Assembly (NCBI GenBank): GCA_012519515.1
Contig: JAAYQC010000085.1
Span: 1-57,866 of the forward strand
From: Bacteroidales bacterium
GTDB lineage: Bacteria; Bacteroidota; Bacteroidia; Bacteroidales; VadinHA17
Reading direction: 5' to 3'
Length of the DNA stretch: 57,866 nt
This document shows, piece after piece, positions 1 to 57,866 of the stretch; position 1 is the first letter of the stretch, and each line of letters begins with the position of its first letter. A program made the position numbers and the translations under genes. Below the pieces are notes generated by a model. That model saw only the letters and a program-made list of their open reading frames with translations, had not been told where the DNA came from and made no database searches.

Positions 1-2
1 AA

Positions 3-293
3 ATTTCAGAAAACTTTACACTTTTAAAACAGGAAGGTGACCTTATTACAATGAAGCCGGACGGGCTTTACGACCTGATTTATTTCGATGCCTTCGGTCC
101 TGACAAACAGCCTGAAATGTGGACTGATAAGATTTTTGAGAAGATCTCGGCAATAACGGTATCCGGAGGAGTGCTTGTCACTTATTCAGCCAAGGGAAGC
201 GTGCAGAGATCACTGAAAAGAGCAGGCTTTGAAGTTCATCTTCTTTCCGGCCCTCCCGGCAAAAGGCAGATCACACGCGCGGTAAAAATTTAA
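3..293 (+). CDS. SAM-dependent methyltransferase fragment, MnmC/MnmD-like (5' end lies outside the window)
   Basis: The frame is open from nt 3 to TAA at 291-293. The translated [18 protein letters not shown] region resembles the conserved DAF-P motif block of tRNA mnm5s2U methyltransferase (DUF752) proteins. Confidence 0.6.
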
Positions 294-334
294 AAAATTA
301 TTAAAAGCCTTCTATTTTCCTGAAGCCAAAGTAT

Positions 335-342
335 TATCTTTG
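335..342 (+). promoter_or_regulatory. Bacteroidota-type -7 promoter box (TATCTTTG, matches TAnnTTTG)
   Basis: Exact match to the TAnnTTTG consensus, 31 nt upstream of ATG 373. It overlaps the TTG at 340 used by the ORF track, which argues for the ATG 373 start. Confidence 0.35.
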
Positions 343-372
343 ACAAAATTTCTAAAATTAAATCGATATCAA

Positions 373-1086
373 ATGAAAATCAAGGGATTAATCGTTATGG
401 CCGCAGTGCTTGCCCTCATGCTTGGCTCATGTGCAAAACAGTCTATCACTAATGCCAAACTAAAAAACAAGGTGGATTCGCTTTCATATGCCTTCGGGAT
501 AATGAATTACTACGGATTGCAGGCTGATTCACTTCAGTTGAATCCGGTAGTTGTCGCCAAGGCAATGATGGAAGCGGAAAAAGAAAAGGCTAAAATGACC
601 GAAGATATTGCAAGAGGTGTCATCATATCGTTTGTTACCGAACGTCAGGCTGAGATGGCTGAAAGACAGGCTGAACAGGACAAAGTATTATACAAGGACT
701 ACATAGCTGAGAATGAAGCATTCCTGGAAAAAAACAAGGAAAAGGAGGGAGTTACGGTTACTCCAAGTGGACTTCAGTACGAGGTGATAAAAATGGGAAG
801 CGGTAACAAGCCTACCATCAACAGCACTGTTAAGGTACACTATGTTGGAACCCTTATTGACGGTACCGAATTCGACTCTTCCGTGGCAAGAGGCGAACCT
901 GCACAGTTCCCCCTGTCGGGTGTTATTTCAGGATGGACCGAGGCTCTTCAGCTCATGCCGGTAGGATCAAAATTCAGGATTTATCTTCCGCAGGAACTGG
1001 CATATGGAGGAAACCAGGCAGGTGATAAGATCAAGCCTTTCTCAACTCTTATCTTTGATGTTGAACTTCTTGAAATAGTAGAATAA
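373..1086 (+). CDS. FKBP-type peptidyl-prolyl cis-trans isomerase (FklB/Mip-like), probable lipoprotein
   Basis: The C-terminal FKBP domain is recognisable ([18 protein letters not shown] ... [10 protein letters not shown]). The N-terminus [20 protein letters not shown] looks like a lipoprotein signal. Confidence 0.85.
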
Positions 1087-1088
1087 CT

Positions 1089-1547
1089 TTGAAAATAGCC
1101 GAAATACATACCCCAAAGGGGATAATGAAGGTCAGCTTCTTTGAGGAAGATGCACCCCTGACTGTTGAGAATTTTGTAAAGCTTGCCGAAGATGGTTTCT
1201 ACGACGGGCTTGCATTCCACAGGGTTATTCCCGGTTTCGTCATCCAGGGAGGCTGCCCCTTTTCAAGGGATATGAGTGATCCCAGAGTCGGAACGGGAGG
1301 CCCCGGATACCAGATTCGCTGCGAGCTTACAGGTGCGAACCAGTACCACGACAAGGGTGTACTTTCGATGGCTCACGCCGGAAGAAACACCGGTGGATCC
1401 CAGTTCTTCATCTGTCATAACAGATCCAATACAAAACACCTTGACAGACAGCATACCTGCTTCGGAAAGGTGATTGAAGGCCTTGAGGTGATTGACAAGA
1501 TCAACCAGGGCGACCGGATAGAAAAAATAACGATAAAGGAGGAATAA
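1089..1547 (+). CDS. Cyclophilin-type peptidyl-prolyl cis-trans isomerase
   Basis: Motifs [20 protein letters not shown] and GSQFFI are present. The TTG start at 1089 gives an N-terminus ([27 protein letters not shown]) colinear with the first strand of PpiB-type enzymes. Confidence 0.85.
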
Positions 1548-1548
1548 T

Positions 1549-1929
1549 ATGTCATTCGAGATCACAGGCCGGGTAGTCGAAGTCATGCCTGTTAACCAGG
1601 TCAGCGACAAATTCAGAAAACGCGAATTTGTAATCGAGAAAAAGGAAACAGGCGGCTCAGCGGTTTTTATTGACTATATCAAGTTTCAGCTTGTTCAGGA
1701 TAAATGCGACCTTATAAACGAATCCTTTCTCAACGAGGAAATCAAGGTATCCTTCAACATCAAGGGAAACAGGTGGGAGCGCGACGGTCGTGTGAATTAT
1801 TTCACAAACCTCGATGCCTGGAAAATCGAGAAAGTGTCCGAAGCTGCCGGCAACGAGATGCCCATGCCGGGTCATCAGCTGGAAGACGCTCCGCCGGAAA
1901 TTGATGATCTAAGTGACCTTCCATTCTGA
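1549..1929 (+). CDS. DUF3127-like small OB-fold-type protein
   Basis: 126 aa. The N-terminus (MSFEITGRVVEV...FRKREFVIEKKE ... IKFQL) is typical of the Bacteroidota DUF3127 family. The start lies 2 nt after the preceding stop. Confidence 0.65.
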   Translation: MSFEITGRVVEVMPVNQVSDKFRKREFVIEKKETGGSAVFIDYIKFQLVQDKCDLINESFLNEEIKVSFNIKGNRWERDGRVNYFTNLDAWKIEKVSEAAGNEMPMPGHQLEDAPPEIDDLSDLPF

Positions 1930-1939
1930 AAAACGTTTA

Positions 1940-1971
1940 AGACTGAAGCATACACTTCAGTCTTTTTTTTG
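1940..1971 (+). terminator. Rho-independent terminator
   Basis: A perfect 9-bp stem (AGACTGAAG 1940-1948 / CTTCAGTCT 1955-1963) is followed by a T8 run. Confidence 0.8.
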
Positions 1972-2058
1972 ATATTTATCTTTATCTTCGACGGAAGGAG
2001 CCGCTCCCCGGACATAACAAACAGACCTATTGATATATAACTTAATAAACCAGCTGAT

Positions 2059-4716
2059 ATGAGATATTTTATCACCCTTTGTTTTCTGCTCCTGTCCGTG
2101 ATGGCCGGAGCCCAGTCAGGCACTGAGACAGGTGTCATCACCGGCTCTGAGAGGGTTCAGCTTCCCTACAACAGGTTCGTACAATCGGCCGGGAAGCAGA
2201 TATTTTTCGGGGATGAAGGCATGGAAAGTCATGCCTTGGATCTGGCCCTTTCACCTGATAAACGCTGGATAGCTGTGATGGAAAGAACAAGTGTTGTCTT
2301 TATCGACACCCGTACCGACGAAGTAAGCTTTGTCCTTAAAAATAATTTTCATCCCCTGCTGAGAGGGGCAAACAATACCTATTCCGGTATACAGTGGTTT
2401 GAAAACAATGGCAAAACCGAAGTTTACTGGAGTGTTGTCAACAACGATGACAGGTCGTTTGTGGCATCGGCCACATGGGACGGCACAAAGGCTGAATTCG
2501 GCAATCTGCTCGAATACCGCGGTGACGGGATTGCAGATATGGCTCTTCCGAATGAGATCCTGGTAAACAGGGAATCGGACCGGAATGTCATCTATGTGGT
2601 TCTTAACGGTAACAATAAGGTTATCAAGCAGGATCTTGCCACAGGCGATACAATATGGATAGCGGATCCCGGAGTTGCGCCTTACGGCATCGCGATGGCC
2701 CGTGGCAAGCTATACGTGACGAACTGGGCGGGACGGACTCCGCTGCCCGGCGACACCGAGGTCGCCGGTATTCCCTGGGGCAAGGCCCGCGTGGACAACA
2801 AGGCAGGAGGAAGCACCAGGGAAGGAAGCCTTACTGTTATCGATTCAAAAACAGGAACCAAACTGAAAGAACTTATAATCGGACTGCATCCTAACGAGAT
2901 TGTAAGCGACAGTCAGGGCCGCTTTGTTTACCTGACAAACTCCAACAGCGACAACGTGATGGTTATAAACACACTGATAGATGAAGTAACGGAAACCGTC
3001 AGCGTAAGGCTGCAGCCCGAGATGAATCCTTTCTTCGGCGACTCCCCCAATGGTCTGTGTCTGTCGGATGATGAAAAACATCTTCTCGTGGCAAACGGCA
3101 TGGACAATGCCCTGGCTGTTATAAGACTTTCAAAGAAATCGGCTAAAAACGGCCGGGGTAAAACCAGCACGGTGACGGGCTTCATTCCCACGGGAGCATA
3201 TCCTTCGGGAGTTGCCGTTATACCCGGCAGGGGCAATATATACACCGCCAATCTTGAAGCTGTTGGAGCAAGGCTCCCCTCCAAAACCTCAGCCACAGCC
3301 AACCCTATATACAATTCCCACAACATGCTGGCATCGGTTTCTTCAATCCCCTTCCCCGACACCCGTACACTGCAATCGTATACCGACACGGTAATAGCGC
3401 TCAACGACCTGTCGCGGGCCATCCTAGCAAGGGAAAAACCCAGAAACGGCATCAGTCCGAAAACGGTGCCTGACAGGATAGGAGAACCTTCGGTATTCAA
3501 ACATGTGCTTTATATAATAAAGGAAAACAGAACCTACGATCAGGTTCTCGGCGACATGCCCCAGGGAAAGGGAGATCCCGGACTCTGCACCTACGGAGCC
3601 AATATTACACCCAACACTCACCGCCTGTGCGAAGAGTTCCTTCTGCTCGACAACTTCCACGTATCCGGGAAATGCTCGGCCGAGGGACATCAGTGGACCG
3701 ATGCATCAATAGTGACCGACTATATTGAAAAGAACATGAGAGCCTGGTTCAGAAGCTATCCCCACGTTCAGGAAGATGCACTGGTTTATGCTCCTACCGG
3801 TTTTATCTGGGATAACGCGCTGAAGCATGGGAGAACAGTGAGGATCTACGGCGAGGCTTCTTCTCCGGTGTTTAAACAAAACCTGAGCTGGACCGATGTT
3901 TACAACATGTACAGGAATGGGGAAAAAGTTCCGTTCAAAAATGTCACTACCATAGAGTCTGTCAAAAACATCCTCTCCCCTACTTTTCCTTCATACGGAC
4001 CTCATATTTTCACTGACCTGATGAGAGCTGACGACCTTATAGGGGAACTTCACAAATATGAGGCTATGCCCGGTGATTCCCTGCCCGAACTGATGATAAT
4101 CGCCCTTCCCAATGATCATACCGCGGGTTTAAGACCGGGATTCCCGACACCAAGAGCTATGGTAGCCGACAACGACCTGGCGCTTGGCAAAATTGTGGAA
4201 GCCTTCAGCAAAAGCCGTTTCTGGGAAAGCACCGTGATTTTTGTCGTGGAAGACGATTCGCAGGGCGGCTGGGACCATGTTTCATCATACCGCACAGTCG
4301 CATTGGTAATCAGCCCTTATTCAAGACTGAAAAAGACAATCAGCACCCACTACACCCAGCCTTCCATGGTAAGGACAATAGAACAAATACTGGGTATGCC
4401 TCCAATGAACATCCAGGATGCCATTGCAAATCCGATGGCTGACTGCTTCGGAACAAAGCCCGATCTGACTCCATACATTGCCCTTCCGTCCAATATTCCC
4501 ATAGATGAGATGAATCCGCCGCTGTCTTCCCTCAGGGGAAAAGCCCTTCATTTTGCCAAAAAGAGCATGCAGCCCGAATTCGGGAAGGTTGACTCCGGAA
4601 ACGACGACCTGCTGAACAGGATACTCTGGTTCGCAGAAAAAGGCAATCTGCCCTACCCTGCAAAATACGCGGGGGCAAAAAAGAATGAAAGAGATGATGA
4701 TGAACCCGAGTATTAG
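2059..4716 (+). CDS. Secreted fusion protein: YncE-like beta-propeller plus phosphoesterase (PLC/AcpA-type alkaline phosphatase superfamily)
   Basis: There is a signal peptide (MRYFITLCFLLLSVMAGAQS). The N-terminal half has repeated propeller-like blocks (VYVTNWAG, VYLTNSNSDNVMVINT, LLVANGMDNALAVI). The C-terminal half has HVLYIIKENRTYDQVLGD and VEDDSQGGWDHV, typical of the phosphoesterase family. Confidence 0.8.
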   Translation: MRYFITLCFLLLSVMAGAQSGTETGVITGSERVQLPYNRFVQSAGKQIFFGDEGMESHALDLALSPDKRWIAVMERTSVVFIDTRTDEVSFVLKNNFHPLLRGANNTYSGIQWFENNGKTEVYWSVVNNDDRSFVASATWDGTKAEFGNLLEYRGDGIADMALPNEILVNRESDRNVIYVVLNGNNKVIKQDLATGDTIWIADPGVAPYGIAMARGKLYVTNWAGRTPLPGDTEVAGIPWGKARVDNKAGGSTREGSLTVIDSKTGTKLKELIIGLHPNEIVSDSQGRFVYLTNSNSDNVMVINTLIDEVTETVSVRLQPEMNPFFGDSPNGLCLSDDEKHLLVANGMDNALAVIRLSKKSAKNGRGKTSTVTGFIPTGAYPSGVAVIPGRGNIYTANLEAVGARLPSKTSATANPIYNSHNMLASVSSIPFPDTRTLQSYTDTVIALNDLSRAILAREKPRNGISPKTVPDRIGEPSVFKHVLYIIKENRTYDQVLGDMPQGKGDPGLCTYGANITPNTHRLCEEFLLLDNFHVSGKCSAEGHQWTDASIVTDYIEKNMRAWFRSYPHVQEDALVYAPTGFIWDNALKHGRTVRIYGEASSPVFKQNLSWTDVYNMYRNGEKVPFKNVTTIESVKNILSPTFPSYGPHIFTDLMRADDLIGELHKYEAMPGDSLPELMIIALPNDHTAGLRPGFPTPRAMVADNDLALGKIVEAFSKSRFWESTVIFVVEDDSQGGWDHVSSYRTVALVISPYSRLKKTISTHYTQPSMVRTIEQILGMPPMNIQDAIANPMADCFGTKPDLTPYIALPSNIPIDEMNPPLSSLRGKALHFAKKSMQPEFGKVDSGNDDLLNRILWFAEKGNLPYPAKYAGAKKNERDDDEPEY

Positions 4717-4830
4717 TCTTAGCGGTCTGAAAAAACTCTGAACTCAAGTGTAGAAAACCCATAAGACACTGAATAACAGAAACCATAAAATTTCAATATG
4801 CATTATCTCAGGAAGAAGGGAAACAAACAC

Positions 4831-4838
4831 TAACTTTG
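4831..4838 (+). promoter_or_regulatory. Candidate -7 promoter box (TAACTTTG) upstream of purL
   Basis: Match to TAnnTTTG, 67 nt upstream of ATG 4905. Confidence 0.3.
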
Positions 4839-4904
4839 AAGATCAGGCACATTACTTTAATGTCAATAATAAATTATTATCATTCAACTACTTAAGATAC
4901 TCAA

Positions 4905-7900
4905 ATGATTATATTTTTCGAAAGCAGGTCAGGTAAAATCATTGCAGCCGGAACCACCACCGATTTAAATAATGAGGACATAGAAAAACTGCTATGGCTT
5001 TTCAGCGACGCTCAGCTTCTTAAAAAATCCAGGCTCGAGGGAAGGTTCGTGGGACCGAGAAAGGAAATGATCACTCCGTGGAGTACCAATGCCGTCGAGA
5101 TAACCAGAAACATTGGGATTAGCGGAATAACGAGAATTGAAGAACTTATCCCCGTCCGGAGCGATAACCCGGGATATGATCCGATGCTGCAGGCACTGTA
5201 CGTGAATCCCGGCCAGGATTTGTTTACCATCGACCGCGTGCCTGAAGAAATAGTAAAGATAAGCGACATTGGGGCCTATAACAAGGAAGAAGGTCTGGCG
5301 CTTAATGAAGATGAGATAAAATATCTTGAAGAGCTTTCAAAGTCGATTGGCAGGCCTCTTACCGACAGCGAGGTATTTGGTTTTTCGCAGGTCAATTCAG
5401 AACATTGCCGGCATAAGATATTCAACGGAATATTTATAATCGACGGTGAGGAAAAGGACTCTACCCTGTTCCAGCTAATAAAAAACACCACGCATTTTAA
5501 CAGGAACAAGGTTGTTTCGGCCTACAAGGATAATTGTGCTTTTATGCAGGGACCTGTAGCCGAGCAGTTTGCACCGGCGTCGCAGGATAAACCCGACTTT
5601 TTTGCAGTAAAGGAATTTGAGTCGGTGCTTTCACTGAAAGCTGAAACACACAACTTTCCCACTACCGTCGAGCCTTTCAACGGCGCTTCGACCGGAACGG
5701 GAGGGGAAATCCGCGACAGGATGGCAGGAGGCAAAGGCTCCTTCCCTATTGCCGGCACTGCTGTTTATATGACAGCCTATCCCCGGCTCGACGAAAGCCG
5801 GCCATGGGAAAATGCCTTTCCCGAAAGGCCCTGGCTCTACCGCAGACCTGCCGAAATACTTATGAAAGCATCAAACGGGGCAAGCGATTTCGGCAATAAA
5901 TACGGCCAGCCTCTTATCTGCGGATCCGTTCTGACCTTCGAACACTTCGAAGACCTTAAACAATACGGATACGACAAGGTGGTAATGCTTGCCGGAGGAA
6001 TCGGCATAGGAAAAAAAGCGGATTCGGAAAAGGGTGTTCCTCAGAAAGGCGACCTTATTGTCCTGCTTGGAGGTGACAATTACAGAATAGGAATGGGTGG
6101 AGGAGCAGTTTCGTCGGTGGAGACCGGAAAATACGACAGCTCCATAGAACTCAATGCCGTCCAGCGTGCCAATCCCGAAATGCAGAAGAGAATATACAAC
6201 ACCATCAGGGCGCTTATAGAATCGGATTCAAATCCGATAGTGTCGATCCATGACCACGGAGCAGGAGGACACCTTAACTGCCTTTCGGAACTGGTCGATG
6301 CCACCGGCGGCAGGATTGACATCAGCAAACTTCCGGTGGGCGATCCCAGCCTTTCGGCAAGGGAAATTATAGGGAATGAGTCGCAGGAAAGAATGGGGCT
6401 TGTAATGAGGCCGGATGACATTCAAAAACTGATTGCCATTGCTGAAAGGGAAAGAGCTCCCTACTATATCATTGGCGAGATCAGCGGCGATCACAGATTA
6501 AGTTTCTACAACGGGAAAACCGGTGAAAAACCAGTAGACCTTGAACTCGGATCACTTTTCGGCAATCCGCCGAGAACTGTGATAAGCGACTCAAGGGTGG
6601 AAACAAAATTCAGCGCGGTTGAATACAGCCCTGAAAAAATACCCGAATACCTTGAAAAAGTACTTCAGCTTGATGAAGTTGCCTGCAAAGACTGGCTTAC
6701 CAGCAAGGTCGACAGGTCGGTTACCGGACTAATTGCAAAACAGCAATGCGCCGGACCGCTCCAGCTTCCGCTCAACAACCTGGGAGCCATCGCTCTCGAT
6801 TACAGGGGAATCAGGGGAATGGCGGTTGCCGTCGGGCATGCTCCCGCGGCCGGGCTAATCGACCCTGAAGCAGGATCGGTGTTGTCGATCGCCGAAGCCC
6901 TTACAAATATTATTTGGGCGCCGCTGGCCGACGGACTGAAAAGCGTATCTCTCTCCGCGAACTGGGCCTGGCCATGCAAGAACAAGGGCGAAGATGCTAG
7001 ATTGTACAAGGCAGTCAAGGCAGCCGGCAAATTTGCATGCGACCTTGGAATAAACATACCGACCGGCAAGGACAGCTTGTCGATGACACAGAAATATCCC
7101 GACCAGACCGTGCTCTCTCCGGGAACCGTGGTAATATCGGCAGCCGCGGAGGTAAGCAATATCAGGAAAATTGTGGAACCGGTAATGGTAAACGATCCAT
7201 ACACCAGTCTGATCTATATTGATATGAGCAGGGACAGACTTAAGACCGGGGGCAGTTGTTTCTCCCAGGTGCTTAACAGGATCGGGGATGAAGCTCCTGT
7301 TGTCACTGACCCGGCATATTTTGCCGAAGTATTCAATACCATTCAGGAACTTATCAATAAGGGGAAGATCCTTGCCGGACATGATATATCAGCGGGTGGA
7401 ATGATAACTACACTTCTCGAAATGTGTTTTTCAAATACCGAAGGAGGAGCTGTCATCAACCTTTCCGCCCTCAATGAAAGCGATACTGTCAGGATGCTTT
7501 TCAGTCAGAATCCCGGAATCATCATTCAGGTGAAGGATGTTAACGAAATAGCAGAAATATTGCTTGAAAGGGGTGTCTCCTACCTGGCAATAGGACATCC
7601 GGTCACAGACAGAACACTGAAAATCACCGTCAATAATGAAGCCTACTCTTTCGATATTGACCAAATGAGGGACATCTGGTTCAGGACATCCTGGCTCTTT
7701 GACAGGCGTCAGAGCGGGCCCGAGCATGCCAGGGAGAGATTCGAATCATATAAAAAGAGTCCTCTCCGCTTCGACACGGGTAGTTTCCAGGGCAGCTTCA
7801 AATCGCTGGGCATTTCCCCCAACCGAAGAAAAAAATGGGGTACCAGGGCTGCAATAATCAGAGAAAAAGGAGTTAACGGCGACAGGGAGATGGCTTATGC

Positions 7901-8606
7901 ACTGTGGCTTGCCGGATTCGACGTGAAAGATGTACACATGACCGACCTTATAAGCGGCAGGGAAACACTTGAAGATCTGAATATGGTAGTCTTTGTGGGA
8001 GGCTATTCCAACTCCGACGTCTTCGGATCGGCAAAGGGCTGGGCAGGAGCATTCAGATACAACGCGAAGGCCCGGAAGGCTCTCAGCGATTTCTACTCAC
8101 GGCCGGACACACTCTCACTCGGGGTTTGCAACGGCTGCCAGCTGATGGCCGAACTAGATCTTATATATCCCGGTCAGGGGAAAAAGGTGAAGCTTACCAC
8201 CAACAAGTCGGGGAGATTTGAATCCTCCTTCCTGGCCGTGAAAATACCTTCCAACAATTCGATAATGTTAGGGAACATGGCAGGAATGGAACTGGGTATC
8301 TGGGTGGCTAACGGCGAAGGCCGCTTCAGCCTTCCCAATCCTGAAGATAAATATGAGGTTGTCCTAAAATACAGCCGGAGCAGCTATCCTGCCAATCCAA
8401 ACGGATCGGATTACGATGTTGCAGGCCTCTGTTCCGATGATGGCCGTCACCTGGCAATGATGCCTCACCTGGAAAGATCAATCTTCCCATGGCAATGCGC
8501 GTACTATCCTGGCGAAAAAATGCAGGATGAGATTACTCCCTGGATAAAAGCCTTTGTAAATGCAAGGCTGTGGATTGAGGGAAAGATCAGCGGGTCAATG
8601 GAGTGA
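4905..8606 (+). CDS. purL: Phosphoribosylformylglycinamidine synthase, single-chain large form
   Basis: 1233 aa. The AIR-synthase-like repeats are present (ETHNFPT, GGEIRD, HDHGAGG). The C-terminal glutamine amidotransferase has GVCNGCQLM and MPHLER. Confidence 0.95.
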   Translation: MIIFFESRSGKIIAAGTTTDLNNEDIEKLLWLFSDAQLLKKSRLEGRFVGPRKEMITPWSTNAVEITRNIGISGITRIEELIPVRSDNPGYDPMLQALYVNPGQDLFTIDRVPEEIVKISDIGAYNKEEGLALNEDEIKYLEELSKSIGRPLTDSEVFGFSQVNSEHCRHKIFNGIFIIDGEEKDSTLFQLIKNTTHFNRNKVVSAYKDNCAFMQGPVAEQFAPASQDKPDFFAVKEFESVLSLKAETHNFPTTVEPFNGASTGTGGEIRDRMAGGKGSFPIAGTAVYMTAYPRLDESRPWENAFPERPWLYRRPAEILMKASNGASDFGNKYGQPLICGSVLTFEHFEDLKQYGYDKVVMLAGGIGIGKKADSEKGVPQKGDLIVLLGGDNYRIGMGGGAVSSVETGKYDSSIELNAVQRANPEMQKRIYNTIRALIESDSNPIVSIHDHGAGGHLNCLSELVDATGGRIDISKLPVGDPSLSAREIIGNESQERMGLVMRPDDIQKLIAIAERERAPYYIIGEISGDHRLSFYNGKTGEKPVDLELGSLFGNPPRTVISDSRVETKFSAVEYSPEKIPEYLEKVLQLDEVACKDWLTSKVDRSVTGLIAKQQCAGPLQLPLNNLGAIALDYRGIRGMAVAVGHAPAAGLIDPEAGSVLSIAEALTNIIWAPLADGLKSVSLSANWAWPCKNKGEDARLYKAVKAAGKFACDLGINIPTGKDSLSMTQKYPDQTVLSPGTVVISAAAEVSNIRKIVEPVMVNDPYTSLIYIDMSRDRLKTGGSCFSQVLNRIGDEAPVVTDPAYFAEVFNTIQELINKGKILAGHDISAGGMITTLLEMCFSNTEGGAVINLSALNESDTVRMLFSQNPGIIIQVKDVNEIAEILLERGVSYLAIGHPVTDRTLKITVNNEAYSFDIDQMRDIWFRTSWLFDRRQSGPEHARERFESYKKSPLRFDTGSFQGSFKSLGISPNRRKKWGTRAAIIREKGVNGDREMAYALWLAGFDVKDVHMTDLISGRETLEDLNMVVFVGGYSNSDVFGSAKGWAGAFRYNAKARKALSDFYSRPDTLSLGVCNGCQLMAELDLIYPGQGKKVKLTTNKSGRFESSFLAVKIPSNNSIMLGNMAGMELGIWVANGEGRFSLPNPEDKYEVVLKYSRSSYPANPNGSDYDVAGLCSDDGRHLAMMPHLERSIFPWQCAYYPGEKMQDEITPWIKAFVNARLWIEGKISGSME

Positions 8607-9123
8607 GGATCACCGAAACAAGCCTGGTGTCTAAACTCTCGCCCCTGGAATTGTTCATGGCTTCCTTGGGAAGTACTTTCTCACTGATCACCTGGATGCT
8701 GTATTCACCGGGTTCTGAAAAATAAAACGAGCCGGCATAGGAATCAGCCCTGTAATAAGGCAGTGATACTTCCTTTGAATCACGAACCACCCTGTCGATA
8801 GCAGGATCAACCTCGATATGCTTGTCAAGCAGGCTTATCCTTACAGAGTTGATGTAGCTCAGATCGGTGGTGTCCTTGGTAGCGCTCGAAAGCCATACCT
8901 TGTATGTTCCGGGCTTTGATACCACTACATTCCATTCTGCAGTGTTGCTTTCCGGATGATGGGCATCGCTGTAGCAAACTGCTTCCTCCAGATGGAGAGA
9001 AAAACTTCCGTCTGATTCCTGGACTACAACATTCTCAGGCATTTCAGCCTTCGGTGAATTGCTCCCGCACGACCAGACAAACAGAATAACCAAACCAAAT
9101 AGGGTAAAGATTTTTCTATTCAT
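8587..9123 (-). CDS. Hypothetical lipoprotein
   Basis: The internal ATG at 9123 gives MNRKIFTLFGLVILFVWSCGS, a lipoprotein signal. The 3' end overlaps the purL stop convergently by 20 nt. No family was recognised. Confidence 0.6.
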   Translation of the reverse strand: MNRKIFTLFGLVILFVWSCGSNSPKAEMPENVVVQESDGSFSLHLEEAVCYSDAHHPESNTAEWNVVVSKPGTYKVWLSSATKDTTDLSYINSVRISLLDKHIEVDPAIDRVVRDSKEVSLPYYRADSYAGSFYFSEPGEYSIQVISEKVLPKEAMNNSRGESLDTRLVSVILTPLTR

Positions 9124-9262
9124 ATAATAGTATTTTATGACTAACAACTTTATTACAACGTAACATTGACATTCAGAGTATGTGTTTAAACTGCGAAAGA
9201 ACAAAAAAAATACCAAGCTTCCGCAATAAAATCAGAAAATATTAACAATTTTCTGTAAAAAT

Positions 9263-11173
9263 TTATCTCAGGGATGTTGCAGGCTCTTTCAGCAACTTCT
9301 TTTTAGATCTGCTGCGCGGCATTTTCAGACCGGGAGTGTCTGCCAATGCTTCGACGGCAAGTTCTGCAATGTCCATAACCCTGGTGCCGGTCGCCTGCGA
9401 CAGTGTCTTTTTGCAAAGAGGACAGGCAGTGATAAGTGAGTCGGGAGAACATTCAGTCAGTTTGCTGCAAACATCTTCTGCAATCTTTTGCCTCTTATCG
9501 CGACTCAGCATAATGTTTCCAAGGCTGCCTCCACAACACAGCGAATTTTCATCATCAAAAGCGGTGGCTTCGAGAGTGGCCACATGCTTTATTACTTCCC
9601 GGGGCTCATAGTATACACCCGACCGCCGGCCAAGCTCGCAGGGACTATGGTATGTAACCCTTTTCTGAAGAAAATTAAGATCGATAAAACCTTCATCTAT
9701 AATGCTTTTGATGAACTGAGAATGATGAAGCACTTCGGCGTCGAGATAATAGCTTTCCCTGAACACTTTATAGCATATCGGGCAGGAAGTAACAAGGGTT
9801 TGTGCTCCCGATTTCTCTATCAGCTGAGAATTGTAGTTTGTCAGTTCACGGGCTTCCCTGTCATTTCCTGCCAGCATAAGAGGCCTTCCGCAGCATACTC
9901 CGCCATGCTCGTCCATAAACGACCAGTTAAGGCCCGAGGCATCGAGTATTCTTACCATGGCCTTCTTCACCGAAGGTGTAAGATGAGTCATGCATCCTGC
10001 AAAATATAGAACATCAGTTTTTTCCTGCCTGAGCCGCGGAAGAAAATCATAGGATGTGCCGGCTTCCTGCTTCGGGGCCGGAACGGTCAGCCTGTTCCGG
10101 AAATAACCCTTCGATGTGTTCTCGTACATATACTCTTTTCCCTCTGCCCGCCTGACAATCATCCTGATCGGGGATATCTCAATCCCGACAGGGCAGATAT
10201 TATCACATCGCCCGCACATAAGGCAATTGTGGGCAACGTCATATAGTTCATCGCTGTTCCTGATCCCCTTCATCAGGTAGGTGGCCTGAATGGTGTTTAT
10301 ACCCGTTGTAAAGCCAAGCTGGCATACGTCAATGCACATTCCGCACGAAGAGCATGAATGCACTTCTACCTCGGAATAGGTTCCCGGTTTGTCGCCGGTC
10401 CGTATGCCCGAGTTGCGCATGAAGATGAGAAACAGTTCCGTGGGAATATGAAGATACCTGGTAAGCGGAAGCAGGACGAAAAAAGTACCCAGCGAAAGCG
10501 AATAGAGCCACCAGAAAGGATAGGCCAGCTCATTGGCCGGAAGAAAAGAGGCCAGTGCTTTTCCCAGGCTTCCTGTCAGAAAGCTTCCAGTACCATAGGC
10601 TCCGCATGTAAGACTCTCGGCAATAAGACGGCTTGGAAAAATAAGACATAACGATGTGAGGGCAATTTTGTCGAGCGGCTTAAGCCTGGTGGTCTTCTTC
10701 ATCCCGACAACCCTCGACGAAAACCTCTTGATTACAGCAATTAGAAGTCCCGACAGTATGAAGGCAAGGATGAGATCCATAAGGAAGGCATAGGAATTCT
10801 CGAAAAAGGTCTTTCCATGATCGGGATGGAAAAACCTGAAGAATATCGCCTTGTAGGAATGGTTAAGATGCTTTTCACTGAAGATGTTAGCCTCGATGGT
10901 CCCGAAAACTATAAGAAGAAACCATCCGAAGGCCAGGCTCATGTGCATGTAGCCCAGTCGCGGATTCGACTTAAGGATTTTCCGGTGAATAAGACTCTCG
11001 AGGAATATTTCTTTCAGACTCTGGCCGAATGCCCTCCCGAAGAAACCTCGCTGAAGCCTGAGCTTGTCAGGCCTTGAAAGCTCCCTGAACCAGATAATGC
11101 ACCTGACCACCGCATAGATGAGTATGAAGTAGAGTCCTATATTGAAGGGGATTACGAAAGGATCAAAGTTCAT
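9263..11173 (-). CDS. Membrane-anchored Fe-S oxidoreductase, HdrD/DsrK/GlpC-like (N-terminal multi-TM domain, 2x[4Fe-4S] motif and two CCG domains)
   Basis: The first ~270 aa contain hydrophobic helices. Downstream are CSSCGMCIDVCQ and CLMCGRCDNICPVG, followed by CCG motifs (GGVCCGRP, SLCCGGSLG). The start is taken at ATG 11173 (MNFDPF); the ORF track start 11209 is also possible. Confidence 0.75.
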   Translation of the reverse strand: MNFDPFVIPFNIGLYFILIYAVVRCIIWFRELSRPDKLRLQRGFFGRAFGQSLKEIFLESLIHRKILKSNPRLGYMHMSLAFGWFLLIVFGTIEANIFSEKHLNHSYKAIFFRFFHPDHGKTFFENSYAFLMDLILAFILSGLLIAVIKRFSSRVVGMKKTTRLKPLDKIALTSLCLIFPSRLIAESLTCGAYGTGSFLTGSLGKALASFLPANELAYPFWWLYSLSLGTFFVLLPLTRYLHIPTELFLIFMRNSGIRTGDKPGTYSEVEVHSCSSCGMCIDVCQLGFTTGINTIQATYLMKGIRNSDELYDVAHNCLMCGRCDNICPVGIEISPIRMIVRRAEGKEYMYENTSKGYFRNRLTVPAPKQEAGTSYDFLPRLRQEKTDVLYFAGCMTHLTPSVKKAMVRILDASGLNWSFMDEHGGVCCGRPLMLAGNDREARELTNYNSQLIEKSGAQTLVTSCPICYKVFRESYYLDAEVLHHSQFIKSIIDEGFIDLNFLQKRVTYHSPCELGRRSGVYYEPREVIKHVATLEATAFDDENSLCCGGSLGNIMLSRDKRQKIAEDVCSKLTECSPDSLITACPLCKKTLSQATGTRVMDIAELAVEALADTPGLKMPRSRSKKKLLKEPATSLR

Positions 11174-11507
11174 AGCCTTCTGTTTTTCGGAACGCCTGTT
11201 TTGCCACACTTATCACATTGCGGGTATTGACACCCCTGGGGCAGACCAGAATACACTTGCCGCATAGCATGCATTTCCTGATCTTCTCCCTTACCTGTTC
11301 ATTCTCACCCCTCTTTAGCAAGATATGTATCTCTCTCAGACTGAAATCAGTGAAATTCCCTGTCGTACACGTCGCGGTGCAGCATCCGCATTCGATACAA
11401 AGCTTAAGACTCGGCTCCCTTTCAATAATATATCTGACTATGCCGCGATCGTTGGCGTCATAGTTTATAACACGAGCTTTTGAAAGGGAAAATCCGAATT
11501 TTTCCAT
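11163..11507 (-). CDS. Small 4Fe-4S dicluster ferredoxin-like protein
   Basis: CIECGCCTATC and CMLCGKCILVCPRG cysteine motifs. The gene directly abuts the upstream gene and overlaps the downstream one. Confidence 0.7.
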   Translation of the reverse strand: MEKFGFSLSKARVINYDANDRGIVRYIIEREPSLKLCIECGCCTATCTTGNFTDFSLREIHILLKRGENEQVREKIRKCMLCGKCILVCPRGVNTRNVISVAKQAFRKTEGYEL

Positions 11508-12533
11508 TTACTTTTCCTGGTTGAGATAGTTGACAATCTCCATTACTGCGCCCCGCGCATGGGAAATCGTTTCTGTTATATTCAGCGGTGCAGTGCAGGT
11601 TCCCGCGTAAAACACACCTTTTATATTACCCATGTTGGTACCGAAATGATGATCGGCAGGCTGGAAAAACCTGTTCTCCCCCCTTTTGAGCTTAGCCTCA
11701 TCCGCCAGCCTGATACCATCTTCCGACATCTCCATTCCTGCCATCAGAACAAGTATGTCGAGTTCCATCTTAAGGGGCCGCCCTACAAGCGTATCCTCTA
11801 CTTTTGCTACCAGCCTGTTCTGAATGTTAACGGCCACTTCCGACACCTTTCCGCGGATGAAGCTGACCGAATATTTTTCCTGGGCTTCCTTGTAAAGCTC
11901 TTCATACAACGCTCCTCCCATCCTCATATCCATATAGAAGCAGAAAACCTTGCACGAGGGAAGAACTTTCCTTACCTCAATAGCCTGCTTAACGGCAGTA
12001 ACGCAGCAAAGCTTGGAGCAATAGATATTCCCGGCTTTTTCATCCCTGGAACCCACGCAATGAAGAAATCCTATCCTTTCCGGCTTGTTGCCGTTTACAA
12101 GTTTAAGCTCGTTCTTCCTGAACATCGCTTCAAGATCGGCAGAGCTAATTACATTGTCATAAATACCGTAGCCGTACTCTTCCTTCCTTTCACTTCTAAA
12201 CAGATCAAAACCGGTTGCCAGCAACACGGCATCCGCGTTTATTGTTTCACCGTTTTCAACACTTACGGCAAATTCGTCGCCCTTCCTGCTAAATCCGGTC
12301 ACCTTACGTCCTTTCATCAGAAGTATGTTCTGATGCGAAACCAGTCCTCTGAGATATTCAAGAACTTCATCGCTGCTTCGCCGGTTGGGGAACAGATGAT
12401 ACCAATCCCTGAGATGTCCTCCCAGCTCATTTCCCTTTTCAACAAGAGTCACCGAAACACCCTCTCGGGCCAGACGGCCAGCAGCTTCCATTCCGGCAGT
12501 CCCGCCACCTATTACAACAACGTGTCTGCCCAT
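11508..12533 (-). CDS. FAD-dependent oxidoreductase, short HdrA-like
   Basis: N-terminal dinucleotide fold VVVIGGGTAGMEAA. The HCVGSRD ... CSKLCC block resembles the HdrA cluster-binding CSRxCC region. Confidence 0.75.
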   Translation of the reverse strand: MGRHVVVIGGGTAGMEAAGRLAREGVSVTLVEKGNELGGHLRDWYHLFPNRRSSDEVLEYLRGLVSHQNILLMKGRKVTGFSRKGDEFAVSVENGETINADAVLLATGFDLFRSERKEEYGYGIYDNVISSADLEAMFRKNELKLVNGNKPERIGFLHCVGSRDEKAGNIYCSKLCCVTAVKQAIEVRKVLPSCKVFCFYMDMRMGGALYEELYKEAQEKYSVSFIRGKVSEVAVNIQNRLVAKVEDTLVGRPLKMELDILVLMAGMEMSEDGIRLADEAKLKRGENRFFQPADHHFGTNMGNIKGVFYAGTCTAPLNITETISHARGAVMEIVNYLNQEK

Positions 12534-12534
12534 A

Positions 12535-13596
12535 TCAGGAATTAATTAGATTTTTCGGTATCGGCATCTGCCTGCCGTCTTTTGTACGGAATTTATCGCT
12601 GGGATCAAATTCGATTCCCATCTTCCTTAAAAGCGGTTCCGACTGAACCATATGGATCTGTAAGCCTATATCCCATGGATTATAACCCATCACCAGGGCG
12701 GCAAGCTCTTCATAGGTAAGTACGGGAATAGACTCTCCATTGTCTCCGAAGGTTGTACCCTCCATCTCTTTTATTGTATACTGCCACTTGTCCATGAACA
12801 TGGTGCAGCCCGGACAGTTGGTGAGAACCAGGTCAGGCTTGTATGCTTTCATTGATGAAAACTTCTTGACGGTATTTGAAAGCGAATAACCCCTGTTGGC
12901 CTGAACAAGATACTGCCTGAATCCAAAACCGCAACAATGCCTTCTCTCGGGATAATCGATAACCTGGCCTCCCCACGACTCAATCATACCGCTGAGAACT
13001 TGCGGAAATTCGGCCCCTCCCACTCCATATTTCGGGAAAATCTTTGCATAATGACAACCAATGTGTTCAACAACCCTGAGAGGTTCGCCCGTCTGTTTGT
13101 TTATAAGAGGATATTTTGCAGCGGCGGCAATCTGATCGCGGAACTTGTAGACAAGATCACTCGTATGAACAACATTCTCAGGCACATCAAACTCCCTGCC
13201 CGTTGCCTTGTACAGGTATTCCCTTGTTTTTTCAAGCTCCTCCGGAAAATGCTTCCAGGTCTCAAGTATCTCGGTGTAAATACCAAAGGAGGTTACGCAA
13301 GAGATAGCTATGTTCTTGTATCCGGCCTCCTTCATAAGAGCGTAATGACGGGCTATAACGGTCTGGATGGTCGAAAAGGGAACAACATCGGCATGATATC
13401 CTATCCCGGTACAGGTGGTATGAGATGGATTCTCATACACATCCTTGCCCAGAACATCGCGCATAAGATGCAGGAAAAACTGCTCCGAGCCCGGGAAAAA
13501 ACTCTGCCTGATGCACGACCTTACATAAAAGAAATGATCATCAGCTATTTCCTTCTGATAATCGCGCCATACCATTCTGTTATCTTTCTCTTTCAT
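12535..13596 (-). CDS. Heterodisulfide reductase subunit B-like (CCG-domain protein)
   Basis: Cysteine-rich CCG-type motifs (RRHCCGFGF, TNCPGCTMF). The gene sits between HdrC-like and HdrA-like genes with 1-10 nt spacers. Confidence 0.75.
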   Translation of the reverse strand: MKEKDNRMVWRDYQKEIADDHFFYVRSCIRQSFFPGSEQFFLHLMRDVLGKDVYENPSHTTCTGIGYHADVVPFSTIQTVIARHYALMKEAGYKNIAISCVTSFGIYTEILETWKHFPEELEKTREYLYKATGREFDVPENVVHTSDLVYKFRDQIAAAAKYPLINKQTGEPLRVVEHIGCHYAKIFPKYGVGGAEFPQVLSGMIESWGGQVIDYPERRHCCGFGFRQYLVQANRGYSLSNTVKKFSSMKAYKPDLVLTNCPGCTMFMDKWQYTIKEMEGTTFGDNGESIPVLTYEELAALVMGYNPWDIGLQIHMVQSEPLLRKMGIEFDPSDKFRTKDGRQMPIPKNLINS

Positions 13597-13606
13597 ATTG
13601 AATATA

Positions 13607-14317
13607 TCAATAGGTATGCTTCTTTTCGGAGGACGTGAATGTCATAATGAAATATTCATTGTCAATCCCTTCATCATCGAATTGAAGCCCCATTTCAGCT
13701 GCTTTCTTTTTCGAGTGAACCTCTATGGTTTCAAACAACTCCGTACCTCCGGTAATCTCGAATATCTTCCTGAGCTCTTCCTTCGCGTCTTCAGGTATCT
13801 TCCTCAGCGGACCTTCGCCCAGCTCGTCGATCTTGCCTCCCAAACGCTCATAAATATCCCTGGAATTATCAAGTATATACTGCCATACCGGCCCCTGCTC
13901 ACGATGCATGTCGGGCCTGACGGCATAGGTAGCGACACAATATCCGTATTTGAAAATATTCTCCCCGACAGTCCGCTTGATGGCAAACTGCTGTCTCCCC
14001 TTTTCCGACTCGGTAAAAAAACCAAGCTTCTGAGAAAGGGTTCTTAGCGACATGACGACCAGCGCGGGAGTGTTGCCTCTCGGGCATCTGGTCTTGCACG
14101 ACATGCATTCCCCGCAATACCATATCGTCTCAGATTTGAGAAGTTTTTCTATATCATCGTTATCACCCTTCTGCACCGTATCAACAATTTTCCGGGGATC
14201 ATAGTCATAGAATTCGGCTGCCGGACATATGGCCGTACAGATACCGCAGTTCATGCAGGCTTTGAGACCTTCCACAAACCTGATATCCTGCTTCAGAAGT
14301 TCCAGATAGTTTTCCAT
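13607..14317 (-). CDS. Heterodisulfide reductase subunit C-like (2x[4Fe-4S])
   Basis: CMNCGICTAICP and CGECMSCKTRCPRG motifs. It is the first gene of the co-directional cluster. Confidence 0.75.
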   Translation of the reverse strand: MENYLELLKQDIRFVEGLKACMNCGICTAICPAAEFYDYDPRKIVDTVQKGDNDDIEKLLKSETIWYCGECMSCKTRCPRGNTPALVVMSLRTLSQKLGFFTESEKGRQQFAIKRTVGENIFKYGYCVATYAVRPDMHREQGPVWQYILDNSRDIYERLGGKIDELGEGPLRKIPEDAKEELRKIFEITGGTELFETIEVHSKKKAAEMGLQFDDEGIDNEYFIMTFTSSEKKHTY

Positions 14318-14488
14318 TCAGGATGTAATTGATGTGACCGGGTACTGTTATTTTATTAACAACAAAATTACTTTTTTGAACAGTGGCATATAATAGGCTT
14401 AAAACTTATTTTACTGTGAGTATAAATACCTACTCCAACTTCCTTGTTCAGGTTGTTGGGTGAAGGAAGAATATATGAATATTTATTG

Positions 14489-14496
14489 TAATTTTG
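14489..14496 (+). promoter_or_regulatory. Candidate -7 box (TAATTTTG) immediately upstream of ATG 14501
   Basis: Exact TAnnTTTG match ending 4 nt before the start codon. This would imply a very short or absent leader. Confidence 0.3.
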
Positions 14497-14500
14497 AGGT

Positions 14501-15346
14501 ATGATACTCATTGCTGAAAGTGGCGGGACAAAAACAAACTGGTGTGCCGTTTCGGATTCCCGCGAAACCGGTATTATTCCAAGTATCGGGCTCAACCCGA
14601 ATTTCGTATCGAAGGACACTATCCGTGATGTGTTGTTGGAGGAAGTACTCCCGGCAATGAATAATCCTCCCATTGATGAAGTCTGGTTTTACGGCGCAGG
14701 ATGTGCTGGAGAAGCCATGCTTGCCAAAGTTGCGGATGCAGTGAATTCCGCTCTTCCTGACATCAGGGTCAATGTGCTTTCCGATCTTGCAGGAGCTGCA
14801 AAAGGAATGCTCGGAAATCAGCCCGGTTATATCTGTATGATAGGTACAGGATCAAACTCGGGATATTACGACGGCAGGAATATAACCGCCAACGTCCCTC
14901 CCCTGGGATTCATTCTTGGTGATGAAGGAAGCGGAGCATCACTCGGAAAGAAAATCATTGCCGATTTTCTGAGGGGAATAATGCCGAAACAGTTGTCAGA
15001 TGAATTCAGAAACATTTACGGAGCTGAGAAGGATGAAATTGTTTCAAATGTTTACAGGGGAGTTTTTCCAAGCCGCTATATCGGAGGCTTTGTGAAATTC
15101 CTGAATGACCATATCGGCGAACAGTATTGCAGGGAACTGGTTGAAACTTCATTCGGGGAATTCGTAAAGAGGAACCTGAACCTTTACGGCGCTCCCCGGG
15201 GTACTTCGATCGCTGTCACGGGATCGGTTGCCTGGCATTTCAGGACCATCCTGAAGGAAGTCTTCAGCAAAAACGGCTTTGTAATATCCTCAGTCTGCCA
15301 GGGACCAATTGAAGGACTGATAAAGTATCACAGGGAAAACTCATAA
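14501..15346 (+). CDS. N-acetylglucosamine/N-acetylmuramic acid kinase-like (BadF/BadG/BcrA/BcrD ATPase family, MurK-like)
   Basis: ASKHA phosphate-1 motif MILIAESGGTKT, plus GTGSN and GDEGSG motifs. The gene lies directly upstream of murQ, as in the Tannerella MurNAc utilisation locus. Confidence 0.75.
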   Translation: MILIAESGGTKTNWCAVSDSRETGIIPSIGLNPNFVSKDTIRDVLLEEVLPAMNNPPIDEVWFYGAGCAGEAMLAKVADAVNSALPDIRVNVLSDLAGAAKGMLGNQPGYICMIGTGSNSGYYDGRNITANVPPLGFILGDEGSGASLGKKIIADFLRGIMPKQLSDEFRNIYGAEKDEIVSNVYRGVFPSRYIGGFVKFLNDHIGEQYCRELVETSFGEFVKRNLNLYGAPRGTSIAVTGSVAWHFRTILKEVFSKNGFVISSVCQGPIEGLIKYHRENS

Positions 15347-15417
15347 ACTTAAACAATTAATATTAATGATATTCTGAGGCGGAGGCATAGGAAGATGTTT
15401 TTAACCGGAAAGCAGAT

Positions 15418-16254
15418 ATGACCAGTGTGACGGAATCCGATTCCCTTTACAACGATCTTGAAAAGATGCCGGTATGGGAAATACTCGAATCAATAAACCA
15501 GGAAGACCAGAAAGTACCGCTTATAGTTAGAAAATCCATACCCGAAATAGCCCGCCTGGTTGAAGCAGTAGTGGCGAGAATGAAGAAGGGAGGCAGGCTT
15601 TTTTATATAGGTGCGGGAACCAGCGGACGCCTTGGCATCGTGGATGCATCCGAGATACCTCCCACTTTCGGCCTCGATCACGGTTATGTAATCGGACTGA
15701 TATCCGGAGGCGACGGGGCGATCAGAAAGGCAGTGGAGATGGCCGAAGACAATGAGGAACTTGGATGGAAAGACATTCTGGCTTTCAAGCCCACCCCCCT
15801 GGATGTGGTGGTCGGAATAGCAGCATCGGGAACAACACCCTATGTGATCGGTGCCCTGAAGGGAGCCCGGCAAAACGGATTATTCACAGCTTCCATAACA
15901 TGCAATCCCGGGTCGCCCGTGGCAGCCCAGGCTGATGTAGCTATCGAGGTCATAACAGGCCCTGAATTCGTGACAGGCAGCACCAGGATGAAAGCAGGCA
16001 CAGCCCAGAAACTGGTTCTCAACATGATTACCACAACAACCATGATAAGACTGGGAAGAGTGAAAGGAAATAAAATGGTTAACATGCAGCTTACCAACCA
16101 GAAACTTATCAGAAGGGGAACAAAGATGATTTCCGATGAGCTCGGACTTGATCCGGAAACTTCAAAAAAACTGCTTCTCCTTCATGGATCGGTCAAAAGA
16201 GCCATCGATGCGTATACTGAAAATAATAATGATTCAAGTCAAACACAAGCATGA
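15418..16254 (+). CDS. murQ: N-acetylmuramic acid 6-phosphate etherase
   Basis: SIS domain with GAGTSGRLG, ASGTTPYV and GSTRMKAGTAQK. Confidence 0.9.
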   Translation: MTSVTESDSLYNDLEKMPVWEILESINQEDQKVPLIVRKSIPEIARLVEAVVARMKKGGRLFYIGAGTSGRLGIVDASEIPPTFGLDHGYVIGLISGGDGAIRKAVEMAEDNEELGWKDILAFKPTPLDVVVGIAASGTTPYVIGALKGARQNGLFTASITCNPGSPVAAQADVAIEVITGPEFVTGSTRMKAGTAQKLVLNMITTTTMIRLGRVKGNKMVNMQLTNQKLIRRGTKMISDELGLDPETSKKLLLLHGSVKRAIDAYTENNNDSSQTQA

Positions 16255-16892
16255 GCAATACTGACAATCACCTCAGCACTCTTTGCAGCAGGTACCCTGC
16301 CCTCACCGGCCTCAGGGACAATATAGCCGAAGCAGCGGAAATGATTATAAGCTGTTACAATCAGGGAGGCAAACTGCTTGTTTGCGGAAACGGGGGAAGC
16401 TGCGCCGATGCCGAACACCTCACGGCTGAGCTGATGAAAAGTTTTGAAAAGGAAAGGCCACTCGACCAATCACTTATCGACCGGCTATGCGAAATATCCC
16501 CCGAAAGGGGCAGATTCCTGGGCGAAAAGCTGAGTCATGCTCTCCCGGCAATTCCCCTTACTTCAAATACAGCCCTTACAACAGCTGTCAGCAACGATAC
16601 GGACTCTTCTCTTATTTTTGCCCAGCAGCTTATTGGCTATGGAAACGAGGGAGATATACTGATCGGATTAAGCACCTCTGGAAACTCCGTGAATGTGATT
16701 GATGCCTGTATCACGGCCAGGGCCCTGAATATGAATATTATAGGTTTTACCGGAAGCAGTGGCGGAAAAATGAAGCAGTTCTGCGATATTCTTATCAATG
16801 TCCCTGAAACAAGAACTGCCTGGGTTCAGGAATTGTTGCTCCCTGCCATGCATACCGTATGCCTCATAGTGGAAGATTTTTTTTACAGCTGA
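16251..16892 (+). CDS. SIS-domain sugar-phosphate isomerase, GmhA-like (sedoheptulose-7-P isomerase family)
   Basis: CGNGGSCADAEH and LSTSGNS motifs. The ATGA start/stop overlaps murQ. Confidence 0.8.
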   Translation: MSNTDNHLSTLCSRYPALTGLRDNIAEAAEMIISCYNQGGKLLVCGNGGSCADAEHLTAELMKSFEKERPLDQSLIDRLCEISPERGRFLGEKLSHALPAIPLTSNTALTTAVSNDTDSSLIFAQQLIGYGNEGDILIGLSTSGNSVNVIDACITARALNMNIIGFTGSSGGKMKQFCDILINVPETRTAWVQELLLPAMHTVCLIVEDFFYS

Positions 16893-16907
16893 TAAAACAA
16901 AAGAATA

Positions 16908-18809
16908 ATGAATCCAGAATCTCTTAAGGAAGTACTCGAAAAGATCCAAACGACAAAAATCGGAGTCGTCGGCGATTTCTGCCTCGATGCCTACTGGTTT
17001 ATAGATGAATCGAAAACCGAGATCTCAATTGAGACCGGAAAACCCACCACTCCTGTCAGACGGCAGAAGTATTCGCTGGGAGGCGCCGGAAACGTTGCAA
17101 GCAACCTTACAGCGCTGGGAGTCCGCGATGTAAGAGCTTTCGGCGTGATTGGAAACGATCCCTTCGGAACTGAAATGATAGCTCTGCTGAACAGCAATGG
17201 CATTGATTCGCGGAATGTGCTGACACAGGAAAACGACTGGTCAACTCATGTGTACATAAAACCTCATATCGGCGATGAAGAACAGAGCCGTATCGATTTC
17301 GGAAACTTCAACATCCTGTCGGATGAAACAGCTGAACGTCTAATTGCAAACCTGAGGGTCGAGTTGCACGAAGTGGACCTGGTAATCATCAACCAGCAGG
17401 TCGCCTCGGGAATTCACACTCCCTGGTTCAGGCAGAAACTTAAAGAAGTTATAAGGCAGTTCTCAGAGAAAATATTCATAACTGACAGCCGGGAATTCAC
17501 CGACGAGTACGGCGGAGCATACAGGAAGATGAACGACAGGGAAGCTGCAAGGCTTTGCAGTGTACACCTTGCATCCGGTGAATCATTGTCGTATACGGAG
17601 CTTATTAATGCCGCCGAGAGACTCTATGACCGATACATGAAGCCGCTTTTCATAACCAGGGGTGACCGCGGTTCAATAGTGACCGACGATAAGGGAATAC
17701 TTGAGATAGAATCGATGATGATAACAGGCAGAACCGACACGGTGGGAGCCGGCGACAGCTATCTCGCGGGTGTCGCTTCTGCACTTGCCGCGGGCTTTAA
17801 CCCCGGGACGGCCGGCCGGCTAGGAAATTTTGCAGCAGGTGTAACCGTTCAGAAGCTTTTTCAGACCGGCACGGCCAGCCCCGAAGAGGTAATTGCCATC
17901 GGAAGTGATGCCGATTATGTCTATCATCCCGATCTGGCTGAAGATATCAGACAGGCAAAATACCATCCCGATTCTGAAATCGAGATCATTACAACATGGC
18001 ATAAGCCTCCTGAAATAAAACATGCCATATTTGACAACGACGGAACTATTTCAACCTTCCGCCAGGGATGGGAATATATTATGGCCCCCATGATGGTCAG
18101 GGCAATCCTCGGCGACAGATACGATGATGCCGGTGAAACAACACTGAAAAAGGTAAGATCAGCAGTCGACGACCTTATTGATAAAACAACCGGTATCCAG
18201 ACTTTAAGGCAAATGCTTCACCTTGGTGAGCTTGTAAGGGAATTCGGCTTTGTAGCCGAAGGTGACATACTTGACGCCCACGGCTATAAGGAGATCTACA
18301 ACGAAGATCTGATTGCCATGGTCAGACGACGGGAAGCAAAACTCAGACGGGGAGAGATATCAACGGATGATCTTAGTATCAAGAATGCAATTCCTTTTCT
18401 GAAAGTACTTTACGAAAAAGGGATCAGGCTCTGGCTTACCAGCGGAACCGACACGGCCGATGTCAGGCATGAAGCAGAGGTGCTTGGCTACGCATACCTT
18501 TTTGAAGAAAGGATATTCGGAGCGACAGGGGATATTGATGCCGAAGCGAAGAAGATGGTTCTCGATTCGATACTTGATTCGATCGGAAAAGATGATGCTG
18601 CATCAATAATTACATTCGGCGACGGTCCGGTTGAGATCAGGGAAACCCACAAGCGCGGCGGCCTCACCGCGGGCGTGGCCAGCAACGAACTCAGGCGCTA
18701 TGGTCTTAATCCTTCAAAAAGAACCCGTTTGATAAAGGCAGGGGCCGATATCGTTATTCCCGATTTCGCGCAGCCTGAAATTTTACTTGGACTTTTAAAT
18801 ATCAGATAG
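16908..18809 (+). CDS. Fusion protein: RfaE/HldE domain-I-like PfkB sugar kinase plus HAD-superfamily phosphatase
   Basis: The N-terminus IGVVGDFCLDAYWF...GGAGNVASNL and the GAGDSYLAG motif indicate a PfkB/heptose-7-P kinase type. The C-terminal half has the HAD motif I (AIFDNDGTIS) and later GDG. Confidence 0.75.
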   Translation: MNPESLKEVLEKIQTTKIGVVGDFCLDAYWFIDESKTEISIETGKPTTPVRRQKYSLGGAGNVASNLTALGVRDVRAFGVIGNDPFGTEMIALLNSNGIDSRNVLTQENDWSTHVYIKPHIGDEEQSRIDFGNFNILSDETAERLIANLRVELHEVDLVIINQQVASGIHTPWFRQKLKEVIRQFSEKIFITDSREFTDEYGGAYRKMNDREAARLCSVHLASGESLSYTELINAAERLYDRYMKPLFITRGDRGSIVTDDKGILEIESMMITGRTDTVGAGDSYLAGVASALAAGFNPGTAGRLGNFAAGVTVQKLFQTGTASPEEVIAIGSDADYVYHPDLAEDIRQAKYHPDSEIEIITTWHKPPEIKHAIFDNDGTISTFRQGWEYIMAPMMVRAILGDRYDDAGETTLKKVRSAVDDLIDKTTGIQTLRQMLHLGELVREFGFVAEGDILDAHGYKEIYNEDLIAMVRRREAKLRRGEISTDDLSIKNAIPFLKVLYEKGIRLWLTSGTDTADVRHEAEVLGYAYLFEERIFGATGDIDAEAKKMVLDSILDSIGKDDAASIITFGDGPVEIRETHKRGGLTAGVASNELRRYGLNPSKRTRLIKAGADIVIPDFAQPEILLGLLNIR

Positions 18810-19928
18810 ATGCCAGGTAGTATATTTGACCGGGACCGCCTCATCATCAAAAGCCTTGATGAAAGGAAAAACCAGATCATTTTCCGCGACAAGATGGTGA
18901 CTCCTGCTTTCAGGCCGGATAATCTTCCGGATGAAACACTCCGTATCATAAAAGAGACAGCATCGAGGATCATAAAGGCCAGGAAAGATAATAAACCGGT
19001 CATCCTTGCCTTTGGCGCCCATACAATTAAAAACGGGTTGAGTACCGTGCTGACTGAACTTATCCGCCGGGGATGGGTGACTCACCTTGCCACCAACGGG
19101 GCTGGCATCATCCACGACTGGGAATTTGCCTTCCAGGGCGAATCGGGAGAAAACGTCAGGGAAAATACAGCGAAAGGACAATTCGGGATCTGGCAGGAAA
19201 CAGGTCTGTTCTTAAACCTGGCCATCACTGTTGGTGCTTTTGAAAACCTGGGCTACGGTGAATCGGTCGGCAAAATGATATCAAGGGAGGGGCTTGATAT
19301 TCCGGATATGCAGTTTCTTGCCGACCAGGCAGTGAAAAACATTAAAGCCGATCCCGGATATGCAGCATCAGCTGCCGACCTGCTCGGAACAATAAAGAAG
19401 CGAAGGATCAAACCCGGTTTCATGAGCATCCCCCACCCCTTTAAGGAATATTCCGTTCAATGTGCCGCGTATGAACTCGGAGTGCCTTTTACAGGTCATC
19501 CTATGATAGGGCACGACATAATCTACACTCACCCCGCGAACAACGGTGCGGCAATAGGAAGAACCGCCTTACGCGATTTCCTGTGCTATGCCGGAAGCGT
19601 AGCCGGAATTGACGGCGGGGTTTATCTTTCTATCGGTTCGGCTGTTATGTCGCCGATGATCTTTGAAAAATCACTCTCGATGGCTCAGAATGTTCATATC
19701 CAAAACGGGAAACATATTGACGGCCATATGATTGTTGTAGTTGATCTCGCCAGGAATGAATGGGACTGGAACAGGCTTGGAGAACCTCCCGCGGATAATC
19801 CGGCATATTACCTGCGGTATTGCAAGACATTCAGCAGGATGGGCGGCGAAATGCACTACCTGCAGGCTGATAACAGGGATTTTCTATGTGAGTTATTCCA
19901 CGTGCTGTCCGAAACCGGCCCCGACTGA
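18810..19928 (+). CDS. Conserved hypothetical protein, possibly with a deoxyhypusine-synthase-like NAD-binding fold (tentative)
   Basis: The ATG immediately follows the upstream TAG. The block PVILAFGAHTIKNGL...THLATNGAGIIHDWE recalls the DHS-like fold, but this rests on my recollection only. Confidence 0.55.
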   Translation: MPGSIFDRDRLIIKSLDERKNQIIFRDKMVTPAFRPDNLPDETLRIIKETASRIIKARKDNKPVILAFGAHTIKNGLSTVLTELIRRGWVTHLATNGAGIIHDWEFAFQGESGENVRENTAKGQFGIWQETGLFLNLAITVGAFENLGYGESVGKMISREGLDIPDMQFLADQAVKNIKADPGYAASAADLLGTIKKRRIKPGFMSIPHPFKEYSVQCAAYELGVPFTGHPMIGHDIIYTHPANNGAAIGRTALRDFLCYAGSVAGIDGGVYLSIGSAVMSPMIFEKSLSMAQNVHIQNGKHIDGHMIVVVDLARNEWDWNRLGEPPADNPAYYLRYCKTFSRMGGEMHYLQADNRDFLCELFHVLSETGPD

Positions 19929-20819
19929 TTCGGCGGTCTGTTCCTCCGGTGCTTCCGGTCTGACCTTCTGAAAGCTTTCCATCATCGCTGTCACGCTTGC
20001 ATATCTCCATGCCTTGAGAAACAGCCGCAGGATAACCAGCAGCTGCGATACCACCAGCATAAGAAAAACTGCTCCGCCTGTAGCCGGTCGCCATGCCGGC
20101 ATAATCATAACCACGGCATACAACAGCAGTATCTGAACCAGGATCAGCAAAACCATCAGGAGATATGACCTGCCGAATTTGCCAAAGGTAGTGCTGAGTC
20201 CGTATCCAATGGCTTCAAATGCCGAAACATTATCGCTGCCTGCCTTCCATGCCCTTGAATAATCGGCTACCAGCAGGAAAACAGGTGTCAGAAACGCCAG
20301 CAATAAAGCGCCGGCTAACCGAATGGCGCCTGAGTATTCTCCATTCCCTGATACGCTTGCTCCCAGGGGAACTAACAACAGCAATATCAAAAAAAAGCTA
20401 TAGGCAATTGTCAATACAAATAAGATCAGCAGATACGGCAGGAAATTGCCGGCGGCAACCCTGAAAAACTCTCTTGCCGAAAATCCACCCGTGTCCTTCC
20501 TCATAATGCCGAAAAGACCGGCTGATACAAAAGCATTCAGCATAAAGGCAACAAGGAATGTAAAAATTAAACCACCGGTATAAGATGATAAGATACCCAT
20601 ACCTGTAGTGCCCAGGTCAGCAAATACTTCTATATCCAGTCCTTCCGCAAGCCTTTCGGTTATCATGCTGCCGCCGAAAGCACTGTTCAGGGCTGACCTG
20701 AGCGGATAGACAAGCGATAAGGTCAGAAGAAAAAACAAAAACCATGTAATAAGAACGCCGGTTCGTGCCCTGCACACCAATTCAAAACCTTTCCTGAGGG
20801 AACTGAAAATCTTCATCAC
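19893..20819 (-). CDS. Polytopic membrane protein, unknown function
   Basis: 308 aa with at least 6 long hydrophobic segments. It lies 8 nt downstream of the M1 peptidase gene and overlaps the + strand gene convergently by 36 nt. Confidence 0.6.
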   Translation of the reverse strand: MMKIFSSLRKGFELVCRARTGVLITWFLFFLLTLSLVYPLRSALNSAFGGSMITERLAEGLDIEVFADLGTTGMGILSSYTGGLIFTFLVAFMLNAFVSAGLFGIMRKDTGGFSAREFFRVAAGNFLPYLLILFVLTIAYSFFLILLLLVPLGASVSGNGEYSGAIRLAGALLLAFLTPVFLLVADYSRAWKAGSDNVSAFEAIGYGLSTTFGKFGRSYLLMVLLILVQILLLYAVVMIMPAWRPATGGAVFLMLVVSQLLVILRLFLKAWRYASVTAMMESFQKVRPEAPEEQTAESVGAGFGQHVE

Positions 20820-20827
20820 GAAAATCT

Positions 20828-22786
20828 TTAAAACAGTAAGAGACTAAATGTAAACTGAATGAAGGAAAGCAGTTTGTTTGCCAGACGGCGGACCGCGAGA
20901 CGCGAGGGTTTCTCTGTCAGTGAATTGTTTACAAAATTCACATCCATGGCAATCTTGTGTCCGGGATCAATCTTAACCCATTCGATCTGGCGGTGACCTG
21001 TATATACAAACTCCCTGTACCTGTCCTTTCCATCCCATACTTCAAGTATCTCGTCGCCGTTGGTGAAATGAATCAGCACTTCCACGGGAAGCATTACTTC
21101 ACCCAGCCTATCGACCATTGCAATAGCCGTATAAAGGGAATCGGAATTTTGTGATTCTTCATCATCATCTTCAGCGATGCCTTCATAGCTGTAATGCTTC
21201 CTGTTGACTATCCGCGTCACCCTGTAATCACAAATACCTGTACCGAAGAAGGCCTGATCAAAGAACCAGTTCATGTCAGAACCGAATTTCTCTCCATGTT
21301 CATTTCTCACAACCTCACTGACCACATCAATGAAATCACTCGCGCTCGGATGCCTGAAAGCCCACTCGCGGTAATATTCCCTGAAAACATTATCCATGGT
21401 TTCCTGCCCGATAATACCCTCGAGAGTATGAAGCGATGTGGCTGCCTTAAAATATGTCATCATACCGTAGGTGTCATTGGGATAATTCCAGGCATATTCC
21501 CTGTTTGTTATGATTTGCCTTACCGGCGACAGCACATATGACAGTCGGGCCACCGCCTTATCGGAAATACCTAAAAAACGGTGGTCAATCATTCCTGACC
21601 CGTTGCCGTAATAATGGTCCATTATCCTGCCTTCCCAGTAGCTGTTCACACCCTCATCGAGCCACGGCTCCTCAAACTCATTGCTTGCCAGGATACCCAT
21701 GAAATATGCATGACCGAACTCGTGAACGGTAACCATTTCCGGTACATTGACGTATTCAGGCATCCTGTCTGAGGATCCTGATGTGAAAAGGGTTGTGTAT
21801 TCCATACCGCCAGCTCCGGCTCCCTTCATCGGAGGATCGACAAAAGTCAGGTAATCCCAGGGATAGGGACCCACATGGCTGTCAAGATATTCCAGGGCGT
21901 TTTTCACGGCGGTAAACTGCCTTTCAACCTGGTTTATCCGTGTTTCCGGAAGGAGAAGCGTGATGTCGACATGATTCCATTTGTCCTTAAAAACCATGTA
22001 ACCGGGCCAGGCTGTCCATGCAAAATCGACAATGTCCTCCGCACGGAAAACCTGTGTCTTCATACCGTCATCGATCTTTTCCGAGATCAGCTTACCGCCC
22101 GAACCTGTCACGTATTCTGCAGGCAGGCTTATTTTTACATCATAAACGCTGTGATTGGAATAAAATTCCGAATTTGCATGAAACTGGTGGCAGTTCCATG
22201 ATCCCCTACCCTTTTCTCCATCGCGTGAAGGCTCATAGACACCGAACTTTGGGAACCACTGAGCGACAAAGTAGAAATCATCAGCAAAGCCTGTCCTCCT
22301 GATGGCGGACGGGAGCTTGGTCACAAAGTCAATGGCCACTGCCACGGTGTCGCCCGGCATGGCGGCTTCGGGAAGTTTAATCCTGATTACAGTCTTGTCA
22401 TAGCGGTTTCCGTCATCCGGGCTGATGTACTCCATCAAAGGAAGAAGATCTTTTTCGCCATTTCCGGTAAACGATTTTATCTCAATCCATCCCGGATCGG
22501 ATTCCTTCCTGCCGGGAGATCCCCCTGACTCCTTGTAAAATGTTGTTCTGTTGCTTCGGAACGCATTCATATACAAATGCATTCTGATCTCCGGAACGGT
22601 GTCGGCAGTATTATTGACCCAGTATGCATCCATCTTCCCGGAAACAGTTTTGGCTTCCGTATCCAGTGATACATCGAAACTGTATCCGGTTATCCTGTCG
22701 CTGAGAGCTTTATTTTCCCGCGGCAACAGTGCCTGGCAAGGGAGCAGAAGCGACAAACTTACAATAAAGCAAAGTTTTAAATTCAT
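20828..22786 (-). CDS. M1-family zinc metallopeptidase, secreted
   Basis: HEFGH followed 18 residues later by E (WLDEG), which is the HEXXH-X18-E gluzincin signature. An N-terminal signal peptide is present. Confidence 0.85.
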   Translation of the reverse strand: MNLKLCFIVSLSLLLPCQALLPRENKALSDRITGYSFDVSLDTEAKTVSGKMDAYWVNNTADTVPEIRMHLYMNAFRSNRTTFYKESGGSPGRKESDPGWIEIKSFTGNGEKDLLPLMEYISPDDGNRYDKTVIRIKLPEAAMPGDTVAVAIDFVTKLPSAIRRTGFADDFYFVAQWFPKFGVYEPSRDGEKGRGSWNCHQFHANSEFYSNHSVYDVKISLPAEYVTGSGGKLISEKIDDGMKTQVFRAEDIVDFAWTAWPGYMVFKDKWNHVDITLLLPETRINQVERQFTAVKNALEYLDSHVGPYPWDYLTFVDPPMKGAGAGGMEYTTLFTSGSSDRMPEYVNVPEMVTVHEFGHAYFMGILASNEFEEPWLDEGVNSYWEGRIMDHYYGNGSGMIDHRFLGISDKAVARLSYVLSPVRQIITNREYAWNYPNDTYGMMTYFKAATSLHTLEGIIGQETMDNVFREYYREWAFRHPSASDFIDVVSEVVRNEHGEKFGSDMNWFFDQAFFGTGICDYRVTRIVNRKHYSYEGIAEDDDEESQNSDSLYTAIAMVDRLGEVMLPVEVLIHFTNGDEILEVWDGKDRYREFVYTGHRQIEWVKIDPGHKIAMDVNFVNNSLTEKPSRLAVRRLANKLLSFIQFTFSLLLF

Positions 22787-22897
22787 ATCAGTAATTCTTC
22801 CATTCAGGAATAGATAAAGAATATCCCCCCGTATCCCGGAGGGATATATATTAGGAGGCTGGGTTGATTCAGAGGGGTAGAAACACGAGTACTGTTC

Positions 22898-23290
22898 TTA
22901 TTTCGAAACCTCCTGTTTTGTCAGGGTAACCGGTATCTCTCCTTCAAAATAGACAGCCTTACCTGTCATTTTCTTGTCACCATCCAACTTAAGATGAATA
23001 ACAACTTCCATTCCTTCAACATAAGCCGTGAATGTAAACGTGTCTTTTTCAAGCTTTGCCGATTCGCCTGTCAGGTTGTAGCCAATGTTTGGGAAAGAGA
23101 TTGATGTGGAAAACTTTTCATTGGCAAACTTTACATCGATAGTACCTGATGTAAAACCTTCAGGTGCATAGGGAGCTTCAAATTTCCACAAGCCCGTGTA
23201 TGCCTGGTTCTTTGAAGCTGTCTGAGCTGTCAGGGTGAAAACCGCGCAAAAAGTAAGAAGAAACAGTGTAAAAATTCCTTTTTTCATCAT
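22898..23290 (-). CDS. Small secreted hypothetical protein
   Basis: Signal peptide MMKKGIFTLFLLTFCAVFTLTAQ and a beta-rich 130-aa body. No family was recognised. Confidence 0.55.
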   Translation of the reverse strand: MMKKGIFTLFLLTFCAVFTLTAQTASKNQAYTGLWKFEAPYAPEGFTSGTIDVKFANEKFSTSISFPNIGYNLTGESAKLEKDTFTFTAYVEGMEVVIHLKLDGDKKMTGKAVYFEGEIPVTLTKQEVSK

Positions 23291-23417
23291 AATATAGTTT
23301 TGAGTTTAGTTTTTAATGGTTTGATTGCTATCCCGTTCATGAAGGGATGGGTTTCGTCCTTGAGTTTTTTTAGTTGAGCCAAATATAACTAAATCTATTG
23401 GAAATTTGCCAGCTGTG

Positions 23418-24920
23418 TCAGGCAATATCAACTCCTGATGGCCCGGGGAAGTACATGTTAACGGCAAATTCTTCAGGAAAATCCTGAGCATCCGACAGTT
23501 CAACGTACCTTGAATTTTCAAGAATCCTGAGCATGCGCTTTTCATGCTCATCCGACCGGAGGTTCTGCACGGCGCCGATTCCCGCGCTGTTCCCGACCGG
23601 AAAGATCCTGTTTTTCAGTTCCGAAGGCAGAAGACCCAGGGCTATGGCCGAATCAATGTTAATGTAATTTCCTATACCGCCGGCAAGGAAAAGAGCTTCT
23701 ATATCTTCAAACCCTATCCCGGCATACTTCATAAGAATTCGTATACCTGAAAAGATTGCCGATTTTGCCAGCTGGATCTCCCTTATATCCTGCCGGGTTA
23801 TCATTATATTATTTCCGGGATAAACAACAAAGGAATCTTTCAGGAATCCGCTTTCGTCCACAATACCTTTCCTGAGAAGATATGCCACGATATCTACTAT
23901 CCCTGATCCGCAGATTCCCTCCGGCTCAGTATTCCCTATCACCGTGATTCTTCCGTCGTCGGAATAAGCTGATACAGCACCCCTTACCGCCGCCATGCCG
24001 CAGGACAGACTTGCACCCTCAAAAGCAGGTCCGGCAGCCGCGGAACAGGCATAAACAGTATCGCCGGCCACAAGCGCTATCTCACCGTTTGTACCTATAT
24101 CCACGAACAGGTAGTTTTGATAAAGCGGTTTCAGCACTGCCAGGCCGGCAATGATATCTGCACCGACATACGCCGACAAACATGGAAGCGTGATAAGCTG
24201 ACCATCAGGGTTGATATTCAATCCGGAGTAGACGCCCCTCCTGACCTGCCTTTCAGTGAACACCGGCGTGAACGGGGCCAGGGCAATAGACACGGGATCC
24301 TCGCCCAGAAGCAGGTGAAGCATGGTGGTGTTGCCAGCCACGACAATCTTTTCAATATCGCGGGTATCCAGATCGCGTTCAGTAAGAAAGGTTTCCACCT
24401 CAGAGTTCATGGAAGCACATATAACAGTCTGAAGATCCCTGAGCCCGGTATCATTCTCCTGACACCAGGTGATCCGGCTTATTATGTCGGCCCCAAATCT
24501 CATTTGCGGATTCAGAAAGGTCGATATTTTCTCGATTGCGCCATCAATAAGGTTCAGGAAGTAAAGAGCCACGGTGGTTGTACCCAGATCAACCGCCACT
24601 CCGTATGGAGAAGGGCTGTGAAAGGAAGACGGCTCCGGCCTGAACTGAAAATCCTCAAGGAATTCCGTCTGCCTTGCAAGAATTTGGGCTTCATCATCGC
24701 CAGGTAAAATAACTTCAATATCGCTTACCGGGTAATATCTGCATGAAAGCACTTTCCCGGTACCCGATACCCATACCGTGCATTTTCCGCAAAGACCCCG
24801 ACCGCCACACGGCGAATAAACATTGTATCCGTTTTTTCCGAGAATGGTCAGAAGCGGGATCCCTTCCTCCGAATCCATCTCCCTGACTCCGTCACTGCCT
24901 ATACATCTTATCCTTATCAT
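23418..24920 (-). CDS. 2Fe-2S ferredoxin domain fused to an ASKHA (DUF4445/RACo-like) ATPase domain
   Basis: N-terminal CGGRGLCGKC...C plant-type ferredoxin pattern. It is followed by ASKHA motifs (AVDLGTTTV, FVDIGTNGE, GICGSG). Confidence 0.8.
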   Translation of the reverse strand: MIRIRCIGSDGVREMDSEEGIPLLTILGKNGYNVYSPCGGRGLCGKCTVWVSGTGKVLSCRYYPVSDIEVILPGDDEAQILARQTEFLEDFQFRPEPSSFHSPSPYGVAVDLGTTTVALYFLNLIDGAIEKISTFLNPQMRFGADIISRITWCQENDTGLRDLQTVICASMNSEVETFLTERDLDTRDIEKIVVAGNTTMLHLLLGEDPVSIALAPFTPVFTERQVRRGVYSGLNINPDGQLITLPCLSAYVGADIIAGLAVLKPLYQNYLFVDIGTNGEIALVAGDTVYACSAAAGPAFEGASLSCGMAAVRGAVSAYSDDGRITVIGNTEPEGICGSGIVDIVAYLLRKGIVDESGFLKDSFVVYPGNNIMITRQDIREIQLAKSAIFSGIRILMKYAGIGFEDIEALFLAGGIGNYINIDSAIALGLLPSELKNRIFPVGNSAGIGAVQNLRSDEHEKRMLRILENSRYVELSDAQDFPEEFAVNMYFPGPSGVDIA

Positions 24921-25062
24921 TTCATTCCGGAATCAATATGGCATATCGTATTCAACCCTTTCATTTCCGGATAAAATTATGATTTTCGCATATAATTGCC
25001 AATAATCGGATTGTCAATAACCATGTTGCCGTTCATTTTATACGCGATGATGCAAAAAGGAT

Positions 25063-25070
25063 TAAATTTG
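25063..25070 (+). promoter_or_regulatory. Candidate -7 box (TAAATTTG)
   Basis: TAnnTTTG match 24 nt upstream of ATG 25094. Confidence 0.3.
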
Positions 25071-25093
25071 CCGATGATCGTGAAATACATAAG

Positions 25094-25594
25094 ATGGGTA
25101 TGAAGAAAATGATTTTCGTCCGACACGGTAAGGCCGAAGAATATACTGGATCCGGCGATTACGAAAGATCCTTAACCACGAAAGGCAAAACGGTTTCGGG
25201 AAAGATGGCCCGTATGCTGAAACAGAAAATAAAGGATCCTTACGTACTGGTTACAAGCCCGGCCTTCAGGGCTTATGAAACAGCTGTGATCTTCGCGAGG
25301 ATACTGGGATACGATACAGAAAAGATAATCCTCAGGGAAAGCCTTTATTCACCCGCGAACCTGAAGTCATTTGCCGTGATAACCGAAGAACTTGATGAAA
25401 AATACAATGCTGTGATATTGTTCGGACACAATCCCTCGTTTACTGAAATACCCGACATCCTTTCCATATCCGGTTGCGATATAGTCCCGAAAAGCGGAAT
25501 AGTAAGCCTGTCATTCAAAGCAGAAACCTGGAAAGAAGTATTTGGGGAGAAGGGATCTGTTGAGTTTTTTCTTAAACCAAATGAAATACTATGA
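25094..25594 (+). CDS. Histidine phosphatase superfamily protein, SixA-like
   Basis: The N-terminal catalytic motif IFVRHGKAE and a later GHNP are present. The size matches SixA-type phosphohistidine phosphatases. Confidence 0.7.
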   Translation: MGMKKMIFVRHGKAEEYTGSGDYERSLTTKGKTVSGKMARMLKQKIKDPYVLVTSPAFRAYETAVIFARILGYDTEKIILRESLYSPANLKSFAVITEELDEKYNAVILFGHNPSFTEIPDILSISGCDIVPKSGIVSLSFKAETWKEVFGEKGSVEFFLKPNEIL

Positions 25595-27654
25595 ACAAGA
25601 CTTACATCCCTAAGGAAATAAGCTGGCTCTCATTCAATGAAAGAGTGTTGCAGGAAGCCGAAAACAAAGATGTTCCGCTTATCGAGAGGTTCCGCTTTCT
25701 TGGAATCTACTCAAATAACCTTGACGAGTATTTCAGGGTAAGGGTGGCAACCCTGAGAAGACTGAGCCAGCTGGGTTCCAAATCACAAAATGTTCTTGGC
25801 TACAGCCCCAAGGCAACCCTCAAGAAAGTCAATGAGATAGTCCTTGAGCAGAATGCCAGGTTCGAGAAAGCCTATACCGGACTGATCCAGGAACTTTTAA
25901 AGCACAATATTCATATTGTCAACGAAAAGGAACTGAATCCCGAACAGTCGGAATTCGTAAGGAATTATTTTCTCAAGGAAGTGCGCAACAGACTGATGCC
26001 TTTTCTTTTCGATAAGGACAGTGATTTTCACAATCTTACCGACGATGCAATTTACCTGGCCATATCCCTTTCCAGGAAAAACGATGAAAAGCAGAAATAC
26101 GCCCTTCTTGAAGTACCGACGGATGTCCTTCCAAGATTTGTTGTGCTTCCTGAAACAGATGAAAACAAGTATCTGATGTTCCTTGAAGATATTATCCGAT
26201 TCGGACTTAAGGACATTTTCTTCATTTTCGACTTCGATGAGATCAGGGCATACACGATCAAGCTGACACGTGACGCGGAACTTGAGCTTACAGATGATAT
26301 CGCCGAAAGCTACATTGAGAAGATTTCCCGCAGCATCCAGCAAAGAAAGCACGGAAACCCCGTCAGGTTCATTTACGACAGGGAAATGCCGAAAGACATG
26401 CTGAAAATGCTTACCCGGCTGCTGAATTTCGGGGCTGATGATACCCTTATACCCGGCGACCGCTACCATAACTTCAAGGACTTCATGAAGTTTCCCCAGT
26501 TCGGTAAGAAAAAGTTCTATTATGAACCCTTCAGGCATATCCCCCATAAGGACATCCCCTCGGGAAAAAGCATCCTTTCCGCGATAAACAAAAAGGATAT
26601 AATGCTCTTCTTCCCTTACCATCCTTTTGAACACTTCATCGATCTGCTGAGAGAAGCATCCATTGATCCTTATGTCATCTCCATACAGATTACCCTCTAC
26701 AGGCTTGCAAGAAACTCGAGCGTGATCAATGCCCTGCTGAATGCCGTAAGAAACGGAAAAAAAGTTACAACCATAGTAGAGCTGCAGGCCCGTTTCGACG
26801 AGGAAGCAAATATTCTATGGGGTAACAAGCTTATGGATGAAGGAGTTAAAGTGATTTATGGTGTTCCCGGACTCAAGGTGCATGCAAAACTATGTCTTAT
26901 AACCCGTTCAAAGAACAACATACTCCACAGGTATGCAGCTGTCGGAACAGGTAATTTCAATGAGGATACTGCAAGGATCTACACGGACCACCTGCTCCTG
27001 ACTGCCGACAAGAAAATCACAAACGATGTGTTCAAGGCATTCAATTTCTTCAATGTAAACTACCGGAAAGACAGATACTACCATTTAATCCTCTCCCCCT
27101 TCTACCTGCGTAACCGTATAACTCAGCTTATAGAAAATGAAATTAAAAATGCCGCGGCGGGGAAGAAGTCATTTATTTACATTAAGCTTAACAACCTGAC
27201 CGACCCGGAGATTATAAACCTGCTGTATGAGGCAAGCCGTGCAGGAGTGACCGTGAGACTGATTGTCAGAGGTATGTTTTCGGTTGTGACAGGAACAAAG
27301 AATCTCAGTGAGAATATCAAGGCCATTGGAATTGTCGACCGTTTTCTTGAACACAGCCGTTTCATGATATTCTGTAACGACGGGAATGAGGAATGCTTTA
27401 TCTCGTCGGCCGATCTGATGACAAGGAACATTGAGCACAGGATAGAGGTCACATGTCCGGTTTACGACAAGACATTGAAAAACGAACTTAAAGAGATCTT
27501 TGAGATCCAGTGGTCAGATAACGTTAAGGCCAGAAAGCTTGATCCTGCCCTGGCTAACAAGTTCGTCAAGCCCGGGAAAAAGCCTCTCCTCCGCTCCCAG
27601 GTGGAGGTTTATTCGTATGTCATGAGAACAAGCGGCAAATGTCCCGATAAATAA
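25591..27654 (+). CDS. ppk: Polyphosphate kinase 1
   Basis: 687 aa. The N-terminus is YINRELSWLxFNxRVL-like (YIPKEISWLSFNERVLQEA). The KVHAKLCLI block contains the autophosphorylated His region. The two-lobed PLD-like C-terminal half is present. Confidence 0.95.
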   Translation: MNKTYIPKEISWLSFNERVLQEAENKDVPLIERFRFLGIYSNNLDEYFRVRVATLRRLSQLGSKSQNVLGYSPKATLKKVNEIVLEQNARFEKAYTGLIQELLKHNIHIVNEKELNPEQSEFVRNYFLKEVRNRLMPFLFDKDSDFHNLTDDAIYLAISLSRKNDEKQKYALLEVPTDVLPRFVVLPETDENKYLMFLEDIIRFGLKDIFFIFDFDEIRAYTIKLTRDAELELTDDIAESYIEKISRSIQQRKHGNPVRFIYDREMPKDMLKMLTRLLNFGADDTLIPGDRYHNFKDFMKFPQFGKKKFYYEPFRHIPHKDIPSGKSILSAINKKDIMLFFPYHPFEHFIDLLREASIDPYVISIQITLYRLARNSSVINALLNAVRNGKKVTTIVELQARFDEEANILWGNKLMDEGVKVIYGVPGLKVHAKLCLITRSKNNILHRYAAVGTGNFNEDTARIYTDHLLLTADKKITNDVFKAFNFFNVNYRKDRYYHLILSPFYLRNRITQLIENEIKNAAAGKKSFIYIKLNNLTDPEIINLLYEASRAGVTVRLIVRGMFSVVTGTKNLSENIKAIGIVDRFLEHSRFMIFCNDGNEECFISSADLMTRNIEHRIEVTCPVYDKTLKNELKEIFEIQWSDNVKARKLDPALANKFVKPGKKPLLRSQVEVYSYVMRTSGKCPDK

Positions 27655-27662
27655 AACTGGCA

Positions 27663-28187
27663 ATGAACATCCCGGCCCTTATAACCGGCAGTATCGTCAT
27701 CATTGTCTTTTCGTGGTTCTATTCGGTAAAAGGTAAAAGATACCACGGGATACCGCGTTTATTTGCTTTTGAAAGTATTCTGATACTTGTTCTCCTGAAT
27801 ATTACTCACTGGTTTTCAACCCCTTTTTCGTGGAACCAGATCATTTCCCTGATCCTGCTGGCACTTTCTGCATGGGTTGGTATTGCCGGTTATGTAACCC
27901 TTTACAGGAAAGGAAAGGCCGAAGGAGATTTTGAAAACACTACAGTGCTGGTCAGGTCAGGTGTATATGGAATTATAAGACACCCCTTGTATTTATCACT
28001 TCTTCTAATTGGAACAAGTATCATGATGATAAAGCTCACCCTGCCGTCCATAATTGCAGGTCTGGCCAACCTCATTGCTCTCGGGGTTACGGCATATATT
28101 GAAGAAAAAGAAATGGTGGAGAAATTCGGTCAGCAGTACCGCGACTATATGAAGGAGACGAAAATGTTCATCCCTTTCATCCTGTGA
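27663..28187 (+). CDS. Membrane methyltransferase, isoprenylcysteine carboxyl methyltransferase (ICMT)-like family
   Basis: Four to five TM segments, and the GIIRHPLYLS motif typical of the ICMT/PEMT-like family. Confidence 0.65.
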   Translation: MNIPALITGSIVIIVFSWFYSVKGKRYHGIPRLFAFESILILVLLNITHWFSTPFSWNQIISLILLALSAWVGIAGYVTLYRKGKAEGDFENTTVLVRSGVYGIIRHPLYLSLLLIGTSIMMIKLTLPSIIAGLANLIALGVTAYIEEKEMVEKFGQQYRDYMKETKMFIPFIL

Positions 28188-28262
28188 AAACAGTAGTAAG
28201 AAGTACTCTTTCTGAGCGAAACACTCCCCTGCCGGAACAGTTCAGAATTATCAGGTCAGGCT

Positions 28263-29108
28263 TTATTTTTTTACCGTGGAATCGTTCCTTATAACAACTA
28301 CCGGCATTGTCATGCCCATTGATTCAATATTAAATTCACCTGTAATTTTCATAGAGGATGACTGACTCATCAATATGCCGTCACTGATTGCCACCAGGCA
28401 TTCCGAAGTTATTGAAAAGGGTCCCTTGATACTAAGGTCCATCCCCTGGGCCTGAAGGCTCATTTTAAAAGTCCCGGTTCCTTCCTTGGTAATTCTGGCA
28501 CATTCAACTCCATCAACCATTTCAATGGCTTCCAGCTTGTTTATAATATTGCTGATTAGGGTCCGATCCATCGCGGCAGTCTTCATGGCTGAGGAATCGG
28601 AGGTGTTCCATGTGTCTCCGGGTTTCACGGGATTTTCAGGAAGCAGCGGGAAGAAATCATGGAGTGACTCGGAAAGGTTTGATTCGCCACTGCCTTCAAC
28701 GTTAAAAACAATGGCTTCGGCACCGGAGAGATCTACAGCTTTACCGTATGGGGAAACAACAATTTTGCAGGTTTTGCCTTTAATGCCCATAATCGGACCG
28801 CCGCTGTTGCCCATAGGTGAATCGGAACTCTGCCCGAGAGTGTCAACGGTTATTTCCAGCACAAGATCTTTGCCCTGCAAACCGGCTTGTTTAACACTGC
28901 AGCCGAAGGCAGACGTTACGTCAATCTGCATGGTCTGACCCTGCATGTCAATTATCTGAGCCATCTCGCTCGTGGAAGAATAACTTACAGGCTTGTCAGC
29001 AGAATACTTGTAAGCAATCGTCACCTCCTGTGACAGGAGTGAAAAAGACAGGCCGGATAACAAAAGGATGAGTCCGGTCAGAGTGGTTGATTTTTTTAGT
29101 TGATTCAT
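28263..29108 (-). CDS. Secreted hypothetical protein
   Basis: Signal peptide (LTGLILLLSGLSFSLLSQ) on a 281-aa protein with no recognised motif. Confidence 0.55.
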   Translation of the reverse strand: MNQLKKSTTLTGLILLLSGLSFSLLSQEVTIAYKYSADKPVSYSSTSEMAQIIDMQGQTMQIDVTSAFGCSVKQAGLQGKDLVLEITVDTLGQSSDSPMGNSGGPIMGIKGKTCKIVVSPYGKAVDLSGAEAIVFNVEGSGESNLSESLHDFFPLLPENPVKPGDTWNTSDSSAMKTAAMDRTLISNIINKLEAIEMVDGVECARITKEGTGTFKMSLQAQGMDLSIKGPFSITSECLVAISDGILMSQSSSMKITGEFNIESMGMTMPVVVIRNDSTVKK

Positions 29109-29333
29109 GGCATAAGGTTTAAATGACTAAAATAACTCGGTAGGAAATAAAATAAAGCTTCCATGTACAATACACACAAATACGCGATTATGTAATTTTC
29201 AGCCTGGTACAGGTACTGCGCCTGGACGGGGTACCGTTAAAACTTTAATTAGATTATGATGTAAATTTAGGAATAATTAGTCACATACAGCTTACAGCAA
29301 TGAAAATATTAACAATAGCGGGCTTCCCTCACC

Positions 29334-29370
29334 GTAATGATGAGTAATGATGAGTAATGATGAGTAATGC
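29334..29370. repeat. Tandem decamer (GTAATGATGA) x3 plus a partial copy
   Basis: Three perfect 10-bp units at 29334-29363, followed by GTAATGC. The array lies 13 nt beyond the stop of the minus-strand gene at 29383. Confidence 0.9.
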
Positions 29371-29382
29371 CAAATAATGAAG

Positions 29383-30042
29383 TTACTTGAGATAGATCTT
29401 CAGAACCCCGTTTGCTCCCATTGATCCGTACAAGGTTGTTCCCACATCGTCTATAAACTCGATCGATCGTATGTACTCGGTATCAATAAAGGAGATATCG
29501 GATACGATTTTGTCGTCAACCACCAGCAGAACCTGAGGATTCATGTCGAATGACTTTCTCTTGGTGTTTACAATCGTATTGCCCTGGACTCTCACATTGT
29601 ATATCTCACCTGCAATGGCTTCATATACCGATTTGTATTTGGAGTAATCCTTCACACGCTTTCCCTGTCCTGATGTGAGAGCATCTTTCAGGACACGCTC
29701 TGCAATATGGCCATTGCTGATGGCTTCATTGGAACTCCCGGGATCGCCCCTGTAAATCAGATCGATTTTGTATAGCGATTCCCCTTTCACTTTCTGCTTC
29801 CGCGGAATAAATCCGGATGCCGAAACCTTCAGAACATCCTTTTTCATGCACAAAAGGGAAAACATTCCGGTAGAATCGGTCTTCGCCGTCTCTCCCGTTT
29901 TGGAGGAGACAACAAGCACATTATTCAGTGGGATCGTCTTGAATGAGGTCACCACACCGCTGATCCGAATCTTATCCTGTGAATAAGCCGGATTTAATAC
30001 CAATATTAATAGTAAAGCTGTGAGAATCGGTTTTATCTTCAT
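29383..30042 (-). CDS. Secreted protein with an N-terminal carboxypeptidase-regulatory-like (CarboxypepD_reg) domain
   Basis: The internal ATG at 30042 gives MKIKPILTALLLILVLNPAYSQ. It is followed by IRISGVVTS...PLNNVLVV, typical of the CarboxypepD_reg fold. Confidence 0.6.
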   Translation of the reverse strand: MKIKPILTALLLILVLNPAYSQDKIRISGVVTSFKTIPLNNVLVVSSKTGETAKTDSTGMFSLLCMKKDVLKVSASGFIPRKQKVKGESLYKIDLIYRGDPGSSNEAISNGHIAERVLKDALTSGQGKRVKDYSKYKSVYEAIAGEIYNVRVQGNTIVNTKRKSFDMNPQVLLVVDDKIVSDISFIDTEYIRSIEFIDDVGTTLYGSMGANGVLKIYLK

Positions 30043-30335
30043 GTCATTTCTTATATTAACTACGAATATAATAAGAATTTTAATTGTACTTAGAAAAAGA
30101 TGAAGGATTTTGACGATCTTAATCCGGGAAATAAATCCGGGAGAGCGGATAATCATCTTCTTCCTGCTTATTTATAATGATTCTATAATAGATCATTGTT
30201 TTTGTTTTATACATAAATGGAACTATCTTGCGACATTTTTAAAAACAGGTGTTTATGAAACCGGTGGAACAAAGAGAATTATACGATTACAAGACAACTG
30301 ACTCATAAATGAACTATAAGGCAGTATAAGATACA

Positions 30336-30362
30336 AGGGAGCTTTATGGCTCCCTTTTTTTT
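30336..30362 (+). terminator. Rho-independent terminator with no annotated upstream gene
   Basis: Stem GGGAGC (30337-30342) / GCTCCC (30349-30354), then a T8 run (30355-30362). Confidence 0.65.
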
Positions 30363-30391
30363 AAATCAAATTTTAAACATTAATTTTTGAA

Positions 30392-30652
30392 ATGGAAATG
30401 ATCAGAGCAAATGCAGTAAAGATTTTAACGGACAACATGAATCACGTGAACGGTCAGATAAACGTTCAGGCAGGTCCCGACGGTGGAAGCCGGAATCAAT
30501 TGTTTACTCTCAAGAGCTATGTTGAGAATGAAGCCAAAAACAATCCTAATTTCTTCAGATGGCTTTTCAACAATTATGATATTGACTTCCATGGGAAAAA
30601 CATGACTTCCGAACAGAAGGAAGCGTATGAAGCATGGTTCAGTGAACTGTAA
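30392..30652 (+). CDS. Small hypothetical protein (86 aa)
   Basis: Only the ORF and its position between a terminator and the next gene support it. No family was recognised. Confidence 0.4.
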   Translation: MEMIRANAVKILTDNMNHVNGQINVQAGPDGGSRNQLFTLKSYVENEAKNNPNFFRWLFNNYDIDFHGKNMTSEQKEAYEAWFSEL

Positions 30653-30825
30653 CTGTAGAAGAGTATTTTCTTCAGAATCAAATCTGTTTTCACAAAAATA
30701 TTTTGTATTTTAGGACTCTAAGGATGCGTGGCCCTTGTGACTAATCAAGGGCTTCGCGTGCTTTCTATATCAACGGGTCAGGCACTGTCCTTTTAAGACA
30801 TTTTCTGATTAAAACATAAAAGGAA

Positions 30826-31236
30826 ATGAACAAGATTACATTAAGCCGGCTGGATCATATCAGGATCCTGAAGAACATAGACAACGCGAAGCTGTCGGGT
30901 ACTATAAATGCAGCCGAAGCCGAAGAACTGCTTAAGGAGCTGGGCAATGCCACCATTGTTGAACCACAGGATATACCCTCAGATGTTGTTACCATGAATT
31001 CAGAGGTAAAAATATGCTTCGCGAATACCAAAAAGCCAGTAACCTTTAAAATTGTATACCCCGAACAGGCAAACATCAGGGAAAATAAAATATCCATTTT
31101 CTCACCAATAGCCACTGCCCTTATCGGATACCGGGTTGGAGATGAAATAGAATGGATAGTGCCCGCCGGCCTCACGAGGATACGGATTGAAGATATTATA
31201 TACCAACCCGAGGCTGCCGGGGAATATGACGTGTAA
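30826..31236 (+). CDS. GreA/GreB-family protein, Rnk-like (regulator of nucleoside diphosphate kinase type)
   Basis: 136 aa. The C-terminal block ISIFSPIATALIGYRVGDEIEW matches the GreA/GreB C-terminal domain. The coiled-coil N-terminal domain is shortened. Confidence 0.75.
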   Translation: MNKITLSRLDHIRILKNIDNAKLSGTINAAEAEELLKELGNATIVEPQDIPSDVVTMNSEVKICFANTKKPVTFKIVYPEQANIRENKISIFSPIATALIGYRVGDEIEWIVPAGLTRIRIEDIIYQPEAAGEYDV

Positions 31237-31245
31237 AGAGAGAAA

Positions 31246-31279
31246 AGCCCGGCACTGACGTACCAGGGCTTTTTATTTT
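31246..31279. terminator. Bidirectional hairpin terminator between the rnk-like gene and tRNA-Pro
   Basis: AGCCCGG ... CCAGGGCT stem with one bulge. TTTTTATTTT follows on the + strand and TTTTCTCTCTTT on the minus strand. Confidence 0.6.
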
Positions 31280-31280
31280 G

Positions 31281-31355
<75 letters not shown>

Positions 31356-31583
31356 ATAACTATTTCAAATATTCTGACTGACTTAAATATTCTTCCGTTT
31401 TTACCTGACGCTCAGTGCCAGTTTCAAACGATGGCGCAAAAATATCATTTATTTTTAATTTCGCATCATACCCCGTAAAATTAAGAAGTCCGGTGACAGA
31501 GACTGTCCCGGACTTCATCCACATTCCGAAGAGCCACTTTTCCTGCTTCTGGATTTATTTAACTTAACTGATCAGAATGCGTT

Positions 31584-34124
31584 TTAATGCAGGAAGGTAA
31601 CATCACCGACCTTGGTGAAATAATCACCGTCGGCATACCTCCCAGTAACTTTCCATACATAAACCCCCTGGACAGCAAGCTTCCCATCCCTGCTGTAACC
31701 GTCCCATCCCTGGTAAAGGTCGCTGCTTTCATAAATCAACACACCCCACCTGTTGAAGATCTGAAGCTTATATTCAGAAACGTTCTCATAGAAGGGCCTG
31801 AAAACATAATCCATCTCCGGATAACAGCCGGGCCTCCAGAATCCGCCGGTCGGACCGGTTTCATTCCACTTGAAGACATTCGGAAAGTCAATATCACCTA
31901 CCTTCCAGTCAACCCTGACCGGTGTCGCCAGTTGAGCGGAATCAATACATCCGTCCTTCGATGTCACGATTAGTGTCACTATATAACTCCCCTGCTCCAT
32001 ATACTTGTGATATGGATTCTTCTCCTCCGATGTCATCCCGTCACCAAAGCGCCAGAATGAAATCGAGTCATGCATACTGTTGTTTGAAAAGACAACTACC
32101 TGCTCGTTGTTGATCACATCGGTAGGATAAGCTTCCAGAATGGCTGTCGGATTCTGATAAACCGTTACTATGCCGTTGTGAACCGATTCGCCGGCAATAT
32201 TGTAAACGATGAGTTTGACAATGTAGCTACCCGGTACATAATAAGTGTGAACCGGATTTTCCTTTACTGAATACTGCCCGTCGCCAAAACCCCACATATA
32301 GGTTTCGCCATAAAGACTCTTGTTGGTAAACTGCACTGTCAGAGGCGAACATCCAACAGTGTCGGGCGAAAAATCAGCAACAGGAAGCGGAGGCATGAGA
32401 ACCTGAATATGAATGGTGTCGGTTCCGTAACAGCCGTATTTGTCCATAATGGTTTCATAGCTGATCACGTGTGTGCCCAGACCGGCCTCGGCAGGATCAA
32501 AGACATAACCGGTGACGGCCGGACCTGAAAAGATTCCGCCGGCAGGTGTGGCAGTGAGGTTGATGGCAGGACCGTTTATATACACTGTCCCTACCCTGTT
32601 GATATCCACTACCGGTATCGGGACCACAGTAATATCTTCCGTGTCGGAGTCGCTGCATTCGGGATTTACAATGCTGTAGTGTATCGTATGCGTACCGGGA
32701 CCTGCAATTGCAGGATCAAACTTGTCATCCGTCACGCCCGGACCTGACCAGACACCTCCCATATCGTGAGCGATAAGGGTAATCGGGGCATGATTAATGC
32801 AAAGGGTATCAATCGGGATGATTGTTGCATCGGGTGTTGCCACCGTTATCGTTATCAGGTCGGAGTCCATGCAACCGTTGGAATCAACAATCTTGTACTC
32901 AATCTGATGATTGCCATAGCCCGATATTGCCGGGTTGAAAATATTCCCCGTCACTCCAGGTCCACTCCAGATTCCTCCATCACTTGCAGCAGTAAGAGTT
33001 ATCGTGGTGTCGGTGATACACAATGTCGGTACCGGATCGATGGTTGCATCAGGCACTGGCATAACTTTTACAATTGCCGTATCAGTGTCGCTGCAGCCTT
33101 CTGCATTTGTTATATTATACCTGATAATATGGCTTCCGACACCGGCAACAGAAGGATCGAACTTATTTCCCGACACACCCTTGCCCGACCAGTTTCCACC
33201 CGGATCATGGGCGGTAAGTGTCACCGGCGGTGCATTGGCGCACATACGGGCAACAGGATCGATGGTGGCATCAGGATAATCAACAATAAGGATTATCGCG
33301 GTAGTCTCCACCGGGGGATTATCGCCGTTAACACGGTCCTTCGGAGGACCAGGTATATTCGGATCATCATAGGGATTACAGTAATTCCAGTTTCTAAGCG
33401 TGACCTGGAAATATTCCCCTACATTCTTATCAGCGGCGACATTTATTACCTTCGACATCACGCCCGAACCGGTTACAGGTCCGGTCAGCGTGATAACATT
33501 GTCCGTATAGGGATAGCTCCTCGATCTACCTTCAATGGTAACGGGCTGCCCCGTCATAGTTATATCTGTACCGTATATCCATTGTATCCATCGGGTATTG
33601 ATATTCGGGTTGTCTCTCTCCTGGGGCGGTACGCAGTTGAATTGCGTAAGGTCCTGAAAACGCACATTAGCGCTGTTTCCATAACAGACAGGATATATCT
33701 CTGGATTGATGTGCATGTTGCCCCCGTTATGGTCGTCATCGTCCCATACCGTGACAATCTGCTCCTGGGTCGACGAAGTGCAGAGCGTTCCGTTGACAAT
33801 AAGGGTGGCTTTAGGATGATAATTGCAAATTCGTCCGGCAGATGTATAGGTATTAGAGGCAGTGGCGGAAAAAACTCCGGGTCCAGACTGAATTGCCGGA
33901 ACCGTGACAACTGAACCGTTATCCCAGTCAAGTCTTATCTCAACCGGGGTGCCGGCATTGTTCACTCCGGTATAGCTGACAGTCCACGATACCGTAACGG
34001 GAGAACACAACTTGTCGGGTGTAATATTATTTGCTTTTGAAATAATTGTGCAGGTCTGTCCCGAAAGATTTGCCGAGAATATGCACAATAACAGGAAAAG
34101 TATAAAATTTCTCATAAACCTCAA
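31584..34124 (-). CDS. Cell-surface adhesin-like protein with four tandem ~72-aa modules, two PKD domains and a type B T9SS sorting domain
   Basis: A signal peptide is present. Repeats of PDATIDPV..LC....ITLTA...GG.WSGPGVTGN.F.P..AG.G.H.I.Y span aa 283-576. PKD motifs are WGFGDG and WRFGDG. The C-terminus (FPNVF...IFNRWG...GWDG...GVYVW) matches the gliding-motility-associated CTD. Confidence 0.8.
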   Translation of the reverse strand: MRFMRNFILFLLLCIFSANLSGQTCTIISKANNITPDKLCSPVTVSWTVSYTGVNNAGTPVEIRLDWDNGSVVTVPAIQSGPGVFSATASNTYTSAGRICNYHPKATLIVNGTLCTSSTQEQIVTVWDDDDHNGGNMHINPEIYPVCYGNSANVRFQDLTQFNCVPPQERDNPNINTRWIQWIYGTDITMTGQPVTIEGRSRSYPYTDNVITLTGPVTGSGVMSKVINVAADKNVGEYFQVTLRNWNYCNPYDDPNIPGPPKDRVNGDNPPVETTAIILIVDYPDATIDPVARMCANAPPVTLTAHDPGGNWSGKGVSGNKFDPSVAGVGSHIIRYNITNAEGCSDTDTAIVKVMPVPDATIDPVPTLCITDTTITLTAASDGGIWSGPGVTGNIFNPAISGYGNHQIEYKIVDSNGCMDSDLITITVATPDATIIPIDTLCINHAPITLIAHDMGGVWSGPGVTDDKFDPAIAGPGTHTIHYSIVNPECSDSDTEDITVVPIPVVDINRVGTVYINGPAINLTATPAGGIFSGPAVTGYVFDPAEAGLGTHVISYETIMDKYGCYGTDTIHIQVLMPPLPVADFSPDTVGCSPLTVQFTNKSLYGETYMWGFGDGQYSVKENPVHTYYVPGSYIVKLIVYNIAGESVHNGIVTVYQNPTAILEAYPTDVINNEQVVVFSNNSMHDSISFWRFGDGMTSEEKNPYHKYMEQGSYIVTLIVTSKDGCIDSAQLATPVRVDWKVGDIDFPNVFKWNETGPTGGFWRPGCYPEMDYVFRPFYENVSEYKLQIFNRWGVLIYESSDLYQGWDGYSRDGKLAVQGVYVWKVTGRYADGDYFTKVGDVTFLH

Positions 34125-34358
34125 AGCTTTAGTTCATTCTATGAACCACAACTTCTTAAGGTACAATATGCCCGCCCTGAAGCCAAGATGCTTTGTCATA
34201 TGGACAAATAACAGCAAACCTCAATCTTATAATGCTGATATTGACTTTCAATTATTATCCCAATAAAAACGGACAGCCACCTGAATTATTACTCAGGACA
34301 CATTAATATATATGATTTTTACGGGACAAGGCAATCCCGCTATTTAGGCTTTATGCCT

Positions 34359-34742
34359 TTACTCCGCCATCAATTCGATAATATTTCCTTCCGGATCGAG
34401 AATGACGCTCTCATAGTAACCGTCGCCTGTATCTCTTGGCATGCCTTTCACTTTGTATCCGTCCTTCTCAAAACGGGCTGTCATGCTGTCGACTTTTTCC
34501 CTGCTTCCAACAACAATGGCGATATGGGCTATGCCTATTGTCTCTCCGCATCTGCTCCCTGTAATATCATTCCTTTTCATCAGCTCTATTCTCGCCCCTG
34601 ATGAAAAGGAAATAAAATATGAAGAGAATCCTTTCCTGACATTTATATACTTCGGACCTGCAGTGCATTCGAAGTATCTGAGAAAAAATTCCTTTTCCCT
34701 TTCAAGATCTTCAGTCCAGATGGCAACATGATCAATATACAT
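34359..34742 (-). CDS. VOC-family (glyoxalase/bleomycin-resistance fold) protein
   Basis: 127 aa. IDHVAIWTEDLE and GIAHIAIVV are the paired beta-alpha-beta-beta-beta module signatures. Confidence 0.75.
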   Translation of the reverse strand: MYIDHVAIWTEDLEREKEFFLRYFECTAGPKYINVRKGFSSYFISFSSGARIELMKRNDITGSRCGETIGIAHIAIVVGSREKVDSMTARFEKDGYKVKGMPRDTGDGYYESVILDPEGNIIELMAE

Positions 34743-34902
34743 ACAATCAAATAGTTAGTTTAACAGTTCAGTTATTTCATCTTCGTGAGCCGGTCGTCAT
34801 TCGTCAAAGACTGTGAAAAAAATGTAACATTAGGGAACAAGATACGTAAAAACGAATCAGAAGCACTTCTTAACTGCACAGTGCCGTCAACCCAAGATGC
34901 AT

Positions 34903-34924
34903 GAGACGCCTGCCCCGGCGTCTC
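34903..34924. terminator. GC-rich hairpin immediately 3' of the minus-strand gene ending at 34931
   Basis: Perfect 8-bp stem GAGACGCC / GGCGTCTC with a 6-nt loop. The T-run is on the + side only. Confidence 0.45.
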
Positions 34925-34930
34925 TTCTTT

Positions 34931-35545
34931 TTAATCCACCCTGACTTTTACAACTACCTTCCTTACTGGTGAGTTCTCCCCATCCTTAAGACCTGGCATG
35001 TGTGCATCGTCGGGAAAGAAAATAAAAAATCGCGATGGATTTGCCGGACGGTTTTCTCCGCCGCTCACGGTAAAAAACTCGATGTCGTTTGCCTGGTTGT
35101 ATGACTCAAGCTCTGTTATTTTAGCCGATATGGGAGCCACTCCGATAAGTTCCTTTCCGCTTATCACGTATTGAATATCTATATATGCCCTGTGAGCCTC
35201 GTGGCGGGCATCCTCCTCGTTTTTTGTAATGTACTCGCTGACAGGAGCATAAACATTATCTCCGTCAATATCATAACGTTTCAGCTCGAGCGTCGAAAGG
35301 TCATTGTCGCGAAGAAAGGCGAAGGCCTTGTCCCATCTCTCCCTGTGTCTGAAATAGGAAATCGCAAATGATTTCCTGTTTATCGACTCATCAGGAACTG
35401 CCTCCCAGCCTCCAAGCCATTCTCCTTTTTCAAACCACTGATCAATCTTCCCGCTGCTCCATCCCGCGGGATCTGAAGAGCCGGAACAACTGTATAATCC
35501 GGTTAAACTTGCCATTGCAATGAGTATTAGAAGTATTTTCTTCAT
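34931..35545 (-). CDS. YhcH/YjgK/YiaL (DUF386, EbgC-like) family protein with a lipoprotein signal
   Basis: The internal ATG at 35545 gives MKKILLILIAMASLTGLYSC. The conserved block EAHRAYIDIQYVISGKELIG and the C-terminal FFPDDAH are typical of the family. Confidence 0.7.
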   Translation of the reverse strand: MKKILLILIAMASLTGLYSCSGSSDPAGWSSGKIDQWFEKGEWLGGWEAVPDESINRKSFAISYFRHRERWDKAFAFLRDNDLSTLELKRYDIDGDNVYAPVSEYITKNEEDARHEAHRAYIDIQYVISGKELIGVAPISAKITELESYNQANDIEFFTVSGGENRPANPSRFFIFFPDDAHMPGLKDGENSPVRKVVVKVRVD

Positions 35546-35790
35546 ATCGTGATGATTCTTAAATGTCAATTACAAATGTTATAAAAAATGTTCAGGATTT
35601 CATTTCCTGAACAAAAATATTCATCTTCTGACTTGCCAAGTTTATCAGACAGGGATATTACAGAGGGACCCAGGAATTAATGCACTCAGATCTTATTAAT
35701 TCAGTCAGCCGAATTTATTAAATTTGTAAGCAGGACTAATGGCTGTTATGGTTTAATCAGCCGGCCGCACACCGGCAAAAAGTTATCAAG

Positions 35791-36516
35791 ATGCAAAAAT
35801 CAATTGTTATCTGCCTATTCTTTTTCATCGCTGTCAATACATTTTCGCAGCAACTCTCTGAAGCCACCCAGAGAGTATTCATGTCGGTGGAGAATATGCA
35901 GTCGGTTATGAATCTGAATAAGATGTCCCAGACAGGGATCACATTCGATACAAGGTATGAGGGAATCAAGGGAACTCCCAGGCTGGCTGACACTCTTCTG
36001 CCATCTTTCCTGATGCTTTCCGGACAGGATTATTATTTTGAGATCAATGCAGATCTCGACCTGGTGAACAACACGATCATCTATGCCAGGTCAGGAAACA
36101 CTGCTGAGTTTTCTATTCCGGCTCAATATGTAAAGGAGGTCATTATCAATATAGACGGCAGGGAAGTCCTGTTCCGGACCACATCAGGCCGGAAATTTGA
36201 TAAGGGAATCAGGGAAAACAGGTTTTATCAGGTAATTGGAGATGGGGAATATGAATTCATAAAGGTGCCCATGAAGAATTTTGTCACAGCCGATTACAAG
36301 GGAGCCTATTCCGCCGACAGGCGATACGACGAGTATGTAAATGATACGAAGTATTATATTAAAGGCAGTGAGGGGATATTTCAGCAGGTGCAGCTTAACA
36401 AAAAATCAATTGTCAGGGCGATTCCCGAAAAGAAAGATATCATTGAAAAGGCTTTCAGCAAGGCTTCAGGCACCGACAAGGAAGCACTGGTTATATCGAT
36501 ACTTGAGCAATTCTGA
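35791..36516 (+). CDS. Secreted hypothetical protein
   Basis: Signal peptide MQKSIVICLFFFIAVNTFSQ on a 241-aa protein. No motif was recognised. Confidence 0.55.
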   Translation: MQKSIVICLFFFIAVNTFSQQLSEATQRVFMSVENMQSVMNLNKMSQTGITFDTRYEGIKGTPRLADTLLPSFLMLSGQDYYFEINADLDLVNNTIIYARSGNTAEFSIPAQYVKEVIINIDGREVLFRTTSGRKFDKGIRENRFYQVIGDGEYEFIKVPMKNFVTADYKGAYSADRRYDEYVNDTKYYIKGSEGIFQQVQLNKKSIVRAIPEKKDIIEKAFSKASGTDKEALVISILEQF

Positions 36517-36539
36517 CAAAAGGCCGGTAAGGATTCCTT

Positions 36540-37307
36540 TTATATTTTCTCCCTGAGAAGGATCTGACGAAGTTCATTAGGACTAATATTCTCCCTTATC
36601 TCTCCACCTTCCGCGACCGAAATACGACCCGATTCTTCAGACACCACTATTACCAGTGCATCGGTATGCTCCGAGATCCCTATGGCTGCCCTGTGTCTCA
36701 TCCCTAACCTTGCCGGCAGATTAACGCTGTCGGTTATGGGAAGCGGACACCGGGCTGCAAATATCTTCCCGTCTTCTATAAGAACGGCTCCGTCGTGCAG
36801 AGGTGAATTCTTGAAAAAAATTGTTTCGATCAGGCCTGCACTGATAATTGCATCTATCCTCTCTCCTCCTTCGGAATATATATCAAGACTGCTCTTACGC
36901 CCCAGAACTATCAGCGCCCCGATCTTTTTCGAAGCCATCGACTCGGCGGCCCTGACTATCTCCTCAGCTTCCCTTGGACTTCCCTTCTCCTCCTCGCCGG
37001 CGAATATCTTGCCGAAAGAAAACCTCCTCCGGTTCATATAACGGTTACCTATAACAAGGAGAAACCTGCGGACTTCCTGCTGAAACACTATAATAAGAGC
37101 TATCACTCCAACTCCGATAACCTGGCCCATCAGTGCGCTGATAAGTTCCATGTTAAGAGCCTTTACTATCAGCCAGAACATGTAAATGATGAATATCCCG
37201 ATGAATATGCTCAAGGCCGCGGTCCCCCTGATCAGCCGGTATAGCTGGTACAGAATAATAGCCACCAGGACTATATCTATTATGTCGATTATTGTAATAT
37301 TAAGCAT
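36540..37307 (-). CDS. cdaA: Diadenylate cyclase (membrane-anchored CdaA type)
   Basis: Three N-terminal TM helices, then a DAC domain with HDGAVLI and GMRHRAA motifs. Confidence 0.9.
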   Translation of the reverse strand: MLNITIIDIIDIVLVAIILYQLYRLIRGTAALSIFIGIFIIYMFWLIVKALNMELISALMGQVIGVGVIALIIVFQQEVRRFLLVIGNRYMNRRRFSFGKIFAGEEEKGSPREAEEIVRAAESMASKKIGALIVLGRKSSLDIYSEGGERIDAIISAGLIETIFFKNSPLHDGAVLIEDGKIFAARCPLPITDSVNLPARLGMRHRAAIGISEHTDALVIVVSEESGRISVAEGGEIRENISPNELRQILLREKI

Positions 37308-37312
37308 CTTGT

Positions 37313-38164
37313 TTACTTAGCACTGTTTTTCAGTTTCATGACAAGCTTCACTGCCTGAACCGCTTCTTTTACATCATGAACTCTCAGAATATCAGCTCCT
37401 TCAAGAAGAGCCACGGTATTCAGCACTGTTGTCCCGTTCAGGGCTTCCCCGGGAGATATTCCAAGTGTTTCCCAAATCATTGTCTTCCTTGAAACACCCA
37501 CCAGAACAGGCAGTCCGATTATCGAAAAATCACCGAGATGCCTGAGGAGTTCAAAGTTATGTCCGGAATTCTTTCCAAATCCGAAGCCCGGATCAATAAT
37601 AATGTCATTCACTCCCATCGACTGAAGCTTTACCGTCCTTTCGCCGAACCATTTTATTATATCGGCTGTTATGTCGTCATACCTGGGATTTTGCTGCATC
37701 CAGGCAGGTTTGCCCTGCATATGCATTATTATGTAGGGGACCTGCAGGCGGGAAACAGTCTGGAACATATTACTGTCGGCCTCTCCTCCCGCGATATCGT
37801 TTATCATCCCTGCCCCGTGCTCCACAATTGCTTCTTCCGCGATTTCGCTTCTGAAAGTATCAACCGAAATTGCCACTCGCGGGAACTCGCGGCTTATAGC
37901 CCTGACAGCAGTGATCACCCGCTTCTTTTCTTCTTCGGGAGGTATCTCGGCAGCTCCGGGCCGTGACGACCATCCGCCGATATCTATGAAATCAGCGCCG
38001 TCCTCAAGCATCCTTCCTGCTTTTTCTATTATTTCAGCCTCCGATTCCACCCTGCTTTCGCTGAAAAATGAATCGGGAGTGACATTGATAATCCCCATTA
38101 CCCTGGGAACCGACAGATCGATAAGCCGACCCCTGACATTTATAGAAAACGGTTTGTCAGTCAT
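37313..38164 (-). CDS. folP: Dihydropteroate synthase
   Basis: Pterin-binding domain motifs GADFIDIGG.SSRPG, ISVDT, INDI and DPGFGFGK. Confidence 0.9.
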   Translation of the reverse strand: MTDKPFSINVRGRLIDLSVPRVMGIINVTPDSFFSESRVESEAEIIEKAGRMLEDGADFIDIGGWSSRPGAAEIPPEEEKKRVITAVRAISREFPRVAISVDTFRSEIAEEAIVEHGAGMINDIAGGEADSNMFQTVSRLQVPYIIMHMQGKPAWMQQNPRYDDITADIIKWFGERTVKLQSMGVNDIIIDPGFGFGKNSGHNFELLRHLGDFSIIGLPVLVGVSRKTMIWETLGISPGEALNGTTVLNTVALLEGADILRVHDVKEAVQAVKLVMKLKNSAK

Positions 38165-38312
38165 AACAGCATTTTTCAGGCCCCTAAATTACAACTTTTT
38201 TCCCTCAGACCCTTTCAGCATGGCATAATCTTCTTCATTGAATGTTAATTACATTGCAAGGGATTCAAAATAAATTAAATCCCGATCAGTTTTCATCTTA
38301 AGGGATGATTAT

Positions 38313-38320
38313 TACTTTTG
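38313..38320 (+). promoter_or_regulatory. Candidate -7 box (TACTTTTG) upstream of tmk
   Basis: TAnnTTTG match 23 nt upstream of ATG 38343. Confidence 0.3.
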
Positions 38321-38342
38321 CATCAGTTGAAATCGGGAACGC

Positions 38343-39029
38343 ATGAAGCTGTTTGTAATAGAAGGTGTCGACGGATCAGGAAAATCAACCCAACTGAAAC
38401 TTCTTAACGACTATTTTGCCGCGAAGGGTTATAGTTGTGAACTACTGCATTTTCCCAGAACCGACTCACCTTATTTCGGAGAGCTGATTGCTCGCTTCCT
38501 GCGCGGGGAATTCGGTTCTATCGGCGATGTTGATCCTTACCTGGTTGCCATGCTGTTTGCAGGCGACCGCATGGATGCTTCCGGAATGATAAGAAACTGG
38601 CTCAATGAGGGCAGGATAGTCCTGCTCGACAGGTATACCTACTCGAACATAGCGTACCAGTGCGCGAAACTGGATGACCCTGATTCGCGGGAAAAGCTTA
38701 TGAACTGGATACTTACGCTGGAATTCAGTCACTTCGGGATACCAACACCTGACCTGAACATATTCCTCGATGTGCCGTTTTCATTCACCGAGAGAAAACT
38801 GAGTTCAGGCAGAAGAGGTAATGACAGGGATTATCTTAAAGGCTCACCCGACATACATGAGGAGAGCCTGATATTCCAGAAAAAGGTAAGGGACATATAT
38901 CTGAGAGTCTCGCGTAGCGACAAAAGACTTGTCGTTATCAACTGCAGCGATAACAGTGACAAGATTAAAACACCTGAGGAAATTTCCTCGCTAATCATAC
39001 AAACTATAACTGAAAGGAAACTGATCTGA
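38343..39029 (+). CDS. tmk: dTMP (thymidylate) kinase
   Basis: P-loop IEGVDGSGKSTQ and DRY motif (LLDRYTYSNIAYQ). Confidence 0.85.
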   Translation: MKLFVIEGVDGSGKSTQLKLLNDYFAAKGYSCELLHFPRTDSPYFGELIARFLRGEFGSIGDVDPYLVAMLFAGDRMDASGMIRNWLNEGRIVLLDRYTYSNIAYQCAKLDDPDSREKLMNWILTLEFSHFGIPTPDLNIFLDVPFSFTERKLSSGRRGNDRDYLKGSPDIHEESLIFQKKVRDIYLRVSRSDKRLVVINCSDNSDKIKTPEEISSLIIQTITERKLI

Positions 39030-39030
39030 A

Positions 39031-40281
39031 ATGAATTTATTAAAGAATGTAAGCAGAATTATTATTGGTTTGGTATTCATGTTCTCCGGAGCTGTCAAAG
39101 CGATTGATCCGCTTGGTTCAGCATACAAATTCGGTGATTACTTTCAGGCTTTCCACCTCGACTTTCTTCAGCCGCTTGCCCTCGCGCTGGGTATTATCCT
39201 CTGTACCGCCGAGTTTGTCGCCGGATTTTCGGTGCTCAGCGGCTACCGGATAAAAACCGGAGTATGGGGTGTTATGCTTCTTATGATTATTTTCACTCCG
39301 CTTACCCTCGTCCTGGCTCTTACAAACCCGGTGTCGGACTGCGGCTGCTTCGGCGATGCCATTCATCTTACCAACTGGCAGACTTTCGGCAAAAACGTTA
39401 TTCTATTAATTCCGGCCCTGTTTCTTTTCATCAACAGGAATAAACTGCCCGGGGTCTGTGAACCCCGAAGGGAGTGGAATGCAATAATAAGCGTATCCGT
39501 GTTCTTCGTCATCTTTTCACTGCTAAACCTGAGATACCTTCAGCTTTTCGACTTCCTTCCCTACAAAACCGGGAACAATATCCCCGAGGGAATGATGATT
39601 CCTGAAGACGCGCCTGCCGATGAATACCTCAGCACTTTCATCTACGAAAAGGACGGGGTGCAGAAGGAGTTTACCCTCGAGAACTATCCCGCGGATGACA
39701 CCACCTGGGTGTTCGTTGACCAGATATCGGTACTGGTAAAAAAAGGATATATCCCTCCCATTCACGATTTTGCAATCACAACAACTCAGGGCGACGATAT
39801 AACCGACTGGATCCTTACTAATCCCGGTTATACCATGATCATGATATCGACAAAGCTGAATGAGGCGGCTCAGGAACACCTCGAAAAGGGTTTTGAACTC
39901 GGTGAATGGTGCAACGAAAAAGGAATGAGTTTTTACGTGGTTACCGCGTCGGGAAGCGATGTGGTGATGAACTATCAGAACAGCCTGATCTTCTGCACCG
40001 CCGATGAGATAACCCTTAAGACAATTATCCGCTCAAATCCCGGATATATGCTGCTCAGGGATGGTAATATCATGGGCAAATGGTCATGGGCCACACTACC
40101 TCCCAAAGAGAATTTTGTAAATGACATGACTGCCGCGGAGCTTCAGAAAATGACCCGCAAGCCACCCGTGCTTGTTGTTTATTCACTTGCACTGGCCGCG
40201 CTGGTGCTTTTTCTGCTTGTCAGTCAGTTTTTCGTTGTCGGGAAAAACCGGAAAAAAGAAGTGCAGCAGAAGGATCAGTAA
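39031..40281 (+). CDS. DoxX/MauE-like membrane protein with an extracytoplasmic C-terminal domain
   Basis: Four N-terminal TM helices with a CGCFG motif, a soluble domain of about 200 aa, and a C-terminal TM anchor. It lies adjacent to tpiA, as I recall for a Bacteroides family (BT_3928-like). Confidence 0.65.
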   Translation: MNLLKNVSRIIIGLVFMFSGAVKAIDPLGSAYKFGDYFQAFHLDFLQPLALALGIILCTAEFVAGFSVLSGYRIKTGVWGVMLLMIIFTPLTLVLALTNPVSDCGCFGDAIHLTNWQTFGKNVILLIPALFLFINRNKLPGVCEPRREWNAIISVSVFFVIFSLLNLRYLQLFDFLPYKTGNNIPEGMMIPEDAPADEYLSTFIYEKDGVQKEFTLENYPADDTTWVFVDQISVLVKKGYIPPIHDFAITTTQGDDITDWILTNPGYTMIMISTKLNEAAQEHLEKGFELGEWCNEKGMSFYVVTASGSDVVMNYQNSLIFCTADEITLKTIIRSNPGYMLLRDGNIMGKWSWATLPPKENFVNDMTAAELQKMTRKPPVLVVYSLALAALVLFLLVSQFFVVGKNRKKEVQQKDQ

Positions 40282-40330
40282 TGATTATACCAGGAATTAT
40301 TGTTGAACTATATTATAAACTAAAAAAACT

Positions 40331-41089
40331 ATGAGAAAGAAAATTGTTGCCGGCAACTGGAAGATGAACATGGAACTGGCTGAAGGATTAAAGCTTGCTG
40401 AATCAGTAGACACCTATTTCAGGTTGAAGCCATCCAGGGCTGAAGTTGTGCTCTGTACCCCCTTCATTCATCTTGCAGGTGTCGCGGAGCTGCTCAAAGA
40501 CGGTAAGCTGTGCCTTGGAGCCCAGAATTGTGCCTCCGAACCCTCAGGAGCCTATACAGGCGAAATATCCCCTGCCATGATTAAAAGCACAGGAGCAGGA
40601 TATGTGATTATAGGTCATTCGGAAAGAAGAAGTTACTACCACGAAGACAATGACATCCTTAACAGGAAGGCAAAACTCGCCCTTTCAAACGGACTGAAAG
40701 TCATTTTCTGCGTTGGTGAAGTACTCGGCGAAAGGGAATCGGGAAAACATTTCGAAGTCGTGAAAAACCAGGTTGAGAACGGACTCTTCAATCTCACGGC
40801 AGAAGAAATCACTAATGTGGTTGTTGCTTACGAACCGGTATGGGCAATTGGAACCGGACTCACGGCCACACCCGAACAGGCTCAGGAGATACACCAGTTC
40901 ATAAGGGGACTGTTCAGTGAGAAATACGGCAAAGAAATTGCAGAAAACCTTACAATTCTTTATGGCGGTAGCTGCAAGCCATCAAATGCGGCTGAGATAT
41001 TCTCAATGCCTGATGTCGACGGAGGACTGATTGGCGGAGCTGCCCTGAAAAAGGATGATTTCATAGCTATTGTTGAAGCCATCCGATAA
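40331..41089 (+). CDS. tpiA: Triosephosphate isomerase
   Basis: [26 protein letters not shown] and YGGS motifs. Confidence 0.95.
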
Positions 41090-41153
41090 TATGAGACTGT
41101 CAATTGCCGTTTGATGAAAATAACGGTAATCTGCAGTTCAAATAATATAATTA

Positions 41154-44100
41154 ATGGTCAGGAAGTTCATCATACTGGGTTTGCTTTTGATCCTTCTTCC
41201 GGCCGGACGCCTTTTTTCACAGGCCAAACCGGCATTTAGCGGCGATCCGATAAAATTCAAGGATGAACTTCTGACTTTTATGGGTCCGGTTCTTCCTGAA
41301 GACAAAAGTGCAATACTGAATACTTTCATTGCAAGATGGGACAGTTCCGCCTTCAACAAGGAGAATATGACCATAATCATCGACCTCTCGACCCAGCTGA
41401 CGGCAAGACAGATAAGGGCCAATCCGCATTTCATCCAGTTTCTGCAGACACTCACCGATTTCTCCACTTACAACAAAACCGATGCCTTTTTGAATTACTG
41501 GCTGACCGGCCTTTCCGAAATGATCTTTAATCCGAAGATAAGGAATGAGAGCCTTGCAAGGTATATCGAGAACACCAGCCTGCTGATAAGAGACAACCTG
41601 CTGATTAACACGGGATCGGTAAAATGGAAAGCCAAAAATGCCGATTTAAAGTTCACTCATGATACTTCGTTTCATATTGTCCTGAACAATGTCACGCTTA
41701 CTTGCTACTCTCAGCGCGACAGCACGGAAATATACAAGGCATCAGGCATTTTCCATCCCGATCTGCAGGAATTCCACGGAACTCAGGGAACCATCACATG
41801 GGAAAAGGCAGGTTATCCCGCGAATGATGTATATGCTGAGATCAGCGATTATATTATCGACGTAACAAGGAATACATTCACATGCGATTCAGCCCGGCTC
41901 ACAAATAAATCGTGGTTCTCCGAACCGGTTTACGGTGTACTGACCGATAAGGCTGCAACTATAACAAGCAGCAACAGGGCAACCTTTCCTCAGTTTGAAA
42001 CTTACAGGAAACAATTCAAAATTAAAAATCTATACAAGGGTGTGGATTTCGAAGGAGGACTTCTATTTGAAGGCGCCCTTATTAAGGGAAGAGGTGAAAA
42101 AGCTTTTCCCGCGATGATAAACCTTTTCAGGAACGACACGCTCTTCATAAAGATAGCCTCAGCCGACTTCGTGTTCTCAAGCAGTGGTATAAACAGCCAG
42201 GAAACCCAGGCAACAATATACCTCGGACAGGATTCCATTTACCATACAAGCCTCGGGTTTTCTTTCAACGGACCGAACCGGAAACTAAACCTTTTCCGGA
42301 CCAACAATCCCGTCTCACACAGCCCCTACTACAACACATTTCACAATGTCGACATGTATTTTGAAAACCTGTCGTGGAATATGGACGAGAAAAATGCTGT
42401 TATTTCGAGACCGATGGGTGCTGCAATGGGACAGGCTTTGTTCGAGTCGTCTACCTTTTTCGACTCGAATGATTTCATGAAACTGATGAACCTCGACAAT
42501 GAACATCCGCTTACAAGACTCAGGAAATTCAGCGAGTGGTACTACTCCGAAACATTTCCCGTGAGTGAATTTGCCAAATGGCTCAATAAATCAGAGGAAT
42601 ATGTTACAGCCCTGTGCATCGACATGGCAAAGCGGGGATTTATTTTCTATGACCAGTCGAATCAGGAAGTTACCATCAAGCAGAAGACCAGGGATTACAT
42701 CGACTCCTATGCCGGGAAAAAGGACTACGATGTAATTTCAATTTTCAGTGAGACCAGGGCTCCGCTCGACAACGCTTTTCTTGATCTTAAAGACTTCAAT
42801 CTGACAGTTAACGGCGTTGAAAGTATTTTTATAAGCGACTCCCAGAAGGTAGCCATTTTCCCCGCTGACAAGCAGATAGTGCTTGGGAAAAACAAACAGT
42901 TCAGATTTGACGGAGCAGTTCTTGCCGGCCTTTTTACCTTCTTTGGCAAGGATTTCCAGTTCAACTACGATACCTTTGTTATAAATCTTCAGAGCATCGA
43001 CTCCATTAGGATCGCGGTGGAAACCGAAGAGCTTGATGAATACGGCAATGCCATTGCACTTTATGTCAATAGTGTGGTTGAACTGGGCTCGGCCCAGCTG
43101 TATATTGACGATCCGGATAACAAATCGGGACTGAAAAGCCTGTCCCAGTATCCTATAGTCAACTCAACATCCTCATCCTACATCTTTTACGACAAGATAG
43201 AAGGCCTGGAGGGCGTCTACAAGAGAGATGATTTCTATTTCATGATAGACCCCTTCACATTTGAAAACATCGATCACTATTCAAGCTCTGAACTGAGACT
43301 TACAGGTGTTTTTTTCGGGGGAAATATAATTGAGCCTTCAAAACAATACCTGACAGTCCAGGAAAACAACTCCCTCGGATTCCAGATGAGCATTCCGGAA
43401 GAAGGACTTAAGATCTACGACGGGAGGGCCGTACTATTCGATCAGATACATATGAGCAGCAAGGGCCTGATCGGCAACGGGGTACTAAAGCACCTCACCT
43501 CCACCTCCACTTCAGACGAGTACCGTTTCTTCCCCGACTCAATGCTTACAAAAGCGAACACCTTTAATATTGCAGATGACGGCTCCGGACTTTTCCCCGA
43601 ACTGACAGGCACGGATGTTGAAATAAAATGGTTTCCCGGGAAAGATGAATGGCATGGCTTCAATACAGGCGGCAAAAGATTCAATATGTTCGCCAACGGT
43701 ACCACGCTCGACGGAAGCATCAATCTGAAGAGCACCGGTCTCCAGGGTAGCGGTATAATCGACATGCCCGATTCAAGGATTACTTCAGGGCAGTTCGCGT
43801 TTGAAACGCGAACAATCAGGGCCGACACCGCAGACTACAACCTGAAATCCTCATCCACAAGCGGATATGCCTTTATCGCCGACAATGTCAATGCCGACAT
43901 AAACTTTGCCACGAAGCTCTCGAGATTCCATCTTAACACCGATTCTTCGGTAGTGAAGTTTCCGGAGGTACAGTATATCTGCACCATGACTGATTTTGAA
44001 TACAACCAGGATACGAAGATCCTCTCGATGGAACAGAAAGGGAAAAAAGTCTCCGGACTTATGCCGGCTGACCAGCTGCTAAGGACCAGTCTGAGCTCTC

Positions 44101-45659
44101 CTGAAAAACCAACATTTGTTTCAACAAACAACATCCGCGACACTATTTCCTTTACATCACTAAAGGCGAGCTACAATTTAAATGAGGAATATATTGAGGC
44201 CGAAGACATTAACTATATCCGTATAGCCGATGCCCTCATTCAACCCGACATGGGCAGAATCACCATCAGGAGAAGAGCGGCTATCGATAAGCTGACGAAT
44301 GCCCTTGTTGCAGTCAACAACCGTCATATCCTGCATTCGGCCAATATAGAAATTGAGTCCTCAAGGAGATATTCGGGAAGCGCTGTCTACGATTACACAG
44401 ACGACAGCAAGCGCGTTCAGCAGATCAGCTTTCCGGAGATTACCGTCGACACCATGGCAACAAGTGCAAAGGGATTCATCCCTGCCGATGCTGAATTCAT
44501 GCTTAGCCCTGCATTCTCGTTCTCCGGTGATGTTAACCTGTATTCAAACTCCCCGAATCTGCTGTTCACCGGTTCGGCAGGCATCGTCCACGACTGCGGA
44601 CGTATCAGGAGCCATCCCGTGAAATTCAAATCGTTCATCGATCCGATGAATGTAATGATCGCGATATCAGAAAAACCCAGGAATCCCAATGACGAAATAC
44701 TTGTTTCGGGTTCATTCATTAATATCGATTCCCTTCATATCTATCCCGCCTTCCTGAGCGAGAAGAAATCATGGTCGGATGCAGGAATGGTGAATGCAAC
44801 CGGATATCTGTGGTACAACAAGCAGGGAAACAGGTACCAGATATCATCGCTTGAAAAGATCGCCGATCCTTCAGCATCAGGGAACATGGTTTCACTCGAC
44901 AGAACTTCCTGCATCTTAAACGGTGAAGGAAAACTGAATTTCGGAACAAACTTCGATCATGTTCTGATGGCTACGGCAGGGAATTTCGTTAACAACACCG
45001 ATTCAGGGAAAATTGAGATCAGAACAATTCTGGGGCTCGATTTCTTCTTCTCCCCTGAAGCCCTGAAAATGGTGAGCGATGAGATCAGGATGATGCCTAC
45101 GCTCAAGCCGGTCAGCCTGAATTCGGATTTCTATATCAAGGGCTTAGACGATCTTATCGGGAAAAGTGCCGCCAACCAGATAAGACAGGAAACCGGCCTT
45201 TTCGGCTCCTCCGCTAACATGCCAAAGGAATTCACCTATGAAATTCTCCTTAATGATGTTACGCTTTACTGGAATGAGGCTTCCTCATCATTCCGCTCTA
45301 AGGGGAAGATCGGAATCGGCTATATCGGCGGACAGCCGGTCAACGTGTATGTTGACGGATATGTGGATATTCAGAGAAGAAGAAGCGGCGATATGATTGA
45401 CATTTATCTCAAGGCCGACCCTTCAACATGGTATTACTTCTCCTATTTCAGAGGTGTTATGATGGCCCAGGCCGGCAATATTGAATTCAACAAGCTTATA
45501 AGCTCCATACGGCTGAGAGACAGGAAGCATCCCGATAATTCTGAAAGAAAGCCTTATACCTATATGATAGCTGTCGAGGACAGACTCGGCCGCTTCCTCA
45601 GAAGAATGACCGAAGAAGAGGAAGCTGTAATCAATCAACTCGACGGCCTGGTCAGATAA
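41154..45659 (+). CDS. Very large secreted hypothetical protein (1501 aa)
   Basis: Signal peptide MVRKFIILGLLLILLPAGRLFSQ. The frame is uninterrupted for 4.5 kb with ordinary composition. No catalytic motif was recognised. Confidence 0.7.
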   Translation: MVRKFIILGLLLILLPAGRLFSQAKPAFSGDPIKFKDELLTFMGPVLPEDKSAILNTFIARWDSSAFNKENMTIIIDLSTQLTARQIRANPHFIQFLQTLTDFSTYNKTDAFLNYWLTGLSEMIFNPKIRNESLARYIENTSLLIRDNLLINTGSVKWKAKNADLKFTHDTSFHIVLNNVTLTCYSQRDSTEIYKASGIFHPDLQEFHGTQGTITWEKAGYPANDVYAEISDYIIDVTRNTFTCDSARLTNKSWFSEPVYGVLTDKAATITSSNRATFPQFETYRKQFKIKNLYKGVDFEGGLLFEGALIKGRGEKAFPAMINLFRNDTLFIKIASADFVFSSSGINSQETQATIYLGQDSIYHTSLGFSFNGPNRKLNLFRTNNPVSHSPYYNTFHNVDMYFENLSWNMDEKNAVISRPMGAAMGQALFESSTFFDSNDFMKLMNLDNEHPLTRLRKFSEWYYSETFPVSEFAKWLNKSEEYVTALCIDMAKRGFIFYDQSNQEVTIKQKTRDYIDSYAGKKDYDVISIFSETRAPLDNAFLDLKDFNLTVNGVESIFISDSQKVAIFPADKQIVLGKNKQFRFDGAVLAGLFTFFGKDFQFNYDTFVINLQSIDSIRIAVETEELDEYGNAIALYVNSVVELGSAQLYIDDPDNKSGLKSLSQYPIVNSTSSSYIFYDKIEGLEGVYKRDDFYFMIDPFTFENIDHYSSSELRLTGVFFGGNIIEPSKQYLTVQENNSLGFQMSIPEEGLKIYDGRAVLFDQIHMSSKGLIGNGVLKHLTSTSTSDEYRFFPDSMLTKANTFNIADDGSGLFPELTGTDVEIKWFPGKDEWHGFNTGGKRFNMFANGTTLDGSINLKSTGLQGSGIIDMPDSRITSGQFAFETRTIRADTADYNLKSSSTSGYAFIADNVNADINFATKLSRFHLNTDSSVVKFPEVQYICTMTDFEYNQDTKILSMEQKGKKVSGLMPADQLLRTSLSSPEKPTFVSTNNIRDTISFTSLKASYNLNEEYIEAEDINYIRIADALIQPDMGRITIRRRAAIDKLTNALVAVNNRHILHSANIEIESSRRYSGSAVYDYTDDSKRVQQISFPEITVDTMATSAKGFIPADAEFMLSPAFSFSGDVNLYSNSPNLLFTGSAGIVHDCGRIRSHPVKFKSFIDPMNVMIAISEKPRNPNDEILVSGSFINIDSLHIYPAFLSEKKSWSDAGMVNATGYLWYNKQGNRYQISSLEKIADPSASGNMVSLDRTSCILNGEGKLNFGTNFDHVLMATAGNFVNNTDSGKIEIRTILGLDFFFSPEALKMVSDEIRMMPTLKPVSLNSDFYIKGLDDLIGKSAANQIRQETGLFGSSANMPKEFTYEILLNDVTLYWNEASSSFRSKGKIGIGYIGGQPVNVYVDGYVDIQRRRSGDMIDIYLKADPSTWYYFSYFRGVMMAQAGNIEFNKLISSIRLRDRKHPDNSERKPYTYMIAVEDRLGRFLRRMTEEEEAVINQLDGLVR

Positions 45660-45686
45660 GAGCAATATTTAAAACCCGAATGCGCT

Positions 45687-46391
45687 ATGCAGATATTTTA
45701 TGTGCCCGGTATCACCGGTGATTCATGCGTGATGGATGAAAGTGAATCGCGACACTGCATCAGGGTGCTGCGTATGACCAAAGGCGACCGCGTGAAGCTG
45801 GTTGACGGCATGGGCGGATACCACGAGGGAATCATTACCGGCAGCGACCCATCAGCCTGCAGGATAAGGATAACTGACAGCTATCAGGGATTTGAAAAAA
45901 GGGAATACAGGCTTCACATGGCCGTGTCGCCCATAAAAAACCAGGAACGATTCGAGTGGTTCATCGAAAAAAGCGTAGAACTGGGAATTGACGAGATAAC
46001 ACCACTGATCTGCAGGAATACGGAAAAGAAGGGCATAAAGACCGACAGGATAAACAACATCATCATTTCGGCAATGAAGCAATCGCTCAAGGCTTACAAA
46101 CCACTGCTAAACGAAGCGCTGCCGTTCGGAAAATTCATTGCTGCCGGGCATTCCGGGATAAAAATGATAGCCCACTGCAATCGCGGTTTTGAATCAAGAA
46201 AAATGGATCTTATCTACCGGAAAGGTATGGATGCGCTAATCCTGATAGGCCCCGAAGGCGATTTCAGCATGGAAGAGATTGACCTGGCACTGAGCAGCGG
46301 ATTCAAAGGGATCAGTCTGGGTAACAGCAGACTGAGAACCGAGACGGCAGGAATCGCCGCCTGCCATTCAGTCTACTTCATCAATCAGTAA
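45687..46391 (+). CDS. rsmE: 16S rRNA (uracil1498-N3)-methyltransferase
   Basis: PUA-like N-terminus (H..RVLR). The SPOUT C-terminus has SAMKQS, IGPEGDFS and LGNSRLRTETA. Confidence 0.85.
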   Translation: MQIFYVPGITGDSCVMDESESRHCIRVLRMTKGDRVKLVDGMGGYHEGIITGSDPSACRIRITDSYQGFEKREYRLHMAVSPIKNQERFEWFIEKSVELGIDEITPLICRNTEKKGIKTDRINNIIISAMKQSLKAYKPLLNEALPFGKFIAAGHSGIKMIAHCNRGFESRKMDLIYRKGMDALILIGPEGDFSMEEIDLALSSGFKGISLGNSRLRTETAGIAACHSVYFINQ

Positions 46392-46393
46392 GC

Positions 46394-46579
46394 TTAGCCT
46401 CTCCCCTGTTTGCTCACATCATCCCGTTTTCCCTTGTACCTTCCGGCATTGCGAAGAGCCTGCTCAAGAAGGTAAACTATCTGGCCGTTGGTGCTGCGCA
46501 ACTCATCAGCAGCCCATTTTTCTATCGCTTTGAAGATACGGGGCTCAATCCGGAGCAATATAGATTTCTTCTGACTCAT
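46394..46579 (-). CDS. Arc/MetJ-type ribbon-helix-helix DNA-binding protein (61 aa from ATG 46579)
   Basis: MSQKKSILLRIEPRIFKAIEKWAADELRSTNGQIVYLLEQALRNAG fits a strand-helix-helix pattern. The longer track ORF (to 46636) would run over the candidate promoter. Confidence 0.7.
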   Translation of the reverse strand: MSQKKSILLRIEPRIFKAIEKWAADELRSTNGQIVYLLEQALRNAGRYKGKRDDVSKQGRG

Positions 46580-46633
46580 ATCAGGCGTGTAAGGTTCATG
46601 TATTAACCACTGGTACGATTTGGTTAGATAATA

Positions 46634-46641
46634 CAAATGTA
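46634..46641 (-). promoter_or_regulatory. Candidate -7 box (TACATTTG on the minus strand) for the RHH gene
   Basis: The reverse complement of CAAATGTA matches TAnnTTTG, about 55 nt upstream of ATG 46579. Confidence 0.35.
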
Positions 46642-46649
46642 TGAAATAT

Positions 46650-46789
46650 ATATCAAAACAATATCATCATGATATATTATTATATCTATTTGATATTGTC
46701 ATAATATCGTTTTGATATTAATATGATATTATTATGATATCGCATTGATATCTCCATGATATTGTTTTGAAATATACATGGGATTATCC
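46650..46789. repeat. Iteron-like array: two inverted ATATCA units plus about 11 tandem 11-bp units with a TGATAT core
   Basis: TGATAT occurs at 46670, 46691, 46713, 46724, 46735, 46746 and 46757. Degenerate units are at 46680 (TTATAT), 46702 (TAATAT), 46768 (TGAAAT) and 46779 (TGGGAT). Spacing is exactly 11 bp from 46713 to 46779. Inverted ATATCA units are at 46650 and 46661. Confidence 0.85.
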
Positions 46790-46822
46790 GGAAGCTTCTA
46801 GGCAGCTCCCATGCCGGGGCAC

Positions 46823-46855
46823 AAAAAAAAGATCCCGGACAAAAAGCCCGGGATC
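46823..46855 (-). terminator. Rho-independent terminator of the SprB-repeat lipoprotein gene
   Basis: On the minus strand, GATCCCGG-loop-CCGGGATC (a perfect 8-bp stem) is followed by T8 (the A8 at 46823-46830 on the + strand). Confidence 0.85.
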
Positions 46856-46899
46856 TGACAGGCATAACGCCTGGAACACACATTAAACCAAAACAGCTA

Positions 46900-48426
46900 T
46901 TATCTCAGCAAATTGTTTTCCTGGTCGCCCAGTACGACATAAGCTATTACGTAAATATCTCCACTGAGTCCGTTAACCGTAAAGGTATCGGTCGTAGCTC
47001 CGCCAAGTCCTGCATGAACGTGGGGATAGTCTGCCGGATCGACTGTGTAATCGCCATCAACTACCGGAAGAATGTCGTTGCCAATGTACATGCGTGCTTC
47101 GCTGATCTTATAATCTCCGATCATAGTGATGACAGCTGTTGCAGTTCCGTCGGAGTACTGCATTTTAATGTATCCCACTTTCGTTGCCCCTTCAACATCA
47201 CAACCGTCAACATTGGTCCACAGTTCGTAGTGTGAGGTGAATTCTTCATTTGGTGCCAGGGCGCCATTGGTCCATCCCCACTGATCAAATCCATACTCTG
47301 CAAATTCCTCTCCGAGGAAGCAATGCACCATCGGTTCGTATGTTTTCCTTGCAAAGGCGATCATTGGTTTTTCCTCCTCATCCGGTTCTTCAACAAAGAT
47401 CTCCCTGAGAGCTGTACTGCAGTCGTTGGCATCGGTAATAATAACACTGTAGACACCCGGACCGAGTCCGCTGAGGTCCTGGGTTGTGGCGTCATTGTTC
47501 CAGAGATAGTTGTAGGGCGGTGTTCCGCCTGTAACTGTTACATCAATGGCTCCGTCGTTGGCTCCATAAGACGAGATTTGGGTTACAACGCTTGATGCAC
47601 TGATTCCTGATGCAGGCTGGAGTACCATTATCGTATCCAGGACAAACATACACTGGGCAGCATCATAAATTGTAACTGAGTATTCGCCTGCCGGAATGTT
47701 CTCAAGGTCTTCCGTTGTAGCTCCGGTGTTCCACATAAAGGTATAGGGAGCGGCTCCGCCGCTTACGGTCACATCGATATTGCCGGTTGAAGCGCCGAAG
47801 CACTTAACATCGGTCACGACTGCTGAAGCTGAAAGGTCGCATTCTTCTTCTTCTTCACAACATTCGATTTCATAGTATATAGTACCGAACCATGGACCTC
47901 CGGTAACCGGCCTGGATATTGTTCCTCCGTATGCAGTTTCACCTCCGGTGGCTGCATGAGCCTGGATCCATATTCCTTTTCCGCATTGAAGGTCTTCATT
48001 CAGGGGAATGGCAAAAGTATAGGAATGAGTGCCGTCGGCAAGGTTTTCGACCTTATACGGAGCCTGACCGGGGGAAAGTCTGCCTGTAGGGGCTGAGTCG
48101 AGAATGAAGAGATGAAGCTCATCCAGATCCCAGTTTTCATCAGAATTATAGGTTACATAAAGGAATCCGGCATCATTCGATACGACAACCGTTCCCATCG
48201 TTGTATGCTGACCTGCGGTCAGCGGGAAAGTTTGCGACTTGCATGTATCGGCTATGCCTTTTCCGGGAGAGTAATACCCTTCGAAGAAAGCCTTTTTATT
48301 AGGGGAAACTGCACTGACGGGATCAATACCAAGCATTGAAAGGCCTGTATCATCATCAGGTTTAGAGCATCCTGCCATAGTTAACAGGATTAATAGAACT
48401 GCAAAATACCAGTTTTTAACTTTCAT
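46900..48426 (-). CDS. Lipoprotein with two SprB-type repeats
   Basis: ATG 48426 gives MKVKNWYFAVLLILLTMAGCS. There are two ~75-aa repeats (V.CFGASTGNIDVTVSGGAAPYTFMWN.GATT.DL..I.AG.YSVTI.DA..C, and a second copy with GANDGAIDVTVTGGTPPYNYLWNN). I saw no T9SS CTD. Confidence 0.7.
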   Translation of the reverse strand: MKVKNWYFAVLLILLTMAGCSKPDDDTGLSMLGIDPVSAVSPNKKAFFEGYYSPGKGIADTCKSQTFPLTAGQHTTMGTVVVSNDAGFLYVTYNSDENWDLDELHLFILDSAPTGRLSPGQAPYKVENLADGTHSYTFAIPLNEDLQCGKGIWIQAHAATGGETAYGGTISRPVTGGPWFGTIYYEIECCEEEEECDLSASAVVTDVKCFGASTGNIDVTVSGGAAPYTFMWNTGATTEDLENIPAGEYSVTIYDAAQCMFVLDTIMVLQPASGISASSVVTQISSYGANDGAIDVTVTGGTPPYNYLWNNDATTQDLSGLGPGVYSVIITDANDCSTALREIFVEEPDEEEKPMIAFARKTYEPMVHCFLGEEFAEYGFDQWGWTNGALAPNEEFTSHYELWTNVDGCDVEGATKVGYIKMQYSDGTATAVITMIGDYKISEARMYIGNDILPVVDGDYTVDPADYPHVHAGLGGATTDTFTVNGLSGDIYVIAYVVLGDQENNLLR

Positions 48427-48813
48427 GTTTTTTTTACTTTTTATTTGGTTTAACATATTATTTAATATGCGGCATCATCAGGCCAGGAAAAACCTGTGAT
48501 TGAATTCAACATCTCTTTCCCTTAACCATCTGCGAAGGGCTTTGGAAATCTTGCGGCACCTTATTATTACTGTACCGGTCTCCTCTGACGAAATTTCATA
48601 ATGTGTTCTCATGGCTGTCTGGTTTTAAGTTAAAAATTGTATGGTAAAATTAACACTCAAAAAGCTTCGTGTCAATACGCAGAAGCCCACTACATGGGGT
48701 TTTGCGGTTGTTTTTAAAAACCATTCATCAGCTTTTAAAAGCCGGTCATGGGAACAGCCCGGATAGTTCACAGGGATTAAGCGGCCGTTCGTCAAAACGG
48801 AGGCCATATTTAC

Positions 48814-48848
48814 AAAAAAAACCACCCCGGAAGGTGGCTTTTAGTATT
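48814..48848. terminator. Weak bidirectional hairpin (A8-CCACC-loop-GGTGG-CTTTT)
   Basis: 5-bp GC stem at 48822-48826 / 48833-48837. An A-run lies upstream and a T-rich run downstream, so on the minus strand the hairpin is followed by T8. Confidence 0.4.
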
Positions 48849-49032
48849 TTATCGCATATAATTATCTGTGTTACTGAGCTTTACAATCAACAAGTCGGGT
48901 TAACGGGAAATTAATCAGGTTTTGACCAATGGCATGATTATTTAGACTTAAGAACCCGATTTTGGGCTTTTTGGAGTTCAAAATGACCTGGATCCGGTGT
49001 GCAAAACGTCAGATTTGCCAGCTGGTGAGCAG

Positions 49033-49100
49033 AAAGTGGAAAGTGGAAAGTGGAAAGTGGAAAGCAATACATAATACATCGCCTATAATACATAATACAT
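49033..49100. repeat. Heptanucleotide tandem arrays: (AAAGTGG)x4, then (AATACAT)x2 - 7 nt - (AATACAT)x2
   Basis: Perfect units at 49033-49060, 49066-49079 and 49087-49100. Everything is in register with period 7. Confidence 0.9.
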
Positions 49101-49158
49101 TGTTTAGACTTTCGCTAAAGTTTCATTTTAAGAGACCTTGCTCGACCTGCACGACTTT

Positions 49159-49182
49159 CCCCATGCCCTATGCCCTGTGCCG
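49159..49182. repeat. Heptamer array CCCCATG CCCTATG CCCTGTG, the reverse complement of the CACAGGG-type unit
   Basis: Three units at 49159-49179 plus CCG. The array lies 23 nt beyond the stop of the YdjC-like gene and is inverted relative to the arrays at 50233 and 51192. Confidence 0.85.
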
Positions 49183-49204
49183 TAAATAAGCTATATTATT
49201 TATA

Positions 49205-50140
49205 TTATATGGTATCGAATTTCACAAGTCGTACCTGAGATTTTTCCAGAGTCTTTTTTACATCCGGATCAGAAAGAACTTTTACTTCACCGGCTCTTCC
49301 TGGATGACACATTATTTCGGAGATTCCATTTGGTAATTGCATTATAATTGAATTCAAGTCACTCACACTTGCATTTTCAAAAAAAGAATCAATAAACCAG
49401 TCAGGCATTTTAATTCCTGCTTCATTATTAATTTTTTCCTGTTCAATAAATGCAGCCGGACCCATCACTTTCATCATCGGAAAAGATTTAAACGGATGAA
49501 GCAGGCCATAGACAATCATTTCTTTTGCCGCTGATGCTCCTCCACTACCCTTATTTACATTCATTTTTTTGTAAATGCTGTAGGGCACCGGATTTCTCAT
49601 GGGAACATTGTATTGCAGGCATATTTCTCTCATTACAATATGAAACGGAGTGTACAGTGCTGTTATATGATGATGGCAATTAATATGATCAAGAGGCACT
49701 TCTGAAGAAAGGAATAGTTTGACCTGTGCATTTAATTCTTTTCGGACATCCTCAATTTTTATGTCTGGCAGCTTAGACATTATTTGATCGGGTGAGAAAA
49801 AATTACCGTTTTTGTCTACAAGGCTGGGTATTTCACTCGCGGGAAGAAGCGATTTCCCTTCAGTGATATTCAAATGAATACCGATGGGCAAATCAGGATT
49901 TTCAGAATGAATACGTCTCAGTGCAGACACGGGTTCCGCAAAGGTTACAAAAGCACTGGTACTGGTAACAATACCATTTCGGTACGCGTCGATTATTGCA
50001 TTGCTTGTCTCATCGTTCATACAGAGATCATCTGCATTTACGATTATCAATTTGTCTCCGGATATAACTTTCGGTTGTATCTGTTTTGAACATGAACAGA
50101 AGATTGAAAGCATGATAATAGAAATGAATAGTTTATGCAT
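49205..50140 (-). CDS. YdjC/ChbG/HpnK-family carbohydrate deacetylase with a lipoprotein-type signal
   Basis: IIVNADDLCMNDETSNAIIDAYRNGIVTSTS (the metal-binding D region) and the later INCHHH are typical of the YdjC family. The N-terminus is MHKLFISIIMLSIFCSC. Confidence 0.75.
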   Translation of the reverse strand: MHKLFISIIMLSIFCSCSKQIQPKVISGDKLIIVNADDLCMNDETSNAIIDAYRNGIVTSTSAFVTFAEPVSALRRIHSENPDLPIGIHLNITEGKSLLPASEIPSLVDKNGNFFSPDQIMSKLPDIKIEDVRKELNAQVKLFLSSEVPLDHINCHHHITALYTPFHIVMREICLQYNVPMRNPVPYSIYKKMNVNKGSGGASAAKEMIVYGLLHPFKSFPMMKVMGPAAFIEQEKINNEAGIKMPDWFIDSFFENASVSDLNSIIMQLPNGISEIMCHPGRAGEVKVLSDPDVKKTLEKSQVRLVKFDTI

Positions 50141-50232
50141 AATATTATACTACACTTTGGTTAATTCTGCGAATTAGGGGTTGAATTTAATAAATACGCG
50201 GCTGCAATTATTCAAAAAATATGCAGAATTAA

Positions 50233-50309
50233 GTACAGGGCACGGGGCGCAGAGCACGGAGCAAAGAGCACAGGGCGAAAGAACGGCGTGCGGCACGCGG
50301 CATGCGGCA
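50233..50309. repeat. Eleven-unit heptamer array (GYACRGR-type units grading into TGCGGCA-type units)
   Basis: GTACAGG GCACGGG GCGCAGA GCACGGA GCAAAGA GCACAGG GCGAAAG AACGGCG TGCGGCA CGCGGCA TGCGGCA. The array ends 1 nt before the stop codon (50311-50313) of the lipoprotein gene. Confidence 0.85.
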
Positions 50310-50310
50310 A

Positions 50311-50988
50311 TCATTTTTTTGTCCAAAAATAGCCCTCAAAGATCTTTTTATATTGATTTGTCAGGACTTCTTGATCGAGTGGTTCCATGTCTTCCTTAAA
50401 TGACTTTCGATAGAATGCAACATTGTCTTCTTTTGAATCGACAATCATGGCATATATAGTCGAATAGGCTTTTATTGGAGTCTGATAATACATTCCCAAT
50501 GTTAATATACCAAGAGCAGCACCTTTTAGAATTTCTTTGCCATAGTTTCCTTTTACTCTGGTGAAACCTGCAGATATGATAATCAGCCCAAATCTTGTTT
50601 CATTTGCCTCCAATATTTTATCCAGGGTAGGTGTTATTCTGAGATTTGTAATGCTCTTGTTTCTATCAGCTGTCAGAATCAGTTCTTCGTATTCTTTCTC
50701 AAGAGTTATGTTGATTGCAGAGTCAGTCAGAAAAATATCCCCGGTGATTGGAATTTGCTCATCAAAGCTTTTTATAACATTGATATTCAACTGCTTTGAA
50801 ATTGCCGATATGCTGTCATCCAATTCTCCACTATTACCCTTCTTTATCATTGAGATATAGGAATAAGGCTCAAGTAGTTTAAGATTTGTAACTTCTGAAG
50901 GTTGGACATTGGATGTCAAAAGTTTGGTTGCAGTACAGGATGATAAAATAATGCAACTTAAAATTATAAAGATGGTACGTTGTTTCAT
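50311..50988 (-). CDS. Hypothetical lipoprotein (225 aa)
   Basis: MKQRTIFIILSCIILSSC lipobox-like signal and AT-rich codon usage. No family was recognised. Confidence 0.55.
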   Translation of the reverse strand: MKQRTIFIILSCIILSSCTATKLLTSNVQPSEVTNLKLLEPYSYISMIKKGNSGELDDSISAISKQLNINVIKSFDEQIPITGDIFLTDSAINITLEKEYEELILTADRNKSITNLRITPTLDKILEANETRFGLIIISAGFTRVKGNYGKEILKGAALGILTLGMYYQTPIKAYSTIYAMIVDSKEDNVAFYRKSFKEDMEPLDQEVLTNQYKKIFEGYFWTKK

Positions 50989-51025
50989 GAGTATATAATT
51001 TTTATTTCAATGGTCTGATAGCCTG

Positions 51026-51100
51026 CCCCGCTCAAGCGGGGGAACCCACATGTATGAAAATTATATTCATACGTGTTTGTGTATGCAATACATGTGGGTT
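51026..51100. other. Two stem-loops: CCCCGC-TCAA-GCGGGG, and a 13-bp inverted repeat AACCCACATGTAT / ATACATGTGGGTT
   Basis: Hairpin 1 is at 51026-51041. The inverted-repeat arms are at 51043-51055 and 51088-51100, separated by 32 nt. Both lie upstream of the lipoprotein gene start. Confidence 0.7.
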
Positions 51101-51191
51101 TCATCATAATTTAATTTTGATTTTAGTGGTATGATACCTGTAAGCTGGTCTTTTATATATTATATCTAACAATTCAAATATAAAGAAACAG

Positions 51192-51310
51192 GCACAGGGC
51201 ACAGGGCGCAGGGCACAGGGCGCAGGGCTCAGGGCACAGGGCACAGGGCGCAGAGCACAGGGCTCAGGGCGCAGGGCACAGAGCACAGGGCACAGAGCAC
51301 AGGGCGCATA
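51192..51310. repeat. Seventeen-unit heptanucleotide tandem array (consensus GCNCAGG)
   Basis: Units read in register: GCACAGG x2, GCGCAGG, GCACAGG, GCGCAGG, GCTCAGG, GCACAGG x2, GCGCAGA, GCACAGG, GCTCAGG, GCGCAGG, GCACAGA, GCACAGG, GCACAGA, GCACAGG, GCGCATA. Confidence 0.95.
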
Positions 51311-51541
51311 CAGTGGCATACTGTTCTTTATGTTGCAAGCTTCCTGGCTTATTATGTTTATCCTTGCCTATCTGTTCCATATTTCTAGTCTCAGCTTTGC
51401 TCCGGATTCTACTTGTGCTGCATCTTTTCCCCAAACAATGGGGGCTCAATCCGGATAACGACTCAGATGTATTAATTGTTGTCTTTTTTGTCAATGTCAT
51501 TTACAGCTTCGTCGTATTATAACGTGCTGCAAAAACCTTAC

Positions 51542-54500
51542 CTATTTCTCAAAATCCAGTTCTGGTAAAATAATCTTTGATTCCTTTTCTTTATCAGAAT
51601 CTTTCCAGTATACGATAAAATTAATCCTGGCTTTTTGTAAGTGATATCCCTGATCCTTAAGTTGAGAGATAATCTCATTAAATTTCTTTGAGAATTTTAA
51701 TACTATATCTCCTGTATTATCTGATAGACCTTCGTCCTTAATGCATAAAATATCACCAGGTATGAGACTGTTTATTTGGAATTGCCTGTACTCAAAAAAT
51801 CCAAGATTGACATCACTAAATGATAATTGCATGGTTATCTTTTCAGGTAATTCATAATTCTCACAATCAACAAGAGAAACTAATCCATCTGCCTGAAATG
51901 TGTCAAAAAAGTTACTGTTATGATGGATAAACAGATTTTGTCTGGCTCTGGTCATTGCAACGTATACAATACGCTTGTTTTCATCACTTGACAGGTCGCA
52001 ATTCTCGAGCATAATAAAAACATTATCAAACTCTTTGCCTTTCGCTTTGTGTATTGTTGATACAAAGATTGTCTCTCCATCTTCCCTTTGAAAATCTTCT
52101 AATTTTGATTCACGTATAAATACTTCTAAATCAGAAAAATATTTTATCCTGGTATTTGTGGATTCGAAGTCTCTGATAATGTTTTTACAGATTTCCCATT
52201 TTGAGCTATTGTCAAATCTTCTGAATAACTCTGATTTACTTCTTTCCCATTTTTTATCACTAATTGAAGGTGAATCATCCGTTGATTTAAGGGTGTCAAG
52301 AAAACAACGGACTTCTAAAAGATTATACAAATTGAATCCGTCATTAGTTTGGATCAGCTTAGCCTTGAATCCATTCTTTATAAGCAGACCTGTAATATTT
52401 AAAGCTTCTTTATTTGTCTGTGTCAATATGCATGTAGTACCTGAGAGGTCAGTCGAAATAATGTCATTTACAGTAGGAACTATCAGATTATTACTTTGAT
52501 ATTTAACAGTTTTGATAATCCCATTTTTCTTGTCAGATGCAACAATCGGCAATGTTTTTAATCTATGTTTTATTGTCTTGACAAATTGATTAGAGAATGT
52601 AACCAGGTTGCTTTTACTTCGAAAATTATCAAAGAGCTCATATTTTTTTGCTTTCTTTTCAGTGATAAACTTCCCCATATAAACAGAATCCGCCCCTCTG
52701 AATGTAAAAATGTTCTGATCATCATCACCGACAGCCAGCACTCTCATATCTTCATTTTCTTCTATAAGTTCATTAATCAGATTATACTCATGCACATCCA
52801 TATCCTGAGCTTCATCAATTACAAGAACCATTTTTGATATACGGCTCTGTTCAACTTCATGATTTTTAATCTTTTCAATAGTAGCATTAATTATCTCATC
52901 AGATTTTTCGATACTGCCAACTTTTCCCAATAAATCAAAACAGTAGGAATGGAATGTTTTGATTTCGATAAATCTTGCCGCATTGCCATAAAGTTCTATC
53001 AATCTTTTCTTGAATTCTGTTGCAGCTGCTCTTGAAAAAGTGAGCATTAAAAGTTGTTCGTGCTTAATGTCCTCCATCAGAAGCAGGGAAGCAAGTTTGT
53101 GAACCAGCACTCTTGTTTTTCCGCTCCCGGGACCGGCTGCAATAACTATGTATTTGGATTCTTTATCATTAATAATTGCCAATTGAGCAGTGGATAGTGA
53201 TCCGAATAACTGCCTGAATTTTGCCGGAGTTAAATTTCTATTAATATCATCAAGACGGCTTCCCTTAAAGTATTTGCTGAGAAAAACAGGATAGTTTAAT
53301 TTAAAATAGTCATCCACAAATTGCAATGCTCCGCGATAATCTTCCAGCATTTTCTTCGCATACTCTCCAACAATGTGTATCTGCTGCACTTTGTTCTTGT
53401 AAAACTGATCCAGCTTTTGATAATCCTCTTTTTTATACTGAGCTTTAATATTTTGTTCGACCCTCTCGATCGTCATTGTGTTATATATAACCAGGAATCC
53501 TCCTTCAATTTTAATTGCTTCAATCCTGGATAAATAGAATAATGTATCTTCAATATCATCTGTTGTAACTTCAAATTTGAATAGTTCAAGACTCTCCTTA
53601 TATGCTTCCTGTAGTTCAATAACTGAAAATTCTATCAATACCTCTTCCGCGTTTACATCTGCATTATTGTCAATTTTTCCATAAAGAAATTCAACGATGA
53701 ATCTTGCAAGAGAATGTCTCTTTTTTAATTTTTCCTGTAACTCATCTTTAGGTTGGATGCATTGGATGACGACATGGTTTTTTGAGTTCTTCAGATTTTG
53801 TCTTTTAATCCAATTCTTAATCGCCCAGAAATTGATAATGGTTTTAAATTTATTGGGCGTAACATGCTGGCAACCCGCTTCAATAGCTTTCTCATTCAAT
53901 TCCTTGAGATGATATGTCTTTTCATTTTCTTCCAGTTGCTGAAGGAAAAATTCTTCTATTTGTCGATAAGTTTCAGCAATTGATTTTGACCGGTTTACAA
54001 GGTCTCCTTTTTTTATAAAAGCGGTCAGGTCCCTGGTGTCTGCCAGGATCTTCTCTTCGCGAAGTAAAGTAATTATTTTAATAACTTCTTCCTTTACAAT
54101 ACCAAGGTGATCAGATATATAATCAATTCTGGATTCAGCAACTTCGTCATTGGAGTGTCTTTTGCTTTTGCTTGAAATTAGTTTTTTTATTATCCTGATT
54201 GCTTTTATTTTCTGCTTTTCACTGAACCGTTCTGAAGAGTTGATTTTGTCAATTGCTTCCTGTGCATTATTTGTCAGGATACTATTTGCAAAAATATGCG
54301 GTACATTTTGACCCCGTTTCAAGTAACCTGCCTCTTCGAGTGCAGAAACAGCAGTTTTAACGCGTGTTTCAATTTCAGTTATTCCTTCATCCCAGCCAGC
54401 CTTGCGGGCAATCTCCAATGCAGAATTGGATGCAGTCGACCGGAATCTGGTAATCCCTTTAATGGCTTTCCAGACCTGTTTTATCTCCTTGATACTTAAT

Positions 54501-56350
54501 TTGGTTTGATTAAGGAGTGCAAAGTGTTTTCCAAGATCATTCTCATTATACAGAACATAACAATCAGCAACAATATTCTCATCTCTTCCGGCTCTTCCTG
54601 ACTCCTGGACATAGTTTTCCAATGAATCAGATATCTCATAATGGATAACCATCCCAATGTCTTTTTTGTCAACACCCATTCCGAAAGCAGAAGTTGCAAC
54701 CATTATTTGAACATTACCGGAGATAAAAGCATTCTGGTTTTCAGACTTTTCCTTGACATCCATTTGGCCATGATAAGGCTTTGCATTGAAACCATCCTCG
54801 TTTAGTCTCTTAGCCAATGAATATGCTTGCCATGTCCTGGAAACATAGACAATGGTGGGACATTTTTTACTTTCAATAAGGCTACGGAGCTTGTTATATT
54901 TCTCTTGTTCATTACCTTCTTCAAATACCCTATACTGAAGATTTGTTCTTGATTCCCCGGATCGATATACTTCAAGATTCAGAGATAATTTTTCTTTAAA
55001 GTAGTTGCAAATATCTTCAATTACCTTTTGCTTGGCAGTTGCAGTAAAGCAAGAAACCGGAATACTATCCTGAAGGTTTTTCTTTTCCTGAAAGGCTTTG
55101 ATAAAGTCACCGATATACAAGTAATCGACCCTGAAATCCTGTCCCCACGAAGAAAAGCAGTGAGCCTCATCAATGACAAAGCGGATAATGGTTCTTCCCA
55201 GTAAAAGCCTTTCGATGGTTTTTGATCTCAAGGACTCCGGTGAAATGTAAAGTATTGAAGCAGTACCATCTTGAACTCTTTCAAATGATTTACACCGTTC
55301 AATAGGATCGAGTAAACCATTGATTGTAACCGCATATGTAATATTGATCTTCTCAAGATTATCAACCTGGTCCTTCATCAGTGATTGCAGAGGAGAGATT
55401 ACAATAGTCAGTCCTTTAATATTCTCCCCACTCATTAAAGCAGGCAATTGGAAGGTTAATGATTTTCCCCCTCCTGTTGGAAAAACAACTAAAATCGATT
55501 TATTATCAATTGCAGCCTTAACTGCATCTTCTTGTAAAGATTTTCCACCGTAGGTTCTAAATGAATTAAAGCCAAAGTAATGATTAAGACCTGCGTAATG
55601 ATCCAGAGATTTATTGCAATAACTGCATCCGGGTATGCATGGTTTATTTCTAAGAAGATACATTATTCTTTCAACTTCCGGATAGTTTTTTATTACCCAG
55701 GGAGGAGTGATAGATTTTCTGTTGTTGCAATTAATCAATGCCAGGCAATAGGCCAGCTCTATCGGATGTGCAGTAATTATTTCAGCTAATTTTGAATTAC
55801 CGCAAATAAAATTGTTGAATCTTTGACGTATTAAATTCTCCGCATTATCAGGACTACTGGTTCTGAAGCCAATGAATTCAAAAAAAGACTGGAACTCATT
55901 TTTATCATTTAGCAGGAGATAGTAGATGATTTTTAATGAATTATCCAGTGCATTAAAAGCAGAGACTTCATCATTAAACAAATCCCTGGCTTTAATTGAA
56001 TCATTCAAAGGATTATTTAATTCTTCTGATTGAAGCTTATCATCTTTTAACAGATGGTGATATGGCTCCATTGGGAAAAGCAATGGAGAGAGAAATAATG
56101 TATCAATTACCTTAATATGCTGTATCCCGGAATCTGCTAAAGGTTTCTGAAGATATTTTAAATCATGGTTTAATATGTTGTGGCCACAAATAAAACTTGT
56201 TCCATTAATAAATGAAATGAATTCCGGAATTGACCCTGAATGGAAAAGAATCCCGTTTTCCTTTATTCCGCCAATGTCACGGATTTCCTGGTTTTTCAGA
56301 CTGACTTCGATATCAATGAAAGCGATTGATTTCATATGTATCTGGTTCAT
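51542..56350 (-). CDS. Giant tri-modular protein: DnaQ-like 3'-5' exonuclease + RecQ-family SF2 helicase + UvrD/PcrA-family SF1 helicase (1602 aa)
   Basis: A single uninterrupted frame. Exonuclease motifs: FIDIEV and GHNILNHDL. RecQ motifs: FPTGGGKSLTFQLPA, VIDEAHCFSSWGQDFR, FTATA, VATSAFGMGVDK and QESGRAGRD. UvrD motifs: AAGPGSGKT, TFSRAAATEF, VIDEAQD, GDDDQNIFTFRGA, TIHKAKGKEFDNVF and VYVAMTRARQNL. Confidence 0.85.
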   Translation of the reverse strand: MNQIHMKSIAFIDIEVSLKNQEIRDIGGIKENGILFHSGSIPEFISFINGTSFICGHNILNHDLKYLQKPLADSGIQHIKVIDTLFLSPLLFPMEPYHHLLKDDKLQSEELNNPLNDSIKARDLFNDEVSAFNALDNSLKIIYYLLLNDKNEFQSFFEFIGFRTSSPDNAENLIRQRFNNFICGNSKLAEIITAHPIELAYCLALINCNNRKSITPPWVIKNYPEVERIMYLLRNKPCIPGCSYCNKSLDHYAGLNHYFGFNSFRTYGGKSLQEDAVKAAIDNKSILVVFPTGGGKSLTFQLPALMSGENIKGLTIVISPLQSLMKDQVDNLEKINITYAVTINGLLDPIERCKSFERVQDGTASILYISPESLRSKTIERLLLGRTIIRFVIDEAHCFSSWGQDFRVDYLYIGDFIKAFQEKKNLQDSIPVSCFTATAKQKVIEDICNYFKEKLSLNLEVYRSGESRTNLQYRVFEEGNEQEKYNKLRSLIESKKCPTIVYVSRTWQAYSLAKRLNEDGFNAKPYHGQMDVKEKSENQNAFISGNVQIMVATSAFGMGVDKKDIGMVIHYEISDSLENYVQESGRAGRDENIVADCYVLYNENDLGKHFALLNQTKLSIKEIKQVWKAIKGITRFRSTASNSALEIARKAGWDEGITEIETRVKTAVSALEEAGYLKRGQNVPHIFANSILTNNAQEAIDKINSSERFSEKQKIKAIRIIKKLISSKSKRHSNDEVAESRIDYISDHLGIVKEEVIKIITLLREEKILADTRDLTAFIKKGDLVNRSKSIAETYRQIEEFFLQQLEENEKTYHLKELNEKAIEAGCQHVTPNKFKTIINFWAIKNWIKRQNLKNSKNHVVIQCIQPKDELQEKLKKRHSLARFIVEFLYGKIDNNADVNAEEVLIEFSVIELQEAYKESLELFKFEVTTDDIEDTLFYLSRIEAIKIEGGFLVIYNTMTIERVEQNIKAQYKKEDYQKLDQFYKNKVQQIHIVGEYAKKMLEDYRGALQFVDDYFKLNYPVFLSKYFKGSRLDDINRNLTPAKFRQLFGSLSTAQLAIINDKESKYIVIAAGPGSGKTRVLVHKLASLLLMEDIKHEQLLMLTFSRAAATEFKKRLIELYGNAARFIEIKTFHSYCFDLLGKVGSIEKSDEIINATIEKIKNHEVEQSRISKMVLVIDEAQDMDVHEYNLINELIEENEDMRVLAVGDDDQNIFTFRGADSVYMGKFITEKKAKKYELFDNFRSKSNLVTFSNQFVKTIKHRLKTLPIVASDKKNGIIKTVKYQSNNLIVPTVNDIISTDLSGTTCILTQTNKEALNITGLLIKNGFKAKLIQTNDGFNLYNLLEVRCFLDTLKSTDDSPSISDKKWERSKSELFRRFDNSSKWEICKNIIRDFESTNTRIKYFSDLEVFIRESKLEDFQREDGETIFVSTIHKAKGKEFDNVFIMLENCDLSSDENKRIVYVAMTRARQNLFIHHNSNFFDTFQADGLVSLVDCENYELPEKITMQLSFSDVNLGFFEYRQFQINSLIPGDILCIKDEGLSDNTGDIVLKFSKKFNEIISQLKDQGYHLQKARINFIVYWKDSDKEKESKIILPELDFEK
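51911..53200 (-). other. Domain: UvrD/PcrA-type SF1 helicase core (aa ~1051-1480)
   Basis: Motifs I, Ia, II, III, V and VI are all present in canonical order. Confidence 0.8.
54551..55567 (-). other. Domain: RecQ-type helicase core (aa ~262-600)
   Basis: Motifs I, II (DEAH), III, V and VI are colinear with E. coli RecQ motif strings. I recognised no RQC or HRDC region downstream. Confidence 0.8.
55946..56335 (-). other. Domain: DEDD-type exonuclease module (aa ~6-135)
   Basis: The ExoI-like D-I-E (FIDIEV) and ExoII-like (ICGHNILNHDLKYL) motifs are recognisable. ExoIII is not confidently identified. Confidence 0.6.
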
Positions 56351-56439
56351 GACTAATTTTGAAAGTTCAATGTAATAAACACATTGGCTTTTATATGGAT
56401 TTTATACACAGAGCATCGACAATCTATGTTGTAATATAA

Positions 56440-57866
56440 TCAATGGATTACAACTTTATGCACTTCCAGAACGTTGTCGTCAGTCAGAACGATGAGATAA
56501 ATACCAGGATAGTATTTCGAAATATCAAATTCATGGATATCACTATCCGCAATTCCGGTTTCCAGAATACGGCCATAAATATCATATAAAGCAATTTTCT
56601 TTCCTGTGAACCTCCGTTTCAGCGGAACTTTAAGCAGGTTCCCATTTATATAAGGTAATAGAGTTCTATCCTGACTATCATCAATTTCTATCTGAAGAGA
56701 TCCGGATATTCCCGAACCGTCATTTGCTGTGGCAACTGCTGTTACCAAACCATAAGCTTCGGCAGTAACTAGGCCATCTAAACTGATTGTTGCCCTGCCT
56801 GTGCCGTTATTAATGGACCATGTAATTGTCTTGTCGCTTGCATCTGCCGGTGTTACTTCAGCTGTTAACTGAAGGGTCCCTCCTATTTCATTAATAATGG
56901 CTTCCCCATTCTGACCACTTACGGAAATGCCGGTTATGCCAATGAAATCTCTGACAATATTTATAGCGATGTCTCCGGAAACTCCTGAACCATCAACCGC
57001 GGATGCGATGGCTGTGACTGTACCATATGCAACGGGAGTAAGGAGTCCCGTTGAGCTTATTGTTGCCTGCCCGCTTCCGTTGACAACTGACCAGTTCACA
57101 TTTTTATTTGTTGCATTTGCCGGACTGACAGCTGCATTAAGCTGAAGAGAGGTCTCCAATCCGGTTATGGCTACCGATCCTCCTGATGCTGTAACAGTGA
57201 TTGACTCCACTAAAACTGTCTGGTTGGTAACAGAAATAGTTGTTGTTGCATAAATATCAGTTCCCCCATTAGCTGTGGCTCTGATAATCACATTACCATT
57301 GGATACTGCAGTCACCAGTCCGTTCTGACTGATTGTTGCCTGACCTGTCCCTCCGGTAATTGACCAGACAACAGATTTGTCTGTAGCGTTTGACGGAGTG
57401 ACGGTTGCAGAAAGCTGCAATGAGCCACCCGGGGTTGAAATTGCATTTCCCCCGGATATTGATATTCCGGTAACCGATATAACCTGGTTGTTTATTGTGA
57501 TTGTAATTTCCCCGAATATTCCCGAACCGTCATTCGCGGTTGCCCTTGCGACCACCGAACCATTGGAAACTGCAGTGACAACACCGCTGGAATTGATTGT
57601 CGCCTGGCCTGTACCGTTGGCAATACTCCAGGTGACGGTCTTGTTCGTGGCATTAGCAGGAGTGACTGTTGCCGTTAAGGCCAATGTACCCTTATCCTGT
57701 GTTATGGTTGACGCTCCACCGGCTCCCGTTACGGAAATACTCGAGACAGGAATAACCTGACCGCTGATAGTAATAACCAACTGATCAGAGACACCGCTGC
57801 CATCATTAGCCGTTGCACGGGCCGTAACAGTACCGTTGGAAACTGCAGTGACAACACCACTTGAAT
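56440..57866 (-). CDS. Cell-surface protein with tandem Ig-like (Big_2) domains and a type A T9SS C-terminal sorting domain (5' end outside the window)
   Basis: The frame stays open past the track TTG at 57780 to the window edge. There are at least 5 repeats of L.LTATV.PANATNK.V.WS...G.G.ATI...G.VTAV..G.V...ATA.DGSG. The C-terminus (IALYDIYGRIL...GIYLIVL) is Por_Secre_tail-like. Confidence 0.8.
   Translation of the reverse strand, partial: SSGVVTAVSNGTVTARATANDGSGVSDQLVITISGQVIPVSSISVTGAGGASTITQDKGTLALTATVTPANATNKTVTWSIANGTGQATINSSGVVTAVSNGSVVARATANDGSGIFGEITITINNQVISVTGISISGGNAISTPGGSLQLSATVTPSNATDKSVVWSITGGTGQATISQNGLVTAVSNGNVIIRATANGGTDIYATTTISVTNQTVLVESITVTASGGSVAITGLETSLQLNAAVSPANATNKNVNWSVVNGSGQATISSTGLLTPVAYGTVTAIASAVDGSGVSGDIAINIVRDFIGITGISVSGQNGEAIINEIGGTLQLTAEVTPADASDKTITWSINNGTGRATISLDGLVTAEAYGLVTAVATANDGSGISGSLQIEIDDSQDRTLLPYINGNLLKVPLKRRFTGKKIALYDIYGRILETGIADSDIHEFDISKYYPGIYLIVLTDDNVLEVHKVVIH

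Follow-up and report, generated by a model that had tools for sequence, protein, structure and literature searches.

A 1602-residue exonuclease–RecQ–UvrD protein of a Bacteroidales bacterium as a candidate single-gene defence or DNA-surveillance enzyme

A long minus-strand gene in a Bacteroidales contig was predicted to join an exonuclease and two helicases in one polypeptide, which raised the question of whether it encodes the RecQ of its host or an enzyme with another role. The window was the whole stretch of 57,866 nucleotides that was analysed, and the features of the gene are collected in Table 1. The single unbroken frame of 1602 aa was confirmed. The alignments of most homologues began at residue 4–6 of the window protein; hence, judged from the sequence, M6 at position 56335 may be the actual start of the ORF. 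An identical entry for the window protein was not found by exact look-up in public assemblies.

Table 1. Position of the gene, its domains and the surrounding low-GC block in the window.
Feature	Coordinates	Strand	Basis
Whole ORF, 1602 aa	51542..56350	-	stop codon 51542-51544 included
N-terminal DnaQ-like (DEDD) 3'-5' exonuclease fold, aa ~6-140	55931..56335	-	profile against PDB, AlphaFold, Foldseek, conservation
Helical region with putative Cys4 metal site, aa ~141-262	55565..55930	-	conservation; weak PyrI_C match
RecQ-type SF2 helicase core, aa ~263-600	54551..55564	-	Pfam, NCBIfam, PDB matches, conservation
Inter-motor region, aa ~601-1045	53216..54550	-	AlphaFold secondary structure, pLDDT mostly 70-90
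UvrD/PcrA-type SF1A helicase core, aa ~1046-1483	51902..53215	-	Pfam, NCBIfam, Foldseek, PDB, conservation
C-terminal β-rich domain, aa ~1484-1602	51545..51901	-	AlphaFold pLDDT about 90
Low-GC block (YdjC-like gene, 225-aa hypothetical, target gene)	49000..56440		GC content

The composition of the locus was evaluated against the rest of the window. The GC content of the target gene was 34.9%, compared with 46.3% in positions 1–48 kb, that is, 11 points below the host background. The block also contained the YdjC-like gene (49205–50140, 37.5% GC) and the hypothetical 225-aa gene (50311–50988, 34.5% GC). The original prediction had described an AT-rich and repeat-bounded segment; the AT-rich part was correct, but the segment was not bounded by repeats, given that heptamer tandem arrays occupied three spacers on the downstream side of the gene only. 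Flanking inverted repeats around the gene were not found within the window. In the window itself, the target had no adjacent defence gene. PADLOC gave no match among the six neighbouring ORFs that were scanned, three of which were long annotated genes (Big_2/T9SS, YdjC and the 225-aa hypothetical).

The exonuclease module, which had been placed at aa ~6–135, was evaluated via profile and structure comparison. No curated exonuclease HMM of Pfam matched the N-terminal domain of the window protein at E ≤ 0.1, and the weak Pfam matches occurred in relatives only (DNA_pol_B_exo1 in 5 of 40 and RNase_T in 2 of 40). The family profile of 40 sequences matched TREX1-like DEDDh exonucleases in the PDB (8e-4), with ExoI, II and III aligned. 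The AlphaFold model of the domain had a pLDDT of 93. Its top Foldseek matches, mostly at a probability of at least 0.9, included the S. aureus DinG exonuclease-helicase, a TREX1 homologue, PolB exonuclease domains, DnaQ and ORN/REXO2. AlphaFold and Foldseek together assigned the domain to the DnaQ RNase H-like fold; the fold of the predicted module was hence supported, and its Pfam match was not.

The catalytic motifs of this domain were D13/E15 (ExoI), G56-H57-N58..D63 (ExoII) and N112-x-P114-x2-D117 (ExoIII). The acidic residues D13, E15, D63 and D117 aligned with TREX-like motifs in the family profile, and each was kept in 49–50 of the 50 representatives of the 50%-identity clusters. The general-base position 112 of ExoIII was Asn in 45, Ser in 4 and Cys in 1 of these representatives; the His of DEDDh or the Tyr of DEDDy enzymes was absent from all 50. 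Moreover, D83-T84-L85 was invariant among the aligned relatives, and a flexible loop carried the invariant H98 and K102. Because the canonical His/Tyr general base is missing, the enzyme may cut slowly, H98 or K102 may serve as the base instead, or the domain may do no more than bind 3' ends. In the helical region that follows, C183, C238, C242 and C245 were invariant and a weak match to the PyrI_C zinc domain was obtained at aa 205–251. These residues would form a putative Cys4 metal site that precedes the helicase rather than following it.

The predicted RecQ motif set at aa ~262–600 was clearly supported by DEAD (272–446, 7.9e-32), Helicase_C (483–589, 3.3e-22) and the NCBIfam model recQ_fam TIGR00614, for which the score was 277 bits against a cutoff of 219.8, placing the module in the RecQ subfamily. 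The core contained Walker A PTGGGKS, motif II DEAH and motif VI QExGRAGR, and the closest solved structures were RECQ5, E. coli RecQ (1oyw, 1.5e-50), BLM and WRN, the helicase core of the last being a significant sequence match (2e-38). For the RecQ equivalog TIGR01389, the score of 306.7 bits was far below the cutoff of 640.2, and the alignment stopped at model position 352 of 591. Furthermore, neither HRDC nor RQC was matched by Pfam in the window protein, and no RecQ-like Zn Cys cluster was seen after aa 600. The module was thus not that of a RecQ orthologue, as judged by the equivalog score and by the Zn-binding, WH and HRDC regions.

The UvrD/PcrA motif set, predicted at aa ~1051–1480, was likewise recovered by Pfam (UvrD-helicase PF00580, 3.6e-31; AAA_19; UvrD_C PF13361, 7e-20; UvrD_C_2), by Foldseek (UvrD, 7.6e-23) and by the closest solved structures, which were PcrA, UvrD1 and UvrD. 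Motifs I–VI were present together with the UvrD N- and C-terminal domains, which identified the core as SF1A; they included Walker A AGPGSGKT, motif II DEAQD, motif III GDDDQ and motif VI VAxTRA. The equivalog cutoffs of the housekeeping types were missed for pcrA (126 vs 911 bits), uvrD (112 vs 1144) and rep (81 vs 951). The 2B region of this core appears shortened.

In place of the plain helical, K/E-rich linker that had been proposed between the motors, the AlphaFold secondary structure consisted of a helical hairpin, about four predicted winged-helix-like modules (approximately aa 639–681, 742–780, 811–864 and 903–963) and long helices leading into the UvrD core. The wHTH matches in Pfam were all below threshold for the 14-sequence profile of this region, and a PDB sequence match was not obtained. 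The C-terminal tail indeed had no recognisable motif, as its 35-sequence profile matched nothing in Pfam or the PDB, yet AlphaFold predicted a confident β-rich domain with conserved residues D1513, G1532, S1554, Y1569, W1582 and P1596. The Foldseek query for the SF1 module and the tail was a 1013-residue model, and UvrD-like chains dominated the matches; this search was therefore uninformative on the tail. Five parts are hence joined in the protein: a DnaQ-like exonuclease, a RecQ-type motor, a predicted winged-helix array, a UvrD-type motor and a β-rich C-terminal domain.

The extent of the family was explored using the N-terminal domain, which is a marker of the exonuclease–RecQ–UvrD architecture. 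Clustering at 50% identity gave 1206 clusters with the domain, and the length of almost every complete member was about 1600 aa. Walker A and motif II of both motors were invariant or nearly so among the 50 representatives. The architecture and the catalytic residues were kept across these divergent sequences, which indicates, on the alignment evidence, that purifying selection acts on each of the three enzymatic modules. The members were labelled only 'RecQ family helicase' in databases, and the PGAP-style annotation was 'RecQ family ATP-dependent DNA helicase'. No full-length NCBIfam model and no full-length model, system or candidate of PADLOC v2.0 matched the window protein; the best PADLOC matches spanned aa 253–646 or portions of 1050–1483 only. 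A full-text literature search, which included the accessions of annotated homologues, found no paper on the architecture.

The distribution of the gene was examined by a scan of one genome per species over 185,579 species, in which 429 matched stretches encoded a relative of the window protein. The mean pairwise identity among the 81 compared copies was 76%, across Bacteroidota classes, and copies 67–70% identical to the window protein occurred in genomes or MAGs labelled as other phyla (Brocadia, Fibrobacter and others). In 62 of 71 loci, the flanks were richer in GC than the gene (p = 3e-10). Occurrence was sporadic and the neighbourhood differed at every locus examined; even the closest relatives, at 86–88% identity, had unrelated neighbourhoods. 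The patchy distribution and horizontal transfer expected of defence-island genes were thus observed. According to blastn between loci, the DNA homology ended 0–3 nt upstream (75th percentile) and 0–13 nt downstream (99th percentile) of the ORF. When the flanking ORFs of 80 related loci and of the window were clustered all against all, no conserved partner gene emerged, from which the gene appears to work alone. The largest cluster was HNH_2, found in 10 loci and directly upstream in 7. The Pfam summaries of the neighbours were heterogeneous beyond HNH_2 and HepT.

Full-length relatives were located on plasmids of Phocaeicola, Bacteroides, Aliarcobacter, Nostoc (several plasmids), Thiothrix, Cereibacter and Sulfitobacter, including megaplasmids and chromids of Alphaproteobacteria and Nostoc. 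The Aliarcobacter copy was divergent from parAB and near rep. One chromosomal copy lay in an integrase-bounded element, where it adjoined a tyrosine integrase and an AlpA-like gene, and IS elements frequently adjoined family members. Split copies, which may be pseudogenes, were also found. A phage-encoded gene was rejected, as INPHARED and IMG/VR contained no full-length phage copies. A DDE/RNase H-fold transposon was rejected as well: the loci shared no termini, the window had no inverted repeats flanking the gene and the DNA homology stopped at the ORF ends.

The neighbours of the relatives were then compared with known defence genes. At the locus of an 88%-identical homologue, a complete Gabija system lay 6 kb upstream, and GmrSD, IS21 and an Eco57I-family methylase gene paired with a ResIII helicase gene were also present. 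Other relatives had as neighbours MvaI/BcnI RM, type I RM, or Kiwa with an SMC-like ATPase, Panacea and HepT, and HipA, HigB and PIN toxins occurred near relatives. RM, Gabija or Kiwa was found within 10 kb in 4 of 9 Pfam-annotated contexts. For the nearest neighbours in 60 loci, the PADLOC families matched numbered 153 and 137 in total; among the matches listed were REase_I, MTase_I, mREase_IV, AbiEi/Eii, a retron-like RT, SoFic, PbeA and PDC-S41/S05/S13/S04/S09. In a small control, 1 borderline match was obtained among 38 ordinary window genes. Some homologues lay between core genes (LptC and SurA), and some adjoined plasmid par/rep genes. The best PADLOC affinities of the RecQ and UvrD modules were to the defence helicases DpdF, PsyrT and GajB.

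The protein was compared with known enzymes that combine such modules. Like WRN, it has an N-terminal 3'-5' exonuclease fold followed by a RecQ-family core in one chain, so the likeness proposed earlier holds for the module order. The WRN exonuclease is of the DEDDy/RNase D type, whereas that of the window protein is TREX/epsilon/DinG-like with an ExoIII Asn that is neither DEDDh nor DEDDy. Moreover, unlike WRN, the window protein had no detected RecQ-type Zn cluster or HRDC and added a complete UvrD-type motor and a C-terminal domain. The resemblance is hence an analogy only, and the exonuclease–RecQ fusion most likely arose independently of WRN. Firmicute DinG shares the order of exonuclease and SF2 helicase, and S. 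aureus DinG (8zef/9ii8) was the best structural match of the N-domain (Foldseek 4e-5, probability 1.0); its helicase, however, is XPD/DinG-like, it has no SF1 motor and it is a chromosomal stress-response gene. In RecBCD/AddAB/AdnAB, Nhi and Hna, a nuclease is likewise combined with one or more helicase motors to work at DNA ends or forks, and RecB, AddA and AdnB were structural matches of the SF1 module. In the window protein, by contrast, a single chain contains both motors, which belong to different superfamilies and are expected to share one polarity, and the nuclease is DnaQ-like, not PD-(D/E)XK.

The UvrD module matched many GajB models (down to 1.9e-41) and GajB structures, but the match covered the SF1 module only and the gene had no GajA/OLD-TOPRIM partner. 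A Gabija system was rejected on the lack of PADLOC matches in the six neighbouring ORFs and of a conserved partner in the compared loci. DpdF and PsyrT/RqlH were the best PADLOC matches of the RecQ module (3.5e-95 and 7.2e-80). Like this module, DpdF and PsyrT are non-housekeeping RecQ-like helicases, and they belong to defence loci; the matches were at the domain level only, and the exonuclease and UvrD modules were not covered by any of them. A Dpd or PsyrTA system was rejected, because neither dpd genes nor the PsyrA/RqlI antitoxin occurred nearby and no adjacent gene was conserved.

A large, horizontally spread family that often lies beside anti-phage genes makes it credible that the 1602-aa protein is a candidate single-gene defence or DNA-surveillance enzyme. 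The main reading, in which a horizontally mobile gene stands alone and encodes a five-part DNA enzyme that acts against foreign DNA, in phage or plasmid defence, was judged to be as likely as not. Motors of the RecQ and UvrD/PcrA types move 3'→5' along single-stranded DNA, and nucleases of the DnaQ fold take nucleotides off 3' ends. In the proposed mechanism, a 3' tail, a gap or a fork would serve as the loading site, for example in linear phage DNA or in the replication intermediates of phages and plasmids. The RecQ core and the winged-helix modules would unwind the duplex, and the UvrD core would clear proteins or unwind the second arm, working either along the same strand or on the opposite arm. 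The N-terminal nuclease would degrade the freed 3'-ended strand, and the replication of the invader would be aborted. Self-DNA might be spared by means of the C-terminal domain, by whether DNA ends are available or, at some loci, by the HNH partner gene. A more specific version, in which the protein is an unrecognised single-protein immune or anti-plasmid system with an SF2+SF1 dual motor, a 'DEDD-Asn' exonuclease and target discrimination by the C-terminal β-domain or an operonic HNH, is offered tentatively, as possible rather than probable. Several observations weigh against a role in defence: the very high sequence conservation is atypical for fast-evolving defence genes, the six window neighbours gave no PADLOC match and some homologues lie among core or par/rep genes, it is not established how two motors of equal polarity could cooperate within one chain, and the exonuclease lacks the canonical base.

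Very strong conservation is, on the other hand, typical of repair proteins, and the closest structure to the N-domain, S. aureus DinG, is a replication-stress helicase-nuclease. The RecQ core is equally near E. coli RecQ, BLM, RECQ5 and DpdF, and the megaplasmid and chromid copies, together with the chromosomal copies among core genes, would suit an accessory genome-maintenance enzyme. Such an analogue of WRN or exonuclease-DinG would process forks that have stalled, as well as gaps or recombination intermediates, in host DNA or in large replicons, and would spread by its usefulness. This explanation is rather unlikely, since the gene is sporadic and without synteny, its GC content is foreign to the flanks, defence, toxin-antitoxin and IS genes recur as neighbours with no recurring repair-gene neighbourhood, and split copies, possibly pseudogenes, occur. 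The plasmid-borne relatives, the copy beside the integrase and the adjoining IS elements could instead indicate cargo of mobile elements that aids replication or establishment, plasmid competition or the countering of host nucleases. Plasmid carriage is equally typical of defence genes, however; most of the 80 chromosomal loci had no element backbone genes, termini were not shared, and the phage and viral collections held no copies, which makes a function for the element improbable. That the gene is simply the housekeeping RecQ of the host, extended by fusion, agrees with the PGAP-style label and with TIGR00614, but it is already contradicted and scarcely tenable: the equivalog match falls short and ends before the RecQ Zn/WH/HRDC region, the gene occurs in few of the scanned species and at variable loci, and its GC content departs from the background. 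A conserved core locus was not seen, as the neighbourhoods differed at every locus examined. The original prediction of a defence module rather than a housekeeping RecQ was therefore upheld in its second half by TIGR01389, sporadic occurrence and low GC, and partly in its first half, by the neighbours of relatives.

For the family, the results mean that the label 'RecQ family ATP-dependent DNA helicase' is attached to thousands of database entries for proteins other than RecQ orthologues. In exonuclease chemistry, a DEDD site that is otherwise perfect but has Asn where the general base is expected is an oddity. Two motors from different superfamilies with the same expected polarity, joined by a predicted winged-helix tether and linked to a 3'-5' nuclease, share a substrate in a manner that is not predictable from known enzymes. 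Bacteroidota are under-represented among tested defence systems, and the family is especially widespread in this phylum. If the protein is a defence or anti-plasmid enzyme, it would add a widespread family with an architecture absent from PADLOC v2.0.

The target gene formed a single unbroken ORF, the longest of the window's ORFs, and the uninterrupted minus-strand frame of the original prediction was thus borne out. The start is doubtful because the alignment of most homologues begins only at residue 4–6, and the annotated ATG may precede the real start (M6, MKSIAF...) by 15 nt. The RecQ-type SF2 core was matched by Pfam DEAD (aa 272–446, 7.9e-32) and Helicase_C (aa 483–589, 3.3e-22), and the NCBIfam RecQ subfamily model TIGR00614 scored 277 bits versus a cutoff of 219.8. 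The closest solved structures for this module were RECQ5, E. coli RecQ (1.5e-50), BLM, and WRN. The UvrD-type SF1 core was matched by Pfam UvrD-helicase starting at aa 1053 (3.6e-31) and by AAA_19, UvrD_C, and UvrD_C_2, reaching aa 1478; its closest solved structures were PcrA, UvrD1, UvrD, and GajB. The AlphaFold model of aa 590–1602 matched UvrD, PcrA, and Rep in Foldseek with E-values down to 7.6e-23. Taken together, the matches confirmed both helicase modules proposed earlier. Among 50 representatives of divergent clusters, Walker A and motifs II and VI showed no or almost no variation in either motor, and the UvrD motor kept its motifs III and V to the same degree, which argues that both ATPases are under selection.

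The N-terminal domain was less easily recognized. Pfam gave no match to aa 1–260 at E<=0.1, and a PDB search with the single domain sequence gave none. A profile of 40 sequences matched TREX1-like DEDDh exonucleases (best 9l8b, 8e-4) along an alignment spanning ExoI (FxDxE), ExoII (GHNxxxxD), a common DTLxLS motif, and ExoIII. Foldseek matches of the domain's AlphaFold model (pLDDT 93, pTM 0.90) included DinG, the S. aureus exonuclease-helicase (4e-5), a homologue of TREX1, exonuclease domains of family-B polymerases, a DnaQ domain associated with Cas, oligoribonuclease, and REXO2. D13, E15, D63, and D117 were kept in 49–50 of the 50 representatives. Hence, a DnaQ-type fold with its metal ligands is supported by sequence comparison and the predicted model. 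Canonical DEDD enzymes all have His or Tyr at the ExoIII position, whereas the 50 representatives have Asn in 45 cases, Ser in 4, and Cys in 1, and assignment to DEDDh or DEDDy fails on this one defining residue. The exonuclease module claimed originally therefore stands in its fold and acidic motifs, but not in Pfam support or the ExoIII His/Tyr. D83, H98, and K102 were also invariant, with H98 and K102 in a low-confidence loop of the model, and four invariant cysteines (C183, C238, C242, and C245) suggest a putative metal site N-terminal to the helicase. With aa 6–250 as query and a threshold of E<=0.001, exhaustive HMMER searching retrieved 1206 clusters formed at 50% identity; since nearly all complete members have 1580–1690 aa, the domain is essentially confined to this architecture.

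The region between the motors (aa ~601–1045) had been described as a helical, K/E-rich linker, but it is more than a simple helical one. In the AlphaFold model (mean pLDDT 85), it consists of a helical hairpin, about four winged-helix-type helix-helix-strand modules, and long helices running into the UvrD core. Winged-HTH families (among them TrmB, MarR_2, IclR, and RPA_C) were matched only below threshold in individual family members, and a profile of the region found no sequence relative in the PDB. The C-terminal ~120 residues are predicted to form a β-rich domain with two helices (pLDDT ~90); a 35-sequence profile found nothing in the PDB or Pfam, in agreement with a tail lacking any recognizable motif. 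As judged from these comparisons, the target is a three-enzyme fusion in which all catalytic motifs are conserved, and exonuclease activity is predicted.

The features with coordinates are collected in the table. Upstream of the target gene, 1.5 kb remain to the end of the window. The supposed AT-rich, repeat-bounded setting was retained for the low GC content, but heptamer arrays occurred only downstream and do not bracket the gene; the 89-nt upstream spacer held nothing like them. The arrays fill three spacers in succession within the low-GC block, and their units were related and G/C-rich, namely, (GAAAGTG)x4.7, (CCCTATG)x3.3, (ACAGAGC)x5.6, and (GCGGCAC)x2.9, in addition to the longest one.

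Features of the window and of homologue loci, with coordinates and GC content
Feature	Position	Strand	GC	Remark
Target gene	51542..56350	(-)	34.9%	1602 codons
Doubtful start	56335-56350			annotated ATG at 56350
Hypothetical 225-aa gene			34.5%	
YdjC-like gene			37.5%	
Window, 1-48 kb			46.3%	
Intergenic spacer	49032-49181			heptamer tandem array
Intergenic spacer	50235-50309			heptamer tandem array
Intergenic spacer	51191-51305			longest heptamer array, (GGCACAG)x16
ORF	51104-51319	(-)		crosses longest array; probably spurious
ORF	51264-51500	(-)		crosses longest array; probably spurious
Spacer between RsmE gene and SprB-repeat gene	46647-46780			AT-rich 11/22/33-nt tandem repeats; 29-nt inverted repeat, 86% complementary
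1501-aa ORF	41154-45659	(+)		no Pfam or NCBIfam match
653-aa protein, homologue locus	L027:7272-9230			full-length match to PADLOC single-gene candidate PDC-S41, E ~1e-283
Split homologue	L100:8001-12560			2-3 ORFs, long contig
Split homologue	L101:8001-12865			2-3 ORFs, long contig

The distribution of the family was explored in several collections. A word-indexed search returned at least 8000 matching proteins; the best 120 of these were all 1597–1634 aa long at 68–99% identity, came from names including Flexilinea (Chloroflexota), Brocadia and Kuenenia (Planctomycetota), Syntrophales, and many Bacteroidota, and were labelled, where annotated, "RecQ family ATP-dependent DNA helicase". One genome from each of 185,579 species was scanned with peptide patterns drawn from the target protein only; 429 matched stretches encode a relative, and the 80 best of them make up the set of loci used below. 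Mean pairwise identity was 76% among the 81 copies compared. Full-length relatives in PLSDB were carried by plasmids of Phocaeicola and Bacteroides (49% identity) and of Aliarcobacter (36%), by several Nostoc plasmids (28–29%), and by proteobacterial megaplasmids (~30%, proteins of ~1700 aa). Distant full-length relatives at 28–31% came from plasmids of three Nostoc strains, and N. punctiforme PCC 73102 contributes two of these plasmids. On pNPUN01, the relative sits behind an IS701 transposase gene, with secreted-nuclease and nuclease-inhibitor genes 1–8 kb downstream. Besides the two split copies, one ORF (L002) was reduced to 1297 aa; all three may be pseudogenes or may reflect assembly errors (long-read indels). 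After the split copy in L101 come a tyrosine integrase and an AlpA-like gene.

The flanking ORFs of the 80 loci and the window were clustered, and neither a conserved neighbour nor a conserved syntenic core locus was seen. The largest cluster was an HNH_2 endonuclease present in 10 loci, which matched PADLOC "HNH" models down to 5.5e-97 and ended at or overlapped the helicase start in seven (L004, L022, L024, L032, L033, L058, and L074); the HNH-linked helicases were not monophyletic. DNA homology between loci normally ended within a few nt of the ORF ends, so there was no sign of transposon termini, and a transposon-like element was rejected. In L004, L024, L032, and L074, homology continued for ~950 nt through the HNH gene, which indicates an optional two-gene form. 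Gene GC was below flank GC in 62 of 71 loci (mean difference 3.7 points, Wilcoxon p=3e-10).

Nine chromosomal homologues with precomputed Pfam contexts were inspected. The 88% identical P0002 lies near Gabija, Eco57I-family methylase and ResIII helicase genes, and three transposase genes, and GmrSD stops 6 nt short of it on the upstream side. Beside P0083 lie an MvaI/BcnI restriction enzyme, a cytosine methylase, and Vsr; KwaA/KwaB, an SMC-like ATPase, and Panacea-domain and HepT/MNT genes accompany P0031; and type I restriction-modification with a large ResIII helicase accompanies P0068. HigB, PIN, or HipA toxins with transposases were found at P0017 and P0061, Bro-N and YhcG at P0049, small hypothetical genes at P0075, and a clean insertion of the single gene between LptC and SurA at P0054. 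Plasmid contexts were mixed (par/rep genes in Aliarcobacter and B. finegoldii, IS elements, toxin-antitoxin pairs, and a Cas6/WYL locus). The three nearest ORFs per side in 60 loci (E<=1e-10) matched 153 and 137 PADLOC families, including REase_I, MTase_I, mREase_IV, AbiEi/Eii, retron-like RT, SoFic, PbeA, and several candidate systems at near-full-length scores; PDC-S41 was among the three nearest ORFs in L027 and two other loci. One borderline match (2.4e-11) was obtained for 38 ordinary genes of the window (1–48.6 kb). Enrichment of defence genes is only suggestive because this control is small and PADLOC counts families rather than loci. The original idea of a defence or surveillance module thus found defence genes near several homologues, but none by PADLOC in the window's six neighbouring ORFs, which include a Big_2/T9SS protein, the YdjC-like deacetylase, and the 225-aa hypothetical.

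Four readings of the target were weighed. A housekeeping RecQ, suggested by the database labels and TIGR00614, is very improbable, as originally proposed: the RecQ equivalog model scored 307 bits versus a cutoff of 640, its alignment ended at model position 352/591, short of the Zn-binding, winged-helix, and HRDC parts, and the target has no cysteine cluster C-terminal to the RecQ core. A RecQ orthologue was rejected on the same grounds, and UvrD/PcrA/Rep orthology and membership of Gabija, Dpd, or PsyrTA were rejected after a defining feature of each was looked for and not found. The target protein was checked with PADLOC and matched no full-length model; PADLOC v2.0 and NCBIfam 20.0 hold none for it, and no description of this architecture was found in the literature searched. 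The target was rated among helicase-nuclease accessory or defence proteins. It resembles WRN and exo-DinG in the working of an exonuclease with an SF2 helicase, and an accessory repair or replication-stress enzyme is an unlikely but appreciable alternative. Maintenance or another function of mobile elements, set beside the par/rep and IS contexts on plasmids, is less probable still. A defence or anti-MGE enzyme, set beside the restriction, Gabija, and Kwa genes, has about an even chance of being correct.

The family is large, horizontally mobile, and without a fixed partner; it is partly plasmid-borne, absent from phages (no full-length copy in the phage collection or IMG/VR), and its members often neighbour genes for defence, toxin-antitoxin pairs, or mobility. 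In the parent families, 3'->5' translocation is established for RecQ and UvrD/PcrA motors, as is 3'->5' action for nucleases of the DnaQ fold. As a defence enzyme, the target would load on 3'-tailed or forked invader DNA, its two motors, held by the winged-helix modules, would unwind it, and the freed 3' strand would be degraded, in a way of working likened to that of RecBCD, AddAB, and Nhi-type helicase-nucleases.
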